Assembly: GCA_963666285.1 (NCBI GenBank) | Contig: OY762711.1 | Source of the DNA: Sedimentisphaerales bacterium | Lineage (GTDB): Bacteria > Planctomycetota > Phycisphaerae > Sedimentisphaerales > SM23-30 | Strand: one strand, 5' to 3' | DNA: 64,000 nucleotides | Shown: one piece after another, positions 1 to 64,000 of the stretch | Position numbering within the stretch: position 1 is the first letter of the stretch | How the letters are laid out: each line of letters begins with the position of its first letter | The notes under the pieces: model-generated | Seen by the model: the letters and a program-made list of their open reading frames with translations, nothing else | Database searches by the model: none | What the model was told of the DNA's origin: nothing | Translations under genes and position numbers: made by a program

Positions 1-145
1 AACATTTATCATAAACATATAAATGCAAAGCAGTTAAAAAGTAAGGCATCTTGTTCAATATTTGAATTACAGAGTGCCGGAAAAAGAAAATGCGTCCATT
101 GATTCCATTCCGCTCAAAATAATATAATTTTTTTACGAAAAATAT

Positions 146-174
146 TTGACAACAACCAAAATAGGAGACATAGT
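146..174 (+). promoter_or_regulatory. sigma70-type promoter
   Basis: TTGACA (146-151), 17 bp spacer, CATAGT (169-174); a structured segment begins at about 181. Confidence 0.6.
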
Positions 175-180
175 TTGATA

Positions 181-320
181 GTTGGTTAACAGATAACTGA
201 TGAATGTTGCAATTGCAAATGACCGAAAACCTCAGAGTATCTACAACGAGGTAGGTCGGTGCGGTGGTTGATCGATTGTAGGATCGTCACGCTAAACATT
301 TACCGCGTAATGCGGTTTTG
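181..320 (+). ncRNA. candidate structured sRNA / attenuator leader, family unknown
   Basis: 5' hairpin GTTGGTTA/TAACTGAT with G-U pairs; multibranch core closed by AATGTT(203-208)/AACATT(295-300); ends in ACCGC-GTAAT-GCGGT-TTT terminator-like hairpin; no ORF. Confidence 0.5.
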
Positions 321-410
321 TGTGTTGAGAGTTTTGAGTGTTTGAGTGTAAGTTACGTATTTCTTTACACTTACCTCCTCAACATCTCCCACACCAAACT
401 CCTGCGCGAA
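318..410. repeat. degenerate short tandem repeat / hairpin module
   Basis: TGTTGAG AGTTTTGAG TGTTTGAG repeats; GAGTGTAAG/TTTACACTT arms around ACGTATTTC, a motif that recurs near 60077 and 62255. Confidence 0.45.
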
Positions 411-509
411 TAGATGTTTATAAATAGATGATATAAGATACTGTATATCAAATATTTAGATGCTTTCCTGCACACCTGCAAACTACGATCTTGTGAGTAT
501 AATGACAGA

Positions 510-975
510 ATATGTACGCCTGTTAAGCCGGCTTCTGATGGCAAAGCTGTCGGTAAGTAAATCGCCTGACAATGGCAATTTACGCAGGATTGCATATTGA
601 GACGAAACCCGCCGTGAAAGAGACTCACCATCATGGCACGTGTCCCGGCAAAACACCAGGACATATATAACGGGGTTCGTAGGCTGCTGATTTTGTCGGC
701 AATCTTTGTAAAATGCTTCTTCAGGCCGGCATTATCGACCATATCCGGAGCTTTCCGGGCATGAGAAAGCAGCAAACGCGGCACAAGGAACGCAACGGAA
801 TAGGTTATTGTCATTATTCCGACTGCAAGAAATGCTTTGTACTGCCAAAATAGATTGAGGATTTGCCAGACGCAGTGTACTCTGCTTATGGCCGGTTGCC
901 CACGGTTATTACCGGGGAACCGCACCGTATATCTTATTTCTGGCATAACAAAGCCCAATGCCCGGAGAAGCTCAC
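510..975 (+). ncRNA. candidate large multi-helix ncRNA (~470 nt), family unknown
   Basis: TATAAT at 498-503; long-range helices 527-533/724-730, 584-593/699-709, 602-610/672-680, 748-762/958-973, 767-772/882-887 plus many local hairpins; G-U pairs favour the + strand. Confidence 0.6.
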
Positions 976-1231
976 GCTATTGCAGCATGATTCAGTTTTC
1001 TGAAACCAGCTAAAACTAAAAACTGAAAACAAAAACAAAACAAAGAAAGGAAACACTGCAAAACTCAGCTAAAAAATATTAAATACCATCTGACAAGATA
1101 ACAAACCGGTACTTTGCCACAATTTGGTAAAAATATATCGATTTAAACCGATTTAGCAGTATAATTATTAATGTATTCCATCATATGATGGTGTTTACAA
1201 TTAATTGTCTCTTTATGGAAGGAATAGGTAT

Positions 1232-2341
1232 ATGAAAGTACCGCTGCTTGATCTTAAACCTCAATATGAGCAAATTCGTGCCGAAGTCGAACCTGCTGTC
1301 CTGGAACTTATGGCCAACCAGACTTTTGTACTCGGCCCTACCGTCGAAAATTTCGAACGTAATATCGCCAAATATGGCCAGGTCGGTCATGCTGTTGGTA
1401 TGTCCAGCGGCACTGACGCTCTGCTATGTGCTCTTATGGCATACGATATCAAACCGGGCGATGAGGTCATCATACCAACCTTCACTTTCTTTGCTACCGC
1501 AGGTGTTGTATCCCGTACCGGTGCAACCCCGGTATTCGCAGATATCGATCCGGATACTTTCAATATCGATATCGATGCCATCGAAAAACTCATTTCCGAC
1601 AATACCAAAGCTATCATTCCCGTACACCTGTACGGCCAGATGGCTCCTATGGAAGAGCTGAAAGCTCTCGCTCAAAAATTCGAACTCAAAATCATCGAAG
1701 ATGCCTGCCAGAGTGTCGGTGCCAAACAGAACGGTCAATGCCCGGGTGAAATCGGTGACTGTGCCGCACTCAGCTTCTATCCCAGCAAAAACCTCGCCGG
1801 GTTCGGCGACGGTGGAATGCTGCTATGCCAGGACGACGAACTTGCCCAGAAGTTCAGGTACCTGAGAATGCACGGCGAAGACAAACGCTACTACCACAGC
1901 ATGGTAGGCGCAAACTTCAGACTTGACTCTCTACAGGCTCTTGTTCTCGATATCAAGCTCAAATACCTCGACCAATGGGCCCAAAAACGCCGCGATAATG
2001 CCGCGATATATAACGATCTAATGGCAGATATTTCAGAAATCAAACTGCCGGTTATCTTCGATGGCAACGAAAGCGTTTATAACCAGTATGTTATCCGTGC
2101 AGAAAAACGCGACCAACTCAAAGATTTCCTCACCCAAAAAGAGATCGGATCGAATATCTACTATCCGGTACCGCTGCACCTGCAGGAATGCTTCAAAGAC
2201 CTCGGCGGCAAAACCGGCGACTGCCCTGTCTCCGAACAGGCATGTAAGGAAGTGCTCGCCCTGCCGGTATTCCCGGAACTCACAGAAGAGCAGCTGAAAT
2301 TCGTAGCTGATACAATTAAGGAATTCTACGCTAAAAAATAA
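1232..2341 (+). CDS. DegT/DnrJ/EryC1/StrS family PLP-dependent aminotransferase
   Basis: SSGTDAL, IIPVHLYG, IEDACQ, SFYPSKNL motifs; ATG at 1232 after a purine-rich RBS. Confidence 0.93.
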   Translation: MKVPLLDLKPQYEQIRAEVEPAVLELMANQTFVLGPTVENFERNIAKYGQVGHAVGMSSGTDALLCALMAYDIKPGDEVIIPTFTFFATAGVVSRTGATPVFADIDPDTFNIDIDAIEKLISDNTKAIIPVHLYGQMAPMEELKALAQKFELKIIEDACQSVGAKQNGQCPGEIGDCAALSFYPSKNLAGFGDGGMLLCQDDELAQKFRYLRMHGEDKRYYHSMVGANFRLDSLQALVLDIKLKYLDQWAQKRRDNAAIYNDLMADISEIKLPVIFDGNESVYNQYVIRAEKRDQLKDFLTQKEIGSNIYYPVPLHLQECFKDLGGKTGDCPVSEQACKEVLALPVFPELTEEQLKFVADTIKEFYAKK

Positions 2342-2386
2342 GGTTGCGATATCAGCACCTTAACTTTGTATTTAGAACTGATTTTT

Positions 2387-3778
2387 ATGACTGATACTAG
2401 AATTGAAAAAGATGCGTTAGGCGAAGTTATCGTTCCCGCCGATAAATACTTCGGTGCCCAGACCCAGCGTGCCGTCGAAAACTTTAAGGTCGGCTGCGAA
2501 TTCTTCCCTACCGAATTTATACAGGCACACGCTCTCGTTAAAAAAGCCGCGGCTATTACCAACTGCAAACTCGGACTGCTCGATGCAAATCTTACCGATG
2601 CAATCGTTCAGGCAGCCGACGAAGTTATCTCAGGCAATCTAGACGATAACTTCCCGCTCGTTATCTGGCAGTCCGGCAGCGGTACCCAGTTCAATATGAA
2701 CGTCAACGAAGTTATCGCCAACCGTGCCAGCGTTATTCTCGGCGGCCAACCCGGCAAAAAGCACCCTGTCCACCCGAACGACCATGTCAACATGGCCCAG
2801 TCAACCAACGACACGATTCCAACCAGTATGCACGTTACCGCTGCAGTTCTTACCTGCAACAAACTACTGCCCGAACTGGAAAAAATGAGAACCACACTCG
2901 GCAACCTCAGCGAAAAATTCGAGAATATCATCAAAACCGGAAGAACTCACCTGCAGGATGCCACCCCGCTCACTCTCGGTCAGGAATTCTCTGGTTACGA
3001 AGCTCAAATTGCTGCCGCAATCGAAACTATCGAACAGGCCATGGACCATATCTACGAACTTGCTATCGGAGGCACTGCTGTAGGCACCGGCATCAACAGC
3101 CACCCGGACTACGCCGTTAATGTCGTTGAACAAATTTGCGAACTTACCGACCTGCCGTTCGTTCCCGCCCGAAATAAATTCGCTGCGCTCGCCGCACACG
3201 ATGCTATTGTCGAACTTTCCGGTGCTCTAAAAACCCTGGCTACTGCCATGATGAAAATTGCTAACGATATCCGATGGATGGGCAGCGGACCGCGTTGCGG
3301 CATCGGAGAACTGGTACTACCACCAAACGAACCGGGCAGCAGCATCATGCCCGGCAAGATCAATCCGACCCAATGTGAGATGATCACACAGGTTGTTTGC
3401 CAGATTTTTGGCAATGATACTGCCATAACTATCGCAAACTCGCAGGGAAACTTCGAATTAAACGTATTTAAACCCATTTTAGCTTACAATATCATCCAAT
3501 CGATCAACATTTTGGCCGATTCTATCGCTTCTTTTAATATCAATTGCCTCGACGGAATCGATGCCGACCAGAATAAAATTTCCGAACATTTAAATAATTC
3601 TCTCATGCTCGTCACCGCACTAAATAAAAAAATTGGCTATGATAAAGCTGCAGAAATTGCACTCAAAGCCTGGCGTGAAGGAAAAACGCTTAAGCAGACC
3701 GCTATCGAACTTGAATATCTAACCGAACAGCAATATGATGAATGGGTCAAACCGGAAGATATGATTGGCCCCAAATAA
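2387..3778 (+). CDS. fumC: class II fumarate hydratase
   Basis: GAQTQRA, QSGSGTQFNMN, GRTHLQDATP, GSSIMPGKINP signature. Confidence 0.97.
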   Translation: MTDTRIEKDALGEVIVPADKYFGAQTQRAVENFKVGCEFFPTEFIQAHALVKKAAAITNCKLGLLDANLTDAIVQAADEVISGNLDDNFPLVIWQSGSGTQFNMNVNEVIANRASVILGGQPGKKHPVHPNDHVNMAQSTNDTIPTSMHVTAAVLTCNKLLPELEKMRTTLGNLSEKFENIIKTGRTHLQDATPLTLGQEFSGYEAQIAAAIETIEQAMDHIYELAIGGTAVGTGINSHPDYAVNVVEQICELTDLPFVPARNKFAALAAHDAIVELSGALKTLATAMMKIANDIRWMGSGPRCGIGELVLPPNEPGSSIMPGKINPTQCEMITQVVCQIFGNDTAITIANSQGNFELNVFKPILAYNIIQSINILADSIASFNINCLDGIDADQNKISEHLNNSLMLVTALNKKIGYDKAAEIALKAWREGKTLKQTAIELEYLTEQQYDEWVKPEDMIGPK

Positions 3779-3859
3779 AGGCAATCTCTAAAAAATCAAA
3801 TTTACCCTTGTTTTCACTATACAAAACAAGGTTTATTGGTTTTAGATACCTAAATTATT

Positions 3860-4612
3860 ATGATCGAAATACAAAATATCAGTAAGACATTCTATCACGC
3901 GAACGGTCGTGAGGTTCATGCCGTCCGTGATGTCAGCTTTAATGCCGGACCAAATGAAATTTTTGGTCTGCTCGGACCAAATGGTGCCGGTAAAACAACC
4001 CTGCTGCGTATGCTCGCCGCTATTATCAAACCAGATACCGGCATATGCAAAATCGCCGGGCTTGACAGTCAGAAACACCCGGAAGAAATCCGCTCTAAAA
4101 TTGGCTTTCTCTCAGGCAATACCAAGTTGTACAAGCGTATGACAGCTCGTGAAGTCCTGAAATATTTTGGCAAACTCAACAGCATGGCTGACAATGATAT
4201 CGACCAACGTATCGAAGAGGTAGTTGATATCCTCGATATGAGCGAATTCATAAACCGACGCTGCGAAACTTTTAGTACAGGTCAGATGCAGCGTACTTCC
4301 ATTGCCAGAGTTATCATCCATGACCCGGAAGTTCTTATCCTGGACGAACCGACACTCGGCCTGGATATTATGAGCAGCCAGGCGATTATCAACTTTATTC
4401 GTAACGCTCGCCAACAAGGACGTACGGTTATTTTCTCAACACATTATATGACCGAGGCCGAAGCGCTTTGCGATCGTATCGGACTAATTCACAGCGGGGA
4501 AATTATGACCATCGGCAGCCGCCAGGAATTATACACGCAAACCGGAACAGACAACCTGCAGGATGCTTTCCTGTCAATTGTAAACAGCCCCCAGACAAAT
4601 ACTATAGCATGA
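3860..4612 (+). CDS. ABC transporter ATP-binding protein (NatA-like)
   Basis: Walker A GPNGAGKTT, signature FSTGQ, Walker B LILDEPT, H-loop STH. Confidence 0.9.
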   Translation: MIEIQNISKTFYHANGREVHAVRDVSFNAGPNEIFGLLGPNGAGKTTLLRMLAAIIKPDTGICKIAGLDSQKHPEEIRSKIGFLSGNTKLYKRMTAREVLKYFGKLNSMADNDIDQRIEEVVDILDMSEFINRRCETFSTGQMQRTSIARVIIHDPEVLILDEPTLGLDIMSSQAIINFIRNARQQGRTVIFSTHYMTEAEALCDRIGLIHSGEIMTIGSRQELYTQTGTDNLQDAFLSIVNSPQTNTIA

Positions 4613-5292
4613 AAAAAATCATTTACATATTACCCGGATTGATATTTGCTTCAAATCTTTACGCCCAGACTGCTTCACCCAGCAGCAACCTGGATAAATT
4701 CTTCTTTGCCGGCGGATGGCTGGCTTGGGTCCTGCTCGGCATGAGCATAATAACTATCCACCTAATAGTTCAATATGTCTTTGCAATCCTGAAAAAAAGA
4801 TTCTACACTCAGACCCTAATTAATGAAGTCAAAGAACATCTAAAACATAAAAATCATAAAAACTGCCTCGATTTCCTGGCTGGCAACAATACTATCCTTG
4901 CCCGTGTTCTACACGCCGGCCTGAGCGAGAAAAAACTAGGCCATGAAGCAATGGAAAATGCCATGGTTGAGATAATCGAAGATGAGCGAGGCGAGTTCTT
5001 CCGCAAACTCGAATGGCTTAATATTATTGGTAATATCTCACCTATGATCGGGCTTTTCGGCACAGTTTGGGGGATGATCGAAGCCTTTAGCGCCATCGTA
5101 GACACCGGCGGCAGACCACAGCCGCCAGATCTCGCAGGCGGCATATCCAGCGCCCTGGTAACAACCCTATGGGGCCTTGCCGTAGCTATTCCTGCACTAG
5201 CAGCATCAGGCTATTTCGGTAACAGATTTGATGCAATGACCGCTAAAATAGCCGTTATTGCCGAAGAACTTCTGTTGGACTCATCTGAATGA
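4609..5292 (+). CDS. MotA/TolQ/ExbB proton channel family protein
   Basis: SPMIGLFGTVWGMI and LAGGISSALVTTLWGLAVAIPA helices; ATGA overlap with the upstream stop. Confidence 0.9.
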   Translation: MKKIIYILPGLIFASNLYAQTASPSSNLDKFFFAGGWLAWVLLGMSIITIHLIVQYVFAILKKRFYTQTLINEVKEHLKHKNHKNCLDFLAGNNTILARVLHAGLSEKKLGHEAMENAMVEIIEDERGEFFRKLEWLNIIGNISPMIGLFGTVWGMIEAFSAIVDTGGRPQPPDLAGGISSALVTTLWGLAVAIPALAASGYFGNRFDAMTAKIAVIAEELLLDSSE

Positions 5293-5325
5293 TCCCCAAA
5301 AGCTGTTCTTATAGCATCCAAATAA

Positions 5326-5358
5326 AAAGCTCCGTGAATTTCTAATCCACGGAGCTTT
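5326..5358. terminator. bidirectional intrinsic terminator
   Basis: AAAGCTCCGTG / CACGGAGCTTT inverted repeat between convergent genes. Confidence 0.75.
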
Positions 5359-5369
5359 GAAAATCAGTA

Positions 5370-6698
5370 TTAGAAATTTTTATTATACTTTTCTCGATAT
5401 GTTCGTCCCAGCCATTCCGACTTGGCGTTACCACCTGTAAGTTTACAGTTAATCGGATCCCAGTTAATCACTTCGCCGTAACGATACGCTATATTAACCA
5501 AATGACAGCAAATAGCTGAACGAGAACCAACAATCTCATTTGTAATAGGTTTGGTACGAGATTTGATACACCTTAGAAAATCATCTATATGACTATCTGT
5601 AACTTTATACAGCTTCACCTTGGCATCTTTAAGATATCCAGTCTCAGCTTTTTTGAGTTCACGCCCAAGTGAACCATCCTCACGGTCAAAATACTTCGCT
5701 ATTACCTTATCACCCAATTGCAGCATAAACCTGCCGCGGTTGACCAGAATCTTTCCTTCACTTCCAAAAATTTCAACATTATTACCTGGTTTATGAATAA
5801 CTTTTACACCATTGGCATATTCCATAACTGCACCACTCTGTGCTTTTCTATCTTCAGGTGGTGTCACCTTAACCGGACCGCTATCATCCATCCCCAAAGC
5901 CCATTGAGCTATATCAAGATGGTGTGCTCCCCAGTCTGTAACCATTCCACCGCCATATTCCCAGTATTTACGCCAATCCGGATAGTGATTATGCACTCCG
6001 CGAGGACTCAAAACAGAACTGTATGCACGTTCTGGTGCCGGACCTAACCAACGGTCCCAGTCCAACCCTGGTTCCATATCTTCTTTGGGCAAATCACACG
6101 GCATGCCGGGTTCACCGAAACTGCACTCAATCCTGTCAATTTCACCAACAACACCGTTGCGTGCCAGTTCACAAGCTACTCTAAACTCTGACATTGATCG
6201 TTGCATTGAACCAGTCTGCAAAACTCTTCCCTGCTTATCAACTTCTTTCATAATCGCCAGCGATTCATTAACATTATGTGTCAATGGTTTCTCACAATAT
6301 ACATCCTTGCCGCTGCGAAGAGCTTCAATAGTGATAATAGTATGCCAATGGTCAGGAGTTGCAATACAAACAGCATCAATATCCTTACGCGCCAAAAGCT
6401 CTTTATAATCAACATAAGTTTTACAACCGGCTGAACCTTTATCCGGATAGCGGGTATAAAAATCATCTACTGTCTTACGAGCGTGTTCTCTGCGTGTAGT
6501 ATCAACATCACAAACAGCAACAACATTTGCCCGGTATAGAAAACTATTCATCAGTCCTCTGTTCTGTATACCCATACCAATCATTCCCACATTAAGACGC
6601 TCACTTGGTTTTGCATCAGCAGCCCAGACAGCAGAAGGAAGAATAGTTGGAGCAACAATACCGGCTTTAATAAAAGACCTACGTGTAATTTTCATCAT
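5370..6698 (-). CDS. Gfo/Idh/MocA oxidoreductase with Tat signal
   Basis: TRRSFIK twin-Arg motif, IGMG, IATPDHWH, YCEKPL, DWGAHHLD. Confidence 0.92.
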   Translation of the reverse strand: MMKITRRSFIKAGIVAPTILPSAVWAADAKPSERLNVGMIGMGIQNRGLMNSFLYRANVVAVCDVDTTRREHARKTVDDFYTRYPDKGSAGCKTYVDYKELLARKDIDAVCIATPDHWHTIITIEALRSGKDVYCEKPLTHNVNESLAIMKEVDKQGRVLQTGSMQRSMSEFRVACELARNGVVGEIDRIECSFGEPGMPCDLPKEDMEPGLDWDRWLGPAPERAYSSVLSPRGVHNHYPDWRKYWEYGGGMVTDWGAHHLDIAQWALGMDDSGPVKVTPPEDRKAQSGAVMEYANGVKVIHKPGNNVEIFGSEGKILVNRGRFMLQLGDKVIAKYFDREDGSLGRELKKAETGYLKDAKVKLYKVTDSHIDDFLRCIKSRTKPITNEIVGSRSAICCHLVNIAYRYGEVINWDPINCKLTGGNAKSEWLGRTYREKYNKNF

Positions 6699-6752
6699 CA
6701 ATCCTCTCAACAAACAATACCAATATAAAGAAACACAAATAACAAAAAATAA

Positions 6753-6797
6753 AATGGTTCTCCTTTTATACCTGTTCAGGATATCCGGAGAACCATT
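6753..6797 (-). terminator. probable terminator hairpin after the PFK gene
   Basis: AATGGTTCTCC / GGAGAACCATT arms followed by a T-run on the minus strand. Confidence 0.45.
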
Positions 6798-6842
6798 AAA
6801 TTGACTATATACCTAATACTTCAAAACTATCCCAAGATAAAA

Positions 6843-8069
6843 TTAGAACAGGAAGCCCATCTGAGGCAGTTCACCAACCAATGGTTTAAGATATTCAATG
6901 TATGCGTCAGTAATATTGTTACCTTCAGCATTAATAAACTTATCTTCCAGGTGACGAGTCTTAGCTGCAACATTTTCCAGCTCATTACGATAATATTCCA
7001 GTTTATAAGGATTATCGCTAACACGCTTAAAGCTTACTGAACCACTCATATCATCTGTCGTACATGCATAACGAACAGCCAAACGACCGGCTTCGCGGGC
7101 TTCTGTAGCATCAGTTTCGGATACCATTCCTGCAAAACTACGCTGCAGGTAGCCAAACGTATCTGCTCTCAGACGTTCACCAGGCATAGCTTCTTTCAGC
7201 TTAGACACCAGGAAATCACCCAGAGCACCGGTACCGGAAAGCTGGATATTGCCATGAGCATCCTTTTCAACATCTTTAGCCATTACCTGCGCCCAAGGCA
7301 CACCGTTTTCATCATTGATACCTTCAGATACAGCAACCAGACAACGACCATATTTAGCCTTGGCAGCTTTGACATCATTGATAAACTGTTCCATGGAAAC
7401 ATTACGCTCAGGAACATATACCAGATGAGGTCCATCTGTTTCGTTCTGACGTGCCAGGGCTGATGCAGCAGTCAAAAAGCCGGCATGACGCCCCATTATA
7501 ACGTCTATCTTAATACCAGGCAGAGAACGGTTATCCTGGTTATCACCCATAAATGCCTGGGCTACAAACTTAGCAGCCGAACCAAAACCTGGACAATGAT
7601 CAATACCCTGCAGGTCATTATCAACTGTCTTAGGAATATGGAAAGTCTTTAGTTCATAACCACTCTTTACTCCCATATCACGAATGATACGAGCGGTATC
7701 TGAAGAGTCGTTGCCACCAGCATAGAAGAAGTAGCGAATATTGTGTTTCTGGAACACATCAAACACTTTTTTACAATATTCTTCATCCGGTTTATCACGA
7801 GTTGAACCTAACGCCGCAGATGGAGTATAAGCAACACGATTCAAAAACTCAGCATTGTACTTGCCGCCATTTGCACCTTCAGCAGCTTTTGCCTTCAGGT
7901 CGATAAAATCTTCATTCAGGATACCACGACTGCCATGACGCATACCATAAAGAGTTTCGATACAATCGTGTTCAAAAGCTTCTTCAATTACACCTACCAG
8001 CGACTGGTTAATAACCGCTGTCGGGCCGCCTGATTGACCTACAATAGCATTACCTTTTAGTTGAGCCAT
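6843..8069 (-). CDS. pfp: 6-phosphofructokinase, probably PPi-dependent
   Basis: QSGGPTAVIN, GGNDS (Asp) and PKTVDND (Lys) typical of PPi-PFK, MGRHAG. Confidence 0.85.
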   Translation of the reverse strand: MAQLKGNAIVGQSGGPTAVINQSLVGVIEEAFEHDCIETLYGMRHGSRGILNEDFIDLKAKAAEGANGGKYNAEFLNRVAYTPSAALGSTRDKPDEEYCKKVFDVFQKHNIRYFFYAGGNDSSDTARIIRDMGVKSGYELKTFHIPKTVDNDLQGIDHCPGFGSAAKFVAQAFMGDNQDNRSLPGIKIDVIMGRHAGFLTAASALARQNETDGPHLVYVPERNVSMEQFINDVKAAKAKYGRCLVAVSEGINDENGVPWAQVMAKDVEKDAHGNIQLSGTGALGDFLVSKLKEAMPGERLRADTFGYLQRSFAGMVSETDATEAREAGRLAVRYACTTDDMSGSVSFKRVSDNPYKLEYYRNELENVAAKTRHLEDKFINAEGNNITDAYIEYLKPLVGELPQMGFLF

Positions 8070-8216
8070 TTCTAAATCTCTCCGTTAAATTTAGTAGTTC
8101 AAATTATTATATGTTAACCCGCAGAATAACAGCACCTATGCTCAGCCGCAGGAATTATACACTTTTACAACCGATCAAAGTACCATGATCGTAAAAATTA
8201 TATTACTATATGTTGT

Positions 8217-9563
8217 TTATTTTTTACCCCAGGTTCTTTCAATAAAACCTGTATCACACTTGCCGTCAGCAAAATCTGAATGAGATAAAATTTCATGACA
8301 GATATCAACAGTACTCTTGATAGGACCAATCTTATATTCTTCAAGGGCCCTTCTTGTACGTGCGATTGCATCGCTTCGATCATGACCCTTAACTATCAAT
8401 TTGGCAATCATTGAATCATAATACGGCGATATCTTATACCCGGCAAAACAATGAGAATCCACCCTGACACCAAAACCACCAGGAACAACATACTCGTTAA
8501 TCGGGCCGGGACTAGGTGTAAAGTTCTTGTATGCATCTTCTGCATTAATTCTGCACTCTATCGCATGGCCGGTCTGCTTGATATCTTTCTGTTTCAGGTC
8601 AAGTACCTCACCTGCAGCAATTCTCAACTGCCAGCGTACGAGGTCTATACCGGTCACCAATTCAGTTACCGGGTGTTCCACCTGGATACGGGTATTTACT
8701 TCACCAAAATAGAAGTGCCCTTTCTTATCCATCAGGAACTCAACTGTCCCGGCATTACAATATTTTGCAGCTTTTACCACTCGCAATGCAGCCTTGCACA
8801 GATCTTCCCGCTGCTGTTTATCGAGTGACGGACTAGGTGATTCTTCCAGCAGCTTCTGATGGCGTCGCTGCAGTGAACAGTCACGCTCCCAGAGATGAAC
8901 ATAATTACCATGCTCATCAGCAAGAACCTGAACCTCAACATGTCGTGGGTTCTCTATGAATTTTTCGATAAAGACTTCCGGATTATTAAAAGCCCCCTGC
9001 GCTTCGGTCCGGGCAGCATGAAAAGCTGTTCGCAGGTTAACTTCGTTATGACAAACTCTCATTCCGCGACCACCGCCGCCTGCTGAAGCTTTGATCATTA
9101 CCGGATAACCTATTTTATTACAAAGCTTGACCGCTTCTTCTTCGTTTTCTATCGCTCCTTCAGAACCAGGGACGACAGGAACCTTGGCACTCATTGCAAG
9201 CTGACGAGCTTCGACCTTATCACCCAGAAGCTTCATTGATTCCGGAGAAGGACCAATAAATTTAATTTTGCAATCCCTGCAGACCTCTGCAAAATGAGAA
9301 TTTTCTGCAAGAAAACCGTAACCTGGGTGAATCGCCTCAACATTAGCGACCTCTGCCGCAGAGATTATACTGGGAATATTGAGATAACTCTCACTTGGAG
9401 ATGCCCCGCCAATGCATATTGCCCTGTCTGCAAGTTTGAGATACCCGGCATCCTTATCAGCCTGAGAATATACCACTACAGACTCAATACCAAGCTCTTT
9501 ACATGCCCGTATTATCCTGAGAGCAATTTCACCTCTATTAGCAATTAATATTCTTGTAAACAT
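8217..9563 (-). CDS. accC: acetyl-CoA carboxylase biotin carboxylase subunit
   Basis: [46 protein letters not shown]. Confidence 0.97.
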
Positions 9564-9699
9564 ATTTACCTTTTTATTAATAGTGGCCAGGCATTGAAAA
9601 TAGCATAACTGTTAATTTACATTTTGTTTGCCAAGAAGCTAAACTTAATGCAATTAACATTTTCCAGCCTGCTGCCATTGGAATATAATATCTCTATAT

Positions 9700-10155
9700 T
9701 TATTCAACCAGAAACATTGGCTGGCCAAATTCAACAGCCTGGGCATTTTCAACCAGGATCTTCTTGATTGTACCACTTACTTCAGCTTTAACTTCGTTCA
9801 TAACCTTCATTGCTTCTACAATACAGACAACTGTATCCGCAGTCACCTGGTCACCAATTTTGACAAATGGAGCTGCGTCAGGTGCCGGTGCGGCATAGAA
9901 TGTTCCAACGATAGGTGAAGTAATTTCCTGCAGACTTTCGTCAACTGTCTCTGTTGCCGGAGCAGACACACTTGCTGCCGGAGCAGGCGCAGCTGAAGCA
10001 ACGGGGGCAGGAGCAGTCATAACAGGTGCAACGGTAGACATAATAGTGCTGCCCCGTTTAAGTTCTATTTTTGTATCTCCATCAACAATCTTCATTTCTG
10101 TAAGATCATTGACTTCCATCATTTCAACCAGTTCTCTGATTTTTTCTATATCCAT
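9700..10155 (-). CDS. accB: biotin carboxyl carrier protein
   Basis: EAMKVMN biotinylation site, Ala/Pro linker, adjacent to accC. Confidence 0.96.
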   Translation of the reverse strand: MDIEKIRELVEMMEVNDLTEMKIVDGDTKIELKRGSTIMSTVAPVMTAPAPVASAAPAPAASVSAPATETVDESLQEITSPIVGTFYAAPAPDAAPFVKIGDQVTADTVVCIVEAMKVMNEVKAEVSGTIKKILVENAQAVEFGQPMFLVE

Positions 10156-10233
10156 AGATAAACAATCCTTTGTCATACACATAGTGCAAGGTTACCTGGT
10201 ATGAACCTAAAAGTACCAGGAATATTATTCTAA

Positions 10234-11355
10234 TTATATTATTACTGCCTCAAGTGCCTTAGGCACGCATAAGCTTAAAACACTTCTTCCTTTTGACGTT
10301 ACCAACACGTCATCTTCTATTCTTAATCCATATTTATTGGCCGGGTAAATTCCAGGCTCAACAGTTACTACCATCCCCTCTTCAAATACCTCTTCGCTCT
10401 TTGAGCTTATAAACGGCTTTTCATGAACATCCAAACCTATACCATGTCCGGTACCATGCTTATAGCAATCTGAATGACTCTTTAGTATTTCACGTGCCAC
10501 TCTGTCAGGTTCCTTAAGCGAGACTCCCGGAGCAATTGATTCAATTGCCGCCTGCTGAGCTTCCAGCAGCAGTTTGTAATCATTAGCTACTTTTTCCGGA
10601 AGTTTGCCTATGCAAAAGCATCGGGTAAGATCGGAAGTATAACCATTAACATTCGCACCCCAGTCAACTAAAAACGGCTGACCTTTTTTCAACTTCAACA
10701 GACCTGGTTGAGCATGACACTCTGATGCATGTCCGCCAAAAGCTACTATAGTTGGGAATCCAGGCCCATCAGCTCCGTTAACCATCATCCTATATTCAAG
10801 ATAAGCACAAAGCTGCTTCTCTGTAATTCCGGGCGTTACCCAGTTCATTGTCTCAGCTATTGATTGACCGGCAATTTTAACTGCTTTCCTAATACTGGAT
10901 AATTCAATGGAATCTTTAAGAATTCTAAGTTTATCAACCATATGACCAACAGGTTTTATAGCACTGCCAAAATACTTTTTATAGGACTTAAGCAGGGAAA
11001 CAGACAGATATGGGGATTGGATACCAACCTTTAAGCCTTTCAGGTCTTTTTTAGAGCCGTTCTTACCATAAAATACTTTGGCAACGGCTTCCTCCATTGA
11101 AATACCGTCTCTTTCAAACATTTTGACACTCGGACACTGGCGTGCAACCTGAACAACAAACCTGCTGTCTGTTACCAGCACTACCTTTTTGCCATAAACT
11201 ACCAGAACGCTGTCGTCTCCGGTAAACCCTGTCAGATATGACACATCAGGAACATTGGTAACAATCAAAGCATCAAGACATTCGGTCTTAATTGCTTTAC
11301 GGATGCCGTTAACTCTGGCATCTATAATACTTTTCAATTTATTATATTTAGACAT
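10234..11355 (-). CDS. Xaa-Pro peptidase (M24B)
   Basis: creatinase-N YLTGFTG; metal ligands in DWG..SDLTR, HGTGHGIG, EPGIY, RIEDD. Confidence 0.92.
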   Translation of the reverse strand: MSKYNKLKSIIDARVNGIRKAIKTECLDALIVTNVPDVSYLTGFTGDDSVLVVYGKKVVLVTDSRFVVQVARQCPSVKMFERDGISMEEAVAKVFYGKNGSKKDLKGLKVGIQSPYLSVSLLKSYKKYFGSAIKPVGHMVDKLRILKDSIELSSIRKAVKIAGQSIAETMNWVTPGITEKQLCAYLEYRMMVNGADGPGFPTIVAFGGHASECHAQPGLLKLKKGQPFLVDWGANVNGYTSDLTRCFCIGKLPEKVANDYKLLLEAQQAAIESIAPGVSLKEPDRVAREILKSHSDCYKHGTGHGIGLDVHEKPFISSKSEEVFEEGMVVTVEPGIYPANKYGLRIEDDVLVTSKGRSVLSLCVPKALEAVII

Positions 11356-11895
11356 AACGCGATATTATAATGACAAAGTACCATACAGGCAAAAGAAAAC
11401 AGAAAATATGATATTACCAAAATTAAATTGCGAATTCTAAAAAAACAAATATTTACCCGTTTTCCATAGAAGTTGCCTCATATTTGAGTAAATTACGTTT
11501 TTTTGCCCTCCTATGATAATCCTCACATCTTAACATACTGTTTTAACAATCGATTAAATCATCAAAATTTGTATTTTCAGAGAAAAAAACCTTAGTTTCA
11601 CCTTGATTAAAACTTGCAGGAGAGACCTCCACAAAACCATATAAACCATTTATTAAAAGATACTTATATGCTCAAAAATTCAACTGGTCATTCATATTAA
11701 AAAAAATAATTCATAAACAATAACCCGGATATTCAAGTTGACAAAAAAGTATCCCGATAGTTAATATAGTTAAACTAGGTAATTTTTTACAGTACGCTAA
11801 AATAGGAAACTTATACTAAGCGATTATATAGGCACCTAAAAGGCAATGTAGCCTTAAATCACTCAACACAAGTTGTAAAAAGGAGCATTTATCTG

Positions 11896-12459
11896 ATGAA
11901 AAACGTTTACTCAACAGGTGAAGCAGCGGAAATTTGCAAAGTTAGTCAGCAAACTATTATTAGATGTTTCGATTCTGGAAGACTTCAAGGTTTCAGGGTT
12001 CCCGGATCTCGATTTAGAAGAATACCAAGAGAAAGTCTGATAAAGTTCATGAAGGACAATGACATTCCACTAGATAACCTGGATTCCGGTCGTCAGAAAA
12101 TTCTGGTCGTTGACGATGATCCTGAAATTGTAGAACTGATGGTAGATGTTTTTGAACGTGATGGGCGTTTCGAGGTTCGTACCGCTGGCAGCGGCTACGA
12201 CGCAGGCGTTATGACACAGGAATTTAGACCTGATTTGATTATACTGGATTACATGCTGCCGGATGTAAACGGCAACATTGTATGTAAAACAATTCGCCAG
12301 AATCCATTGTTCGAACATACTCATATTATTATTGTCAGCGGTGTAGTAAATCAGGATGAAATTGATGAAATGATCAATTTAGGCGCTGATGCATTTATGA
12401 AAAAACCTTTCAGTATTGATGAACTTGTAAATAAAATGGCTGAAATGTTAGGTTTATAG
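11896..12459 (+). CDS. response regulator with N-terminal excisionase-like HTH and C-terminal REC
   Basis: YSTGEAAEICKVSQQTIIR HTH; VVDDD, ILDYMLP and KPF receiver motifs; AGGAG RBS. Confidence 0.9.
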   Translation: MKNVYSTGEAAEICKVSQQTIIRCFDSGRLQGFRVPGSRFRRIPRESLIKFMKDNDIPLDNLDSGRQKILVVDDDPEIVELMVDVFERDGRFEVRTAGSGYDAGVMTQEFRPDLIILDYMLPDVNGNIVCKTIRQNPLFEHTHIIIVSGVVNQDEIDEMINLGADAFMKKPFSIDELVNKMAEMLGL

Positions 12460-12615
12460 CTAAGGCAAAGAAAATGAACCTAATGTACTATATATAATTG
12501 TTATGCAGCTACAGGCATGTGCTATATGTAGCTGTTTCGCAGTTGCAAGTATGCTTATATTGTGTTGCTGTTCTGAAAGTTACTAAATTTTGAATAGAAA
12601 AAAGATGGAGCTACA

Positions 12616-14907
12616 ATGGGATTTCAGACTGAAGAACAATTAAGAAAATCCAAGAACAAAAAAATTGAGCTGGTATTGCACCAGCTGACAAGTCTGCCAA
12701 CGCTTCCTGCGATAGCTGTACGCCTGCTGGAGCTGACAATTCAGGATGACACCCAGGCAAAAGAGGTTGTCACACTGATAGAATCCGATCCATCGCTGGC
12801 ATCGAAGATAATCTCGCTGGCAACTAATGCCGCTACCGGTATAAGCCGTAATAACGCATCGTTGAGCAAGGCGGTGGTTCTGCTGGGATTTGATGCTGTT
12901 CGAAATGCCGTGTTGAGTATAAAGGTATTTGAGACTTTGCAGGAAGCCAGTCCGAATGACATGAGCGTAACCTTCGACTGGTCTGGCTTCTGGAAGCACA
13001 GCATGGCGGTAGCATGTGCGGCCAAACGCATTATCAAACTGCTGAACCCCAAAGTTGACCCTGAAGAAGCATTTATCTGCGGATTACTCCATGATATCGG
13101 TAAACTGGCACTGGTATCTTCTTTGCCAAAGAGCTATTCACGAGTTATCGAACTAACAGAAGCGTCACTGGCTAATATTGCCGATGTAGAAAACAAAATA
13201 CTCGGAGTTGACCATTCTATAGCGGGCAAACGACTGGGCCAGAAATGGAACCTCCCTGAAAGTGTAATCGAGACAATCTGGCTGCACCACAGCTGGATTA
13301 ATGCCCTGCCGGAAGTTTTAACGAACCCGGAAATCGTCCAGTCGGTTCACCTGGCGGATATTATAGCCCGCGAACAGCGAATCGGATATTCCGGCAACCA
13401 CCCTATCGTAGACAGTTCTATGGAAGTGGCAGTTCAGCTGGGCTGTAATCCTGCTGATATCGAAACAATTACCAAGCAGCTGCTGGAAGATATCGGCCAG
13501 AGAGCGGTTATGCTTGGCCTGGAAAATATCGAAACTGAAAACCTCTATCACGAAGCCCTGGCAAGCGCCAACAGCGAACTGGGTAAATTAAATACCAAGT
13601 TAAGCGAGCAAAACCAGAACCTTCGTATAAGAAGCGGCTATTTTGAACTGCTGGCAGATCTGAGCCTGGCATTAAAACCAACTCAAAGCGTGCTTGATGT
13701 ATGCGAGGCGGTGACCAGGCTTTGGGCACAACACCAGAAGCTAAAACGCACCGCAGTATTTCTGCATCATAAAGACTACGATATTATCGAAGGATTTGCG
13801 ATGCTGGAAAGCAGAGATGAAGGACCTACCGCCTTCATGCTTGACTCAAACGAGGTTCCGGAAGATATCATCCAGTTTGAACAGCTGCACCAGGCCGATC
13901 GCAGAAAATTCAGGATCCTTCCGGCAGGTACTACCATGCCATGGTTCTTTGAAAAGGTATGCCCGGTATATGATATGAGTCGGACAATAGCTATCCCATT
14001 GATTATTAATGACAAAGTAGTCGGCGGCATACTATGGGAATCCGATATGGGAACAGATGCATATGCCAACCAGCTGCGTGAGTTGTCGGCACTGGCCAGT
14101 ACAACTGCCCTGGCACTATTGCAGGCAGCATCTCAGAACAGACTGGTAATGATGTGCGAGCAACTGAACCACAGTAACAGACTGCTGCATGATACCCAAA
14201 AAGAGCTGCTCAGCAGCAAAAAACTGGCAGCTGTCGGAGAACTGGCGGCAGGAGCGGCTCATGAGATCAATAACCCGCTGTCTATTATAGTTGGCCGGTC
14301 TGAATGGCTGATGTCAACAGAGGAAGACCCGGAGAAAAAGGATACCCTGCAGAAGATATCTGAAAAAGGAAATATCATAACCGATATAATCACCGAACTA
14401 ATGGAATTTGCCAAACCGGCAACCGCAAACCAGGAAATTACCGAGGTTTCATTTATTATCGAGCAGGCGATAAATAAATACAAAGAAACCGCGGAAAACA
14501 AGAATATTGACATTCAAACAAAGTTTACTCCTAATCTACCCGATATATCAGCAGATAAATCGCAGATTATTTCAGCTTTAGTTGAACTGATTTCAAACGC
14601 AGCCCAATCCTATAACAACGAGGAAGGTACGATAACTGTAGCCACCAACTTTGACGAGCTCGAAGAAAAAGTCGTTATTAGTGTTATTGACCGCGGTTGC
14701 GGGATGGATTCAAAAACATTGGAGAAAGCAACCACCCCGTTCTTCTCAGCTAAAAAAGCCGGTAGAAGACGAGGGCTTGGATTAAGCAAAAGTATTAGAA
14801 ATATTGAGAATAACGGGGGAACGTTAAATCTGTCCAGTAAGCCCGATAACGGCACAATAGCGAAGATTTCTTTTCCACCGGATTATGAAACCGCTAGCTT
14901 AAACTAG
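12616..14907 (+). CDS. HDOD-domain sensor histidine kinase
   Basis: LPTLP, DPSLASKII, FWKHS, GLLHDIGK (HDOD); AHEINNPL H-box, DRGCGM, GLGLS HATPase. Confidence 0.9.
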   Translation: MGFQTEEQLRKSKNKKIELVLHQLTSLPTLPAIAVRLLELTIQDDTQAKEVVTLIESDPSLASKIISLATNAATGISRNNASLSKAVVLLGFDAVRNAVLSIKVFETLQEASPNDMSVTFDWSGFWKHSMAVACAAKRIIKLLNPKVDPEEAFICGLLHDIGKLALVSSLPKSYSRVIELTEASLANIADVENKILGVDHSIAGKRLGQKWNLPESVIETIWLHHSWINALPEVLTNPEIVQSVHLADIIAREQRIGYSGNHPIVDSSMEVAVQLGCNPADIETITKQLLEDIGQRAVMLGLENIETENLYHEALASANSELGKLNTKLSEQNQNLRIRSGYFELLADLSLALKPTQSVLDVCEAVTRLWAQHQKLKRTAVFLHHKDYDIIEGFAMLESRDEGPTAFMLDSNEVPEDIIQFEQLHQADRRKFRILPAGTTMPWFFEKVCPVYDMSRTIAIPLIINDKVVGGILWESDMGTDAYANQLRELSALASTTALALLQAASQNRLVMMCEQLNHSNRLLHDTQKELLSSKKLAAVGELAAGAAHEINNPLSIIVGRSEWLMSTEEDPEKKDTLQKISEKGNIITDIITELMEFAKPATANQEITEVSFIIEQAINKYKETAENKNIDIQTKFTPNLPDISADKSQIISALVELISNAAQSYNNEEGTITVATNFDELEEKVVISVIDRGCGMDSKTLEKATTPFFSAKKAGRRRGLGLSKSIRNIENNGGTLNLSSKPDNGTIAKISFPPDYETASLN

Positions 14908-14921
14908 CAAGGTATATCACA

Positions 14922-16004
14922 TTGACAACATCGATGAACAATACAATAAAAATATTGTCGCTGCTAGATAAAAATAATTTAGCCGACAGTTTTAGCTGTT
15001 TAATATCAGGGGATGCCAGTTTCACTCTGAGTACAGACGAAGCATTTTTGAATACCGAGGACATGATGTCGCCTTTATATTGGAGGCATATTGGTAATCG
15101 AGGGCAAAATGCTATAATACTGCCGCTATCGAGTGAAGAGCTGGAAGACCTGAAAGACAAGACAAATACAGAAGAGTCAAACATGTTTGACTCTAATCGC
15201 CCGTGGCAATATGTAAATGCCGCGGTGATAGTCGCCCTATCAGGTGATAATATTCATGATGCCGTATTTGCAGCCCAGATGGATTTTGACGGGATAATAG
15301 CGGAGCCGTTTGTTGATGGTCACTTACAAACCATAATCAGAGATGCGATTGACCGTAAGATCCAGAAAAACAAGCTAAATGCCAGGCACCAGAGACTTCA
15401 GCGAGTTATCAAGGTTCTGAATCAAAATCGTCATATTCTGCAGAGCAAGGTTGACCTGCTATGTAACGACCTGGTACAGAGCAACCGGGACATGGCCGGC
15501 CGTATGAAGGAGATGAGCAAGGCCTACGATTTCCAGAAGAACCTGACCGGCGAATTTGACCTTAAGTATATGCTGCAAAAGGCACTAATGCAGATAACCG
15601 GCGAGAAAAAGCATACAAATGCCGCGATCTATTTATGCGAAACTGACAAAATTGAAGTAATGCTGATGGATTCCTGGTTTGACGGCGAGCTTAAGCCGAG
15701 CCAGCTGGAATCATGTCTGCGAAACAGTATAATTCCGGTTACACTTAATGCCGGGGACTCACTTATCATAAACGATGCCGGTAAGTTCAAATGCTTCCCA
15801 GATGATTGCTGTCAGACGCTGAACGGTTTGAGCATGTGCAGTGTGCCTTTGAGCCATAACGGCCATATCGAGGGCATACTGATCCTGTACCGCAGTCAGA
15901 CGATACCATTTGAAAGCCAGATAATAGACGAGCTGGAGCCGATCGTTGCGCCGTTAAGCCGTTCTATAGAAGGACTTCTGAAGCTCCAGGAAATGTTAGC
16001 TTAG
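14922..16004 (+). CDS. signalling protein: degenerate REC-like region, coiled coil, C-terminal GAF
   Basis: C-terminal SMCSVPL..EGILILY GAF-like pattern; in operon with the kinase; TTG start uncertain. Confidence 0.6.
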   Translation: MTTSMNNTIKILSLLDKNNLADSFSCLISGDASFTLSTDEAFLNTEDMMSPLYWRHIGNRGQNAIILPLSSEELEDLKDKTNTEESNMFDSNRPWQYVNAAVIVALSGDNIHDAVFAAQMDFDGIIAEPFVDGHLQTIIRDAIDRKIQKNKLNARHQRLQRVIKVLNQNRHILQSKVDLLCNDLVQSNRDMAGRMKEMSKAYDFQKNLTGEFDLKYMLQKALMQITGEKKHTNAAIYLCETDKIEVMLMDSWFDGELKPSQLESCLRNSIIPVTLNAGDSLIINDAGKFKCFPDDCCQTLNGLSMCSVPLSHNGHIEGILILYRSQTIPFESQIIDELEPIVAPLSRSIEGLLKLQEMLA

Positions 16005-17000
16005 GCAAAGGCAAACCAAGTAAAAAAACTAAGGTGTTCGCATTCGAGGACCTTTTTATTTTACTGACGCAGAAGGCGGCTCAGCTAGCATCGGTAAAAC
16101 CTACTGCCCCCCTATTTTTATTGGTCATACCAAATACAATTTATGGTATCTGCAATTCTATTTATTTTCTACTGTACTAATATTATTACATCTTTCATTT
16201 TCTAAAATTAATACTCTAGTTATGGGCAGTTGAATTGATTCTATATTGCATAAAAACAGATGATACCAATCCAACTTGCGGCGGGTTGAAAACGCAAACG
16301 GAAACCATGCAGCCAGGTAACGGCGAGGCCCGCGGAGCATGCCGGGACAATAAGCGGCATACCAACAAACGAGAACGGCGGCTATAGCAAAGTTAACCGG
16401 AGCAGCGAAGCGGCGTTCCGGGCAACGGAAGGCCACCAACGGCGACGGTACTAACACGGCCGGGCGGGGAAGGCAACGATGGGTAAGCGGAGACATCGCG
16501 GCCGGGCAACGATTTGCCGATAGTTTATGGTTTTATCGCTAAAATCAAAACTGGGCTCACCAGATAAATAAAGAGTAAAGTGTAAATTTAAAGGGTAAAA
16601 AAGATGCGAATACAGGTAAAGAGTAAAAGGTAAGAGGTGAGAGGTGAGAGGTAAGAGGTAAAAGGTAAAATTTACTGTTGCTACGCAAACTTATTTTAAA
16701 CGGCTAACGCCGAAGATACCGCTCGTACTATTTTCATTCTCAGTCCCTTCGACGAAGCTCAGGAGTTTCAACGGGGACGGCTAAGCTACCTGCCTGATGC
16801 GATGTTGAGCCAGTTGGAAACTAGATAGATATCCGGCAAAATAAAGACAATATATTTATTGCTCGCAAAGGCCGCAGGGATCGCAAAGATTGTAATGAAA
16901 AACTCAAAAATTAATACACCAACCTCTAAAAATTACTGAAAGCACAAAAAACGCGAAAAGAAATACTTACCCGCAGAATCTCGCTGATATTCGCAGGATG
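16005..17000. repeat. mosaic of REP-like hairpins and 7/9-mer tandem repeats
   Basis: GGTRARA heptamer run at about 16615-16670, CGGCTAACGCCG hairpin 16701-16712, CCCTTCGACGAAGCTCAGG near 16745, CGCAAAGGC-type 9-mers 16861-16888. Confidence 0.7.
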
Positions 17001-17142
17001 ATCATGAGATAAAACGGCTGCAATAATTATATCTTGCATTTAAGTAGTATTTTTACTTATACTAAAAGTTGGATTTCGTATTATGTGAATGTTAAATTGG
17101 ATAAGGTGATACATGAATAAGTTTTTGTCTGGAGAAATCAAA

Positions 17143-17898
17143 ATGAATATTAATTATCGTTTAGTCTCAATACTTTTACTTGTTTTGTTTCAAAATATTA
17201 GTTTAGCTTCTATATGGTCAGACTATATATGGATAAACGATGATAAAACTATAATATCAGATACTTATGCAGATTATGATATTTATTTAGGGTATGTAAG
17301 CAATTACGATATAGACCGGCTTGTTATCCCCCTGGAAAATATTGGAGAAGATGCAACTATTAGTTCTATTGAATCTTCACAGTACTCATCTATGCTGCAT
17401 ATATATTCTGGCAGTATGCCAAAACGAGGTGAACATTTTCAATTGACTGCACCTTCAGCAGAACTATATGTGCTATATGATTCTGAATTTCAAATAATTG
17501 GAACATACTCAAGCATGTTAGATGCTAGTGTTATTGCATATGCTGGAGAAACATATGAAATAGGTCCGGGCCAGGAGGTTGAATTAATTGGGTACCAGTT
17601 TAATAATCCCGGCTATACACATTGGGTATCAGGAGCTGATTATTCCAGGAAATGCGATAGTGGTTGGAATATCAATGGAAAGCCTGTTCCGCAAAATGTG
17701 ACATATGAGTATTTAACTGATACTCTTGGTTTAACTAATGGAACATACGAATTAGAGCTATATGTAGAATGGTATTATGGAGGCGAAGATCAGCTTGTGT
17801 TTTGGGATACAGATACCACTACGATTACTATTGTACCTGAACCGGTATCGATTATTTCATTAGGTCTTGGGGGTGTTATTCTTATCAGAAAAAAATAG
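17143..17898 (+). CDS. PEP-CTERM surface protein
   Basis: signal peptide; C-terminal VPEPVSIISLGLGGVILIRKK; GGAG RBS before ATG 17143; lower GC. Confidence 0.88.
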   Translation: MNINYRLVSILLLVLFQNISLASIWSDYIWINDDKTIISDTYADYDIYLGYVSNYDIDRLVIPLENIGEDATISSIESSQYSSMLHIYSGSMPKRGEHFQLTAPSAELYVLYDSEFQIIGTYSSMLDASVIAYAGETYEIGPGQEVELIGYQFNNPGYTHWVSGADYSRKCDSGWNINGKPVPQNVTYEYLTDTLGLTNGTYELELYVEWYYGGEDQLVFWDTDTTTITIVPEPVSIISLGLGGVILIRKK

Positions 17899-18250
17899 AA
17901 CAGCAAACAGCTGTCAGCTATCAGCAGCGAGCGACCTGCAGCCAGCAGGCAGAAAAACACTGATAAACTTAAGACGGACAAGTGAGCAACCTAAGTAAGG
18001 TATCAGGTAACAAGTATTTGGTATCAGGCAAGAAAACGCCTTCGGCGATACTAATTTATTGTTAGCTGACGCAGAAGTTGTATGCAATTACAATCAATGC
18101 AATTATATAATATTTCACAGAGTACGCTTTCGTACTTTTGACTGTTCAACATTATACGCAAAGGCCGAAACAGGGCCAATTAAGTGAAAAATGAATAATG
18201 AAAAGTGAAAAATTCAGGTGTCCCGATGTACGTTGACATCAGGAATAATT
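17899..18250. repeat. heptamer-repeat / hairpin mosaic
   Basis: CAGC-, GGTAT- and AARTGAA-type heptamer runs; CGCCTTCGGCG hairpin; 35-bp module at about 18216-18251 nearly identical to the reverse complement of 61823-61857. Confidence 0.7.
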
Positions 18251-18356
18251 CACTATCGTCTCACGCTTTGTTTAAAAATAAGCGTTGCAGGAAGGCCCTT
18301 GTTGGCAATTTACCAGAGGCACTTCGTTATTGCAACTTGAAAAGTGCGAAAGTAAA
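18127..18356. repeat. ~150-bp imperfect palindromic repeat, copy 1 (with ~88-bp insert)
   Basis: 18134-18163 identical to 19024-19053; 18252-18356 highly similar to 19065-19169; ends are imperfect inverted repeats. Confidence 0.8.
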
Positions 18357-18450
18357 CAACAGATAATATAAATGAAAATGCTACTTAAAAAATAAAGTGT
18401 CAAATGATAGTAGTACGAATGTACGCGGATTAAATTTTCCAGAGAAATCT

Positions 18451-18870
18451 TTAAAGTTTCATAACAAGTTCAGGATGTCCGGTATGATTATCTATTTGTT
18501 CCTTTTCAATTTGAAACCCGCATTTTTTATAGAACTCGATACTGTTTATATTTTGCTTATAGACAGTCAGAGATATCTCTTTTCGAAGCTCTTTAACTTT
18601 TCTGATAAGCTGTTTTCCAATACCATTTCCCTGGAATTCAGGCGAAACAAAAAGTGCCGCTAGAATATCATTGTTAAGAGAAAAGAACCCTTTTACGACT
18701 TCACCTTCTTCGAAAATATAAGTTTCACCCGAAGGAATATATACGTTTCTCATATCCTCAATCTTTGACTCCCAAAAGGCGGCAGAAATGAAAACATGAG
18801 CTTTAATGGAAGCTTTTAGCCAAATATCAAGAACCTGGCCCATATCATTTTTCGAAAATTTTCTAATCAT
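18451..18870 (-). CDS. GNAT N-acetyltransferase (YiaC/YjaB-like)
   Basis: IWLKASIKAH, LFVSPEFQGNGIGKQL acetyl-CoA motif, N..SIEFYKKCGF. Confidence 0.9.
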   Translation of the reverse strand: MIRKFSKNDMGQVLDIWLKASIKAHVFISAAFWESKIEDMRNVYIPSGETYIFEEGEVVKGFFSLNNDILAALFVSPEFQGNGIGKQLIRKVKELRKEISLTVYKQNINSIEFYKKCGFQIEKEQIDNHTGHPELVMKL

Positions 18871-19020
18871 GAAATACCTTATCTTTCTTGAAAAGGAATT
18901 GTACCGCAATTCTTCACATCAATCAACAGAACAAACTCACAGTTAGAATAATTCAAGATACCAGAGTTAGAAAATTGAAGCTCTTAAGAGTGCGGTTTAT
19001 GCTTCGCATCATATGCATGA

Positions 19021-19169
19021 CGCACTTTTGACTGTTCAACATTATACGCAAAGAAAGGTATTCGACTATTGTCTCATGCTTAGTTTAAAAAAAAGTGTTT
19101 CAGGAAGGCCCTTTTAGACGATTTACCAAAGGCACTTCGTTATTGCAACTCAAAAATTGCGAAAGTAAA
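19021..19169. repeat. ~150-bp imperfect palindromic repeat, copy 2
   Basis: direct repeat of 18127-18356 on the other side of the GNAT gene. Confidence 0.8.
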
Positions 19170-19608
19170 TTTAGATATACTGACAACTATTATATACGTC
19201 TTGGCGAATGTTTCATTTTTTGTGCTTGATTTTGAAATGGCATATCGGGACGGGAGATAAGCGAGCAGCGGCGAGCAGACAGGAAATAGAGGATAAAGGG
19301 AAAGGGAAATCCGGATAATAAAGAAGGCTGATATGCCAATGAAAATCTCCCAGATTAACATTTCAATTACCTAGGTTTCATATGCGAAACTGGCGGCTTC
19401 GATTTGTTATGAAAAACAGGAAATAGTTGAATTTTCTTGACCTGCCAGATTCGAATTTGATAAAATGCGGCATTAAAGCATAGTGAGGAGAAAACGTTGA
19501 GAGAATGTCAAATCAGAACTCATTTCAACTTCTCAATGAATTATTTATGTTGTGAAATAATAAGTGACAGGTTTTGTGTATATTAATTTATTTTGGAGGT
19601 ACGAATAG

Positions 19609-20298
19609 ATGAAACGATTAATTTTATTACTTATGCTGGCAGGATTGTTTTCTGCGGCGAATGCCGGGATGATCGAAGATTTTGAAAGTTATGACGTTGG
19701 TACAGATCCCGGTACGATGGGTAACGGCGTAACGGTTGTGGCCGACACAGGTACAAACGGAACCCAGGTTCTGAAACAGGAAATCCTGTCAGGCGGCGCC
19801 TGGACGGGGGCAGGTATCGACATTGATCCTGATATAACAGCCGACGGTACTATAGTCCAGTTTGATGCTTATTTCGGTGCCAGTTATAATGGAGTTGTCG
19901 GTGTTTCTCAATGGAGCGGTATCACCTATACTGACTTTAACGACTTCCAGGCAATGGTCAGACATGATGGCGGCGACGGTACCGGGCTCAATTACCGTAA
20001 CGGCAGTTCTTATATCAATATAGATACGGCAATAGCCGATGTCGAAGAATGGCATACCTATACATTTGTATTGGACTATACCAATCAGAATTATGATATT
20101 TATATTGACGGTAGTCTTCTTGTGGCTGATGCCGGTTTCCGTGCGACAGGCCATACGAAATCCGGTAGTTTCCGCATACTGGGCGGCTATCCAAGCTCAG
20201 ACAGCAGTGTACTGGTTGATAACGTAAGTATTGTACCAGAACCAGCTACCTTTGCCCTGCTGGGTATAGGCGGACTGCTATTGAAACGCAGGAAGTAA
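19609..20298 (+). CDS. PEP-CTERM surface protein (LamG/ConA-like beta-sandwich likely)
   Basis: signal peptide, WHTYTFVLD..YDIYIDG pattern, VPEPATFALLGIGGLLLKRRK; GGAGG RBS. Confidence 0.9.
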   Translation: MKRLILLLMLAGLFSAANAGMIEDFESYDVGTDPGTMGNGVTVVADTGTNGTQVLKQEILSGGAWTGAGIDIDPDITADGTIVQFDAYFGASYNGVVGVSQWSGITYTDFNDFQAMVRHDGGDGTGLNYRNGSSYINIDTAIADVEEWHTYTFVLDYTNQNYDIYIDGSLLVADAGFRATGHTKSGSFRILGGYPSSDSSVLVDNVSIVPEPATFALLGIGGLLLKRRK

Positions 20299-20342
20299 TT
20301 ATTAAGGCAAGCTCTGAAACTTCCGAACAGATAGAAAAAACA

Positions 20343-20371
20343 AAACCCCGTTTAAAATTTAAGCGGGGTTT
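20343..20371. terminator. bidirectional intrinsic terminator
   Basis: AAACCCCGTTTAAA / TTTAAGCGGGGTTT with A and T flanks between convergent genes. Confidence 0.75.
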
Positions 20372-20395
20372 ATTTTTTTACATGAGATCCGGCTA

Positions 20396-23020
20396 TCAGC
20401 TGCCTTCGGGTTTGATCTCGGAGGTGGCAAGACTGGCGGGCATAAAGAAATCATCGACCGGGTCGGGGTTGGCCGGGTCGAAATCGGTCAGATCGTCAAC
20501 CAGGAAGATTGCCAGCTGGGGCACTTCGTTTTTTATACCTTCTACGATGCATCTGGCGAGCTCGTAGGCACCGTATGCGTTGTGATGGGTGCCGTCTACA
20601 AACGCCCTGGCAGAGGGTTCAGGGCCCATAGCCTCATAGAATTTTCGGCTCATGGCATGCAGGTCGATAAGAGGTACACCCTGATCTTTAGCCAGCTGTT
20701 TCATAGCTTCGGGGAAGCCGCTCATAGTATCGATAACTTTGCCGCTATCGTCGAAGCGTCGGCGATGCATAGATGTTACCAAAACCGGGTTGGCCTTATG
20801 TTTGCGGGCAACATCCATAAATTCGGTTAGTGATTTCTGGTAGCCGATCTCTTCGGGGGTGCCGCGTTTCATGTCGTTATGGGCAAACTGGATGAACATG
20901 TAGTCACCAGGCTTGATCTGGGTTTCGATTTTTTCCAGACGGCGTTCACCCTTGAAAGCTCGCAGAGTTTCGCCGGATTCGGCATAATTGGCAATAGCAA
21001 CCTCCGGCTTGAAGAACCTGGTGAGCATCTGTCCCCAAGAGGTCCATGGTTCGAGCGTCTGGTCGTTTACAGTTGAATCGCCGCAAAGAAAAACAGTTGG
21101 CAGATTGTCAGCTTTTTCGATCTCGACGGCAGAAACAGACGGGTTTTCTCCGTTGAATTCGAGGGTGAGACTATTGTCCCAATGATAACAGGTCGGTTCT
21201 TTTTCGCGAGGCTTTAGCTTGACAGAGCGGCCTTCTGATATCCGGCTGCTGCGGATATTGACAATGAAAGTAAGTTTTTTAGATTCATTAGCGGCAATTT
21301 TGACATTTTCGAGCATAAGGCGGCGAGACTCAGCTTTGACATACATATTTGCAGGTTTATTGCCGCCCAGAGTAACGGTAACACGATAGTTACCCTCTTC
21401 GGGAACATCAGTAGAAAACATAATGGGTTTGTCGCTGGTGCAGAAATCGATAAGCGGCGAATTATTATTTTTAAATGCATCTGAAGAAATATTGGTACCC
21501 GGCAGGAAACCAAAACCGGTTTCAGCTGAATAGATATCTTTGGGTGTAACCGGAGTGTAGCCCTCGTCAGCATCATTTGAGCCAAAATCGAACTTTAAGG
21601 TTACAGCACTCGCGGGATTGGTGTCGCCGAACCGGACATTGGTTTCAGTGATATTTTCGGCGTTTTTGACCTCTTTAATCTTTTTGGTAACCTTGCTGAC
21701 TTTGACATTTTTGAGTGCGATATCACGGACGGGCCGGTCTTTTTCGCCGCGTATCCACAGGCCGTATTCCATTTCTCCTGCGGTCACATTTTCTATCCGG
21801 ATGTTACCGATCTTTGTAAGCCTGGTTTCGTATGTCGGGACAAGGTCACGCCATTGGTAGAGAACATCGGTGTCGATCTCGAGCAGAGCCTTGGCCGGTT
21901 TGGATCCGTGAAACCTGATATTATCAACATAGATATTTTCGACGAACCCGCCGCGGCGATGGTTGGTTTTGATAAGCACACAACTGCGAACGAACCCCTC
22001 GTAAGGAGTATAGTTACAATCGTGCATATATACATTTCTAACGCCGCCGGACATCTCGCTGCCGATGGCGAGCAGGTTATGGCCCAGAATCACATTACAA
22101 TAGCGAATAACGATATTTTCGCTGCATTTACCGGTGCGCCAGGCATCCTGGTTGCGACCGGCTTTGATAACGATAGGGTCGTCGCCCTGATCGAACTGAC
22201 AATATTCGATAAGGACATTTTTGCAGAATTCCGGATCAACACCGTCGGTATTACGGCCGCGGCATTTGACATCTATGCCGCGAATAATAACATTTTCACA
22301 GAGTACCGGATGAACTGTCCAGAAGGGACTGTTGCGAATGGTAACATCTTCGATCAGTACATTTTTACAACGATTGGGCTGGATGAATTGCGGACGAAGA
22401 TGTATATCGTCTCTGACCATATTCCGCTCTTTGACCGGCACGTTCTTTGCGGCCATTTCGTATAGTTCCTTCAGGCCCTGCATATGGGCCGGCGGGCGGT
22501 TCATCCATCGACGCCATTTATACTGGTTGCAGGTGAGTTTGCCCTTGCCGGTAATAGCGATATTCTCACATTCAAAGGCGTAGATAAGCGGTGAATAGTT
22601 CATACACTCCATACCTTCCCAGGTAGTATGTACGACAGGAAGATAATCAGCCGGGTCGTCGGAGAATACCAGCTCGCCGCCCTCCAGAATATGCAGATTG
22701 ACATTGCTCTTTAGATGGACGGAACCGGTAAGCCATTGACCGGCGGGTACAACAACACTGCCGCCGCCGGCTTTGCTACAGGCATTGATAGCCTTTGCGA
22801 TTGCGTCAGTATTTTTGATCTCACCGCCCGGCTGAGCGTCATAATCAAGAATATTGAACTGTTTATCCTGGAAAACCGGGCGATGCATCTCCGGCATGGG
22901 GAAAGGTGCATTTATCGGCTGAATTTCAGCAGGAGCCTTCAGGGCGGCTCTGCATTGAAAACTCATAGCCGACAATAACATATAAACAAGCAACATAGAA
23001 AATAATTTAGCGAATTTCAT
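20396..23020 (-). CDS. GH28 polygalacturonase-like enzyme fused to rhamnogalacturonan acetylesterase (CE12, SGNH)
   Basis: NTDG, GDD, IGSE, IKT GH28 motifs; GDSTV, SWGQM, QFAHND, DGTHH SGNH motifs; signal peptide. Confidence 0.88.
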   Translation of the reverse strand: MKFAKLFSMLLVYMLLSAMSFQCRAALKAPAEIQPINAPFPMPEMHRPVFQDKQFNILDYDAQPGGEIKNTDAIAKAINACSKAGGGSVVVPAGQWLTGSVHLKSNVNLHILEGGELVFSDDPADYLPVVHTTWEGMECMNYSPLIYAFECENIAITGKGKLTCNQYKWRRWMNRPPAHMQGLKELYEMAAKNVPVKERNMVRDDIHLRPQFIQPNRCKNVLIEDVTIRNSPFWTVHPVLCENVIIRGIDVKCRGRNTDGVDPEFCKNVLIEYCQFDQGDDPIVIKAGRNQDAWRTGKCSENIVIRYCNVILGHNLLAIGSEMSGGVRNVYMHDCNYTPYEGFVRSCVLIKTNHRRGGFVENIYVDNIRFHGSKPAKALLEIDTDVLYQWRDLVPTYETRLTKIGNIRIENVTAGEMEYGLWIRGEKDRPVRDIALKNVKVSKVTKKIKEVKNAENITETNVRFGDTNPASAVTLKFDFGSNDADEGYTPVTPKDIYSAETGFGFLPGTNISSDAFKNNNSPLIDFCTSDKPIMFSTDVPEEGNYRVTVTLGGNKPANMYVKAESRRLMLENVKIAANESKKLTFIVNIRSSRISEGRSVKLKPREKEPTCYHWDNSLTLEFNGENPSVSAVEIEKADNLPTVFLCGDSTVNDQTLEPWTSWGQMLTRFFKPEVAIANYAESGETLRAFKGERRLEKIETQIKPGDYMFIQFAHNDMKRGTPEEIGYQKSLTEFMDVARKHKANPVLVTSMHRRRFDDSGKVIDTMSGFPEAMKQLAKDQGVPLIDLHAMSRKFYEAMGPEPSARAFVDGTHHNAYGAYELARCIVEGIKNEVPQLAIFLVDDLTDFDPANPDPVDDFFMPASLATSEIKPEGS

Positions 23021-23211
23021 CCTATTCCTTTCTCAAACATTAAACACATATCAGAAAACATATTATAACTTTAATAAAATCAAGTTCCAGTGTTTTTTCG
23101 TAGTCAAGCAAATGAGGATGGCAGACAAATTTTTGCTTCTCATCACAACATGACGAAAGTATAATACTATTTTCAAAATGATATCTGTAAATTTATCCGG
23201 AGAGTATTGAC

Positions 23212-24876
23212 ATGAAAAAAATATTGTTATATTTAATCACTGTATTATTTCTCATTCCATTCTGCCAACATGCAAACGGCGAAAAGAATCTGCCCAAGCT
23301 GCCGATTGGCATGAATCTGCCGTCGAATAACTATTATACGACCGGGATAATTTTTAAGGATGTAATGAAAACTGCCAGCGAAATGATAACATTCAACAAC
23401 GAAGGTGAGTCGCCATGGAATACCGAGCTGCTGGGTAAGATTGTTAGAGATGAGAACGGCTACCCGCTGGAAATACCGGCGAAGATACCGGGTAATAAGC
23501 CGCAATGCGTAAGATTTCTTTTTAACAATAACTACCCTGCCGGGAAATATTTATTGAGCTATGATGGCGAAGGCGAGCTGGAGGTAAAGTCAGCGGCTAC
23601 CGAAAAAAAAGACGGCAAGACATATATTATTATCGATGGTACCGGCGGCCACAGATGGATAGACATTAAACGGTCAGTTAAAGAAAACCATATTCGTAAT
23701 ATTAAAATTATTGGTGAAGATTATGTTAATACGGATATTGATAAACAGCCGTTTCATCCGCTGTTTCTGAAAGGACTGGAACCGTTTCATGCATTGCGGT
23801 TTATGGACTGGATAAATACTAATGGTTCTCATCAGCAGTCATGGAAAGACCGGAGTTCTAAAACATATTACAGCCAGGGACTGGGAAACGGGATAGCAAT
23901 TGAATATGCGATAGAACTATGCAATGTACTAAATGAGGATGCCTGGTTCTGTGTGCCGCATATGGCGAACGATGATTACATACGCAGATTTGCAAAGCTT
24001 GCTGCCGGTAAGCTGAAGCCGGGCCTGCAGGTATATATCGAATATTCAAATGAGATATGGAACTGGGGATTTCCGCAGAGCCAGTGGGTATTGAAAAATG
24101 CACCGGGTGCTGCCGACCAATATGTAATTGACGGGCTAAAGGGAATCAACCCGGAGCCACAGGATCACCCGGAAAAAGATGCGTACATGATGCAGCGGGT
24201 ATTCCGAATCTGGCAGGAAGAGTTTCAGGCATCAAATCGAGACGGACTTGTACGTGTCGCAGCAGTTCAGCATGCGTGGCATGATAACACCCGTAGAATA
24301 TTGTGTTATCTATTTAAGAAAGATGGCCAGGGCAGACCACTGAACGGGCCAAAATATGCCGACAGCACCGGATCGGGTTGTGATGCGGTATCACCGGCAG
24401 GGTATTTCAGTTTTGGCGAAGATGATCATAAAAGATGGAATACAATGAAACCTGAAGAAGTAACCGCCGAGATGGTAATCGATGCTATGGCGCAGCTATA
24501 CGAGCAGAATTCCGGTCTCTGGACAGAAAAGACGGCAGAATATGCCCGGCAGTGGAAAGTTGATTATATTGTGTATGAAGGCGGCCAGCATGCCCAGCCA
24601 TGGAGGCAGCAGGACTGGGGCTATAACCAGGCAGTGTGGGATGCCCAGGTTGATCCCGGCATGTATGACATGTATATGACATTATTCCGCAAGCATACCG
24701 AACCACAGGTAAACTGCAAACTGTTTTGTGCCTTTTCATTTCTAAGCAAGCGAGAATCGAAATACGGATCATGGGGACACCTGGAAAACCTGGATCAGAT
24801 AAATGATATGGATAACATTATGATTACAGCACCCAAATACTCGGCTTTACTGGATGTGAATACTAAGAAAGAATAG
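23212..24876 (+). CDS. secreted uncharacterised glycoside-hydrolase-like protein
   Basis: signal peptide; LRFMDW, WFCVPH, EYSNEIWN, YEGGQH (NE and E pair resembles clan GH-A). Confidence 0.6.
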   Translation: MKKILLYLITVLFLIPFCQHANGEKNLPKLPIGMNLPSNNYYTTGIIFKDVMKTASEMITFNNEGESPWNTELLGKIVRDENGYPLEIPAKIPGNKPQCVRFLFNNNYPAGKYLLSYDGEGELEVKSAATEKKDGKTYIIIDGTGGHRWIDIKRSVKENHIRNIKIIGEDYVNTDIDKQPFHPLFLKGLEPFHALRFMDWINTNGSHQQSWKDRSSKTYYSQGLGNGIAIEYAIELCNVLNEDAWFCVPHMANDDYIRRFAKLAAGKLKPGLQVYIEYSNEIWNWGFPQSQWVLKNAPGAADQYVIDGLKGINPEPQDHPEKDAYMMQRVFRIWQEEFQASNRDGLVRVAAVQHAWHDNTRRILCYLFKKDGQGRPLNGPKYADSTGSGCDAVSPAGYFSFGEDDHKRWNTMKPEEVTAEMVIDAMAQLYEQNSGLWTEKTAEYARQWKVDYIVYEGGQHAQPWRQQDWGYNQAVWDAQVDPGMYDMYMTLFRKHTEPQVNCKLFCAFSFLSKRESKYGSWGHLENLDQINDMDNIMITAPKYSALLDVNTKKE

Positions 24877-24907
24877 TATTTTTATTAGCCGAAAAAAACA
24901 TGCGCAT

Positions 24908-24942
24908 AAAAAAGGCCGGCAAGGCACTCAAACCTTGCCGGC
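24908..24942 (-). terminator. intrinsic terminator after hcp
   Basis: GCCGGCAAGG / CCTTGCCGGC 10-bp stem with T-run on the minus strand. Confidence 0.7.
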
Positions 24943-25064
24943 AATTAGGAGTGGCGATATTACTGGGAGATAATATCGCCAAAAAATCTGGGAGCAAAAT
25001 TAAAAAATTTATTTTCTTTGCCTGTGTCCAAAAGTCGAACTCAGGCTCTTATTCTATTATATAA

Positions 25065-26717
25065 CTAACCCAACATATCTTTCAAGTCTTCTTTAGCATC
25101 ACCAACAGGTTTTATACCAAAATTTTGTACCAGCACATCCAGAACCGCAGGTGTTACAAAGGCCGGCAACGTAGGTCCAAGCCTCATATTTTTTATACCT
25201 AAATGCAGCAAAGTCAACAAGATACACACAGCTTTCTGCTCGTACCAGCTTAAGACAAGCGACAAAGGCAGGTCATTGACATCACATTCAAAGGCATTTG
25301 CCAAAGCAACAGCAATCTGAATTGCCGAATAAGCATCATTACACTGACCAACGTCTAAAAGTCTTGGAATTCCGCCAATATCACCAAATTCCAGCTTGTT
25401 AAAGCGATATTTTCCGCATGCCAGAGTAAGGATAACACAATCATCCGGTACAGCCTGTGCCAGCTCGGTGTAGTAATTTCTGCCGGGTTTGGCACCATCA
25501 CAACCACCAATAAGGAAGAAGTGTTTGACAGCACCAGCTTTTACTGCATCAATCACGGCACCTGCAACGCTCATAACAGCATTACGGGCAAAACCAATAG
25601 TAATCTTTTTCTCTTCGACATCTTCGATAAAGCCATCGGCAGCCAGGGCAGCATCAATAACAGGGCCAAAATCTTTATCTGCATCAATATGCTTAACTCC
25701 GGGCCATGCGACCAGACCAGTTGTAAATATTCGGTCGATATAACTATCAGCCGGTTTCTGGATACAATTGGTAGTCATAAGTATAGCACCGGGAAACTCA
25801 GCAAATTCTTTATGCTGATCCTGCCAGGCACCGCCATAATTACCAACAAGGTGGCTATACTTCTTGAGCTCAGGATAAGCCAGACACGGCAGCATTTCAC
25901 CGTGAGTGTAAATATTTACACCTTTGCCCTCGGTCTGCTTGAGCAGTAATTCCAGATCTTTAAGATCATGACCGGAAACCAGGATAGCTTTGCCTTTAAT
26001 CGGTGTAACCCTGACTTCAGTTGGTTCAGGATGACCATAAGTGTCTGTATTTCCTTTATCAAGCATTTCCATAACCTTTAGGTTAACTTCACCAACCTTA
26101 AGGGCCATGGCAACAAGCTTATCTACTTCTTTTGCTTCAGGAGTAGTCAGGAAATTAAGCGATTCATGGAAGAACCCCTGCACATCGGTATCATCTTCGA
26201 CACCCAGCACCAGGGCATGGTCCGCGTAAGCAGCTGTACCCTTGAGGCCGTAAACGATTAATTCCTGTAAGCCGTTAACATCTTCGCCCAAATCTTCGAG
26301 CTTCTTGGCGATACCTACCGCGGCAGAGTTTGCCAGCATAAGTTCGCGAGTTTCGGGGAATTGCCAGTTTTCCAGCTCTGCAATAACTTCCGGAGTCTGC
26401 CCGTCATTCTTTGCGGCTTCAACATACAAAGCTTTAGCCTGCTGAATTACTTCTTTGCCTTTCACTATTAACTTTTCAACACGCTGAGGATCAAAGTTTA
26501 CATTTGTAACAGTTGTAAACAATGCCTCAACCACAAAACAGTCAATCGAAGGGTCTTTTGCACCAAGCAATCTAGCCCGGTGAGCGTACATAGCAACGGC
26601 CTTTGCGATATATACAAGTAAATCCTGTAAATCAGAAACTTCAGGTTCTTTACCACAAACACCCTTTACGGTACAAGCCTGGCCCTTAGCCGTCTGTTCA
26701 CACTGATAACAAAACAT
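25065..26717 (-). CDS. hcp: hybrid cluster protein (hydroxylamine reductase)
   Basis: MFCYQCEQT..C..GVCGK, SGHDL, THGEML, GCDG, GQCND, SWYEQKA. Confidence 0.97.
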   Translation of the reverse strand: MFCYQCEQTAKGQACTVKGVCGKEPEVSDLQDLLVYIAKAVAMYAHRARLLGAKDPSIDCFVVEALFTTVTNVNFDPQRVEKLIVKGKEVIQQAKALYVEAAKNDGQTPEVIAELENWQFPETRELMLANSAAVGIAKKLEDLGEDVNGLQELIVYGLKGTAAYADHALVLGVEDDTDVQGFFHESLNFLTTPEAKEVDKLVAMALKVGEVNLKVMEMLDKGNTDTYGHPEPTEVRVTPIKGKAILVSGHDLKDLELLLKQTEGKGVNIYTHGEMLPCLAYPELKKYSHLVGNYGGAWQDQHKEFAEFPGAILMTTNCIQKPADSYIDRIFTTGLVAWPGVKHIDADKDFGPVIDAALAADGFIEDVEEKKITIGFARNAVMSVAGAVIDAVKAGAVKHFFLIGGCDGAKPGRNYYTELAQAVPDDCVILTLACGKYRFNKLEFGDIGGIPRLLDVGQCNDAYSAIQIAVALANAFECDVNDLPLSLVLSWYEQKAVCILLTLLHLGIKNMRLGPTLPAFVTPAVLDVLVQNFGIKPVGDAKEDLKDMLG

Positions 26718-26852
26718 AATATTATGCCCTTTCTTAGTTATCGCAATGTATTGTAACAACACATTGCTATTAGTCAAGTACAAGAAACCACTTTAACTTA
26801 AAAAACATCAAATTACATTTTCGAAAAAAACACCACTATAAAAACCAATTTA

Positions 26853-27248
26853 TTATAACAAATCGCTAATTTTTTTATCATTCAGATGAAAATCTATCAC
26901 CTTTTGCAATTCTGATAAATGACTGGTAATAGGACATTTACCTTTCATAGGACAAACAAAGCTGCTTAACAGACACTGATTTAACCTTACGCGTCCCTGC
27001 ATAGCTTCAATTACCTGCGCAAAACTGATATCACCAGCATCCTTTTTAAGTTCATAACCACCCTTGGGCCCTTTTACGCTGCAAACAATGCCGGCCCTGC
27101 CAAGGGTCTGGAGAAGCTTGCGAGCCAGCTCATAAGGAACAAGGTTATCTTCGGCAAGCTTCCTTACCGATACCGGTTGGCCCTGATTTTTGGCAAGTTC
27201 AGCAACGAGCCTGAATGCGTAATCTGTATTCCGTCTAATAATGTCCAT
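26853..27248 (-). CDS. Rrf2 family transcriptional regulator
   Basis: TDYAFR, SVKGPKGGY wing, three C-terminal Cys (CLLSSFVCPMKGKC). Confidence 0.92.
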   Translation of the reverse strand: MDIIRRNTDYAFRLVAELAKNQGQPVSVRKLAEDNLVPYELARKLLQTLGRAGIVCSVKGPKGGYELKKDAGDISFAQVIEAMQGRVRLNQCLLSSFVCPMKGKCPITSHLSELQKVIDFHLNDKKISDLL

Positions 27249-27260
27249 CAAAAACCTCTT

Positions 27261-27345
27261 TATGGGACAATATAAGTCTCATATATCTCAAAAAAAATAT
27301 AAGAAGCTTATATGGGACTATATCCTTCCCATTTAAATATGTCAA
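27261..27345 (-). promoter_or_regulatory. Rrf2 promoter with two 8-7-8 palindromic operators
   Basis: minus-strand TTGACA(27345-27340)-17-TATAGT; TATGGGAC-N7-GTCTCATA (27261-27283) and TATGGGAC-N7-TTCCCATT (27311-27333). Confidence 0.7.
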
Positions 27346-27447
27346 ATAAAGTTGAAAAAAACAAAAAAATAATATTAATTAACAACATAAAGACTTGTAC
27401 GGTACAAGTTTATATAAAATAATAAAAACAGATTTTCTCTTATCGGC

Positions 27448-28281
27448 CTAAGCAAATAAATTGAAATATACCAGTGAAACCACAGATGCTATCACAAGAT
27501 ATATAGCAAAAATCTTTAACTTTGCCTTACGAACAGCCCAGATAAGCAGGCTAAGAGCCATGAAACCGGTAATTGCACTTACTATAGCCCCGGCAACAAC
27601 AGGCCCCCAAGGCATAGAAGTGTTTTCCAGAGCCATGAATTCCATGCCCTTTATGAGAGCGGCACCAAGAATAGCTATAACGCCAATCAGGAAACTGAAC
27701 TCCCCTGCCCAGCGACGATGCAGACCTAGCAGCAGACAAACACAAATAGTAGAACCGCTGCGTGATATACCAGGGAGAATGGCAAAGCCCTGGGCTACAC
27801 CAACAATCAAGGCGCAACCAATTGTAAATTGCCGAACACGTCTGGTAGTTTTATATTTGCGGTCAGTTAGTAAAAGCAGCCCGGCAGTAACAAGCCATAA
27901 AATCGAAACGAAATTATGATTCTCAAAGGCATCTTCAATAGTCTTCTTTGAGATAACGTATATAACACCGGTAGAAAAAGTTGCAGCGAGGGCAAGAATA
28001 GCAAAACGCCAGGGAATACCAATTTGCAGCCGATTAAAATCGCCAACATCTCTAATCAAACCACCGGTAAACCTGGCAAAACTTCGTCGGTAATAGAACA
28101 ATATAGAAGCAACAGTGCCAACATGGACAGCCAGATCGAAAAGGATCAGCTCAGGAGATTCCGGGTTAAACTTCCAGAAATGCTGAATCATTACCAGGTG
28201 GCCGCTAGAGGATACCGGCAGGAACTCGGTGAGTCCCTGCAGTATGCCCATAATTATCGCTTTTATATATGTTAAATCCAA
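27448..28281 (-). CDS. uppP: undecaprenyl-diphosphate phosphatase
   Basis: QGLTEFLPVSSSGH and PGISRSGST motifs. Confidence 0.95.
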   Translation of the reverse strand: MDLTYIKAIIMGILQGLTEFLPVSSSGHLVMIQHFWKFNPESPELILFDLAVHVGTVASILFYYRRSFARFTGGLIRDVGDFNRLQIGIPWRFAILALAATFSTGVIYVISKKTIEDAFENHNFVSILWLVTAGLLLLTDRKYKTTRRVRQFTIGCALIVGVAQGFAILPGISRSGSTICVCLLLGLHRRWAGEFSFLIGVIAILGAALIKGMEFMALENTSMPWGPVVAGAIVSAITGFMALSLLIWAVRKAKLKIFAIYLVIASVVSLVYFNLFA

Positions 28282-28300
28282 AATATGTTCTCACTAATGT

Positions 28301-30961
28301 TTAGCCGACGACGATATTTATCAACTTTTTCTTGATAACGATTATCTTGCGGATAGTCTTGCCTTCAAGATGCTTTTGCACTTTATCGCTATTATTAGCA
28401 ATTTCCTTAATGGTATCTTCGTCAGAATCGGCCGGCACCATTAGCTTATCACGAACTTTTCCGTTAATCTGAATAACTAGCTGAATTTCCGGATCCTGCA
28501 GTTTTGATTCATCGTATTTCGGCCATGATTCGTAAGCAAGAGTGGTCGCATGACCAAGTTTCGCCCAAAGCTCTTCTGCCATATGAGGAGCAAACGGAGC
28601 AAGGAGCAGAATAAACTGCTCAACAGCAGCTTTATTACGCTTGTCAAGCTTAGTGAAAGCATTGACAAACTCCATCATAGCCGCAATAGCAGTATTGAAA
28701 GAGAAACCGTCAATATCGTCACCAACTTTTTTAACGGTCTTATTGAGCAGCCGCTCATCGACATCGGCCAGCGGCTCATCGCAGACAGCAGCGTTCAAAT
28801 TGCCGCTCTCTTCATCAACAATCATACGCCATGCTTTCATAAGAAACCTGTGCACACCCTCGACGCCCTGCATATTCCATGGCTTATTGGCACTGAGCGG
28901 CCCCATAAACATCTCGTAAAGACGCATTGAGTCTGCTCCATAATCGCGGATAACATCATCCGGATTGACAACGTTTTTCAGTGACTTACTCATCTTGGCA
29001 GTAAACTCGACAAGCTTTTCGCCGGTTTCCTTATGGAAAAACTCACCACTCTTGTTTTCTACCAGGTCGTTTTCGATTAAACGCCCTGCTTCGGTCTTGT
29101 AGCTTAGACCAAGGATCATCCCCTGGTTGACCAGCTTCTGGAACGGCTCTTTAGTAGAAACAATGCCCAGATCAAATAGTACTTTATGCCAGAACCGTGA
29201 ATATAGCAGGTGCAGTACCGCATGTTCGGCACCACCGATATACAGATCAACCGGCATCCAGTAGTTCTCTTTTTCCTTTGCAAATGGAGCACTATCATTT
29301 AAGGCGTCAATATACCTCAGGTAATACCAGCAGCTGCCGGCCCATTGAGGCATAGTATTGGTTTCACGGCGGTATTTTTTGCCGTCTTTTTCAAAATAGA
29401 GCCAGTCTGTACAATTGGCCAGCGGCGATTCACCTTCGCTGGAAGGTTTGAAATTATCAGATTCCGGCAGTTCGACCGGCAGATCAGCTTCATCAATCGC
29501 GACAACCTCACCATCTTCGGCATGAGCTATCGGGAACGGCTCGCCCCAATATCGCTGACGACTAAACAGCCAGTCACGCAGTTTGTAGTTAATTGCCTTG
29601 CAGCCAAGCCCCTGCTCTTCCAGCCAGGCAGTAATCTTTTCCTTGAATTCAGCGGTTTTCATACCGTCATATTCGCCGGAATTTATTGCAACGCCGGGAT
29701 CGGTAAAACAACCGTCGATATCAGAACCATCTTCGGGGGCAACAACCTGAACAACAGGCAGTTCAAATTTGGTTGCAAATTCGTGGTCACGATCATCATG
29801 GCCGGGTACACACATAATTGCGCCGGTTCCATAACTGGCCAGTACATAGTCACTAATCCAGACCGGGATTTTATTGCCATTTACCGGGTTAACGGCATAA
29901 GCACCGATGAAGACGCCGGTCTTTTCCTTGGCCAGGTCCATGCGGTCCAAATCGCTTTTCATAGCAGCCTGTGCCTGATACTCGGTAACGGCAAAACGTT
30001 CCTGGTCACCGCAGATTTTATCTACCAACGGATGTTCTGGAGCAAGTACCATATAGGTAGCACCAAACAGAGTGTCTGGACGGGTAGTAAATACACGTAT
30101 TTTGCGATGTTCCGGTTCAACAATAGCGTCAGGTACTTCCCATACCTTAAAATCAACTTCGGCACCAATACTTTTACCGATCCAGTCGGCCTGTAGTTTC
30201 TTGATACCATAGGCCCAGTCAAGACCTTCAAGATCGTTCAGCAGTCTCTCGGCATAAGCGGTAATACGCAGCATCCACTGACGCATCGGTTTACGAATAA
30301 CCGGATGACCTCCGCGTTCACTAACACCGCCAATTACTTCTTCATTTGCCAGAACAGTACCAAGTTCAGGACACCAGTTAACCGGGGCATATTCTTCATA
30401 CGCCAAACGTTTACTATCAACGTAAGCAGCTTTCTCTTTTTTACTCAGCCCTTCCGGAACCGGCAGTTCTTCTATAGGACGAGCTTTGCCGGCTGATTCA
30501 TCGTACCAGCTATTGTAAAGCTTCAGGAATATCCACTGGGTCCATTTATAATAGCCAACATCGGTAGTATTGACTTCGCGGTCCCAGTCGTAGCTGAAGC
30601 CAAGTGCCTTGATCTGACTGCGGATATTACTAACATTTTTCTCAGTCGTAATAGCAGGATGGGTGCCGGTCTTTACGGCGAATTGCTCAGCAGGAAGGCC
30701 AAACGCATCATAACCCATCGGATGAAGAACGTTAAAACCATTCATTCTTTTGAAGCGAGCTACGATATCACTAGCGGTATAACCTTCGGGATGACCGACA
30801 TGGAGCCCGCTGCCGGATGGGTATGGAAACATATCCAGTACATAGTATTTGGGCTTACTGAAGTCATCTTCTGTCTTGAAAGTCTTGTTATTTTCCCAGT
30901 ATTTTTGCCATTTCGGCTCAACCGATAAGTGATCGTATAAACCTAACCTGTTATCTGTCAT
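28301..30961 (-). CDS. leuS: leucine-tRNA ligase
   Basis: [21 protein letters not shown] editing domain, KMSKS. Confidence 0.98.
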
Positions 30962-31168
30962 AATCTTATGCTTTCTCTATACAACGTGCATCTTAATTAA
31001 CTTAAATCAAAATAGACCTGTAATTTTATATATAAAATCGTCATAAATCAAGGAATTCATTAGAATTAACATGCAAAGGATAACAGCTTTTATAACATTG
31101 CATAAAAACAGCTAATAACCTAAAATATGCTGTTTTCTGATTAAATGAAATATTAAACGGAGTAAAAA

Positions 31169-32467
31169 TTGCTTCCTTATATACTAAATATAGTTTATGC
31201 CCTGCTGCTGATCCTCTATTTACCCCTGATAATTTACAAGATGGTAAGCCAGGGACGATATCGCGAAGGCTGGGGGCAGAAGTTCGGTCTTGTCCCTAAA
31301 CGCGAGTCAAATAATAAGTGTATCTGGATACACGCAGTGAGTATGGGCGAGGTAAATGCCGCCAAAACGCTGGTGGACCAGATACGAGAAGATATGCCGG
31401 ATTGCGATATTGTAGTCAGCTCGACTACCGATACAGGGATCAATCGTGCCAGGAAGATATACGGTGAAACAGCACAAGTAATTTTCTATCCATTTGACTT
31501 TACCTTTGCGGTCAAGCGGTCACTGTCAAGTATTAGGCCTGATATTTGTATCCTGATGGAGTTGGAAGCGTGGCCGAATTTTACCAAGATATGCTATAAG
31601 CGAAATATCCCGGTTGTAGTTGCCAATGGACGGATAAGTTCGGGCAAAGGGTTCCCGCGATATAAAAAAATCGCCCCGCTTATAAGACCGATGTTCGGCA
31701 GGCTGGCAGCGGTAATGGTACAGGACGCCGAATATGCCGAGCGTTTTGAATACCTGGGCGTAAACAAGGGGAAAATCACAGTAGCCGGTTCGCTAAAATA
31801 TGACACAGCAGAAATTACCGACAAAGTAGCCGGAGCCGACGAGCTGGCAAAGCAGTTGAATTTATCGAGTGAGGCAAAACTCATCGTCGGCGGCAGTACC
31901 GGCACAGATGAAGAAAAGATCATTATAGATGCATTCAAAAGCGTTCATGCCAAATATGCTGATACACGGCTGGCACTTATCCCGCGTAAACCCGAACGGT
32001 TTGATGAAGTTGCCGGGCTAATCGAAAGTCAAGGGTTCAGCTGCCTGAGATACAGCAGGATCAAATCAGGAGAATACCAGACAACAGATAACGATAGCCA
32101 GTCGATAATTCTTGGTGATACCATGGGCGACCTGCGTAAGTTTTATTCTCTGGCAGCAGTCAACTTTGTAGGTCGGTCGCTGGTGCCTATGGGCGGCTCG
32201 GATATGATGGAAGCAGCGGCACTGGGCAAACCGGTAATCGTAGGACCTTATACCGAAAACTTTACCCAGACAATAGATGCCCTCAAGGCTAAAGACGGCA
32301 TAATAATCGCTGAGAGCGAAAAAGAGCTTGGCGAACAAATTACCAGGCTGCTTTCTGATAATAAGTATACAAACTCAGTTGCGGATAATGGCCGCCAGGT
32401 AATTATAGACAATAAAGGGGCAACTAAAAAAACTATTGCAGTTGTCCAACAGCTATTATCACAATAG
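31169..32467 (+). CDS. waaA: 3-deoxy-D-manno-octulosonic acid transferase
   Basis: WIHAVSMGE, GSLKYD, GST, PRKPERF, DTMGDL, FVGRSL; TTG start after GGAG. Confidence 0.93.
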   Translation: MLPYILNIVYALLLILYLPLIIYKMVSQGRYREGWGQKFGLVPKRESNNKCIWIHAVSMGEVNAAKTLVDQIREDMPDCDIVVSSTTDTGINRARKIYGETAQVIFYPFDFTFAVKRSLSSIRPDICILMELEAWPNFTKICYKRNIPVVVANGRISSGKGFPRYKKIAPLIRPMFGRLAAVMVQDAEYAERFEYLGVNKGKITVAGSLKYDTAEITDKVAGADELAKQLNLSSEAKLIVGGSTGTDEEKIIIDAFKSVHAKYADTRLALIPRKPERFDEVAGLIESQGFSCLRYSRIKSGEYQTTDNDSQSIILGDTMGDLRKFYSLAAVNFVGRSLVPMGGSDMMEAAALGKPVIVGPYTENFTQTIDALKAKDGIIIAESEKELGEQITRLLSDNKYTNSVADNGRQVIIDNKGATKKTIAVVQQLLSQ

Positions 32468-32507
32468 TAAACATTCACTCGACAAAAAGTATTTAAAGGA
32501 GCGTACT

Positions 32508-33275
32508 ATGACAATCAGCAAAACAAAAACAAGTGTCGGCTTATTACTTACAGCATTAGTTTTCATTACCGGATGTAATTCAGCATGTAACAAGCAAAGC
32601 CACCAGTGGCATCCTTTGTTCAAAGGAAATGCAGAAAATGGCAATTATCAGATGAAAGTTGTTAATTCAAACGATTACGATGGCAATTTTTCACTGGAGG
32701 ATATTTACGAGTTTGACGGAAAAGATATCCGGGTTCTGTACAACTGGCAGGCAGACAGTGCCCCTTATGCCGTGCTAGCCACTAAAAAGCAGTATTCTAA
32801 CTATGACCTAAAGTTCCAGTATAAATGGGGAACAAGAAAGTTCAAACCACGACTGGAAGCCAAACGCGATGCCGGTCTGCTGCTGCATATCCATGAGTAT
32901 CGACAAGACAGCTGGCCGAGGTGTATTGAATGCCAGGTCCAGGAAGGCGACACCTGTGATATATGGCTGATAGGTTCAAACGCAGTGTGCCTGACAGAAA
33001 GCGGCGAGCCGGTTAAGTTTGATAACCCGGACGCGCCATTTAAGAATGGTAGACGCTATAAATTGAACGAAAGCGAAGACTGGACCGAGGTACTGGTCGA
33101 AGTGCGAGGCGACTCAGCAAAATATTATGTCAACGGCATGCTGGTAAACCGATTCCAGAGCAGCAGCAAAATGGACGAATCCAACAGCAAACTGGACAGC
33201 GGATACATAGGCTTACAGGCTGAGAGTGCCGAAATCACATATCGAAATGTAATGATCCGCAAGACAAAGCCTTGA
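32508..33275 (+). CDS. DUF1080 (3-keto-disaccharide hydrolase-like) lipoprotein
   Basis: lipobox ITGC, YSNYDLKFQYKWG, RDAG, ECQVQEG, GYIGLQAE. Confidence 0.85.
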   Translation: MTISKTKTSVGLLLTALVFITGCNSACNKQSHQWHPLFKGNAENGNYQMKVVNSNDYDGNFSLEDIYEFDGKDIRVLYNWQADSAPYAVLATKKQYSNYDLKFQYKWGTRKFKPRLEAKRDAGLLLHIHEYRQDSWPRCIECQVQEGDTCDIWLIGSNAVCLTESGEPVKFDNPDAPFKNGRRYKLNESEDWTEVLVEVRGDSAKYYVNGMLVNRFQSSSKMDESNSKLDSGYIGLQAESAEITYRNVMIRKTKP

Positions 33276-33297
33276 CCGGACATTCTGACCGTCATTA

Positions 33298-33344
33298 CAA
33301 ATTGACATAATTTATAATCCTGAATATAATATTATGTCAATTTG
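33298..33344 (+). promoter_or_regulatory. consensus sigma70 promoter embedded in a perfect 14-bp inverted repeat
   Basis: TTGACA(33302-33307)-17-TATAAT(33325-33330); CAAATTGACATAAT / ATTATGTCAATTTG. Confidence 0.8.
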
Positions 33345-33415
33345 GCCGATGGTCTTTTTGAGAATCAATCAGGTATTTTACGCTCAAAGGCGAGAAAAAG
33401 CGATTTAAGGTTACT

Positions 33416-33913
33416 ATGAGTTTCAGGCCAATAATACAATCTCTAAAAAAAAATAGCCGAAAAGAACTGCCCTTGCCAATAATCGGCTGGCGAGAATGGG
33501 TAGGACTTCCTGATTTCGGCATAGACAAGATAAAGGTTAAAGTTGATACAGGAGCAAGGTCTTCATCGCTTCATGCATTTGACCTGGAATACTTTGACCG
33601 TAAAGGAGAAAAGTGGGTTAGATTTCAGGTCCACCCAGTCCAACGTAAACGAGATAAAATTGTTGAGGTTGAAGCCAAAATACTTGAATTCAGATCTGTT
33701 CGCAGTTCAAGCGGAGTTGCCTCTCATCGACCGGTAATTGTCACCAATGTTAACCTGCTGGGACAATGCTGGCCGGTTGAACTCACTTTGGCCAGTAGAG
33801 ATGAAATGGGTTTTCGCATGCTGCTCGGTCGTGAAGCAATTCGTCGCCGATTCCTGGTTAATCCTGGTAAATCATTTTACGGCGGGAGACCCCGTCGCAG
33901 ACAAAAGCTATAA
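33416..33913 (+). CDS. retropepsin-like protease (RimB / 'ATP-dependent zinc protease' family)
   Basis: IGWREW, KVDTGARSSSLH, RDEMGFRMLLGR; directly upstream of rimK. Confidence 0.9.
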   Translation: MSFRPIIQSLKKNSRKELPLPIIGWREWVGLPDFGIDKIKVKVDTGARSSSLHAFDLEYFDRKGEKWVRFQVHPVQRKRDKIVEVEAKILEFRSVRSSSGVASHRPVIVTNVNLLGQCWPVELTLASRDEMGFRMLLGREAIRRRFLVNPGKSFYGGRPRRRQKL

Positions 33914-33949
33914 CAATAGATAACAATAACTAAATAAATAAGGTAATCA

Positions 33950-35233
33950 ATGAAACTTGCGATCCTTTCCTGTGCACCAAAATGTTACAGCACACGTAGA
34001 TTACGTGAAGCTGCGTTGCAGCGCGGACACAATGTAAAAGTTCTCAACACGGTCAAATTTGCAATTGACCTTGAGCAAGGAAATCCGGATTTATATTTTC
34101 GGCAGAAGCATCTATCCCATTATGACGCGGCCCTACCACGAATTGGAGCGTCAATTACATATTTCGGTACAGCGGTGGTTCGGCAGTTTGAACAGATGGA
34201 CGTTTTTTGTGCAAACTCTTCAATGGGAATATCCAATTCCCGCGACAAACTGCGATGCCTACAGATTCTCAGCAAACATAGAATCGGGATCCCTCAAACT
34301 ACATTTGTACGCGACAGACGTGATGTACTGCCGGCTATTGAAAGAGTGGGCGGCGCACCGGTAATTATCAAATTACTTGAAGGAACACAGGGGCTAGGTG
34401 TTTTACTGGCAGAATCAGTTAAATCGGCAGAAGCAATAATAGAACTGCTGCAAAGCCAAAAACAGAATGTGTTAATCCAGAAATTTGTAGCAGAAAGCAA
34501 AGGACGCGATATCAGAGCCTTTGTTGTCGGTGACCAGGTTGTCGGTGCAATGCGACGTGTAGCCCAGGGTCATGAGTTTCGCAGCAATCTACATCGGGGT
34601 GGAATCTCAGAACCTGTTATCCTGGATGAACTTTATCGGGAAACCGCGATCAGAGCTGCTCAAATAATGGGCTTGAAAATTGCCGGTGTTGATCTGCTCG
34701 AAGGTAAAGACGGACCACAGATAATAGAGGTAAATTCATCTCCGGGATTAGAAGGGATTGAAGGCAGCACCCAGCTGGATATCGCAGGTTCGATAATCGA
34801 TTATATAGCCGCCCAGGTAAACTTCCCAGAAATTGATTTAAGACAAAGACTGACCGTAAGTCGCGGTTACGGGGTAGCAGAAATATACATACCCGAAGGC
34901 TCAATCTATGTGGGTAAAACAATCCAGGATTCAGGTTTACGTGATAGAGACATTTCCGTACTCACCCTGTACCGGCATACTACCGTAATACCAAACCCAT
35001 TCCACCATAGAGTACTGGAAGCCGGAGATCGGCTGCTTTGTTTTGGCAAACTGGAATTAATGCGTGATTTGATCCCGAAAAAAGCACATCGGAAACGTAT
35101 TCCAAAGGTTAAGGATTTGCCTGACCTGCCGGTTGCAGATGAAGTATATAAAGAGTCCGGCAAAGAAGATAGTGTTTTTATCTCTGTTGATAGTGAAGCC
35201 ACAACAAATGAAAAAGACTCCGCAACAAATTGA
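33950..35233 (+). CDS. rimK: RimK alpha-L-glutamate ligase with C-terminal TrkA-C (RCK-C) domain
   Basis: YSTRRL, PRIGAS, EGTQG, FRSNLHRGG, EVNSSPGLEGIE; extra S.YVGKTI..SGLR..GDRLL domain. Confidence 0.9.
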   Translation: MKLAILSCAPKCYSTRRLREAALQRGHNVKVLNTVKFAIDLEQGNPDLYFRQKHLSHYDAALPRIGASITYFGTAVVRQFEQMDVFCANSSMGISNSRDKLRCLQILSKHRIGIPQTTFVRDRRDVLPAIERVGGAPVIIKLLEGTQGLGVLLAESVKSAEAIIELLQSQKQNVLIQKFVAESKGRDIRAFVVGDQVVGAMRRVAQGHEFRSNLHRGGISEPVILDELYRETAIRAAQIMGLKIAGVDLLEGKDGPQIIEVNSSPGLEGIEGSTQLDIAGSIIDYIAAQVNFPEIDLRQRLTVSRGYGVAEIYIPEGSIYVGKTIQDSGLRDRDISVLTLYRHTTVIPNPFHHRVLEAGDRLLCFGKLELMRDLIPKKAHRKRIPKVKDLPDLPVADEVYKESGKEDSVFISVDSEATTNEKDSATN

Positions 35234-36293
35234 TAACGACCAATGGTTTGGTGCTACGATACTTCCCGGCGAATCGAAAGATGTCAATTTACCGGTTAGC
35301 GAAAGCTATAGTGGTATGACGGTTCAAATCCAGATACAGGTTCACCGGGCAATTGAAGATGGCCCGACTATTTTCATTGCAGCCGCTTTGCATGGCGATG
35401 AAATCAACGGAACCGGCATTATACGCCAACTGATAAAAGATGATGAATTCAATTTACGAAAAGGAACTGTAGTACTTGTACCAGTACTAAATTTACTTGC
35501 CTTTGACCGTCACTCTCGATATTTGCCAGATCGCCGAGACCTGAACAGATGTTTTCCAGGTTTAGAAAACGGCAGCCTTGCCAGCCGTATGGCCAATAGA
35601 ATATTCACTGAAATTGTTCACCGCTGCGATTACGGAATTGATCTGCATACCGCTTCAGTTCGGCGTACCAACTATCCTAACGTAAGAGGCAATATGTCAG
35701 ATCCGCAAGTACGGCAGCTTGCCAAATGTTTCGGCACTGAGCTTATACTAAACAGTAAAGGTCCCAAAGGATCATTTCGGCGAGAGGCCTGCCAGGCCGG
35801 ATGCCCAACAATAATTATGGAAGGCGGAGAAGTCTGGAAAGTTGAACCAGGAATTGTAAAAACCGGAGTTCGGGGCATAAAAAATGTGTTGCGTCATTTT
35901 GAAATGATTGAAGGCACAATAGAAAGTCCAGAGTTTCAAGTTGTTATCGAAACTTCCAGGTGGATTAGAGCTGAAAAAGGCGGATTTCTACAATTTCATG
36001 TGAAACCTGGCGATATGGTAGAAAAAGGTCAGCCGTTAGTTACAAATTCAACACTGCTCGGACATGATTTCAGCACACTTTACTCTCCGTTCAATGCCGT
36101 TGTGATCGGCATGACCAGTTTGCCGGCGATAAGTCCGGGTGAACCCATTTGCAACCTTGGCAAATTACCAAAGAATTATAAGCCGTTAGAACTTAATAAA
36201 TTACGTTCTGAAGAAGATGGGCTGGAACAAAGAGTATCCGAGGAGCTTTCTTCAAACATATTAGTTGTAGACCATTCCGATTTGAACCAATAA
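35208..36293 (+). CDS. M14 / succinylglutamate desuccinylase-aspartoacylase family peptidase
   Basis: HGDEING, DLNRCFPG, IDLHT, EGGE; C-terminal biotinyl-like domain. Confidence 0.9.
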   Translation: MKKTPQQIDNDQWFGATILPGESKDVNLPVSESYSGMTVQIQIQVHRAIEDGPTIFIAAALHGDEINGTGIIRQLIKDDEFNLRKGTVVLVPVLNLLAFDRHSRYLPDRRDLNRCFPGLENGSLASRMANRIFTEIVHRCDYGIDLHTASVRRTNYPNVRGNMSDPQVRQLAKCFGTELILNSKGPKGSFRREACQAGCPTIIMEGGEVWKVEPGIVKTGVRGIKNVLRHFEMIEGTIESPEFQVVIETSRWIRAEKGGFLQFHVKPGDMVEKGQPLVTNSTLLGHDFSTLYSPFNAVVIGMTSLPAISPGEPICNLGKLPKNYKPLELNKLRSEEDGLEQRVSEELSSNILVVDHSDLNQ

Positions 36294-36524
36294 CCCCCCT
36301 CACACCTGCAATACTTATACTCGCTGCCTATGTCGATTAGGTTGTAGTCTGAATCTATCAGAATTCCAGTACCATTTGCATAACGGGCATTGCCAATAAA
36401 AAACAAAGGTTCCCCTTCCGCCTTAAAAGACATCCGGAGAACCATTTCATACAATATCAAAAGCCTGTTGATCACCAACATTTCTGCTGATTAAATACTG
36501 TTTACTTTTTGTGCAAGATAAATT

Positions 36525-38435
36525 TCATTTTATATTGAGTGTGCTGTTAACTGCCATCCTTTCCTGTGCCGCTTCAATAATCATAAGAAGCAGCTCAGAG
36601 TATGATATACCTGCCAGGCCGGCCATGATATTCATTTTACCATCCCAGCACCAGCCAGGATTCGGGTTAACTTCCAGCAGTTTTATCTTGCCCTTACTGT
36701 CGGCACGAAAATCAAACCTGGCATAGTCCCGGCAACCGCAACGCTCAAACAGCAGGTTAACATAGTCATACAGTTTGGAAAGCTCATGATCTTTAAGTTG
36801 AGCTTTTTTATACTTGATTTTGTCCCAGTAAGGAGAGTCCGGCATCCACTTGGACTCATAGCCAAGAATATGCGGCAGACCGTCCGGTAAATTACTGAAA
36901 TCGAATTCCAGCGGCGGCAGAATTTTATAGCTCATGCCGGGGTTTCCGATTACTCCGACAGTATATTCCTTTCCACTGAGGTATTCTTCTATCAACAGCG
37001 GCCTACCGGGCAGAGTTTCACGCAGCTTGTCGATATATTCAACCAGCTCTTCAGAGTTGTAAACTACCGCATTTTGGGTAATACCGATACTGGAATCGCC
37101 AAAGTTAGGCTTTACCAGTGCCGGGAAAACTGATGGTATTGTTGCTGCATTGTCATCGGTACTGAAATATGTCTCCAGCGGTACAGGTATCTCGACCGAA
37201 TCTGCAATTGAGCGTATCAGGGATTTATTATAACAGAATCCCAGTGCTGCCGGACCGGCACCGGTATAAGGCACCTGGAAAGTTTCAAGCATAGCCGGAA
37301 CATGCAGTTCCATAAATGCATCATTATTATATCCTTCATCGCATAGATTAAAAACAAACTGCGGCGGATTACATCTTAGCTGGTTAATTAAAGCTGCATG
37401 GTTATCCATATATTCAAAAGAATAGTCAGACAGCTCTCCTAAGGCAGACTTCAGCTTATTGATCGTATCAAAATCCTCGGAATTAAACTGGCCGTTTAAT
37501 TTTACTGTATCCGGCAAAGACGGGTCACCGAGCAGAACCGTTACATCTTTAAAGAGCGGCCCTTTCTTTTTAGCTTTTTTGACCTTATGCGGAGCTGTTG
37601 CAGTCAGAAAAATACGGTGGGCCATCATACCAAGATCCTGATTGCGGTCCGACTCGGAAGAATGCTCGGAATGGATACGGATATTCATAAAGCCAACATC
37701 ACTTAAAAGCTTATAGATCCGCTCCCTGTCATATAGCCTTTCGGCATAGAACTGGTCGGCAATTACCCCTTTTTCAGAGTCAACAATGACTTCGCGTGAA
37801 ATAAGCCTGAAACCATCATCGGCAAGAGAACGTTCCCGGCAGACAAAATGGCCGGAATCGATCCACTCCCAGCTGCGACGTTCAAAATTACTGCTCATCC
37901 AGTCACCATCAACCAGGTCCATGGCAAGAATACCACCAGAATTCAATACCCTCTTGATCGACTCCAGAACGGCAACATCATCTTCTTCACGCTCAAAATA
38001 GCCAAAAGAATTACCCATAACAGAGACACATTGGAACGAGTTTTCGGCAAACCTGAATTTTCGAGCATCTCCTTCGTGAAAAGAAATATCCAGTTTCTCA
38101 CTTTTAGCTCGTTTCTTCGCCAGCCGGATAAGATATCTTGAACGGTCCAGACCGGAAACATTAGCATACCCCCTGCGTGCCAGTTCGATACTGTGCCTGC
38201 CCTGACCGCAGCATAAATCGAGAATAGAGTCTCCAGGCAAAATACCCGTAGAATTTATCAGCAGGTCCACATCATTCCGAGTATTCTGGTTGTTTTCGAC
38301 AACATCGCCATCCGTTTTAAGATATAAAGAATTAAACAGCTTTTGCCACCAGTCGGTCGGCAGGTGTCTCTCTAAATCAGAAATCGGACCAAGGGTTTTA
38401 ACTCCAGCAGCTTCACCATTACGTTTTTTTGCCAT
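36525..38435 (-). CDS. class I SAM methyltransferase fused to D-Ala-D-Ala-ligase-like ATP-grasp domain
   Basis: LDLCCGQGRH, GDAR, NSFGY; FNLCD, PYTG, KP..GDSSIGI, EEYLSG.E, RDYARFD, LEVNPNP. Confidence 0.88.
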   Translation of the reverse strand: MAKKRNGEAAGVKTLGPISDLERHLPTDWWQKLFNSLYLKTDGDVVENNQNTRNDVDLLINSTGILPGDSILDLCCGQGRHSIELARRGYANVSGLDRSRYLIRLAKKRAKSEKLDISFHEGDARKFRFAENSFQCVSVMGNSFGYFEREEDDVAVLESIKRVLNSGGILAMDLVDGDWMSSNFERRSWEWIDSGHFVCRERSLADDGFRLISREVIVDSEKGVIADQFYAERLYDRERIYKLLSDVGFMNIRIHSEHSSESDRNQDLGMMAHRIFLTATAPHKVKKAKKKGPLFKDVTVLLGDPSLPDTVKLNGQFNSEDFDTINKLKSALGELSDYSFEYMDNHAALINQLRCNPPQFVFNLCDEGYNNDAFMELHVPAMLETFQVPYTGAGPAALGFCYNKSLIRSIADSVEIPVPLETYFSTDDNAATIPSVFPALVKPNFGDSSIGITQNAVVYNSEELVEYIDKLRETLPGRPLLIEEYLSGKEYTVGVIGNPGMSYKILPPLEFDFSNLPDGLPHILGYESKWMPDSPYWDKIKYKKAQLKDHELSKLYDYVNLLFERCGCRDYARFDFRADSKGKIKLLEVNPNPGWCWDGKMNIMAGLAGISYSELLLMIIEAAQERMAVNSTLNIK

Positions 38436-38492
38436 CTTTTTGCCTTATAATAGTAGTTTATTTTATAAACAAATTTTTAGGGAAAATCTCTT

Positions 38493-38509
38493 TGCAAATC
38501 ACATGCCAA
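38493..38509 (-). promoter_or_regulatory. sigma54 (-24/-12) promoter
   Basis: minus strand TTGGCATGTGATTTGCA, exact GG-N10-GC, about 60 bp before the MTase-ligase start. Confidence 0.8.
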
Positions 38510-38646
38510 AAAAAACATCTTTTGCCATACTAAACTGTTATTCCGGCTATCAGTCTTTATATCAGGACTTTATTATATTTTCAGTGATGAAGAGTTATCT
38601 TTATAAATATCAAAGAACTAAATTTGAGTAGCAAATACATCAAAAA

Positions 38647-38662
38647 CGGAATTTAGATTCCG
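38647..38662. promoter_or_regulatory. putative enhancer (UAS) for the adjacent bEBP
   Basis: CGGAA-TTTAGA-TTCCG about 140 bp upstream of the -24 box; same motif as 40245-40283. Confidence 0.65.
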
Positions 38663-38674
38663 ATATCTTTCGTA

Positions 38675-40102
38675 TTATTTGTAATCATTTTTATTCAGTT
38701 TGTAATATTTCATCTTATTAAAAAGAGTACGCTGGTCAATACCTGCCTTTTGGGCTGTCTTGTCTATTCGACCTTCATTCAGCCTAAGCAAAGAAGCCAG
38801 ATATACCGGTTCAAACTGTTCGATCAATGCCTTATTAGCATCCTTGAGAGGTTTTTTAAGCCATTTATCAGGTATGGTAGCTTCGTCGAGGTTAATTTTT
38901 TTAGATATTGCCGGTGATTGCGGCAAAACCAGCATACCGGTCAACGAAGCCGGTAAATCCTCAGGAGTAATAATATCCGTTTCAGCCAGCAGCATAGCAC
39001 GCTCTATAATATTAATCAATTCCCTGACATTTCCAGGCCAGTTATAATCCACCAGCATATTCAAAGAGGCGTCATCTATGCCGGTAACATCACTGTTTAT
39101 TCTTGGGCCAAGATATCGAATATAGCTTTCTACCAGTTCAGGAATATCTTCTTTGCGGTCTCGCAGCGGAGGTATTGTTAGTGAGACTACATTCAACCGG
39201 TAAAATAAATCCTGACGAAACCTCTTTGCCTGCGCCTCTTTTTCCAGGTCGCGATTGGTCGCCGCCATAATCCTGACATCAATTGGAATCGGCTTTTCAC
39301 TACCAAGGCTTTTAATCTCTCTATTCTCCAGTACCCTCAATAATTTCACCTGCAAATGCAGCGGCATATCGCCAATTTCATCTAAAAATAATGTCCCCTG
39401 ATGTGCCATTTCAAAGCAGCCTCTTCGCGACCTGGCAGCACCTGTAAAAGCACCTAATTCATGACCAAAAAGTTCACTTTCCAACAGGTTTTCCGGCAAT
39501 GCCCCGCAATTTACGGCAATAAATGCTCCGTCTGAACGCGAGCTCTCTGAGTGTATCGCATGGGCCAGCCTTTCTTTACCAACGCCGGTTTCCCCCAGTA
39601 TCAAAACAGTAGAATTACTTTTGACAACCCTTCTTGCTATTCGCGTAAACTCTCTCATTGCAAGACTTTGTGAAACAAAATCTTCTAAGGAAGGGTCGGC
39701 CAGCTCTTTTCTCTTAGAAAAATTAGCCTCGGCAATCAGACGGCTTTTCTCTAAAAGAGAACTTACAATCAACTTCATTTTTCGTGGCGTAAAATTGCGA
39801 TATAATACGGCATCGAATCCGGAAGCTAATAGCATGGCATGAGTTTCATTGTCTTTACTGCTGGTAATGTTGACAAACACCGGTGCTGCTGTCTCATTTT
39901 TTATCTCCTGGATATCTTTCAGTATTCTGCGGGAAATCAGATCATGATCTATAAACATAGCATCACATGAATCACTCGAAAAATGGTCAGAGATATCTTC
40001 CGGTTCAACATCCGTAACTGTCGTCTCAAATTCTGCCAAAAGGTTCTTAATCTTCTTGCGTAATTTATCTTCCTGGATTGCCAGGGCAACTCTCTGCAGC
40101 AT
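38675..40102 (-). CDS. sigma54-dependent Fis-family activator (REC-like, AAA+, HTH)
   Basis: GETGVGKE, ESELFGH..GAFTGA, LFLDEIG, FRQDLFYRL, WPGNVREL, C-terminal HTH. Confidence 0.95.
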   Translation of the reverse strand: MLQRVALAIQEDKLRKKIKNLLAEFETTVTDVEPEDISDHFSSDSCDAMFIDHDLISRRILKDIQEIKNETAAPVFVNITSSKDNETHAMLLASGFDAVLYRNFTPRKMKLIVSSLLEKSRLIAEANFSKRKELADPSLEDFVSQSLAMREFTRIARRVVKSNSTVLILGETGVGKERLAHAIHSESSRSDGAFIAVNCGALPENLLESELFGHELGAFTGAARSRRGCFEMAHQGTLFLDEIGDMPLHLQVKLLRVLENREIKSLGSEKPIPIDVRIMAATNRDLEKEAQAKRFRQDLFYRLNVVSLTIPPLRDRKEDIPELVESYIRYLGPRINSDVTGIDDASLNMLVDYNWPGNVRELINIIERAMLLAETDIITPEDLPASLTGMLVLPQSPAISKKINLDEATIPDKWLKKPLKDANKALIEQFEPVYLASLLRLNEGRIDKTAQKAGIDQRTLFNKMKYYKLNKNDYK

Positions 40103-40240
40103 ACCTTAAACCTCATAAATATTATTGTTATCCTACATCTAAACATAAAAAATGCCTATTGCTCGCCAAACATGGATAAATGAAACTCGTATCCAGGTAA
40201 AACACGAACGAGCTAAATATAGCTAACACAATACCACCCT

Positions 40241-40283
40241 ATATCGGAATTATAATTCCGATATTTTCGGAAGTCAATTACCG
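40241..40283. promoter_or_regulatory. tandem putative enhancer sites
   Basis: perfect 24-bp palindrome ATATCGGAATTATAATTCCGATAT plus CGGAA-GTCAAT-TACCG 23 bp later. Confidence 0.7.
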
Positions 40284-40380
40284 ATTATTTTTTTTTATTC
40301 GTCACCCTCCAAATACTTCCACCGCTAATAAACACTTATAATATAAACACTTAAAAAAACAATTTATCAACTCAACGGTT

Positions 40381-40397
40381 TTGGCACAGCAATTGTA
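40381..40397 (+). promoter_or_regulatory. sigma54 (-24/-12) promoter
   Basis: TTGGCACAGCAATTGTA: canonical -24 box, correct spacing, -12 variant GT. Confidence 0.65.
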
Positions 40398-40448
40398 TTT
40401 TGAAAAATCCGAAAATTATCAAAGAATAGAAATCGCAGGTATAACAAT

Positions 40449-40556
40449 ATGCAAAAGAAAAGTGTTAAAACCAAAACAAAAAGTCAGGTAAAGACAAACC
40501 AGAGGAAAACCAATCCAAAAGAAAATTGTTTTAGACCTGAAAGACCAAAACGGTAA
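40449..40556 (+). CDS. putative 35-aa basic peptide (MQKKSVKTKTKSQVKTNQRKTNPKENCFRPERPKR)
   Basis: ATG preceded by GCAGGT, first ORF after the sigma54 promoter; absent from the ORF track (short). Confidence 0.4.
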   Translation: MQKKSVKTKTKSQVKTNQRKTNPKENCFRPERPKR

Positions 40557-40620
40557 TAAAAAAACATAATAATCGTGTCACTTTTTATTTTATTACTCTA
40601 ATTTACGAAAGGTTATTTAA

Positions 40621-40911
40621 ATGGCAGAACAAAAAAAGACAACAGCGAAAAAGGCTACAGCAAAAAAATCTGTAAAGAAAGCTGCTCCTAAGGCTGCTAA
40701 GAAAGCTGTAAAGAAGGCTGCTCCTAAGGCTGCTAAGAAAGCTGTAAAGAAAGCCGCTCCAAAGGCTGCTAAAAAAGCTGTAAAGAAGGCTGCTCCTAAG
40801 GCTGCTAAAAAAGCTGTAAAGAAGGCCGCTCCTAAGGCTGCTAAAAAAGCTGTAAAGAAAGCCGCTCCTAAGGCTGCTAAGAAAGCTGCTCCAAAAGCTG
40901 TAAAGAAATAA
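40621..40911 (+). CDS. histone H1-like (Hc2/AlgP-tail type) Lys/Ala/Pro repeat protein
   Basis: five full KKAAPKAAKKAV units plus partial ones, 39 of 96 residues Lys; 36-bp repeats differ at synonymous positions; AAAGG RBS. Confidence 0.85.
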   Translation: MAEQKKTTAKKATAKKSVKKAAPKAAKKAVKKAAPKAAKKAVKKAAPKAAKKAVKKAAPKAAKKAVKKAAPKAAKKAVKKAAPKAAKKAAPKAVKK

Positions 40912-40922
40912 CACTCCTTTCG

Positions 40923-40948
40923 CAGGGATGATAACCGGTTCATCCCTG
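40923..40948 (+). terminator. stem-loop after the H1-like gene
   Basis: CAGGGATGA / TCATCCCTG; a second GC hairpin at about 41003-41029. Confidence 0.45.
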
Positions 40949-41088
40949 GTGTCAAAAGGAAAAGAACAAAAGAAGCTATTATAAAATAGCAAACTGGAGT
41001 TTCGGGGGGTCGTCAAATAACGGCCCCCCACTATTTTATAGTGTATAATTTCAAATTATAAAGAAGCAGAAAAAAGAAAGATTGAAAT

Positions 41089-41451
41089 ATGAAAGTAGTA
41101 ATGTCAACAGATTCACAATACCTGGACGATGAGATTGCCGTTCGGTTCGGCAGAGGGAAATATCTTATCTTTCTAAATACCGAAACCGGAGAGTATGAAA
41201 CATATCCTAACCTGTATCTAAATTTAAAGGGCGAAGTAGATTCTCAACTGGTTAAATCCCTGTCCCGAAGGAAGATCCAAGAGGCAGTTTCCGGATACTG
41301 GTCAGAATTTGATAAGGCTTCCATGCAAAAAATGGGTATCAATACCGTATCAATACCAAAACTGTCCTGTTGCGATGCAATCTCACATCTCTACAAAATT
41401 AGTATTAACTATTGCAAGGATAATGAGAAAAAACCTGCTAATAACGGCTAA
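41089..41451 (+). CDS. NifB/NifX (FeMo-co binding) family protein, divergent
   Basis: N-terminal MKVVMS..RFGRGKYLIF pattern and size. Confidence 0.6.
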   Translation: MKVVMSTDSQYLDDEIAVRFGRGKYLIFLNTETGEYETYPNLYLNLKGEVDSQLVKSLSRRKIQEAVSGYWSEFDKASMQKMGINTVSIPKLSCCDAISHLYKISINYCKDNEKKPANNG

Positions 41452-41551
41452 CTGTTTTATTGAATACGAGTTCTAAATGCTTATTCAAACAGCACATACA
41501 TATAAACGTCAAACCTATTTACCCAGATAGCAGCTAAGCAGGCAGCCAATA

Positions 41552-42187
41552 CTATTTGCATTTACTGCCCCTGCCAACCAGGCTTTTACCGGCGGGTTTT
41601 GCCAGGCTACGATACAATGGGAATTCTCCCTCGTTAACAAAAAACACTTCTTCTACGGAATAAAGAGCATTAGGATTGTAATGCTTTATCTGGGCGACCA
41701 CGTTTTTAAGCTGCTTCCTGGGAACAATGGTAAAAATAAGATGGACCGGACCAGATGGGCCTTCAGCCGGTATACTGGTAATATTAAAACCAAAATCTCG
41801 CAACTTTTCGATCAGCTCGGTCGCGGGCACCTTTGTTATCACCCGGATAATAACCTCTCCCAAAGACATCTTGCTGGCAATAAACATACCCACATAATTA
41901 CCAATGGCAAAGCCCCCGGCATAAGCTATATAATAAATGGGATGATTAACGTCTTTGAAGATACGGCCGATAACGGTTACCCAGATCAATATTTCAAAGA
42001 AACCTATCACCGGAGCCCATAATTTATAGCCCTTGGAAACTAGAATAATCCTAACAGTACCAAAACTAACATCAGCAACACGAGCCAGACAAATGATCAG
42101 GGGCAACACTACCCAGGCATACCAGTTGAAACCAGTGTCTAGCAGCAAATTTGACATATAAGGCAATATCCACTCCTCAAGCTGCAT
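41552..42187 (-). CDS. DUF5698/DUF2179 (YebE-like) membrane protein
   Basis: ARVADVSFGTVR, GFFEILIW, YAGGFAIGNYVG, C-terminal PII-like part. Confidence 0.8.
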   Translation of the reverse strand: MQLEEWILPYMSNLLLDTGFNWYAWVVLPLIICLARVADVSFGTVRIILVSKGYKLWAPVIGFFEILIWVTVIGRIFKDVNHPIYYIAYAGGFAIGNYVGMFIASKMSLGEVIIRVITKVPATELIEKLRDFGFNITSIPAEGPSGPVHLIFTIVPRKQLKNVVAQIKHYNPNALYSVEEVFFVNEGEFPLYRSLAKPAGKSLVGRGSKCK

Positions 42188-42231
42188 AAAATATGGGTTA
42201 AATTTATTATAAACAGAAAACAGGATAGCTG

Positions 42232-43170
42232 CTATTTTTGATCGGGCAGATTATAAGTCATAACTACCGGCAAATGATCACTGGCAACCTCGGCAATAGG
42301 ATCTTCGATCAACCTGATTGTCTCCAGCCTGTCCGACAGTTTTTCGCTCATAAATACATGATCAAGGAAAGAACGGTATGTCGGAGGCTTGATTTTGCAG
42401 TGATAACTGTTCTTGCCGGAATCCTGCAGTTTCTTTGTCGCACACTTTAACAGATGTTTACCTTCCAGAGCTCTAGCAACGGCATCGATACCGGCCTTTT
42501 CCTCATTCTTGTCCTTCCCAAAGCTATCGTTAAAGTCACCCTGCAGACAGACATAAATATCGCCCTGCTCAATATATTTTTCACAGATTTCTCGCAAAGT
42601 ATCAACCTGCCTGGCACGCCATTTCACTATATTTGCACTGTCATTATACTTACTCTTGGCATGGGTAGTTCCAACCCAGAGCATATTTCCGCCGGGTGTC
42701 TCAAACTTTACAAAAGCCGGACCGCGACCAAATAGATCGCTTGTACCGTCACGATACCCGGCATCTTTCATCTGGTAGTACTCGTCTATTTTAACAGGCT
42801 CAAATCCTTTTTTGGCCATCATTGCCAGCATCTGGGAATCGCTATTGCCATTAAATACCTTCACAAAGCTGTATTTGCCTTTAAGCATCTCATTGTTAAA
42901 TAGCTCAAGCATTTCCTGATCACAACATTCCTGGATACAGATAATATCTGGATCCATCTCAGGCAGGCTGATAACCCGGGCAACTTCATACTGATCTTCT
43001 TCATCTCGATAGAACTCGGTCATTTCCCGGCTTCGTTCAGGCATACGCTGCTGGTCAAACATCTTCATAAAATGCTCAACATTATAGGTCGCAACCTTGA
43101 CCTGTTCACCGTAAACGTTTACAGTCAAGAGAGATAAAATAACTATTAAAATCTGTTGTAATATTTTCAT
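42232..43170 (-). CDS. secreted endonuclease/exonuclease/phosphatase family protein
   Basis: TYNVE, IQE, HAKS, GDFND, LDH, SDHLPV. Confidence 0.9.
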   Translation of the reverse strand: MKILQQILIVILSLLTVNVYGEQVKVATYNVEHFMKMFDQQRMPERSREMTEFYRDEEDQYEVARVISLPEMDPDIICIQECCDQEMLELFNNEMLKGKYSFVKVFNGNSDSQMLAMMAKKGFEPVKIDEYYQMKDAGYRDGTSDLFGRGPAFVKFETPGGNMLWVGTTHAKSKYNDSANIVKWRARQVDTLREICEKYIEQGDIYVCLQGDFNDSFGKDKNEEKAGIDAVARALEGKHLLKCATKKLQDSGKNSYHCKIKPPTYRSFLDHVFMSEKLSDRLETIRLIEDPIAEVASDHLPVVMTYNLPDQK

Positions 43171-43381
43171 TCTGCGCTCCGGTAGGGAAAAACTAGCATT
43201 TTTGCACTCTTATTCAAACATTGCATTTTGAATGTAATAACATACATGAAAGGATATTCAAATACCAGTGTTTCTTCAAGAAAATATCATCATAGAGCAA
43301 CAAAAACGTGCAACAGATAATACAAAGTAACAACAAATATAAACTGGAAGTATCCGAATCACCGGTATATATTTTTATCAA

Positions 43382-45787
43382 CTAAAGCTCAACAAGACAA
43401 TCTTTGAAGCCAGCCCCGGTAATTGTAACCTTACCCCTGGATGATAGATCTTTGCATTGTATATACAGCAATAGTCGCCCACCCTGACAATTGTGAACAT
43501 TATCCTTGAAGTTAACTCTCGGATCGTTAGAGCCGTCTTCTGAGCCCAGCAGCCGCAAATTATCTGACACTTCAAATTTAAGCTCATTATTGGCAAAAGG
43601 CACAAGTCTGCCCTGTTCGTCGACAATCTCAATCTCAACCTGGGCTACCTGACGCTCAGCAGTAAATGAATCAACATCCGAGACCGCTTTGATCGCAGCA
43701 GGCTCACCTACAGTTTCCAGCTTGCATGCTGCCTGCTGCTTACCATCGTTATAGGCAATAACTTCCAGAGTACCGGGCATATAGTCAAGTTCCCACCAGA
43801 TCATTGCCTTTTCGGTATCATAAGGCTTGCGTGGGCCAACAATAATGCCATTAAGTTTCAGCTCGGCTTCCTGGCAATTGGTAAAGCATACCACTCTCAC
43901 CTTGTCACCTTCGTTATAATTCCACGCGGGAAAAACCCACATAGACGGCCCGCGATCGCGTCTGCCAATGCGACTTGTGCCAATATAGGCCATAGGTTCC
44001 TCTGCCCAGAGTGATTTTCGGAAATATGCACTCGATTTAAGGTTACCGGCCCTGTCAAGCAGCCCGGTAGTAAAGCCGCGGGAAGGCCATCGCCCCGCTT
44101 CGCCCAGATAGTCAATACCGGTCCAGAGAAACTGACCCATGATAAAATCATTATCAGTAACAGACCGCCAGGCATTGAGATCATGCCGGTTTTCACTGCC
44201 GTAAAGGATACGTTTCGGATACTTCTCATGATCGATTTCATATCGATTCTCGGTATAATTATAGCCCACCACATCCAGAACAAACGGATACCGGGTATAG
44301 TTCGACATTACCGCACCGGCCAATGCCGCGGTAACAGGACGAGACTTATCATATTGCTTGACAACCTCAACCAGCTCAGTGGCTATCTCACCCAGTCGAT
44401 TGGCATGCGGCTGCGTTTTTTGATACCCGGCTGTATGGATCTGGCCTATTCCTTCTTGATCAAGTACATCATGAGTATATGGGTCGTTTGGATAGTCGAT
44501 CTCATTGCCGATACTCCACATTATTATGCTCGGGTGATTGCGGTCGCGACGCACCATATCGGCCAGATCCTGCTTACACCATTGCCTGAAATAATTGGCA
44601 CTGCCCTGGAATCCAGGCTCGCCGACATTCCAGCCCTGAAGCCATTTTTTCTTGGGATATTCCCATTCATCAAAAGCCTCATCCATTACCAGCAGGCCGA
44701 TCTCATCACATATGTCATATACATCGGTCGCCTGCGGATTATGGCTCATGCGAATGGCATTACAGCCGATACTTTTAAGATTCTCCAGCCGCCGACGCCA
44801 TACCTCTTTTGGCACCGCAGCACCCAGGCAGCCCGCATCATGATGGATACACACACCCTTGAACTTCATTGGTTTATCGTTCAGAGCAAACCCTTTGTCT
44901 GCATCGAATGTAAGCTTACGAATTCCAATTTTGGTCTCAACTATATCAACTATTTTTCCGTTATCATACAGAGATGTCTTCCAAGTATAAAGATACGGAG
45001 AATCCAGGCTCCAAAGCTTAGGGTTTTCTATTTCGAAATTATGGGCAATTCTTACTTTTTTACTGAATGACAGTTTGGAAAAAGCATCACTAACTCGATC
45101 GCCCGATTCATCAAAAAGCTCCTGGGAAAGACCAACCGATGTTTCAACGCCCTGCTCTTTATTGCTATTGACAATTTCAGTTTCAACATTAATTATTGCA
45201 GAATCACCTTCAACCTCGGCCGAATAGCTTATCCCCCATTGATCAATATGAACCTGATCGGCATAAACCAGGTAAACATCTCGATAGATACCGGAGCCGG
45301 TATACCACCGGGAATCGGCCTCTTTGCTATGGTCTACTCTCACTGCCATTGCATTCCTGCCGCCGAAATTAATATATGGCGTCAGGTCGTACATAAATGA
45401 AATATAGCCGTTCGGACGGATGCCAAGCCATTTGCCATTAATGAAAACTTCGCTATTGTTATAGACTCCCTCAAAGTACACATACACTTTCTGCCCTTTC
45501 CTGTCAGCCGGTATATCGAGATCCTTGCGATACCATGCTATGCCGCCGGGCAGATAGCCGGTACAGCTATACAACTCCTGACTGGCAGTGCCTTCCACAG
45601 ACCAGTCATGCGGCAAATCAACCTTACGCCAGTCAGAATGGTCCAGAAACTCCCGCCCGCCATATTTCAGATCTCCCAGGTGGAACGACCAGTTGTCATT
45701 TAGAAGATGCCTTTCGCCAAAGCCTTGCGCCACAAGAGATAATGACAAAGACAACAAAACGATTACAGATGTGAAATACCTACTCAT
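43382..45787 (-). CDS. GH2 beta-galactosidase-like glycoside hydrolase
   Basis: LPHDWS, SRWYTGSGIYR, GVCIHHD, RMSHNP, WSIGNE, GSE, DYLGE. Confidence 0.93.
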   Translation of the reverse strand: MSRYFTSVIVLLSLSLSLVAQGFGERHLLNDNWSFHLGDLKYGGREFLDHSDWRKVDLPHDWSVEGTASQELYSCTGYLPGGIAWYRKDLDIPADRKGQKVYVYFEGVYNNSEVFINGKWLGIRPNGYISFMYDLTPYINFGGRNAMAVRVDHSKEADSRWYTGSGIYRDVYLVYADQVHIDQWGISYSAEVEGDSAIINVETEIVNSNKEQGVETSVGLSQELFDESGDRVSDAFSKLSFSKKVRIAHNFEIENPKLWSLDSPYLYTWKTSLYDNGKIVDIVETKIGIRKLTFDADKGFALNDKPMKFKGVCIHHDAGCLGAAVPKEVWRRRLENLKSIGCNAIRMSHNPQATDVYDICDEIGLLVMDEAFDEWEYPKKKWLQGWNVGEPGFQGSANYFRQWCKQDLADMVRRDRNHPSIIMWSIGNEIDYPNDPYTHDVLDQEGIGQIHTAGYQKTQPHANRLGEIATELVEVVKQYDKSRPVTAALAGAVMSNYTRYPFVLDVVGYNYTENRYEIDHEKYPKRILYGSENRHDLNAWRSVTDNDFIMGQFLWTGIDYLGEAGRWPSRGFTTGLLDRAGNLKSSAYFRKSLWAEEPMAYIGTSRIGRRDRGPSMWVFPAWNYNEGDKVRVVCFTNCQEAELKLNGIIVGPRKPYDTEKAMIWWELDYMPGTLEVIAYNDGKQQAACKLETVGEPAAIKAVSDVDSFTAERQVAQVEIEIVDEQGRLVPFANNELKFEVSDNLRLLGSEDGSNDPRVNFKDNVHNCQGGRLLLYIQCKDLSSRGKVTITGAGFKDCLVEL

Positions 45788-45941
45788 AATCAATACCTTC
45801 CCGGAAATGTCCGTTAACAACTCTCACCCACAAATGGTACCACCAGTTTTTGAGTAAAATCAAGCTTTCCATTGTGACATTACGTTTATATAATGCTAAT
45901 AAATATTACATAAATTACCACCTAAAAATGGAGACTATACT

Positions 45942-46391
45942 TTGTCAAACATAGAAGAAATAAAAAGCCAGGTCAAGCAGCTCTGCGATTCTCAATCGCT
46001 GGCGGCATTGTCAACCTGCTGCGAAGACCAGCCCTACGGCAGCCTGGTAGGGTTTGTAGCGTCCAACTGCCTGAAAGAGATTATCTTTGCCACCTTGGAC
46101 AATACCAGCAAATTTGAAAACATTAAGAACAATCCCAAAGTTGCTCTTCTGGTAGACAATCGCAATAATAAAGCAGAAGATTTTGAAGAGGCCGCATCTG
46201 TTACTGCTGTCGGCAAAGCTGAAATTATTGAACCGGACCAGAAAGACCTGCACGCCGAGTTCCTGCTCGAAAAACTGCCGGAGCTAAAGGAATTCGTCGA
46301 AATGGAGCATTGTGTGCTGGTCGCTGTTGCTATCGAAAAATATGTAATGGTCAACGGCATACACGATGTCCAGACACTGAAAATGAAATAA
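45942..46391 (+). CDS. pyridoxamine 5'-phosphate oxidase-like FMN-binding protein
   Basis: ALST..QPYGSLV, FAT..TSK..N..NPKVALLVD. Confidence 0.85.
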   Translation: MSNIEEIKSQVKQLCDSQSLAALSTCCEDQPYGSLVGFVASNCLKEIIFATLDNTSKFENIKNNPKVALLVDNRNNKAEDFEEAASVTAVGKAEIIEPDQKDLHAEFLLEKLPELKEFVEMEHCVLVAVAIEKYVMVNGIHDVQTLKMK

Positions 46392-46411
46392 TTCCTAATA
46401 AAGGAGCTGTA

Positions 46412-46714
46412 ATGTTAATACACAATGTATATTTTACACTTAACGATCCAACCGAAGATAATATCGCTAAACTGATCGCAGAAGCCGAAAAATACCTTAA
46501 GTCAAATTCCGGACTGGTACATTTTGCTGTCGGCAAACTGGCAAAGGAATACAACCGACCTGTTAACGACCATAGCTATGATGTCTGCCTGAATACTGTA
46601 TTCAAAGACAAACAGGCTCACGATGAATACCAGGTATGTGCCGAACACAAACAATTCATCGCTAATAACAAAGACGGCTGGAAAACTGTCCGCGTTTGCG
46701 ATTCTGAGTGCTGA
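46412..46714 (+). CDS. Dabb (stress-responsive A/B barrel) protein
   Basis: HNVYF, YDV.L..F..AHDEYQ..H..F; AAGGAG RBS. Confidence 0.85.
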   Translation: MLIHNVYFTLNDPTEDNIAKLIAEAEKYLKSNSGLVHFAVGKLAKEYNRPVNDHSYDVCLNTVFKDKQAHDEYQVCAEHKQFIANNKDGWKTVRVCDSEC

Positions 46715-46835
46715 TCGAATAACACAAAACATCAAAGAGCATAAATAATTGAAAAAATCAGTTATGTTCTGTTAACTCCTGAAAGTGTATGATGCCCAAC
46801 ACCTCTCAAACTGGCCATTAGTCAGTTTGAGTGCC

Positions 46836-49517
46836 TTACCATGTAGACGGTTTGGAAAATGTCCGGAAGGTGGTAACCTCAACCTTATCAGGATTTCGTT
46901 CGGCCCATGATTTTGCGGCATTAATCATCTGTTCGTTGCCGGAATTTAGAAACCGGTTAGCCATATCGATCTTAAAGCTGAAATCATGATATTCTTCCTC
47001 TTTCATCTGGTTAAAGCAGCTTATCACCGGCGAAACCAGCTCTTTTACTCGGCCTGATATTGTTAAACGGATAACAATATTAGCACTTGCCGAATTTGGC
47101 ACCAGTTTCGCCCTTATCAGCGATTTCATTGAGCTGCTGCGGTTCCAGACATTTACAAAATCTTTCGGTTTGTCTGAATATATCGCCTCCGCCAGCAGTT
47201 CCGGCTCTGTCTTAGGGCTAAAGCCTAAATCATCATACAGCAGCTGCCGCTGTTTCTTACTGATCCGCCAGTTAACGAACCTGTCATGCAAAATATCTTT
47301 TATCTCTTTATTGCCCCAAGCTGCAAGAACTACTGCCGGTCCGTCGCTATACCGCTGCTTGTATATCTTCATAACCTGATCTTCATCAGTTTTTTCCAGC
47401 CTGGCAAGTTTATCCCAGTCTCCTTTCGCCATATAATAATACAGTTTCTCCTGGTTGGTCTTAGGCTGATATCTGAACTTATCCAGCAGCATTACAATGT
47501 CAGCGGATTCATTCCTCCCCAGCTTCAATAGCGGCACAAGCAGTTCAACCTCCTCGGCCCTGCAGAATTTTTTCAGCAGATTAAATACTTCATCCTCGGC
47601 AAACCAGGAATTTGCCCCTGCCAGATAATCGACTATCGGTTTTACCGAATCAATCTCTTTATATGCATATAACCCTTTGACCGCATCTCTTTTCAAGGCC
47701 GGCTCTGCTATAGACATTAGCAGTATCTTAGCCGAGTCAGGACTATAATATCCCACCGCTTTTTTGAAAATGCCTCTCTTTTCAAAATATGAAAGTTCGT
47801 TATACCTTTCAACAACTTTGGGAATAATGTCTTTTGCGTCCAGCTGGTCAACATTATTTCGCCCGGCAAAACCCATCGGGGCATCTACTATCATATCAGC
47901 CAGCATTTCAGCTGCCTTGGGATTATCCGAATAACTAATAGCCTTAAAAGCTTCATCCTGATAAGACCTGTCAGACTCGACAAATTTCTTCAACACATCC
48001 AATGAATATTCATCACCCAGGTAGCCCAGCGAATCAATCGCCGCCTGAACAACTCTTCTATCGGGATTATAAAGTTTCTTTTCGATAGCTTTATACGCAG
48101 ATCTTGACTTGATCATTCTAAGAGCCCGACCGGCAGCAACCCTCACATCATGTTCATTTTGGGTTTCCTGAAGTTCGTTCAAAAGCGGCCTGATAGATTT
48201 AGTCGTCCCTATTTTACCTAACGCCTCGATAGCTGCTATTTTTATATCTGTCCAGTCAATCGGCAATTCCTGTACAACCGGCTCCTGCTGAACAACAGGA
48301 CCGGCCCCAGTTTCTGTTTCTGTCTCCTGCTCCGGTTCCTCACTGGCTCTCCTGTTATTTCGGCCAGACATCTTTGCCAGTCTCTCTCTTAAGGCCGCGG
48401 CCCGGCTATTACTACCAAACCTGCTCTCCGGGCTGTCGCCGGCACTATTAGCAACTTTTTCTGAGCTGTTATCTAAGGTTCCGGCTTGTTCTTTTTCAAC
48501 TTTCGCCTTTTTATTTGCTGCTGAATCAGGAAGCGGTTTACCGTCATTGTATTTTGCCTGCAGCTGCGGGGACAAATCGGCTATGGCATCTGTTATATAA
48601 AAAGTAACTGCCGGGTCTTCCAGTTTATGAATAGCCTCAATCGCGGCTATCTTAATATCCATGTCATCGCTATCCAGAAGCTCAATCAATGGCTCAAGAC
48701 CATGATCTTCACCAAAACTATCCAACGCTTCCTGGGCTTTGCGTTTGTCAAAGACATCCCCGTCTTTAATGATCTGGTTTAGAACATAAACCGCGGCATA
48801 AGTACCCTGCCTTTGTAATGCTTCTATTATATCATCAGAATACAAACGACTCTTCTGCTTCATGTCATAAAGCTTTTGGGCCGCGATGGGTTCTTTAAGA
48901 TAGCTCAAAACTTGAACAAGCTCTCTATCCCGGAATTTTGATGACATTATTATCTTATCGAACGCCTCAACTGCCTCTTTGCCGCCGATTTGCCCGATCG
49001 CATCTAATATCTGCGGGCGTAGATTAATAGCGTTACGATCTGTCAAAAATGTTTTTACCAGGTAGTTTATCGCTCTGTCATCGTTAGTTCGGGCCAATTC
49101 GGCAATCGCCTGTTCTTTCTCTAGTATGCCGCCTTTCTGCAATTTCGAAATAATAACGCGAAGTTCTTTAGAATCTATCCGGGTATATGGCTTGGGGGTG
49201 TACCCTCCGGCTACCCGGTACTTTGCTTCTATTACCTCAGGCGGATCAGCAGCAGCCTCCTCGTTTGCCTGGCTCGCTGAATTGCCGTCAGCCGAAGATT
49301 TCCTTACTGATTCTGGTGACAAAATCTCCCTAAGTGGTTCAATTGCGCGAGGATCTTTTAACTCTCCCAGCTCAAAAATTGCTGTTTGGACCACCTTAAG
49401 ATTCTGGTCGGTTAGCTTAGCAATCTCATCATCAACCTGATCAGCCAAAGAAAAGCAAGGTAATAAAACTAAAGCTAAAGCAATAATATAAATAGACTTA
49501 AATACACTTATCAACAT
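46836..49517 (-). CDS. secreted HEAT/PBS-lyase repeat protein
   Basis: repeated AI.ALG.IG / A.EPL..LL helical units; signal peptide. Confidence 0.8.
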   Translation of the reverse strand: MLISVFKSIYIIALALVLLPCFSLADQVDDEIAKLTDQNLKVVQTAIFELGELKDPRAIEPLREILSPESVRKSSADGNSASQANEEAAADPPEVIEAKYRVAGGYTPKPYTRIDSKELRVIISKLQKGGILEKEQAIAELARTNDDRAINYLVKTFLTDRNAINLRPQILDAIGQIGGKEAVEAFDKIIMSSKFRDRELVQVLSYLKEPIAAQKLYDMKQKSRLYSDDIIEALQRQGTYAAVYVLNQIIKDGDVFDKRKAQEALDSFGEDHGLEPLIELLDSDDMDIKIAAIEAIHKLEDPAVTFYITDAIADLSPQLQAKYNDGKPLPDSAANKKAKVEKEQAGTLDNSSEKVANSAGDSPESRFGSNSRAAALRERLAKMSGRNNRRASEEPEQETETETGAGPVVQQEPVVQELPIDWTDIKIAAIEALGKIGTTKSIRPLLNELQETQNEHDVRVAAGRALRMIKSRSAYKAIEKKLYNPDRRVVQAAIDSLGYLGDEYSLDVLKKFVESDRSYQDEAFKAISYSDNPKAAEMLADMIVDAPMGFAGRNNVDQLDAKDIIPKVVERYNELSYFEKRGIFKKAVGYYSPDSAKILLMSIAEPALKRDAVKGLYAYKEIDSVKPIVDYLAGANSWFAEDEVFNLLKKFCRAEEVELLVPLLKLGRNESADIVMLLDKFRYQPKTNQEKLYYYMAKGDWDKLARLEKTDEDQVMKIYKQRYSDGPAVVLAAWGNKEIKDILHDRFVNWRISKKQRQLLYDDLGFSPKTEPELLAEAIYSDKPKDFVNVWNRSSSMKSLIRAKLVPNSASANIVIRLTISGRVKELVSPVISCFNQMKEEEYHDFSFKIDMANRFLNSGNEQMINAAKSWAERNPDKVEVTTFRTFSKPSTW

Positions 49518-49743
49518 ATATACCTCAATCAAAACTTATGCATACTTAATATTAAGCCATAGGAAGAACACCATTTTTATTGTAGTCTATAAGTGGTTAA
49601 ATGACAAGTATTAGGGTGAAATTTACTATTTTTATACCGATTTGACAGCCACTGATATAAAAACCTTCAGCAATATACCCTATCAAACTGTAATTCAACT
49701 TGAAATATAGTGAAAACAAAGGATTACGAATGATATTTAATAC

Positions 49744-49772
49744 TTGCTATGATAGCAGGTTAGGTGTAAAAT
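49744..49772 (+). promoter_or_regulatory. sigma70-type promoter of ahcY
   Basis: TTGCTA-17-TAAAAT. Confidence 0.5.
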
Positions 49773-49827
49773 TTTGGGTTTAATGGAGGTTTATACACTC
49801 AAACCATAAATGAACGGAGTTGATACA

Positions 49828-51138
49828 ATGACAACAAATACACAGGATTACAAAGTAGCAGATATTTCACTGGCAGAATGGGGCCGCAAAGAAATTCAGA
49901 TAGCAGAAAAAGAAATGCCGGGATTAATGGCAATTCGCGAAAAATGTAAAGCTAATCAGCCGTTAAAGGGAGCTCGTATATGCGGCTGTATTCACATGAC
50001 TATCCAGACAGCGGTATTGATCGAAACCCTGATCGATCTGGGAGCCGAGGTTCGCTGGTCAAGTTGTAATATCTTTTCAACCCAGGACCATGCCGCAGCT
50101 GCTATAGCCGCAGCAGGCGTACCGGTTTTTGCCTGGAAAGGTGAAACCGAAGAAGAATATGAATGGTGCGTAGAGCAGACTATCAACTGGCCGGATGGTA
50201 AAGGGCCTAATATGCTGCTGGACGATGGCGGCGACCTGACCAATATGATGCACAGTGACAAATATAAACACCTGATGGCTAACGTCAATGGTGTTTCAGA
50301 AGAAACAACAACCGGTGTGCATAACCTGGAAAAAATGGTAAAAAATGGGACTCTGCTGTGCCCTGCTATCAATGTCAACGACTCTGTAACAAAGAGTAAA
50401 TTTGATAATAAATACGGCTGCCGTGAATCACTCGCTGACGGCATCAAACGTGCTACCGATGTTATGCTGGCCGGTAAAACAGTTATTGTTGCCGGTTATG
50501 GAGATGTCGGTAAAGGCTGTGCCCAGTCAATGGCATCATACGGTTCGAGAGTTATTGTTACCGAGATTGATCCTATCTGTGCCCTGCAGGCGGCAATGGA
50601 AGGTTTCAAAGTAGTAACAATGGATGAAGCGTTAAAAGAAGGTGATATCTTTGTTACCACTACCGGATGCTGCGATGTTATTACTGCTGACCATATGTCT
50701 AAAATGAAAGACCAGGCGATTGTTTGTAATATCGGCCACTTTGATATTGAAATTGACGTCGCCGGACTAAAGGCAACTCCCGGCATAGTCAAAACCGAGA
50801 TCAAACCTCAGGTTGACATGTGGACCTACCCTGACGGACATTGCATTATCCTGCTGGCTGAAGGTCGACTGGTGAATCTGGGCTGTGCAACAGGCCATCC
50901 TTCATTTGTTATGAGTAACTCATTCACAAACCAGACCCTGGCACAAATTGAGCTGTATACCAACGGCGAAAAATATGAAAACAAGGTTTACACATTACCG
51001 AAGAAACTGGACGAAGAAGTTGCCCGGCTGCACCTGGCCCAACTTGGTGTAAAACTGGAAACACTTACCCCAAAACAGTCAGATTATCTTAATCTGCCTA
51101 AAGAAGGTCCATACAAACCGGAACATTACAGATATTAA
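49828..51138 (+). CDS. ahcY: adenosylhomocysteinase
   Basis: [37 protein letters not shown]. Confidence 0.98.
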
Positions 51139-51263
51139 TATACATTTCACTAACATATACATGTAATGTATAGAACCACGAGCAAAGAGTATTTGTACTT
51201 GCTGCTCTCGAATTTGGATAAAGCATAACGCAATTAAAGCTGCAATAAAGCAGGATTATAAAA

Positions 51264-52532
51264 ATGATTGATATTAAATTATTAAGAAACGAGCCGGATA
51301 TCTTTAAGAAAGCCTGTGCTGATAAAGGATATGAAGATAAAGTCGACGAGCTGCTCGCTCTCGATTCTGACATCAGAAAATTCAAACAGGAGCTGCAGGA
51401 TATTGTCACTGAAAAAAATTCAGCAGGTAAAACAATCGCTAAATTGAAAGACCCTGCTGAAAAAAAGGCTGCTATTGAGAAAATGAACTCAATGAAAGGC
51501 CGTGAAAAAGAGCTCGGCGATATCCTGGCTGATTTGGACCCCAAACTTGAGCAGATGCTGCTGAGAATGCCTCAGCCCTGCAGCCCGGAAAGCCCCGTAG
51601 GCAAGGATGAATCCTGTAATGTTGAACGCCGTCAGGTTGGCCAAATTCGCAAATTCGACTTCGAACCGAAAGATCATATTGAACTTGGCACCACGCTTGG
51701 GATAATCGACCTCGAACGAGGTGTTAAACTGGCCGGCTCCAGGAACTATGTACTGAAAGGTGCCGGATGCATGCTGCATCGTGCCGTTATGAACCTGGCT
51801 CACGACACTATGGTAGCCAAGGGTTTCGAACCGTTATCTGTGCCGGTTGCTACCCGTGAAGAAACTTTCATGGGTACCGGATGGTTCCCGGAAGGCAAAG
51901 AACAGGTTTACCATGTTACCGCTGACGACCTGTTCCTTGTCGGTACTGCCGAAGTCCCTGTTACTAGTCTCCACAGCGGCGAGATACTTGACCTCGAACA
52001 GCTGCCCATGAAATACGTTGCCCAGAGCCTGTGTTTCAGACGTGAAGCAGGCGCTGCCGGCAAAGACACCGCCGGGCTCTATCGCGTTCACCAGTTTGAA
52101 AAGGTCGAACAGGTTATCATCTGTAAAAACGAACCGGCTGAATCTGAAAAATGGCTGCAAACAATTGTGGCAAACTCTGAAGAAGTTATGCAGAAGCTGG
52201 AACTGCCCTACCGCGTCCTGGAGATTTGTACCGGCGATATGGGCATGGCAAAATACCGTATGTATGATATCGAAACCTGGATGCCTAGCAGAAATGCCTA
52301 CAGCGAAACACATTCTGCCAGTAACCTGCACGAATTCCAGGCTCGCAGGCTAAACTTGCGATATAGAGACGAAAACGGCAGAGTTCAGTTCTGTCACACA
52401 TTAAACAACACCGTTGTTGCTTCTCCGCGAATCCTGATAGCATTGATAGAGATGTATCAAAATCAGGATGGTTCTATTACTATCCCGGAAGCATTAAAAC
52501 CATACATGTGCGGAATAGAAAAAATTGGCTAG
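51264..52532 (+). CDS. serS: serine-tRNA ligase
   Basis: N-terminal coiled coil, TAE, FRREAG, RVHQFEKVE, HTLNNT. Confidence 0.97.
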   Translation: MIDIKLLRNEPDIFKKACADKGYEDKVDELLALDSDIRKFKQELQDIVTEKNSAGKTIAKLKDPAEKKAAIEKMNSMKGREKELGDILADLDPKLEQMLLRMPQPCSPESPVGKDESCNVERRQVGQIRKFDFEPKDHIELGTTLGIIDLERGVKLAGSRNYVLKGAGCMLHRAVMNLAHDTMVAKGFEPLSVPVATREETFMGTGWFPEGKEQVYHVTADDLFLVGTAEVPVTSLHSGEILDLEQLPMKYVAQSLCFRREAGAAGKDTAGLYRVHQFEKVEQVIICKNEPAESEKWLQTIVANSEEVMQKLELPYRVLEICTGDMGMAKYRMYDIETWMPSRNAYSETHSASNLHEFQARRLNLRYRDENGRVQFCHTLNNTVVASPRILIALIEMYQNQDGSITIPEALKPYMCGIEKIG

Positions 52533-52564
52533 CAGCCGACTCCCCAAATAAACCAAAAAGTCTT

Positions 52565-53077
52565 ATGTCAAAATTAGATAATATAAAATTGCTATGCATG
52601 GATGTTGACGGCGTTTTAACTGACGGCGGAATAATAATACATCATGACGGCACGGAAAGTAAACGGTTCCACGTACACGACGGTGGGTGGATGAGAATCT
52701 GGGGACGACGCGGGCTGAAAACTGCCATTATTACCGGCAGAGAATGCAAGGCCGTCCAGTTTCGTATGGAAGCCCTGGAGGTTGATTATATTTACCAGGG
52801 TGCTATCAAGAAACTGCCGGTATTCGAACAACTGCTCGCCGATTCTAAACTGGCCCCGGAAGAAATCGCATATATCGGCGATGATGTCTTTGATATACCG
52901 GTTATCCGCAGAGTTGGATATTCCGCGACCGTTGCTGACGGCATATCGGAACTGAGAGAATATGTCGACTTCGTCACCTGTCGAAAAGGCGGTCGAGGTG
53001 CGGTAGGCGAATTTATCCGGCACATGTTAAAGGAAAAAGGACTGTTTGAGGCTGCCATGGAAAGATATATGGCTTAA
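52565..53077 (+). CDS. kdsC: KDO-8-phosphate phosphatase
   Basis: DVDGVLTDG, ITGR, YIGDD..D, GGRGAV.E. Confidence 0.92.
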   Translation: MSKLDNIKLLCMDVDGVLTDGGIIIHHDGTESKRFHVHDGGWMRIWGRRGLKTAIITGRECKAVQFRMEALEVDYIYQGAIKKLPVFEQLLADSKLAPEEIAYIGDDVFDIPVIRRVGYSATVADGISELREYVDFVTCRKGGRGAVGEFIRHMLKEKGLFEAAMERYMA

Positions 53078-53227
53078 ACTCTATTCTCCTATGCAGTTAT
53101 TAACAACACCTTTGCCCGGACAATAACTTGCAGGCACTTAAAACAAAAGTTATTTCTTTATGACAATGCCTGACTTGAACAGTAAAAATTAAGGCGGCTT
53201 TATTTCTGGTGAAGCTGATTCTGATAA

Positions 53228-56200
53228 ATGGCTAAAAAACTAATATTGATAATTGCTTCGCTGTTTGGTGTGCTGATTCTTGGCCTGATTTTCATGTCAA
53301 TGAACCCGGACCTCAATAACGAATTTGCTCTGCCTGAACCGCCTGCGGTGGATGACTCACTGAAAAACTCTTCTGCCAGTGAAGATATTGACGATATAGA
53401 TGCCGGAATTGTCTCAATCCGTCAGATGAAGGATTTCGTCTGGCGACAGCCCGGTCGCCTGGAATTCGGGTTTGTCGAAAGAGCTCACAAAACCGAAGGG
53501 TCCGTACAGATTCTCGATACCTGGGTAAAGCTTTTCTCTAATAACAATATTATTAGAATCACTGCAGACAAAGGCATTATCCCTATTGAAGGTGACTATG
53601 ACATAATCAGCCAGAAGATGCCCAACGAAGGTATTTTAGAGGGTAATGTCACAATTGAGGTATTCCGCAAGCCTACCGATGTCAGTTATGATGATTTCGA
53701 CTACGATCCAAAGCTGAAAGAACTTATTGTTGAACTCGGCCGCACCAAATTCGAACGAGAATTCTCCAGGATTGTCGGAGAAGGCACCGTCAGGGTCATA
53801 GCACATGAGTTTGTCGCTACCGGTGAAGATCTCATCATGCAGTATGACCAGATCAACAAAAAACTGCAACTACTCGAAATCGCTCAGATGCAGAAACTGT
53901 CGATCGCCATCAAAAAAGATAACAGCAGCCTGCATGACCCCGGCAAGAATGATTCCACAGACCAGGATGCTGAAAATGCTGATATCCCTGTCGGTCCAAA
54001 AGAGTTCATGACATACAACCTGAACCTTTCTAATAACATATTTATCCAGACCGAAGACGGCACATTTACCGCTGACAACCTGTCTGTCATGGCTGATGTC
54101 TCCAGCGGCAGCAATATAATCAAAAATATAAATGAAGCTGACAATGATAACGACTCTTCTAAAGGTACCGTTATCGCCAATAATTCATTTGACATGGATG
54201 ATCGAAAACTTATCACCATGACCTGTAACGGGCCTCTTGTAATAACCTCGCCCGAAGAACCATTTGTTTCTCAAAACGGCTTGCCACGCATCAAGATGAC
54301 CGCAGAAGGCAAACCGGTCGAGATCTTCCGCGACGGCGAACCTGCCTTAAAATGCGACCAGCTGGTATACGAACGAAATACCGACGGAAATAACAACCAT
54401 TCAATCAAGCTTGTTTCAAACGAGCAGTTTGACAGTATTTTTCTCGCACAAAATAACCAGCGGTCTGTTACTGCTTCAAAAGAAATCAAGTATGACTTCA
54501 ATACCAACATAGCTGCCCTGCTCGGCCCCGGAAAGATCCGCTCGCTGGATGCCAATCAGTCGCATATCGACTTCAAGGATATGATTAAAATCAAATTCCT
54601 GGGCAGCCAGACAGAAAACGGACTCGGCATAGAGCTCAACAGCAACGCCAAAGTCGAATGGATCGAGTGCCTGGGAACGGTTGACGCCAAAGTTGATGAA
54701 AGGCTTATCTCTGCCGATAAAGTGCGGATCAATTTTTATAATGATTCCGACACCGCACAGGCAACTGTACCGGCTGAAAAAACTTCCAAAGACAAAGTTC
54801 CTGCCGTTGACAATATGATTATGACCGGTAATGTTGTAATGAAAGACAGCCAGAGTGTTTTCCATTGCGGCAAGCTGATTGCCAGGTTTAGAAACTACAA
54901 TGACAAATCTGAACTGCAAAGCCTGTGGGCCGGCAACAACATTAAAATCGAAACAGACGAATATCTCATTGATGTTGCGGACAGGTTACTTGTCAACTTC
55001 GGAGTGGCAAAGCCGGATATCAAAAATACAAAAAAGAGCGAGTCTTCGGAAACTGCCTTTTCCGGCGTAAGTACAATGTTTGAAAACCTCAACCCTGTTT
55101 ATGTAATAGCTGAAGGTGCCAACAACAAAGTCCTGTTCAAAGACAAAATCAAAGGAAACATTGTCAGGGGTTCTGTAATCGAAGGTAAGCTGCCGGAAGA
55201 AACCGGTGATCAGCAAAACACCGAACCGCTTGCCACTGCAAAGGACCTTTCTAAAGATGGTATATGGACCATAAGCGGATCACTTGCAATTGTTGAAATT
55301 GGCGAAACTGTTGTCAGCGGAAAAACAATTGAGCTTAACCAGCAGAACAACTTCTGTTCTATTGCCGGGCGAGGTAATTTCATTCTCTCTGCCAACAGTG
55401 AAATCACTGGACAAAAAAATTCAGAAAACATTCCTGTGGCCATCTACTGGCAGGACGGCGTCATATATGATACTGAAAACGGAATTATAATGCTCAAACA
55501 GGCCACCTTCGAATTTGACCAGCTGGCATCAGAAAATATCCTGCAAAACAACAAGCTATATGCTGATAATGCTGACATCACACTTGCCGTTAAGGAGATT
55601 AGTGATACTGGCAAACCGTTATACGAACTCAAGGACTTCAGGGCTTATGGGCCAAACCTGAGAATCATCAGCAACGAAATCGACCTGACCAATAACGACC
55701 TGGTCAGCCAGTCACAAATGAGTGCCAGCCAGATACTATTCGAAGCTATCCCTCATGGCAGACTGAAAGCTTCCGGCGGCGGATGGCTCGAACATGTTGT
55801 ACTTTGCAAACCCGACAGCGATATTCCATCCGAAGCGGAAATTGCAAAAAATAACGGCCTGAACAATTCTGACAGCTATAAACCGGGATACTACTTCCTC
55901 CAGTTCAGTAAGGCAATGGATATTGATATGCAGACCATGGATCTTTCTTTTGCTGACCCGATTGCTATACACTTTCTGCCTATAGCTAACGGTCAGAAAG
56001 ATATTGAAACACTTGGCAATTCCGTCATATTACCTGCCGGCGGGAAAAGGCTATATTGTGATAGTCTCAAGTTGATCAACTCCGAGACTGACAAACTGGA
56101 TACCATGCAGGAATTCTCTAAGCTCAGCGGCAACGAAGCCGTTGCTGAATCCGTTGGTTTCGGGCAGCTTGGCTATTTCTTTGCCAAGGGCAATATTTTC

Positions 56201-56413
56201 CTCGAGCTTAATGATGATAATAACCTGAAACATGTATTCACCGCTGATTCAATGCTCTACGACCGATATCAGGATAAGTTTTCCATCGGAGGTGCTTCTG
56301 ACAATCCCGCCAGTTTCGACAACGTAAGATTTGAATATCTCAATTACGACCTTGAAAATGGGCATAGCAGCGGTAAAATATACGGAACTGCTAAGATATC
56401 TGCAACAAATTAG
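53228..56413 (+). CDS. large membrane-anchored beta-rich protein, probable LptC/LptA (OstA-like) multi-jellyroll
   Basis: single N-terminal TM; recurring ITADKG, LEGNV, ATGEDL..YD, ISADKV, MTGNVV, AKGNI, FTADSMLYD strands; located between kdsC and an LptF/G permease. Confidence 0.6.
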   Translation: MAKKLILIIASLFGVLILGLIFMSMNPDLNNEFALPEPPAVDDSLKNSSASEDIDDIDAGIVSIRQMKDFVWRQPGRLEFGFVERAHKTEGSVQILDTWVKLFSNNNIIRITADKGIIPIEGDYDIISQKMPNEGILEGNVTIEVFRKPTDVSYDDFDYDPKLKELIVELGRTKFEREFSRIVGEGTVRVIAHEFVATGEDLIMQYDQINKKLQLLEIAQMQKLSIAIKKDNSSLHDPGKNDSTDQDAENADIPVGPKEFMTYNLNLSNNIFIQTEDGTFTADNLSVMADVSSGSNIIKNINEADNDNDSSKGTVIANNSFDMDDRKLITMTCNGPLVITSPEEPFVSQNGLPRIKMTAEGKPVEIFRDGEPALKCDQLVYERNTDGNNNHSIKLVSNEQFDSIFLAQNNQRSVTASKEIKYDFNTNIAALLGPGKIRSLDANQSHIDFKDMIKIKFLGSQTENGLGIELNSNAKVEWIECLGTVDAKVDERLISADKVRINFYNDSDTAQATVPAEKTSKDKVPAVDNMIMTGNVVMKDSQSVFHCGKLIARFRNYNDKSELQSLWAGNNIKIETDEYLIDVADRLLVNFGVAKPDIKNTKKSESSETAFSGVSTMFENLNPVYVIAEGANNKVLFKDKIKGNIVRGSVIEGKLPEETGDQQNTEPLATAKDLSKDGIWTISGSLAIVEIGETVVSGKTIELNQQNNFCSIAGRGNFILSANSEITGQKNSENIPVAIYWQDGVIYDTENGIIMLKQATFEFDQLASENILQNNKLYADNADITLAVKEISDTGKPLYELKDFRAYGPNLRIISNEIDLTNNDLVSQSQMSASQILFEAIPHGRLKASGGGWLEHVVLCKPDSDIPSEAEIAKNNGLNNSDSYKPGYYFLQFSKAMDIDMQTMDLSFADPIAIHFLPIANGQKDIETLGNSVILPAGGKRLYCDSLKLINSETDKLDTMQEFSKLSGNEAVAESVGFGQLGYFFAKGNIFLELNDDNNLKHVFTADSMLYDRYQDKFSIGGASDNPASFDNVRFEYLNYDLENGHSSGKIYGTAKISATN

Positions 56414-56432
56414 GCCTGGATCATTTAATATA

Positions 56433-57575
56433 ATGAAAGATAACAAAACAAAACGAATTTCACTTGCTTTCGGCATAATCGACCGATATGTTGCCAGGGA
56501 ATACATGATCAGCTATCTTATCGCAATCGGAGTTCTGCTCGGACTGCGCATTCTGGTGGATGTTTTTATTGAGCTTGACGAGTTTGTCGAGAGCCGGGAC
56601 GGTAAAAGCCCTACTATGTTAATGGTCATCGGATATATGCTCGACTATTATGGACCGAAAATTTTTGAATATTTCAGAGACCTTTCCGGCACTATCGTTC
56701 TTATTGCCGCGGCATTCTCGCTCACCAGGCTCACGCGTAACAATGAGCTAACCGCAATCCTGGCCTCCGGCATAAGCCTCAAAAGGGTCATCGCCCCTAT
56801 CGTACTGATCGGACTGCTGCTTAACGGACTTATGATCATCGATCAGGAATATGTACTGCCCAGGCTCGCCCATAAACTGGTACGCAAACACGAAGAAGTT
56901 GCCGGTGAAAAATCTTTCCCACTTAAACTGCTGCCCGACCAGCATGGAGAAGCACTGGTTTACTCTCCAAAATACAACCCAAAAACTGAAACCATCGAAA
57001 AAATGCTCGTAATTGAACGTGACGATGGCATGATGGACAGGATTATCAAGGCTGACTCCGCCAAATGGGACGCGGCTTCCGGCAAATGGCTGCTGACCAA
57101 CGGCATTATCCAGCAAGACACAAACGACCCGGCACTTATGAACCAGCCGATATCTGAATATGAGTCAGAACTTACCCCGGAATATCTATCAATCCAGAAA
57201 AACTCGTCATTTAAGACTCTTATGAGCAGCTTCGAACTTACTGAACTCATCAGGCGAGGCGGGCTCAAACCAGCCGACAGGGCCGAAGCATTCGCTGAAA
57301 AACATTCCCGGTTTACCGACCCGATTATTAATATGATTATGCTGCTGGTCGGGCTGCCTATGCTCGTCAGCCGCGAACGAAAAAACACCCGCATCGCTTA
57401 CGCTTATATGCTCTGCGGTGCCGGAGGATGCTTCATCGCTACCTTCGCCTGCAAACTGCTCGCCTCAGGCAATATTTACGTCACCAGCGAAACACAGCGG
57501 GCGCTCGTTACATTCCTGCCGATTATCATCTTCGGACCTGCCTCACTGCTGGCTGTCGACTCCATCAAGACATAA
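56433..57575 (+). CDS. LptF/LptG family LPS export permease
   Basis: IIDRYV, L.RNNELTAILASGIS..R, IKADSAKWD..W.L.NG. Confidence 0.9.
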   Translation: MKDNKTKRISLAFGIIDRYVAREYMISYLIAIGVLLGLRILVDVFIELDEFVESRDGKSPTMLMVIGYMLDYYGPKIFEYFRDLSGTIVLIAAAFSLTRLTRNNELTAILASGISLKRVIAPIVLIGLLLNGLMIIDQEYVLPRLAHKLVRKHEEVAGEKSFPLKLLPDQHGEALVYSPKYNPKTETIEKMLVIERDDGMMDRIIKADSAKWDAASGKWLLTNGIIQQDTNDPALMNQPISEYESELTPEYLSIQKNSSFKTLMSSFELTELIRRGGLKPADRAEAFAEKHSRFTDPIINMIMLLVGLPMLVSRERKNTRIAYAYMLCGAGGCFIATFACKLLASGNIYVTSETQRALVTFLPIIIFGPASLLAVDSIKT

Positions 57576-57599
57576 CCGCGTCAATATCGCTTCTCTCTT

Positions 57600-58004
57600 C
57601 TAACTCTTTTCATCCCTCTCCCAATATATCCGATCATCTCTATCACCCTCATCTTCCTTCCCATCATAATACCCGCCATCATCCTTACCGTTCTCGCCTA
57701 CACCATACAAAACCGACCGACTGCCGTCATTCAGATATTTTATCTTACCTTCTCCATCGATATCATCTGGCAGTTCTACTTCATACCCCGCATCAATCAG
57801 CTCACTTATACTTGCAGGATATCCCCCTTCTTCAACCTTATACTCCTCCAACTCAAATATCACTTCACACGCCGAAACCGAACTATCGGCCACCTCCGAC
57901 AAATAATAGGCTCTGGTAAACGATTTTGAAAAAATATTATAAAATAGTGCTAATGCCGGAGGATACGAAAACGGACTCACCTCTTTAACTTCATCATGAC
58001 GCAT
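57600..58004 (-). pseudogene. orphan C-terminal fragment (YP..I..L..P.D..LYGVG.NG.DDGG, GspG-C-like)
   Basis: motif typical of C-termini of longer planctomycete proteins; no signal or TM segment, weak start. Confidence 0.45.
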
Positions 58005-58130
58005 TGAAAATCGGTGCAGACACGGCTGTCCCTTTACTTCAAACAGCTTGGGAACGTTTTTTATAAATTACGTTACAATGTAACATAATCTTCCTTATTG
58101 TAACTTATCCTTATGTGACTAAGTGAAAAA

Positions 58131-58676
58131 TCAACGTACTACTTCAAAGCCTTTAAATATCTCTACAGTACTAGTTTGTTTTGTTTTTTTATCAACTTCA
58201 ATCAAATACCCAATTTTAATACCCATCAGAGTATAGCTTTCATTTTTTTCTAAAAGAGGGTCTTTTGAACTATTAAACGTAAAATATTTCGAATAATCAT
58301 TACTTAAGTGTGACAAACAAACTGAATCTCGCATTTCAACTATTGTATTATTGTTTACAGGAACATATTCTTTTCTTGTTATTAAATACCAATTATCTTC
58401 GTCTTCCTGAATTATCCAGTCTTCTAGAGAGACCAAACCTTTCTCCAAATTATTTTGAAATTCTTTTTCACTGTTTTCAAGCAATTTCCTATCTTCTTCC
58501 TTTAAAACCAAACTAAAGTCGGTAATTTCAATAGGCAGTATCTTAATATTTTGGGGGCAATATTTACTATTGATCCCAAATAAAAATGATTTTTTTATTT
58601 GGGATTCATCCTCAGCATTAACATACATTGCAGAAATAATAAGTAATACAGTTATTAAGCTAATACATTTTTTCAT
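58131..58676 (-). CDS. secreted hypothetical protein, candidate Rhs immunity/partner
   Basis: signal peptide, GAGAGG RBS, 17 bp after the Rhs tip, same low GC. Confidence 0.65.
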   Translation of the reverse strand: MKKCISLITVLLIISAMYVNAEDESQIKKSFLFGINSKYCPQNIKILPIEITDFSLVLKEEDRKLLENSEKEFQNNLEKGLVSLEDWIIQEDEDNWYLITRKEYVPVNNNTIVEMRDSVCLSHLSNDYSKYFTFNSSKDPLLEKNESYTLMGIKIGYLIEVDKKTKQTSTVEIFKGFEVVR

Positions 58677-58693
58677 TATATATACCTCTCGAT

Positions 58694-59945
58694 TTAATAA
58701 TCTACTCTAAATTTGACTTCTTGTTTTGTCTTAGGAATTGTTACTGGAATACCTATCGATATAGATATCGAAGTACCAGTTTCTTCATGTACGATAGTAC
58801 CAGAAGAATTATATCTTAAATCTAAATCTCCGTCAGTAATAAAAACACCTAAAGACTTACAGTTAGGGTTAGATGATTTATATGGCATTGCTCCTGGGAT
58901 TTGATCTGGATTATCATATGGTTGTTTACAACAATAAAATTCTCTTTTAATTAGTTTCGCTCTATATTCCACAGTTGTCTGTATTCCCATAAATATATAT
59001 GTTGTGTTTTCATTTATTTTGATTTTGACACCTTTATTCTCTATAGTTCCCCCTTTTGTAGCTGTGATAACTGTATTATTTAAAATAGGCGAATAAGTAC
59101 CTATTGGGTGATAAGGAGTTATCTGAGTTCCACGTGGAACTGATTTTATATTTTTAAAACATCTTTTACATGCTTTTTGCTTTTCTGCAATAGCTTGAGC
59201 TTGTTGCCTAAGTAAATTGTTTAGGTTATTCGATTCCTTATAAATCCTTTTAGAAATCTCAAGCATGTCTTTGTCTGTAAAGCTTGGAGTATATCCCCAT
59301 TTAACATCAGAGACAGGTCTATCATCTTCTTCCTGCCCCGAGGCATACGAATCTAATCCATATATATCAACAAATACTATAACTTTTGATTTTACATATT
59401 CATAAAGATTTAAACCATCAGCATAACCTGAAGGATCATTGGTCATCCATCTACCCAATCGGTAATGATATACACGGTGGCGGTTATGCTGTAATCTCAA
59501 ATCACCATCATCTAGATTATCAACCTCTCTTGCCGTGAACATAAACGGATTGGCAACAGCTGAATTATCAATCTCATTTCCGCTGCCATCATATATCGTC
59601 GGTTCGCCCCAGACATCGTAAGCATACCGTTCGACCACATCACCATCGGCATCAACCAGAGCGACAATTGAGCCGAGGTTGTCAGAGCAGTAGGTAATAT
59701 ACTGCTGAATTGGGATCACCTGAGGTTGTATTATACATCATCACCAGCTCGTCAATTCCATCTCCAAATACAGATTCCTGTTCCAGGTCAGCTTCTGAGG
59801 CATTATCAGTTGCCGCATAAACCACCTGCCATCTATCATTATGATAATATCGAACAATTTTGTCAACATCTTCATTTTCATCATAGAAAACTGCCAAAAT
59901 CCGTCTGCCAAGGGCATCATATTCATATTCATATTCAACCAGCAA
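58694..59945 (-). pseudogene. orphan, frameshifted Rhs core plus variable C-terminal tip
   Basis: YEYDALGRR, DNLGS, Y.YD.WG, NPFMFTARE, GRWMTNDPSG..DGLNLYEY..DIYGL; +1 frameshift near 59690 joins the two ORFs. Confidence 0.85.
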
Positions 59946-59949
59946 AGAG

Positions 59950-60250
59950 AACTAAAAGGGGTACGTCCCTTTTTCTTTATCCGCGCCCATCAGCAGGATT
60001 TAGCGGACAATATTTTTTCGTTCTTTTCGACACCTTCACTTTTCGGCTACGGTCGAAAAGTGCCTGAGTACGAAGCACGTATTTCCTGGCAGCTGACCGC
60101 TGGTAGCTGGTCGCTATTTCGCTGTTTTCTGCCTACCGTGTTTGTCTGTGCCTGTCCGTGACCGTCAGTGCTATATTCCACAATAACACTTTGCGAGCCT
60201 TGCGGCCTCTGCGAGCAACAGTTTTTTTTCGTGTTCTTTCGTGAATTTCG
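59950..60250. repeat. REP-like hairpin / 7- and 9-mer mosaic
   Basis: AAAAGGG-GTACGT-CCCTTTT (59954-59973); CACTTTTCG/CGAAAAGTG hairpin; 60190-60217 is a near reverse complement of 16861-16888; TTCGTG 9-mers. Confidence 0.7.
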
Positions 60251-60322
60251 TGAAAATATGAAGAAAAGGCATCCTAAGGTATAATATATACCAAAACAAA
60301 CTTTTATACGAAAGGATGCCTC

Positions 60323-61354
60323 ATGAACAACATACATTATATTGGAACAGATTTGCATAGCAACAATATTGAGCTGGCAATTCGTTACAGGCAGAAGGTA
60401 ATCCAGAGATATTCTCTGCCGACATCGTTGCCTCCTGTTTTGGAGGTTATAAGCTCCATCAAAGGCAAAAAACAGATGGCAGTAGAGGAAGGCCCCATGG
60501 CAGGCTGGCTTTATCGCGGCGTATTTGGCAAAGTTGACAGGTTTGTAATCGCAGAACCTCGCCGTAACAAGCTGATAAGCTCAGAAGGCGATCATGATGA
60601 TGAAATTGATTCTGCAAAACTTGCAATGCTGCTGGAAGGAGGCCTTTTGAAGGAAGTTTATCATCCTCTAAATAGAGAGCAAGCGGTATTTAAAAAGTGG
60701 GTAACTCTTTACCATGACAATGTTAAGGATGCAGTAAGAAGTATTAACAAAATCAGAGCCTGTTGTCGTATGGAAGCCATAAGAATACCCAGATATGTAA
60801 TAAAAAACCCTGACAAACGTGACAAATGGCTTTCGGAGCTTGAATATACAGACATTGCCGAGCAATTAATGTTGCTGCTTATCGGCTACGATGCAGCTTC
60901 CTGCCAGTGTAGACTTGCCAGGCAAAAAATCATGACTCTAAGTAAATCTTATCCGGTAATTAAGCAATTTCAGGAGCTGCCCGGAGTTGGCATAATACGA
61001 GCAGTAACCTTCTTGGCATATATCGATACGCCATGGAGGTTTAAGAAAAAAAGTCAATTATGGAAATATTGCGGCATTGGACTTGAACGTACAACCAGCG
61101 GCAAAGACAAATATGGCAACTCAAAACCGGCAAAACTTAAATTGCCTTACAACTGTAATCGCACTCTTAAAAATGTAATAATTGGTGCCGCTTTAAGTGC
61201 TATCAGGCAAAAGAATAGTACATATGCCCAGGATTATGAAAGGATGATCTCAAATGGTGTAAATAGATCAAATGCTCGCCATACCGTTGCCAGGAAAATA
61301 CTGACAACTATGTGGGGGATTTGGAAAAGCAGCTTTCAGTATAATACGGATTAA
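60323..61354 (+). CDS. IS110 family DEDD recombinase/transposase
   Basis: IGTDLH, VEEG, DDEIDS (DEDD RuvC-like); LPGVG and YCGIG..TTSG (Tnp domain Ser). Confidence 0.92.
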   Translation: MNNIHYIGTDLHSNNIELAIRYRQKVIQRYSLPTSLPPVLEVISSIKGKKQMAVEEGPMAGWLYRGVFGKVDRFVIAEPRRNKLISSEGDHDDEIDSAKLAMLLEGGLLKEVYHPLNREQAVFKKWVTLYHDNVKDAVRSINKIRACCRMEAIRIPRYVIKNPDKRDKWLSELEYTDIAEQLMLLLIGYDAASCQCRLARQKIMTLSKSYPVIKQFQELPGVGIIRAVTFLAYIDTPWRFKKKSQLWKYCGIGLERTTSGKDKYGNSKPAKLKLPYNCNRTLKNVIIGAALSAIRQKNSTYAQDYERMISNGVNRSNARHTVARKILTTMWGIWKSSFQYNTD

Positions 61355-61414
61355 GATATCGTAATTTATACTCTTTCAAAATATTATGATTTTCTAATAG
61401 TCTTTTTGCATAAC

Positions 61415-61550
61415 AGCAAAGAGTTCCGTTTCAACCACTGGACAGGCAAGAACTTGAACCCGATTCGTGAATGAACCTTTGCTTTTAGACGTGCCTCTTT
61501 TCTTTTTATGAACTGCCCAAAGGGCATGTTCCCAATAGATGGTTGGCAGC
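61415..61550 (+). ncRNA. bridge RNA / seekRNA candidate
   Basis: two stem-internal loop-stem units whose loop strands match the target flanks (TCAACCAC, ATTCGTG) and the circle junction (ATAGATG, TTTTTAT). Confidence 0.7.
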
Positions 61551-61789
61551 ATAATTTAATTTACGGCTATACACAATTTTATAAAAGAATTGACCGAACA
61601 GAAAATTGTAGTTATTGAAAAAATCGCAAAATTACAAAAAAGATATCTATGACATGTACCTGCTGATGCAATAACTTACAACAAACGTATGGATGCCCTC
61701 AAAGTAATTCATTCGAATTAGAAATTTTTTAACTTGACTTTGAGTTCTTCATAGATGGTTGACAATCTTTATCATAATTCTGAATTTAA

Positions 61790-62650
61790 ATATGCGACAG
61801 CTTTAAAGTCGTGAGCGACAGCGAATTATTCCTGATGTCAACGTACATCAGGACACCTCCTTTACACCTTTTATTTTACCCTTTACACTTTGATGCCGTT
61901 TCACGGCACCTGTCTGGTAGGTCCACTCTTCCAGAATAACAACTTACAAAAATACCCGCAAAATCCCCAGCCCGCCGCACTACCACCACAAGCCACCATA
62001 CAGTCGTTCTTATATCCCCTCACCCTTCAATTTCATTCCATTTTTTAACCCATCCTTCACCCCGTCACTCTCACTTATAAATCAATCATCCTCGCCAAAC
62101 CCGTTACCTTCCCTAATACCAAATACCCAACACCTAATACCTTCCTTCACCCCTGAAAACGCTGAGCACAAGCTCGGCACATTATTTAAACAGGTCGCGA
62201 CAGCGACACCTCCACATCATTGGACTTGTCCAATGATGTGCCAGAGTGCGCAGCACGTATTTCCTCTTCACTGACAGCTCGCCGCTGATAGCTCGTTGCT
62301 ATTTCGCTGCTCATCTGTTCTAATCTCTAACGACCTTCCGTCGCTCGGCGTTAGCCGCTTTAAACAAGCCGTCCGCGAAGCGGACACCTCAACTCTTACC
62401 TCTTACCTCTTACTTATTACCTACATTCGCGTCTCCGCTCCGTCCCCGTGTTTGGGCTTTCGCACCCATTCAACGTTCCGCCGTATACTGTCCGCGGCCC
62501 GCAATTCGCCCCCGTTCAAATCCATTTGCCTTTTCACCGCCGTCCACCCGCCGCGCTGCCCCGTTACCTTTCCGCACACCGTCCGTTACCCATTAATTAG
62601 TCGTCGCGAAGCGACACCGCAATTCTTCACTCTTCACTCATCGTTCTTCA
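61790..62650. repeat. REP-like hairpin / heptamer mosaic, opposite orientation to the 16-18 kb mosaic
   Basis: hairpins GTCGC-GACA-GCGAC, GTCCGC-GAA-GCGGAC, GTCGC-GAA-GCGAC and CCTGATGT..ACATCAGG, each followed by ACC or ACACC; TCTTACC, AATACC and TTCACTC runs. Confidence 0.7.
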
Positions 62651-63045
62651 CTTGATTTTTTCTTTGAAAAAATCATCTCGTTTTTACAACCACCAAATCG
62701 CGAAAATCTAAAATCTTCCAAAATTGTTATCCCACTTATCCCCAACACTTTACAAACTTTCAAGCCAACCATCCCACCCAAAAAATCAGCGCACTTTCGA
62801 CATACCGTCCAATAGTAGAGAGCCGACAAAAAAAGAGACCCAATAAAAATCAGCTCTTTATAAAACTTAACAACGACGAAAACTTCGTCTTAAATATAAA
62901 CAACGCTCAATAAAAACTGAATATTTGAATACAGACCTAGCAAATCAGAATGATTTGCCCTCTAGAATTGACAATCTCAATTCGTCTCCGCAAGAGCTCG
63001 ACTGCTAAAACCTAGTCCAGACTATGTCTGGTTGCCAACCTCTCG

Positions 63046-63759
63046 TCAAGTTCCTTTCACGTTACCCCAGAATTCCAGGTGAAGACGCGGCGAAAATAAA
63101 TAGTCATGCTTAAGACACATCTCGGCAATCCTCGGTGCCAGCAGTCGATACTGCTGACGCCCTGCCGCCTTAGGCATAAGCATGGTTTTTTTCTTCAGAC
63201 CTTTTACTCCTATTTCTGACAGCTGGGCAATCTGCTCTAATGCTTCAACAACCTCTCCCATATCATCTTCACCGGCAACTACAAACTTCAGCTGATATGG
63301 ATACTGACGAACATATTTCGCAATCGCGGCATAGTTCAACGCTTGCGACCGGTATTCTTCTATATTATCATAATCCTGGGGATAACTGTTAGACAGCTTA
63401 GGACTTATACTGACAAGATCACAAGGAATAGACACATACTCCATCGCCGATGTTTCGACCGTTAGATGTTCACAAACACCCTTCAACGCTTCCAGCAGCA
63501 GCGAAATATTCTCACACGCCAGCGGCTCTCCACCGGTAACTACCACATGGCCGCAATTGTAGGAAACGGCCTTATCAACTATCGCCTGCACAGAAAGCAT
63601 CTCTGACTCTTCTGTTGACCATGCATATGAAGTATCACACCAGACGCAGCGGAGCGGACAACCTGCCAATCGCACAAATACTGACGGAGTACCTGCCAGG
63701 GAACCTTCACCTTGGATAGAATAGAATATCTCTGAGATTGGATAAACTGTATCACTCAT
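63046..63759 (-). CDS. queE: 7-carboxy-7-deazaguanine synthase (radical SAM)
   Basis: EIFYSIQGEG, FVRLAGCPLRCVWCDT, TGGEP, SISPK, RLH. Confidence 0.93.
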   Translation of the reverse strand: MSDTVYPISEIFYSIQGEGSLAGTPSVFVRLAGCPLRCVWCDTSYAWSTEESEMLSVQAIVDKAVSYNCGHVVVTGGEPLACENISLLLEALKGVCEHLTVETSAMEYVSIPCDLVSISPKLSNSYPQDYDNIEEYRSQALNYAAIAKYVRQYPYQLKFVVAGEDDMGEVVEALEQIAQLSEIGVKGLKKKTMLMPKAAGRQQYRLLAPRIAEMCLKHDYLFSPRLHLEFWGNVKGT

Positions 63760-63828
63760 CAAATATTGTCTCCCTGAAGCAGAATTAATGGCGGGTTTGG
63801 GTAATAATATACTCATCAAGAAAATATA

Positions 63829-64000
63829 CTATATATTTTTTCCGTTTTCCAACCACCACATAAGATCTGCATAATAATATGGTATCTTCAGCTGAAGATG
63901 AATATCCCTAAGTCGTGCTAATATCTGCTCATACAACTCATTCTGCAGCTCGTCGGGAAGGTCCTGACAATAAAATATTCGACATCCGGCTGTTCGGCCC
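63829..64000 (-). CDS. 3' end of a gene entering from outside the window (YkgJ-like Cys cluster protein?)
   Basis: open frame GRTAGCRIFYC..WLENGKNI-stop; R..GCR.F.C pattern. Confidence 0.5.
   Translation of the reverse strand, partial: GRTAGCRIFYCQDLPDELQNELYEQILARLRDIHLQLKIPYYYADLMWWLENGKNI

Follow-up and report, generated by a model that had tools for sequence, protein, structure and literature searches.

The 944-bp unit at positions 113-1056 of the window (the whole stretch of DNA analysed here, 64,000 nucleotides, located at C1:3744001 of the 6.35-Mb genome) is best read, tentatively and with a probability of about 0.45, as a stand-alone gene for an undescribed, lineage-restricted and large (about 835 nt) ornate non-coding RNA. 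The candidate remains a prediction, with two copies and no family match. A large, undescribed, structured plus-strand RNA had been proposed for this locus in a first-pass annotation and still provides the best reading, while the proposed length, parts of the proposed structure and an argument from G-U pairs failed; the interval given, 498-1005, was also too narrow, covering only the 3' 60% of the larger unit. Support comes from the second copy, from a promoter that both copies retain, from the pairing of the two ends in a stem, from two predicted loop-loop interactions and from the richness in A of the plus-strand loops. The features were as follows.

113-1056, plus strand: duplicated unit (944 bp), second copy at C1:3034962-3035898, flanking genes unrelated
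146-174, plus strand: sigma70-type promoter with 10/12 consensus matches in both copies, transcription probably starting near 180-181
171-216, plus strand: 5' arm of the end-to-end stem (179-213 in the predicted transcript), with one TAACTGA-type heptamer inside
222-260, plus strand: hairpin with a 14-nt loop, in which 236-242 is complementary to 436-442; identical in both copies
261-292, plus strand: hairpin, with 262-272/734-747 as an alternative pairing enclosing the middle domain; identical in both copies
293-420, plus strand: long irregular hairpin of 128 nt with low-complexity, heptamer-like arms, holding 8 of the 25 copy differences of 170-1012
421-458, plus strand: AU-rich hairpin, its loop 436-442 being the partner in the first kissing pair
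498-503, plus strand: TATAAT, a possible weak internal promoter (9/12 overall, -35 only 3/6) that a promoter scan did not list
509-598, plus strand: three-way domain, hairpin loop 567-573 complementary to 807-813
602-680, plus strand: three-way domain with hairpins 611-637 and 640-664
748-973, plus strand: large domain with a 15-bp closing helix, a purine-rich junction (763-795) and hairpin 796-821
834-954, plus strand: sub-domain of 748-973 with hairpins 865-892 and 893-922
976-1018, plus strand: 3' arm of the end-to-end stem, pairing with 171-216
1013-1056, plus strand: A-rich tail
371-976, minus strand: frame of 201 codons without a stop, considered a shadow ORF (stop codon in copy B, unfavourable codon usage)

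The unit recurs once in the genome, with 902 of 944 positions identical (96%), and neither nhmmer nor piecewise BLAST found a third copy of it, or of any part of it, in that genome. Both copies, here called A (in the window) and B, were present in raw assemblies of the organism's own sequencing runs, and contigs from two other studies held small parts of the unit at low depth and at least 95% identity, with two private changes and no covariation; among the sequencing runs, no RNA run carrying the unit was listed. Copy A is neighboured by a divergent gene for a 2239-aa CARDB/Ig-domain protein and by a DegT-family aminotransferase gene, copy B by a divergent Gfo/Idh/MocA gene and a GH2 hydrolase gene; a cis-regulatory leader was rejected because the downstream genes (DegT-family aminotransferase versus GH2 hydrolase) differ. 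The DNA upstream of the DegT gene was different in three relatives from the genus, and that upstream of the Gfo gene in two, and in each of these cases the unit was missing there. The genes adjoining both insertion sites were variable among the relatives, no empty site for the unit was found, and neither a target-site duplication nor an inverted repeat was seen at the outer edges, 113 and 1056. No copy of the unit was found on three phage-like contigs of about 65 kb (C2, C3 and C4), which are 73-82% alike over several kb and form one phage-like family; C3 also shares stretches with two regions of C1, at about 0.97-1.0 Mb and 2.11-2.14 Mb, between which the similarity is about 90%. Directly upstream of the unit there is a further repeat, a 200-bp AT-rich segment (window positions 1-93 plus the preceding 103 bases); a copy with 82% identity, likewise upstream of a divergent gene, lies at C1:769180-769381.

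With regards to transcription, both promoter boxes are kept despite 9 differences between the copies in the 57 bases preceding 170; copy B has lost one match in the -35 box and gained one in the -10 box, for a total still of 10/12. A score of at least 10/12 for a sigma70-type promoter was reached by 23 of 57 upstream regions of stable RNAs in this genome. Inside the unit from 170 onward only 25 of 843 bases differ (Fisher p 1.3e-4 against the 9 of 57 upstream, for a boundary picked after the data had been seen), with 170-330 identical between the copies, and a later gene-conversion tract could alternatively be the source of this lower divergence. The predicted transcript likely covers about 180-1015 and would thus be about 835 nt long, instead of the approximately 470 nt first suggested. 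No intrinsic terminator was found in 1013-1056.

The two ends of the predicted RNA can pair in a stem of about 40 bp, having a local score of 22 compared to 8.5 ± 1.7 for 5000 genomic controls, none of which reached it; on the plus strand it contains two U-G pairs and a 3x3 internal loop with tandem G-A. Two loop-loop (kissing) pairs were predicted, 236-242/436-442 and 567-573/807-813, each of them a perfect 7 bp and with no base differing in copy B. Two or more such 7-bp pairs were found in 143 of 20 000 loop shuffles (p about 0.007, an approximate value since the loop set was hand-picked from predicted folds). Each kissing pair is confined to one block of the fold, and pairing across 459-508 was weak (p about 0.1). 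None of the 14 predicted hairpin loops was a GNRA or UNCG tetraloop. The six-base hairpin loop at 876-881 has a self-complementary core and could, as judged partly by eye, pair with a second molecule, with 495-501 or with 233-239.

Several of the helices that had earlier been drawn by eye recurred in the predicted fold, including hairpins 557-583, 611-637, 640-664, 796-821 and 893-922, helix 602-610/672-680 (8 of 9 pairs) and the closure of a second domain by 748-762/958-973, with one bulged base. Others did not hold. The proposed closure of a first domain, 527-533/724-730, does pair at 7 of 7 positions, yet the plus-strand fold favours 527-532/549-554 (p 0.91); of helix 584-593/699-709 only 6 of 10 ungapped positions pair, three of them as G-U, the fold instead using 509-523/584-598; 767-772/882-887 pairs at 6 of 6 positions but competes with 872-875/882-885 (p 0.99); and hairpins 535-553 and 839-880 fold in isolation while being absent from the full fold.

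That 498-1005 is highly base-paired was borne out as a real folding excess over dinucleotide shuffles, with z about -5: the plus strand reached -176.9 kcal/mol (z -5.1) and the minus strand -179.4 kcal/mol (z -5.3), with 0 of 100 dinucleotide shuffles as stable in either case. In the same test the RNase P RNA of this genome gave a z of -2.1, tmRNA -4.0 and an ORF-less group II intron -2.7. The whole unit (170-1020) folded at -298.9 kcal/mol (z -10.1, 0 of 20 shuffles as stable), and folding with DNA parameters was likewise far beyond shuffles. As genomic controls we used 82 of 415 GC-matched windows without ORFs of 200 or more aa; 81 of these 82 did not overlap the unit, and 2 of these 81 reached the same fold excess (about 30 kcal/mol) as 498-1005.

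Frequent G-U pairs had been taken to favour the plus strand, an argument that did not stand up, as 12 of 153 pairs on the plus strand and 15 of 157 on the minus strand were G-U and such similar counts give no choice of strand. For the whole unit the plus strand was more stable than the minus strand, by 17.5 kcal/mol in copy A and 13.1 kcal/mol in copy B. Among unpaired bases, A made up 45-47% on the plus strand and 37% on the minus strand; the corresponding values for the RNase P RNA, tmRNA and group II intron of this genome were 48-57% in sense and 25-41% in antisense, so that the A enrichment of the plus-strand loops has the same direction as in the sense strands of these control RNAs. The 16 copy differences within 498-1005 do not spare the plus-strand structure and look neutral, with 8 breaks of plus-strand pairs versus 6.9 expected (141 simulations), and no compensatory changes were found among them in these two 96% identical copies. 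The minus-strand fold tolerated the differences somewhat better (4 pairs broken versus 6.7 expected, with 17 of 141 simulations as low). The fold of copy B was 11.6 kcal/mol worse, and this copy may be decaying.

Searches for relatives of the unit returned none. The Rfam scan that had been recommended gave no family match for either copy at E up to 10, except for a viral CRE at 317-401 that was judged to be a chance match. BLAST gave matches in three of 61 relatives (the own genome and two short low-complexity matches), in 2 of 401 genomes of the class and 2 of 25 of the family, in 2 of 401 genomes of the phylum (the own genome and a 32-nt match in a coding region) and in none of the phages and plasmids, with no true homologue in any of these sets. 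Covariance models could be built from the two near-identical copies only and are hence weak, and some of the genomes searched are incomplete; model R1 (745-976) found the own genome only, in sets of 101 and 151 genomes, R2 (507-684) found no homologue in 25 and 151 genomes, and R3 (196-300) found none in 41 genomes, with two matches in the own genome. Pattern scans of viral sequences gave 35, 15, at least 119, 0 and 9 loci (119 loci checked by BLAST and nhmmer, 80 of them by R2), those of genomes 0 and 38 loci and that of metagenomes 5, none of which held up, and scans with back-translated ORFs confirmed 0 of 304 and 0 of 20 stretches. Homologues outside the own genome were thus not found in these searches, as distinct from being absent, and there is no covariation support because no homologue was found. 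We found no description of this RNA in Rfam or in the literature, including the accessible text of PMC10085705 and PMC4679880, while motif catalogues other than Rfam and the supplements of such papers may bear on the matter.

The extent of the RNA could also be different, in that a promoter at 498 would give a transcript of only about 470-500 nt (about 510-1005), with 180-460 as a separate hairpin RNA or leader. We hold such a split, or a shorter RNA only, to be unlikely. The TATAAT box at 498-503 that had been pointed out is indeed present, with 9/12 matches and the first helix starting at 509, and the 5' block (180-460) does fold alone (-81.4 kcal/mol, z -3.6); the confinement of each kissing pair to one block and the weak pairing across 459-508 point in the same direction. 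The -35 box of this internal promoter, however, matches at only 3 of 6 positions, the end-to-end stem joins both blocks, and the two blocks were copied together, with 170-330 identical in the copies.

Two dispersed copies in an IS-rich genome, together with the absence of the unit from the relatives searched, would also suit a non-autonomous mobile DNA element of the MITE-like or single-strand hairpin type, with 171-216 and 976-1018 as its ends and a fold that matters as DNA or is a by-product. Compatible with that origin, which we nevertheless regard as improbable, are the strong fold obtained with DNA parameters and the extension of the repeat by 6 bp to the upstream side of the predicted start. 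Against it, the shared sequence extends 58 bp and 38 bp past the inverted repeat, so insertion of the copies did not proceed by way of these ends; there was no target duplication and no empty site, and a search allowing up to 10 mismatches found the arms nowhere but in the two copies, leaving no partner element that shares them.

The intergenic DNA of this genome is rich in repeats and hairpins, with 143 clusters of repeated ORF-poor segments (500 bp or more) and abundant tandem heptamers. At C1:3156600, 479400 and 5752800, hairpin and heptamer modules recur in intergenic patchworks that also fold strongly (z about -5). The unit may, in a scenario that we consider quite improbable, be a functionless mosaic of nested palindromes and heptamer-type repeats typical of such DNA, duplicated by chance, and the 143 repeat clusters, the 2 of 81 control windows folding as well, the neutral-looking differences and the lack of homologues all agree with that. 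Unlike the modular repeats, though, the unit is matched nowhere else in the genome beyond its two copies, even in part, and a mosaic would have to accommodate a promoter, an end-to-end stem, strand-biased loops and two kissing pairs that coincide.

It is also quite unlikely, as we see it, that the unit is a rearranged or degenerate, ribozyme-like derivative of a group II intron. Such a derivative would have 222-292 as D5/D6-like hairpins placed first, in the manner of circularly permuted (CP) group II RNAs, 567-573/807-813 as the alpha-alpha' pairing of D1 and 293-513 as an excisable linker. In size and in having no ORF the candidate is comparable to CP group II RNAs (about 900 nt, PMC8637638). 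By eye, 261-292 resembles the D6 of the class C intron of this genome, whose D1 has at its start 10 bases identical to 755-764, and group II introns are numerous in the genome. Moreover, Rfam is blind both to a known CP group II RNA and to the class C D5/D6 of this genome: the published CP group II ribozyme pPNAP05 (NC_008761.1; 33-834 of the segment tested) gave no Rfam match, for which reason the silence of Rfam does not exclude the CP group II class. The predicted fold, on the other hand, has no D5-type hairpin (AGC/CGC triad, with five pairs to a 2-nt 3' bulge), in a scan that found both positive controls, and the sole D5-like match, a loose one at 289-323, is at odds with that fold. Alignment to pPNAP05 was no better than chance (59 of 200 shuffles as good), alignments to the three intron types of the genome were not above chance (2/100 for the best of 24), and an HMM of 13 class C D1 regions, which also missed other intron classes, gave no match. 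Nor is there room for D2-D4 after 973, with only about 45 nt beyond the largest domain; this, together with the lack of similarity to pPNAP05, led us to reject the CP group II order D5-D6-linker-D1-D2-D3-D4. A canonical group II intron was also rejected, since RF00029 lists 12 sites in the genome, none of them here, and there was no D1D4 match, which the genome's own introns do give. By eye, no convincing EBS1-IBS1 pairing was found beside a GUGYG-like start. The unit is not a member of the group II class; any kinship would be that of a remote derivative.

Among the group II introns of this genome, an ORF-less intron of about 725 nt is present in nine copies (C1:3630865, 3633820, 4145450, 5266367, 1407852, 2352027, 4935259, 5273520 and 1614086), of which eight are at least 99% identical and one is shorter and more diverged. 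Their D1 is related to that of two RT-bearing introns of 1952 nt, all of them seem to start with a GAGCG-like rather than a GUGYG motif, and the ORF-less copies are likely mobilised in trans. The class C intron, at C1:3.874-3.877 Mb, follows a terminator hairpin, and a frameshift divides its RT gene in two; RF00029 does not list the D5-D6 of this intron at E up to 0.1.

The earlier description of the stretch as gene-free holds for the plus strand; on the minus strand the 201-codon frame is open over 371-976. A small protein gene there (147-195 aa), with the folding as an incidental feature, is very unlikely: an open frame of this length arose in just 4 of 3000 shuffles, it was recorded by a gene caller and 174 codons stay open in copy B, but in that copy a stop codon interrupts the frame, synonymous changes numbered 8 of 20 versus 5.9 expected (no synonymous excess), and the codon score was -0.15 versus +0.15 for the neighbouring gene. 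The frame had no Pfam match, no Atlas match, no homologue beyond itself among proteins of 107-342 aa and, among 1.84 billion representatives, only a chance match to a repeat protein.

If the unit is a gene for a large ornate RNA, the following course of events can be envisaged. Housekeeping RNA polymerase would start near 180, and the ends of the RNA would pair in the stem of about 40 bp, which may close and protect the molecule or serve as a double-strand processing stalk. Some five multi-helix domains would be locked by the kissing pairs 236-242/436-442 and 567-573/807-813, formed either within one molecule or by exchange between molecules, the latter yielding an RNA-only oligomer of the kind described for ROOL, GOLLD and OLE (PMC12286853). 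Its role would be that of a stable accessory scaffold RNA and not that of a regulator of the next gene. The unit was probably acquired from outside the family, as it was not found in 24 family genomes, and a single duplication of the DNA would have included both the RNA gene and its promoter. A more far-reaching version, to our minds doubtful, is that of a new family of very large RNAs, unrelated in sequence to GOLLD, ROOL, OLE or group II RNAs, having a 40-bp end-to-end stem and two kissing pairs; its members might be RNA-only particles, or ribozymes with a new active site in a group II-like body where D5 is replaced by a kissing-loop hairpin, and would spread as a promoter-plus-RNA cassette.

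Complexly folded non-coding RNAs of more than 500 nt are rare in bacteria, the classes known so far being either ribozymes or unusual RNA-only assemblies (PMC5737381, PMC12286853). An RNA of about 835 nt would, if true, be among the largest structured non-coding RNAs of bacteria. The candidate is readily testable, as its promoter is defined, its two copies differ naturally and both 7-bp kissing pairs can be disrupted and then re-established; should it be silent or unstructured, it would illustrate how a strong fold and a second copy can mislead in repeat-rich genomes.

Several known systems were compared with the candidate. RNase P RNA and tmRNA were rejected, as their genes were found elsewhere in the genome and their models had no match here. 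A retron msr-msd was rejected as there is no adjacent RT, the four RT matches being at three group II intron loci with the nearest 130 kb away, and hammerhead, group I, kink-turn and T-loop motifs were rejected by eye only, against their consensus sequences. MITEs and other non-autonomous IS derivatives are ORF-less, occur as dispersed copies and have imperfect terminal inverted repeats. The candidate shares all three traits; it differs in having shared sequence beyond the repeat, no target duplication and no genome element with the same ends. With TAACTGA-type heptamer repeats (PMC4679880) and IVP (PF05635) cassettes it has in common the heptamer-like, low-complexity tracts in the stem arms and at 293-420, whereas in the candidate a single long inverted pair of such tracts encloses a folded, GC-rich core. 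An IVP cassette was rejected, as the flanks of nine IVP genes (9 examined of 10 found) neither resembled the arms nor reached the repeat score of the stem, their best score being 19, from a dispersed hairpin repeat. The ten genes of this four-helix-bundle family (23S rRNA IVP) lie outside rRNA genes, several of them after short tandem repeats and some in tandem.

CP group II ribozymes, as described in the accessible text of PMC8637638, are ORF-less, stand-alone RNAs of about 900 nt with extra loop-loop pseudoknots. The candidate is like them in size, lack of an ORF, predicted stand-alone character, extra loop-loop pairings and lack of an Rfam match, and unlike them in having no D5 catalytic hairpin, no D2-D4 and no GGGCG-type 5' splice-site motif where one would be expected. 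Conversely, closure by a long end-to-end stem, as in the candidate, is not among the features that the accessible part of PMC8637638 describes for these ribozymes.

GOLLD, ROOL and OLE have Rfam models. The candidate differs from these families in giving no match to their covariance models at E up to 10 for either copy, and in having an apparently far narrower range. GOLLD and ROOL are usually found near tRNA genes or in prophages, whereas there is no tRNA gene in the window, the nearest one to copy B is about 60 kb away, and the phage-like contigs C2-C4 carry no copy. (At C1:5226832-5229866 nine tRNA genes are clustered on a single strand, as is typical of mobile tRNA arrays.) GOLLD is often above 800 nt and ROOL about 581 nt, and ROOL, GOLLD and OLE form RNA-only oligomers held together by kissing interactions within or between molecules, as reported in the accessible parts of PMC12286853 and PMC5737381. 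Large size, multistem junctions and kissing loops are found in the candidate in prediction only (about 835 nt, z -10, two 7-bp pairs), and it is in this predicted form that it shares with GOLLD, ROOL and OLE the size class, the many multi-helix junctions, the loop-loop pairings, the lack of an ORF and the stand-alone gene. As modelled, the candidate is not a member of any of these three families, and is one that on paper resembles an ornate RNA.

Follow-up and report, generated by a model that had tools for sequence, protein, structure and literature searches.

Which genes are controlled by a sigma54 activator encoded between two outward-facing promoters, and which kind of signal sets this control in motion, are the questions raised by a locus situated in a 64,000-nucleotide stretch (the window) of contig OY762711.1 from a Sedimentisphaerales bacterium of the phylum Planctomycetota. 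Both the organisation of the stress response in Planctomycetota and the role of their many Lys-rich proteins are poorly known. An earlier note on this DNA described a self-contained sigma54 regulon that simultaneously switches on a histone H1-like protein and a methyltransferase-ligase, as a possible chromatin programme of stress or dormancy. According to the present analysis, the locus is probably a sigma54 regulon of small, local extent, under a subfamily of enhancer-binding proteins that uses no kinase; the pairing of the H1-like protein with the enzyme is a local arrangement, and the conserved output is a very short Lys-rich peptide ending in Pro-Lys-Arg, the PKR peptide.

The two -24/-12 boxes flanking the activator gene occur at 38493..38509 on the minus strand (left) and at 40381..40397 on the plus strand (right), exactly with the coordinates and letters announced in the earlier note. 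Both were assigned from their checked letters and a matrix score, completed for the right box by the conservation of the divergent box. Judging from the boxes, transcription would start near 38482, 47 nt upstream of the methyltransferase-ligase ATG, and near 40408, respectively. The -12 element of the right box reads GT instead of GC, as it does in several relatives, and rpoN is found in the genome. Similarly, the three palindromes of the CGGAA-N6-T(T/A)CCG type agree in place and letters with what had been claimed. These predicted enhancer sites, none of them assigned to a strand, comprise a left palindrome (38647..38662) located 13 bp past the activator stop codon, a right distal site (40241..40264, core 40245..40260) forming a perfect 24-bp palindrome, and a right proximal site (40268..40283), 23 bp from the distal one. 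Measured from palindrome start to box start, they lie 136 and 113 bp (right sites) and 153 bp (left site) from their boxes, which bears out the sigma54 enhancer geometry. Matches to the IHF consensus number zero on the right side and two, each with one mismatch, on the left. Among the sequencing runs listed for the stretch, none is of RNA. Two DNA-type contig runs of a single study span the stretch with zero differing letters, an agreement which is not independent since the runs possibly derive from the source sample.

Of the stricter palindrome CGGAAT-N4-ATTCCG, the 6.35-Mb genome has two copies, both next to the activator gene, and the looser CGGAA-N6-TTCCG occurs eight times, not above the number found with other spacers (3-10). 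Only three of 97 sigma54 boxes in the genome, called with a hand-made score and hand-made thresholds (11 and 12), possess such a palindrome within 250 bp, and two of the three are the promoters described here, so that what is rare is the combination with a box and not the palindrome by itself. With weight matrices built from relatives (the window being excluded from the box matrix and included in the palindrome matrix), the two pairs come out on top of the genome scan suggested by the earlier note, at 36.7 and 33.6 bits, ahead of the next-best pair (27.1 bits) and of the best pair at control distances (26.1 bits). The regulon is thus self-contained in the sense of local. A genome-wide pattern scan of five near-complete genomes points the same way, with four matches versus one control match; one of the four lies beside a family activator, one beside a distant member together with CsbD, and two are left without explanation.

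The activator (38675..40102, minus strand, 475 aa) consists of a degenerate receiver domain (residues 1-130), an AAA+ domain with a GAFTGA motif and a helix-turn-helix domain (model pLDDT 90). The AAA+ domain matches PF00158 (E 1e-70) and displays the Walker A, Walker B and GAFTGA motifs of sigma54 enhancer-binding proteins; among 62 subfamily members, Walker A occurs in all 62 and GAFTGA in 58. The C-terminal domain does not match Pfam HTH_8; it is helical in the model and contains residues that are invariant among members. The protein is a sigma54 enhancer-binding protein, and its predicted binding to the palindromes and activation of the boxes rest on the co-conservation of sites, boxes and gene. 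In this respect it resembles NtrC, NtrC1, ZraR and AtoC by its receiver-AAA+-helix-turn-helix layout, its intact Walker A/B and GAFTGA motifs and the tandem palindromes 100-150 bp ahead of a -24/-12 box, and NtrC1 (1ny5) is its best Foldseek match. Databases label the subfamily as AtoC/NtrC-type response regulators, although it seems independent of any kinase, and the activator remains under all NCBIfam cut-offs (AtoC, 349 versus 714 bits). In contrast to the NtrC group, however, the subfamily has a palindrome consensus of its own, a receiver devoid of the catalytic Lys and usually of the phospho-Asp, and almost never an adjacent kinase.

The receiver domain deserves closer attention. In the model it folds as a five-stranded receiver, and the ESM Atlas gave receiver-like matches for the N-terminal domain (one of its clusters, 45% PF06490, reached a score of 0.89, as a lead only); no match to the PF00072 (Response_reg) profile occurs in the activator. 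The three closest activators reach 86, 74 and 64% over the receiver. Across the 62 members, the phospho-site is Asp in 21 and Ser in 26, the Thr/Ser site is kept in 40, and at positions 100-104 the four most frequent residues do not include Lys. The acidic pocket, phospho-Asp, Thr/Ser and Lys which together define an NtrC-type receiver are thus not present as a set in the subfamily. Other positions are conserved, namely W38 (54/62) and acidic E/D residues at 83-87; an automated pattern search of the receiver alignment gave no usable pattern. As the earlier note had observed, no cognate kinase is adjacent: none occurs in 11 kb around the present activator, and a histidine kinase gene accompanies one of 53 family loci, compared with 35 of the 55 loci of ordinary activators. 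The latter, taken as controls from a related-locus search of genome contigs, never encode the family receiver (0/55) and are longer than the family loci (12.3 versus 8.7 kb). The degenerate receiver would account for the missing kinase. The alternative is an orphan NtrC-type response regulator still phosphorylated by a distant kinase or by acetyl phosphate. Since the present receiver keeps Asp52 and Thr80, within the five-stranded fold and with Asp in a third or so of the members, phosphorylation is still conceivable in this organism. It is nevertheless unlikely, considering that most members, close relatives included, have Ser, Glu or Ala at the Asp site, that the catalytic Lys is absent throughout and that the acidic pair is not conserved.

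A kinase-free activator with a degenerate receiver is also reminiscent of FleQ and FlrA, whose non-phosphorylated receiver-like domain goes along with control by FleN and c-di-GMP, and the identity across the AAA+ domain reaches 46-48%. However, the activator has no PF06490 match and the targets of the subfamily are not flagellar. The FleQ motifs RSLVG and ARNLH, with the Arg and Asn that serve as c-di-GMP ligands, align with EDFVS and AHAIH in the activator, so that these ligand residues are missing.

To date, the subfamily has been identified in 35 of 400 sampled Planctomycetota genomes (~9%); two further phyla contribute a few genomes each or together. A divergent sigma54 box occurs in 43 of 63 loci, versus 2 on the opposite strand and 0.7 in shuffles, and in all seven loci from the two other phyla. 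A motif search run de novo recovered the conserved palindrome as CGGAAnTnnAnTTCCG, with a log-likelihood of 167 versus 17-28 in three shuffles. Conversely, a search with DNA only found a family activator beside 14 of 15 matches and a PKR ORF in 13 of the 15. The activator's own promoter is of the sigma70 type (40249..40277, minus strand; TTGACT, 17 nt, TATAAT; 11/12 consensus) and is nested in both right sites, with its -10 within the distal and its -35 within the proximal one, so that the activator transcript is expected to start near 40242. A promoter nested in this way occurs in 19 of 49 family loci, with none on the other strand and 0.8 expected, and self-repression of the activator is implied by its position inside tandem palindromes. 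For group I sigma54 activators, self-repression by overlap with their own sigma70 promoter is known. As far as comparative sequence analysis can show, the activator, the CGGAA-N6-TTCCG sites and the divergent sigma54 and nested sigma70 promoters are conserved together across many families of the phylum. This divergent, self-contained and self-repressing layout resembles that of PspF and PspA, where the activator gene and its local sigma54 regulon diverge and the first product of the regulon inhibits the activator. PspF differs by the lack of an N-terminal domain. The subfamily is apparently undescribed: in the literature searched, to which most subscription journals do not belong, no description of it, of its palindrome or of PKR peptides was found, and the supplement of PMC12316311, with its genome-wide sigma54 promoter predictions, may list such promoters. 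Activator, operator consensus, self-repression and promoter geometry now provide a full and testable description.

With respect to the output, the H1-like gene named as a target by the earlier note comes only second behind the right promoter; the first place is taken by an overlooked Lys-rich ORF of 35 aa (40449..40556, plus strand) ending in Pro-Lys-Arg-stop. In the family, such ORFs encode Lys-rich peptides of 20-60 aa whose conservation is confined to the last three residues. Under a strict definition, one occurs behind the divergent promoter in 18 of 49 loci, with none of 49 in antisense, 1/47 further downstream and 1/4000 in random windows; among 28 loci fetched once the motif had been noticed, 12 contain one. 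Anywhere in the locus, it is found in 24 of 53 family loci and, among the 55 control loci, in 1. Loci can do without the peptide, since 31 of the 49 lack a strict ORF and none of the seven loci from other phyla has one. Distributed on the tree, the PKR label requires 11 changes, of which at least 6 are forced; it is clustered and the loci are related. The three final residues are written with all 4 Pro, 2 Lys and 6 Arg codons and followed by all 3 stop codons. That an RNA element and not a peptide is conserved here is rejected because every synonymous codon occurs and no hairpin is common, and Rfam returned a single chance-level snoRNA match below cut-off. As judged by this comparison, the PKR peptide is shown to be the commonest predicted first product of the divergent promoter, selected to end in Pro-Lys-Arg.

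A C-terminus kept under all synonymous codons must be read by something. A search with 19 PKR peptides gave a single Pfam match, at chance level (E 0.053), and no NCBIfam match, short low-complexity peptides being easily missed by such searches; none corresponds to the profiles of small basic proteins such as bTHX, bS22 or Sra, and the ESM Atlas gave no usable match. The ORFs accordingly form a family of very small genes without Pfam or NCBIfam profile. One candidate reader is the ribosome, which, with a metabolite such as a polyamine or ornithine as the trigger, would stall at Pro-Lys-Arg-stop and so control the genes behind, as in the stalling leaders TnaC and SpeFL. Conservation limited to the stop-adjacent residues, the frequent first position in the transcript and the recurrence of polyamine-type genes among the targets suit such a cis-acting leader. 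It is nonetheless very unlikely: the ORF stands second in three loci (L166, L173, L208) and behind a parB gene in L164, it is duplicated in L164 and L174, the downstream genes are unrelated between loci, all three stop codons occur, and the hairpin after the stop, with z below -2 in 3 of 18 cases, is not a common one. Neither a fixed first position nor a coupled downstream hairpin or ribosome-binding site, as expected of an arrest leader, was thus found. Another candidate reader is the activator itself, which the peptide C-terminus would bind and shut off, for example at helix 4 of the degenerate receiver, an acidic region; the regulon would then turn on once the short-lived peptide is lost. 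PspA, a large coiled-coil protein which shuts off PspF, offers an analogy for this feedback. No neighbour of the kinase-less activator is more conserved than the PKR peptide, in which the last three residues alone are conserved, and the receiver displays the conserved aromatic and acidic positions mentioned above. However, these receiver positions are equally kept in the 31 loci devoid of the peptide behind the divergent promoter, and the two-copy loci also fit a product needed in quantity. Feedback of this type is, on balance, unlikely.

The second ORF of the predicted right transcript encodes the H1-like protein (40621..40911, plus strand), a K/A-repeat protein of 96 aa with 39 K, 36 A and 7 P (78% Lys+Ala), built from 6.3 copies of a 36-bp unit and without folded domain. 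An intrinsic terminator (41004..41029, plus strand; -21.4 kcal/mol, z -5.0, 0/200 shuffles) closes this two-peptide transcript. The gene occupies the slot where relatives carry a Lys-rich ORF of 22-26 aa, a relation of position alone, since BLAST against the 26-aa ORF of one relative (L141) is not significant (E 1.1). The Lys/Ala/Pro-rich repeats, variable in number, resemble those of Hc1/Hc2, AlgP and the PhaF tail, and no Pfam or NCBIfam family, Hc1/Hc2 included, matches the protein. The present locus is the only one of 53 family loci with a long K/A-repeat protein, and none occurs in 15 metagenome loci, 7 loci from other phyla or 18 methyltransferase-ligase loci.

The left promoter faces an accessory target, a fusion of a class I SAM methyltransferase with a D-Ala-D-Ala-ligase-like ATP-grasp domain (36525..38435, minus strand, 636 aa; Methyltransf_25 E 4e-21, Dala_Dala_lig_C E 8e-22) which does not reach the Ddl cut-offs (TIGR01205, 106 versus 246 bits; NF002378, 114 versus 243 bits). 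With at least 5577 clusters at E<=1e-100, the enzyme is far more widespread than the activator. Two outward promoters were considered as a family rule and rejected, an outward promoter after the activator gene being found in just 2 of 32 loci. This scarcity, the single left site and the position of the palindrome just past the stop codon and followed by five T (minus strand) could mean that the right promoter alone works, the left palindrome serving as activator terminator or being a relic, and the enzyme being expressed by read-through from the activator sigma70 promoter. Such an explanation is quite unlikely, as the RNA hairpin is weak (-6.8 kcal/mol, z -1.2), the left palindrome and the right distal site have an identical 10-bp half, and the near-consensus box stands 153 bp from the site and 74 nt upstream of the enzyme ATG. 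Moreover, another genome (G105) independently carries box and site ahead of the same enzyme.

The predicted co-activation of the H1-like protein and the enzyme stands insofar as each side possesses its box and palindrome; as a conserved core, the pairing does not stand. A chromatin programme for stress or dormancy, with the H1-like protein as DNA condenser and the enzyme as modifier of DNA or chromatin, would agree with these promoters and with the strongly basic composition of the protein; moreover, in 4 of the 12 further genomes that have both, the enzyme gene and a family activator gene are no more than 10 kb apart. According to PMC7482065, the histone-like gene hctB of Chlamydia goes up when the activator is expressed, but hctB is driven by sigma28 without a sigma54 promoter, whereas the H1-like gene described here has a direct predicted one. 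Among 10 other genomes read that bear the activator, a single one (G105) has a sigma54 box of the enzyme's own, and none of 6 genomes where the activator was not found has one; the closest relatives with a solved structure are small-molecule methyltransferases and Ddl/Van ligases, and nothing links the enzyme with DNA or with the H1-like protein. According to PMC11894788, polyphosphate and PHA granules are likewise served by K/A-repeat proteins. The chromatin reading of the locus is weakly supported and very unlikely, and a conserved programme of this kind is not supported.

Targets vary widely among loci, and most ORFs scanned belong to no Pfam family. Those recognized include Hsp20 (8 loci), ATP-grasp/RimK/GshB/Ddl proteins (7), GH130 (5) and AdoMet decarboxylase-like proteins (4), with CsbD and DUF1328 once each, the CsbD activator being a distant member (45 bits). 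The presence of Hsp20, CsbD, DUF1328 and amide ligases suggests a small stress regulon, in agreement with the stress-type output anticipated by the earlier note. CsbD/YjbJ and DUF1328/YtjA figure as RpoS-controlled in the Salmonella listing of PMC5437024, and together with Hsp20 these small targets recall the RpoS, sigmaB and EcfG regulons; in contrast, the present circuit is run by a sigma54 activator, with one to four promoters per locus.

Taken as a mechanism, activator dimers would sit on the tandem right sites and cover their own -35/-10, resulting in self-repression, until a non-phosphoryl input, ligand or protein, releases the degenerate receiver and the sigma54 promoters open. The right output would be a short transcript running to the terminator and encoding the PKR peptide together with a Lys/Ala peptide expanded by repeats, and the left output the methyltransferase-ligase, one of several amide-ligase modules apparently recruited by the family. 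Judging from gene content, the purpose is most likely protection in stress or growth arrest; the basic peptides may bind polyanions (nucleic acid, ribosome or polyphosphate) while a partner reads the free PKR end. As a tentative but possible extension, this Planctomycetota stress circuit would wire a kinase-less activator to Lys-rich peptides of 20-60 aa whose free Pro-Lys-Arg end serves for recognition by the activator (as a feedback sensor of translation or proteolysis), by the ribosome or by co-regulated ligases or peptidases, the 96-aa H1-like protein being a tiny basic peptide in expansion by tandem repeats towards a nucleoid-type protein. A second H1-like gene, with no sigma54 box seen in its upstream 300 bp, is located elsewhere in the genome and recurs at the corresponding place in another genome of this genus.

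The sigma54 enhancer-binding protein encoded at 38675..40102 (-), a protein of 475 aa, belongs to a subfamily of activators that share its receiver-like domain. Its predicted structure (pLDDT 90) comprises a receiver fold of five strands, an AAA+ domain and, at the C-terminus, a helical domain, with NtrC1 and NtrX as the best structural matches. Pfam recognizes the AAA+ domain and neither the Response_reg nor the FleQ domain, and the protein scores below every NCBIfam cut-off. Every sequence test places it among the sigma54 activators, and the tests for FleQ came out negative. With a profile of the N-terminal domain (class draw), family members reach E < 1e-24 versus 1e-9 to 1e-11 for ordinary receivers. 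Members occur in 6/40 relatives, 19/400 genomes of the order and 35/400 of the phylum, as well as in 4/201 and 3/201 genomes of two other phyla; none was found in the three genomes searched from the same genus.

Walker A does not vary among the 62 full-length members, of which 58 retain GAFTGA. The phospho-acceptor position of the receiver is occupied by Asp in 21 and by Ser in 26. The receivers lack the catalytic Lys and conserve W38, D47, P74 and G95 instead. The earlier note had remarked that no cognate kinase is adjacent, in agreement with the relatives: using a search profile made from 9 kinases of this genome, a histidine-kinase gene was found in 1/53 family loci versus 35/55 loci of ordinary activators, these controls being the 55 of 80 that reach at least 9 kb and thus longer than the family loci (12.3 versus 8.7 kb). 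The missing kinase is thus a trait of the family, which departs from phosphorylated response regulators in both its receiver residues and its kinase neighbourhood. Phosphorylation by a distant kinase is unlikely as an alternative; Asp52 and Thr80 are retained in the window's activator, and the catalytic Lys is missing from the whole set of full-length members.

The genome (6.35 Mb, 4 contigs) contains one rpoN and about ten sigma54 activators. All the elements described in the earlier note were recovered in position and in letters, including the two outward -24/-12 boxes that flank the activator gene, the right promoter at 40381..40397 (+) and the left promoter at 38493..38509 (-). The loose palindrome CGGAA-N6-TTCCG occurs in 8 copies, a number comparable to that of other spacer lengths (3-10), and CGGAAT-N4-ATTCCG in 2 copies, one on either side of the activator gene. 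Only 3 of the 97 sigma54-like boxes of the genome have such a site within 250 bp, two of them being the left and right boxes. When palindrome and box pairs are scored over the genome with matrices built from relatives, the box matrix without the window and the palindrome matrix including it as one of 49 sequences, the two pairs beside the activator gene take the top two places, at 36.7 and 33.6 bits; the next-best pair reaches 27.1 bits, and control distances give at best 23.0 and 26.1. An unused left promoter seems rather improbable, although an outward promoter immediately 3' of the activator gene was seen in 2/32 loci.

The right side is the conserved one. A divergent sigma54 box, detected with a hand-made score at a threshold of 12, lies 100-520 bp before the activator gene in 43/63 loci, the window counted in (opposite strand 2, shuffles 0.7), and in 7/7 loci from other phyla. 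A de novo palindrome search over the 49 loci whose box scored 11 or more gave CGGAAnTnnAnTTCCG with a log-likelihood of 167, versus 17-28 in three shuffles. These sites are frequently paired, 23 bp apart. In the window, a putative sigma70 promoter of the activator gene, TTGACT-17-TATAAT at 40277-40249 (-), has its -35 and -10 elements inside the two right sites, and such nesting (score of at least 10 out of 12) recurs in 19/49 loci, with 0 on the opposite strand and 0.8 expected. The spacing of the paired sites is thus best accounted for by the activator's own sigma70 promoter which they hold, a relation that the earlier note did not see. We infer autorepression, exerted by the activator from the very sites that it would use to activate the divergent promoter.

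The right unit is opened by a Lys-rich ORF of 35 aa ending in RPERPKR-stop (40449-40556, +) and not by the gene of the H1-like protein; this first ORF had been overlooked. Such a PKR ORF, a reading frame of 15-75 aa ending in Pro-Lys-Arg-stop, lies at most 520 nt from the box in 18/49 loci (6/21 where the motif was first spotted and 12/28 added afterwards), versus 0/49 antisense, 1/47 farther downstream and 1/4000 random windows of this genome. The strict form was not found behind the divergent promoter in 31/49 loci, nor in any of 7 loci from other phyla; admitting post hoc variant ends (PRR, PKG, PYR, AKR, LKR, PCY) raises the count to 28/49. At any position in the locus, it occurs in 24/53 family loci versus 1/55 control loci. 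Since Pro, Lys, Arg and stop are each written with every possible codon (4, 2, 6 and 3), selection evidently acts on the end of the peptide. A pattern made of DNA features alone (the tandem sites and TGGCA), derived from the window and close relatives and devoid of gene information, gave 15 matches in metagenomes, about 10 distinct loci by eye of which 8 carry PKR; a family activator adjoins 14 matches, the fifteenth having 15 bp of upstream DNA, and a PKR ORF occurs in 13. A feedback of the peptide on this neighbouring activator is conceivable, on the unlikely side.

The trait is clustered in kin, a quick tree needing 11 changes of which 6 or more are forced; this and the loci without a strict PKR ORF speak against its generality. 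In 19 aligned peptides the common features are Lys-richness and the end, nothing more, and no family was matched. A stalling leader is improbable: the order of the ORFs is variable (L164, L166, L173, L208), copies are doubled in L164 and L174, and no hairpin 3' of the stop is common to the loci, so that a small product fits better. In a subclade (L168, L169, L170, L172), the first-cistron peptides of 43-52 aa end in Arg-Pro-Cys-Tyr in place of PKR. In two genomes (L248:15594, L251:5850), a sigma54 promoter aimed back at the activator 3' end drives a basic peptide, about 42-48 aa long; both peptides share a terminal ten-residue motif, DPRVEPLE followed by RR or KR.

The anatomy of the locus, its conservation, the lack of a kinase and the selection on the PKR end are established by sequence comparison. 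They are probably best read together as a kinase-less sigma54 local regulon, working in the mode of NtrC/ZraR/PspF-type local regulons, in which the activator would bind the palindromes, repress itself, respond to a non-phosphoryl input and serve in stress; the likelihoods given to this reading and to its alternatives overlap and need not add up to one. The feature is real; its significance would lie with the PKR peptides and with a subfamily that dispenses with a kinase, not with chromatin. No description of either was found in the literature searched, and the main text of a survey of sigma54 regulons mentions no histone, polyamine, RimK or small protein (PMC12316311).

The earlier note had proposed a chromatin programme co-activating the H1-like protein (40621..40911, +) and the methyltransferase-ligase (36525..38435, -). 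The H1-like protein, 96 residues with 39 Lys and 36 Ala, is encoded by a 36-bp unit repeated 6.3 times; a strong terminator (41004-41029, +) lies behind its gene. Its slot in relatives is filled by a Lys-rich ORF of 12-26 aa (L140, L141, L166, L173, L175). L141, sister of the window's locus on the tree (weak support, 80), aligns in DNA across the promoter and both ORF starts (offsets +58 and +224 versus +51 and +223), the match of the H1-like protein itself to its L141 counterpart being not significant. The H1-like protein may have grown out of a very small basic peptide through repeat expansion. A long K/A protein occurs in 1/53 family loci, 0/15 metagenome loci, 0/7 other-phylum loci and 0/18 methyltransferase-ligase loci, which speaks against its part in a chromatin programme and leaves that programme, whose sigma54 elements are in place, with little probability. 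The histone-like hctB of Chlamydia rises with the activator and has no sigma54 promoter (PMC7482065), and K/A-repeat proteins such as AlgP may serve polyphosphate granules (PMC11894788).

Two other Lys/Ala-rich proteins are encoded in this genome (C1:655640, C1:730463). One is a second H1-like protein, a pure repeat of 115 aa, whose gene precedes a GTPase gene, as in the same-genus genome G003, with no sigma54 box seen in the 300 bp upstream. The second (90 aa) has a tail rich in Lys and, at its C-terminus, a short part that looks folded, possibly a histone fold. One contig of run X3 departs from the reference at 40619, just 5' of the H1-like start codon, with 29 divergent letters absent from this genome, possibly a strain variant or an insertion. 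Behind the terminator are a 120-aa ORF without Pfam family (41089-41451, +) and a DUF5698/DUF2179 membrane protein (41552-42187, -); homologues of the latter lie near family activators in L164, L166, L211 and L249.

In the methyltransferase-ligase, a class I methyltransferase is fused to an ATP-grasp domain that resembles Ddl and scores below the Ddl cut-off. The enzyme has at least 5577 clusters (E<=1e-100). It is present in 11/40 relatives, in 3 of which the activator sits on other contigs. No sigma54 box was seen upstream of the enzyme in 9/9 regions; box and site occur in one of 7 additional genomes, namely G105, at 112 nt upstream of the ATG, giving totals of 1/10 activator-bearing genomes and 0/6 genomes without activator match, where 12 activator-bearing genomes have the enzyme and all but two were read. 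Both genes lie within 10 kb in 4/12 of them, and two close homologues of both proteins, which come from equally long contigs, hint at linkage in near relatives. As a co-target, the enzyme is thus backed by G105 and the linkage and weakened by the scarcity of the box; its rarely seen own promoter and repeated linkage mark it as a recurring accessory rather than a core member. Convergent with it, 33416-36293 (+) encodes a RimB-type peptidase, a RimK-TrkA_C fusion and an AstE-type deacylase, a trio also found behind a family promoter in L229. Used as a DNA query, this region was not found in three same-genus genomes, save one weak 70-bp match, so it may be an island.

Other targets were sought in 129 of 176 candidate ORFs behind promoters, short or doubtful ones being excluded; more than half matched no family. 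Hsp20 is the target in 8 loci, GH130 in 5, an AdoMet-decarboxylase-like protein in 4 (together with GNAT and ATP-grasp genes), N-formylglutamate amidohydrolase in 2 (GshB-like in 1), and RimB-RimK, Ddl-like and a sigma factor in 1 each. CsbD, DUF1328 and rubredoxin each occur once as first cistron, the activator beside CsbD being a distant family member (45 bits); CsbD-like and DUF1328 genes are listed as RpoS-controlled in Salmonella (PMC5437024). In one subclade (L127, L129, L135, L136, L137, L268, L269), found outside the phylum too, the promoter precedes an operon of AdoMet-decarboxylase-like, GNAT, ATP-grasp and decarboxylase genes. In eight loci (L144, L146, L219, L222, L223, L230, L234, L235), the small peptides are followed by a protein of about 110-140 aa that recurs as a target; its start resembles a signal peptide, and it has no Pfam family. 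At L250 (G682:C475:7984-14743), one activator is surrounded by four sigma54 promoters, together with DksA/TraR zinc-finger, PIG-L and glycosyltransferase genes, and a PKR ORF stands behind the fourth promoter.

Follow-up and report, generated by a model that had tools for sequence, protein, structure and literature searches.

RNA-guided recombinases of the bridge kind have been known since 2024. In the bridge RNA of IS621, the bottom-strand guides are of the 7+2 form and those for the top strand are of the 5+2 form followed by two handshake bases; the first of the handshake bases was seen to covary, and recombination is blocked when that base is paired with its own DNA (PMC11208158). The top strand is cut between positions 9 and 10 and the bottom strand between 9* and 10* (PMC11208158). 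By our calculation from these sites, the base that pairs with the fifth guide letter has the cut on its 5' side on either strand, and the two cuts are 4 nt apart. A fifth-base cutting rule is also described for TIGR-Tas (PMC12045711). In elements of the IS1111 type, the inverted repeats are set in from the ends, by 7 bp on the left and by 3 bp on the right (PMC11187229), and they are usually 11–13 bp long, a range of 7–17 bp being given in PMC11208160. The reversed order of the guide matches (PMC11187229) and predicted donor loops (PMC11208160) have already been published for IS1111 RNAs, and the seekRNA paper raises the questions of whether IS1111- and IS110-type elements move in the same manner and what role the long RNA plays (PMC11187229). 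The terms target guide, donor guide and handshake are used here as in these and related studies (PMC11187229, PMC11208160, PMC11208158, PMC13626964, PMC12045711, PMC13604230; 10.1101/2024.06.21.599552, 10.1101/2025.10.25.684509, 10.64898/2026.08.31.748434, 10.64898/2026.01.12.699009, 10.1101/2025.05.14.653916).

The present work concerns an element located in a stretch of 64,000 nucleotides (referred to as the window) from contig OY762711.1 of a Sedimentisphaerales bacterium. A first-pass annotation of the window, made from the sequence alone, had flagged 136 bases, beginning 60 bases behind a recombinase frame, as a bispecific bridge or seek RNA with decodable guide loops. The results presented here indicate that a real, correctly decoded bridge RNA is predicted at this locus with near certainty from comparative sequence evidence, and that its guides are arranged in the register of IS621 with the two strands exchanged.

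The Element, Its Copies and Its Landing Sites

The features of the element are listed in Table 1. Under the 7-bp/3-bp convention by which it is bounded, the TG at 61756–61757 is target DNA; if both TG dinucleotides were counted the element would extend over 60251–61757. The source genome contains three copies of it, which differ at one base and whose flanks diverge beyond the junctions, and the side of the TG on which the element ends was inferred from a relative that is considered below. The target common to all three copies is ATTCG/TTTCG-TG-GTT, and unoccupied paralogous repeats reading TTCGTGGTTG, with a single TG, are present 22 times in one contig (C1) of the same genome. Based upon the three copies, their common target and these empty sites with one TG, the element is a site-specific insertion without duplication. 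The "empty site" and "junction" used in the first-pass annotation were reconstructions and not window sequence; the reconstructed empty site proved to be real, as the unoccupied repeats in contig C1 show. The non-coding regions of the element comprise 72 bp on the left and 401 bp on the right.

Table 1. Positions of the element and of its observed and predicted features in the window.
Feature	Position	Strand	Remarks
Insertion sequence, 1505 bp	60251..61755	+	Bounds by the IS1111 7-bp/3-bp convention
Left target arm TTTCG	60246..60250	+	ATTCG in the other two copies in the source genome
Left subterminal inverted repeat ATGAAGAA	60258..60265	+	7 bp inside left end
Conserved TATAAT at left end, possible internal -10	60280..60285	+	46/55 clusters, same offset
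IS110-family DEDD recombinase, 343 aa	60323..61354	+	D10, E55, D93, D96, S259; PF02371
Target-binding hairpin, predicted bridge RNA	61415..61483	+	Outer stem 61415-61426/61473-61483, inner stem-loop 61440-61461
Predicted top-strand target guide, 7+2 (TTTCAAC CA)	61429..61437	+	Pairs with core and target +1..+6
Predicted bottom-strand target guide, 5+2+2 (ATTCG TG AA)	61463..61471	+	AA = donor +1,+2, predicted handshake
Donor-binding hairpin, predicted	61492..61548	+	TGCC/GGCA outer stem, inner stem 61510-61531
Predicted top-strand donor guide	61500..61508	+	Pairs with core (one G-U here) and donor +1..+4
Predicted bottom-strand donor guide, 5+2+2 (ATAGA TG GT)	61535..61543	+	61542-61543 predicted handshake
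-35-like hexamer TTGACT	61734..61739	+	Computed circle junction
Right subterminal inverted repeat TTCTTCAT	61745..61752	+	3 bp inside right end
Target core TG and right target arm GTTGAC	61756..61763	+	Junction comparison

The sequences flanking the element (60028–60250 and 61756–62300) are members of intergenic families that are highly repeated in the genome, where BLAST gives well over 100 matches to them. To the left of it, two frames on the minus strand (58694–59945) look by eye like the end of an RHS/YD-repeat protein whose C-terminus is variable, for which a Pfam search gave no match, and a small secreted-looking frame (58131–58676) lies next to them. No circle junction was found in the assembled contigs of four sequencing runs, assembly contigs being known to drop rare forms, and no relative in the viral contigs that were searched. 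A search of sequencing runs listed no RNA run containing the element. Contig joints that skip the element were considered as evidence of excision and rejected; they are of single-copy depth and were not counted because the paralogous empty repeats explain them.

Characteristics of the Recombinase

The recombinase matches PF02371 with a score of 40.2 bits (cutoff 21.3), whereas PF01548, which is listed for most of its homologues, was not matched in Pfam. The residues D10, E55, D93, and D96 are invariant in 120 homologues, as is G260, and S259 is nearly so. In an AlphaFold model (pLDDT 88) the predicted fold matches that of IS621 over the full length (8wt9, the best Foldseek match; E 4e-14, TM 0.67). 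IS621 and ISCro4 were the top Foldseek matches (E about 4e-14 to 7e-14, TM 0.67–0.69, 15–18% identity), and TIGR-TasR was next. A sequence search of the PDB with the single protein gave no match, and a profile search gave one weak match, 9mty.

The score of this protein against NF033542 (IS110 family RNA-guided transposase), 95.2 bits, is below the curated cutoff of 140; three homologues scored 93–103 and seven other IS110 proteins 213–278. Its score against NF052498, which relates to the Nop-type domain shared with TIGR-Tas, was 40.9 bits (cutoff 100). Among the matches listed, its identity to near-full-length plasmid IS110 proteins was 20–26%. The serine motif reads GIGLERTTSG here and G-I/V-G-L-x-R-x-x-S-G in the clade. 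The proline of the IS1111 motif GL-P----S(T)G was absent in 12 of the 12 clade members examined and present in 9 of 11 reference proteins, those where the motif was found. In an unrooted tree, a long and fully supported branch (100/100) separates the 12 clade members from 11 other proteins of the IS110 family, references that carry no established group labels and include no ISfinder panel; a long-branch warning applies to this tree. By its sequence the protein represents a divergent, long-branch lineage below the NCBIfam cutoff. It would work like a bridge recombinase, with IS1111-type ends, yet it is not filed in the IS1111 group. The description of this recombinase as new holds for the protein lineage and not for the kind of system, and the length of 343 aa, which had been called compact, is ordinary for IS1111-family transposases (330–350 aa; PMC11187229).

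Assembly of the Homologous Loci

A protein search identified 1349 relatives, and 289 clusters at 50% identity were obtained in a profile search with E below 1e-30. The best 80 of 374 metagenome loci were fetched together with one genome locus, and a further 21 loci came from 14 of 401 genomes of the same class, the source genome included; a phylum-wide search added just 2 of 400 genomes. Of these 102 loci, 25 with <44% identity or <200 bases downstream were dropped and 77 were aligned. One of these (L083, G025:C188), which has an intact left end, a protein match to residues 5–311 only and no RNA module behind it, is probably truncated, and the remaining 76 gave 57 clusters at 90% RNA identity. 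The 19 near-duplicates merged in this step include one with a handshake match (L063) and one that is a mismatch by its guide (L029).

The Predicted Bridge RNA

All six of the substrings that had been quoted for the two loops are present at their positions, and the two hairpins constitute the minimum-energy fold of 61410–61555 (−38.1 kcal/mol, z −2.2, with 4 of 200 shuffles as good). Of 3000 dinucleotide shuffles made of the non-coding region, 145, 1755, 242, and 1397 reached the longest words shared between guides and DNA at this locus, and 36 reached three of them jointly; the 8-nt donor match in this test is a different, unconserved word at about 61647 and not the guide. Taken from this locus alone, the guide matches are near chance and make a weak case, and therefore the test had to be comparative.

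When RNAalifold was applied to the 57 clusters, both hairpins were predicted, with a two-sided change in 23 of the 31 pairs and 96.5% of the cells paired. The covariation score of this fold was 0.40, in comparison to ≤0.10 for slid controls, in which pairing was 32–47%. Two-sided changes were observed in 9/11 pairs of the outer helix and 7/8 of the inner helices of the target hairpin and in 6/8 pairs of the inner helix of the donor hairpin; the outer 4-bp stem of the latter was 100% paired, with two-sided change in only one of its four pairs. Both loops are framed alike by CC and UGG/AAC motifs. No relevant family was found in Rfam, and no tandem guide array of the TIGR type was seen in the non-coding region.

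A GATATC-like stem could enclose both hairpins in most relatives (e.g., L005:1175–1479), which also have conserved TTGCC and GTTCA blocks downstream of the hairpins; the stem and blocks together suggest a longer RNA of at least 200 bases. This stem aligns poorly in the present element, whose own branch has diverged there (61355–61361 and 61645–61650).

Target Guides

The assignment of the four guides made in the first-pass annotation is borne out by the comparison across homologues, and to it can be added that both bottom-strand guides extend two letters past the core, where they match the partner DNA. For the top-strand target guide, positions 61435–61430 were Watson-Crick complementary to the right flank at +1 to +6 in 46/49, 43/50, 35/50, 41/50, 41/50, and 28/50 of the clusters, respectively, with 0 of 3000 permutations as good for each position; no signal was seen at +7. 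Its register slips by one base in some relatives (L078, L088, L090, and L095). The letters 61467–61463 of the bottom-strand target guide were identical to the left flank at −1 to −5 in 54, 47, 48, 53, and 42 of 55 clusters, again with 0 of 3000 permutations for each, and no signal was seen at −6 and −7 across the clusters. The match of this guide to the left flank, given earlier as 6 of 7, stands for this copy and becomes 7 of 7 in the other two.

On the target side, where covariation across homologues had been proposed as the check, the guides follow each element's own flanks at 11 positions in total, ending at −5 and +6. The permutations ignore relatedness, and the target letters change repeatedly on the tree, with 15 changes at +1 alone. 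Judged from these sequences, about 11 changing target letters appear to retarget the element naturally among relatives to dispersed host repeats, and the term programmable, as applied to the recombinase, is borne out to the extent of this natural reprogramming only. The last two letters of the bottom-strand target guide, AA, equal the donor in 55/55 and 54/55 clusters, a match uninformative as covariation because AA is nearly invariant.

Donor Guides

The bottom-strand donor guide equals the right end of the element at five positions in 50 of 50 clusters. At one of these, 61539 equals donor −1 in all 50, the A of this element being unique to it in guide and end alike. In the top-strand donor guide, 61504 tracks donor +3 in 55/55 clusters (one clade-level change), and 51/55 have a mismatch opposite donor +1. 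On the donor side, therefore, the guides match and follow the donor changes, but only two of these changes are independent, and the donor loop appears from the sequences to be well matched and less well proven by covariation. The donor guide can be matched to the right junction over 11 letters; this longer match was set aside, as it holds one informative extra base, with no signal at +2 and fixed scaffold at +3/+4. In an all-against-all comparison of 6226 column pairs, the high-scoring pairs with donor +3, −6, and +8 were rejected as single-clade or single-row artefacts.

The Predicted Handshake Base and the Mirror-Image Register

Position 61542, the first letter past the core in the bottom-strand donor guide, is identical to the target +1 base in 43 of 50 clusters, against an expected 27.3 (0 of 20,000 permutations), and in 46 of 55 after the addition of five distant relatives. 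In simulations of independent change on the protein tree, 0 of 20,000 reached 46, the maximum being 43. Among rows with a base other than G at target +1, this position matches in 14 of 17, and it is never A, the donor's own base (0/57), which would be the blocking state in IS621 (PMC11208158). The adjacent 61543 showed no tracking signal (14/50 clusters). The nine exceptions among the 55 include L092 and L095; three loci fall outside this count, namely L089 (without a right junction), L103 (ends unverified, an apparent match), and L104 (a mismatch). Independent-pairs sign tests for 61542 were non-significant (median p 0.125–1), the pairs being too few; in one of them, 1.1 pairs were for and 1.0 against.

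With 7+2 guides for the top strand and 5+2+2 guides for the bottom strand, the register observed here is that of IS621 with the strands exchanged. The tracking base was considered as a new feature, a handshake peculiar to the bottom strand, and this was rejected because the guide lengths are those of the known handshake seen from the other strand. The literature consulted does not, in its text apart from figures and supplements, describe a mirror register or attribute handshake guides to IS1111-type RNAs. Two unrelated IS110-family elements of the source genome (L105 and L106) have the same 5+2+2 register by eye; the target-loop handshake matches the donor in both and the donor-loop handshake matches the target in one of the two. 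L106 (347 aa) is present in four copies (G000:C1 2394701, 1590833, 5026814, and 5746297) and L105 (348 aa) in nine (e.g., 714620–715666 in G000:C1), both with 7/3 ends. Both insert, in the reverse orientation, into the same host repeats containing TTCGTG, a few bases from the site of the present element. One copy of the 348-aa element lies within an apparent CRISPR array with a 36-base repeat and spacers on both sides (G000:C1, about 3248700–3250600).

Element Ends and Promoter-Like Motifs

The element conforms to the published IS1111 7-bp/3-bp end rule. Perfect 8-bp inverted repeats at these offsets were found in 47 of the 48 homologue clusters having both ends, in five sequence types with both sides changing together; a length of 8 bp is under the usual IS1111 range and within the wider one. 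On a circle, the TTGACT near the right end would sit 17 bp before GAAAAT (60252–60257), as a putative junction promoter. TTGAC(T/C/A) is present in 49 of 50 clusters, partly by construction, as the right end was anchored on this motif. The TATAAT at the left end was not called by a consensus promoter scan because no -35 passes.

A left-end arm, GGCATCC (60268–60274), can pair with the ribosome-binding region of the transposase (60313–60321), and an alternative partner for it is the conserved GGATGCCCTC (61691–61700), about 55 bases inside the right end. In 45 of 49 homologues, but not in this element, pairing with the latter is the stronger of the two, and it beats a control stretch in 48/49. 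This pairing possibly forms a switch permitting translation only from transcripts that extend past the bridge RNA; alternatively, the two arms are possibly another pair of DNA repeats that the protein binds on either side of the circle junction.

Core Inheritance and the Proposed Mechanism

In one relative (G136; 35% identity, five copies) the two cores differ: TG is found at 5/5 left junctions and CG at 5/5 right junctions, and the unoccupied sites have CG 47 times and TG 4 times. The guides of this relative fit a CG target and a TG donor. In the same genome, a tandem double insertion of a relative into successive units of a 10-base repeat is seen (L091/L098, G136:C2 851686–857261). In this relative the core at the left junction is thus likely that of the donor, which is what a first cut to the left of the core would produce. 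The prediction regarding the cut side (donor core at the left junction, target core at the right) held in this one relative, and under this model the present element would end at 60251 on the left, exactly 7 bp beyond its repeat, and at 61755 on the right, exactly 3 bp beyond. By analogy with IS621 and from this one relative of 35% identity, we infer that the bottom strand is cut first.

In the mechanism that we propose, the bridge RNA would be transcribed with the transposase, from the left-end or the circle-junction promoter, and would then be bound by the transposase. Each 9-nt guide would place a cut on the 5' side of the base that pairs with its fifth letter, as in IS621. The bottom strands would first be cut just left of the TG (60250|60251 and 61755|61756) and then swapped, after which the last two letters of the bottom-strand guides would pair with the incoming partner (AA with the donor and GT with the target), pulling the reaction toward insertion. 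Any cut of the top strand would be 4 nt further to the right, so that the donor cuts would lie 3 bp from each inverted repeat (AGA|TGAA|AAT). The four overlap letters in the products would come from the strand swapped first, so that 7 bp would remain beyond the left repeat and 3 bp beyond the right one, and the IS1111 end rule would thus be explained by a 4-nt stagger. One-sided inheritance of the core fits the reports that one strand dominates transfer (10.1101/2025.10.25.684509; 10.64898/2026.08.31.748434). We give this full mirror-image mechanism, the chemistry of IS621 with the strands exchanged, a probability of about three in four, its steps being modeled upon IS621. For the broader proposal, that IS1111-type elements including this lineage would use IS621 chemistry on the opposite strand, with a stagger centred between the repeats and non-identical cores tolerated, the odds are about even.

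Among the alternatives, a bridge RNA that is not mirror-image is rather unlikely. Here the top strands would be cut first, and 61542 would either pair with 61435 or grip the right junction in excision. These two bases are complementary in 48 of 57 rows, hence an RNA-RNA contact would give the same signal as a handshake, and circle formation by ISEc11 is described as needing the target flanks (PMC11187229). Further, the base after each top-strand guide can pair at −1 (for 61438 and target −1, 44/55 clusters; expected 40.3, reached in 35 of 3000 permutations). However, the guide lengths fit 5+2+2 for the bottom strand and 7+2 for the top, the cores at the G136 junctions are inherited as the mirror model predicts, and 61470 equals donor +1 in 55/55 clusters, yet 61506, the RNA base with which it would have to pair, is G or C in 51/55.

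It is quite unlikely that the first hairpin is the sole guide, the protein reading the ends via the inverted repeats and the second hairpin being an accessory or a precursor part. This seekRNA model draws upon the 82-nt target-only RNA that is enough for movement of ISEc11 (PMC11187229) and the RNA containing only the target loop that makes up 90% of the RNA bound in CazIS110-1 (10.1101/2025.10.25.684509), and the donor guides vary little in the present family. Against this, the second hairpin is conserved like the first, with the same motifs and a covarying inner stem (6/8 pairs), and it both follows the two donor changes and bears the base that tracks the target; moreover, complete excision and integration by CazIS110-1 needs the full RNA (10.1101/2025.10.25.684509). 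A guide function would be lacking altogether if the matches arose by chance or by copying between the element ends and the non-coding tail. Single-locus matches that are individually at chance level and a fold z-score of just −2.2 would agree with this, but the target arms are outside the element and the loop letters nevertheless track them position by position in dozens of clusters, and copying would neither spare +2 while tracking +1 nor keep the stems by compensatory change, which makes this explanation highly improbable.

Relationship to Known Systems and Implications

The identification of a bispecific RNA downstream of the transposase is upheld by the structural covariation, the target covariation at 11 positions and the IS621-like fold. 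The element shares with IS621 and ISCro4/IS622 (PMC11208160, PMC11208158, PMC13626964; 10.1101/2025.05.14.653916) a predicted fold with DEDD RuvC and serine domains, two simple internal loops, four 9-nt guides, a 2-nt core, insertion into dispersed repeats and covariation of the first handshake base, next to the core, as far as these are described there. It differs from them in a structural-alignment identity of 15–18% and in the position of the RNA, which is downstream of the gene here and upstream in those elements; in comparison to IS621 the guide register is also reversed relative to the gene, the core is TG (CA in the IS621 direction) rather than CT, and the inverted repeats are 8 bp instead of 2–3 bp. 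Compared by description with the IS1111 seekRNA elements ISEc11, ISPa11, ISKpn4, and ISPst6 (PMC11187229), it has in common a downstream non-coding region, a transposase in the range of 330–350 aa, a top-strand match located 5' of the bottom-strand match, 7/3 ends and a predicted junction promoter, whereas its repeats are shorter than the usual 11–13 bp and its serine motif is without the proline. The donor loop here is a simple internal loop, unlike the multi-loop of many IS1111 RNAs (PMC11208160). A two-loop RNA is likewise described for CazIS110-1, and the one-sided inheritance of overlap letters would follow from products dominated by one strand, as in that system (10.1101/2025.10.25.684509). 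A Nop-type domain (NF052498, below its cutoff; 9mty, TM 0.60), guides framed by CC(N)/UG and the fifth-base cutting rule are shared with TIGR-Tas (PMC12045711), in contrast to which there is no repeat array, a single two-hairpin RNA is carried by a multi-copy mobile element with ends, and the catalytic serine is kept. The TG core is not peculiar to this recombinase and is also found in an archaeal IS110-family element on a Natrinema plasmid (L112, NZ_CP082247.1), at the same two places as judged from the inverted repeats only; this element has 13-bp repeats, an ATAGG-TG right junction and a left end starting with TG.

The comparative evidence points to a true donor loop and a handshake base in an element with IS1111-type ends, and the mirror model yields exact predictions regarding the cut strand, the cut position and the tolerance for different cores. 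The bridge recombinases tested in human cells are reported to come from the IS621-like clade, with CT or GT cores (10.1101/2025.05.14.653916), and the clean two-loop RNA of a lineage that is distant from these and uses a different core could, if active, widen the range of reachable sites. If the mirror reading is true, the 289 clusters of this lineage would be an untapped branch, missed by annotation, of two-loop bridge recombinases with a CA/CG core, and the design rules of IS621, when read in reverse, would be applicable to systems of the IS1111 type.
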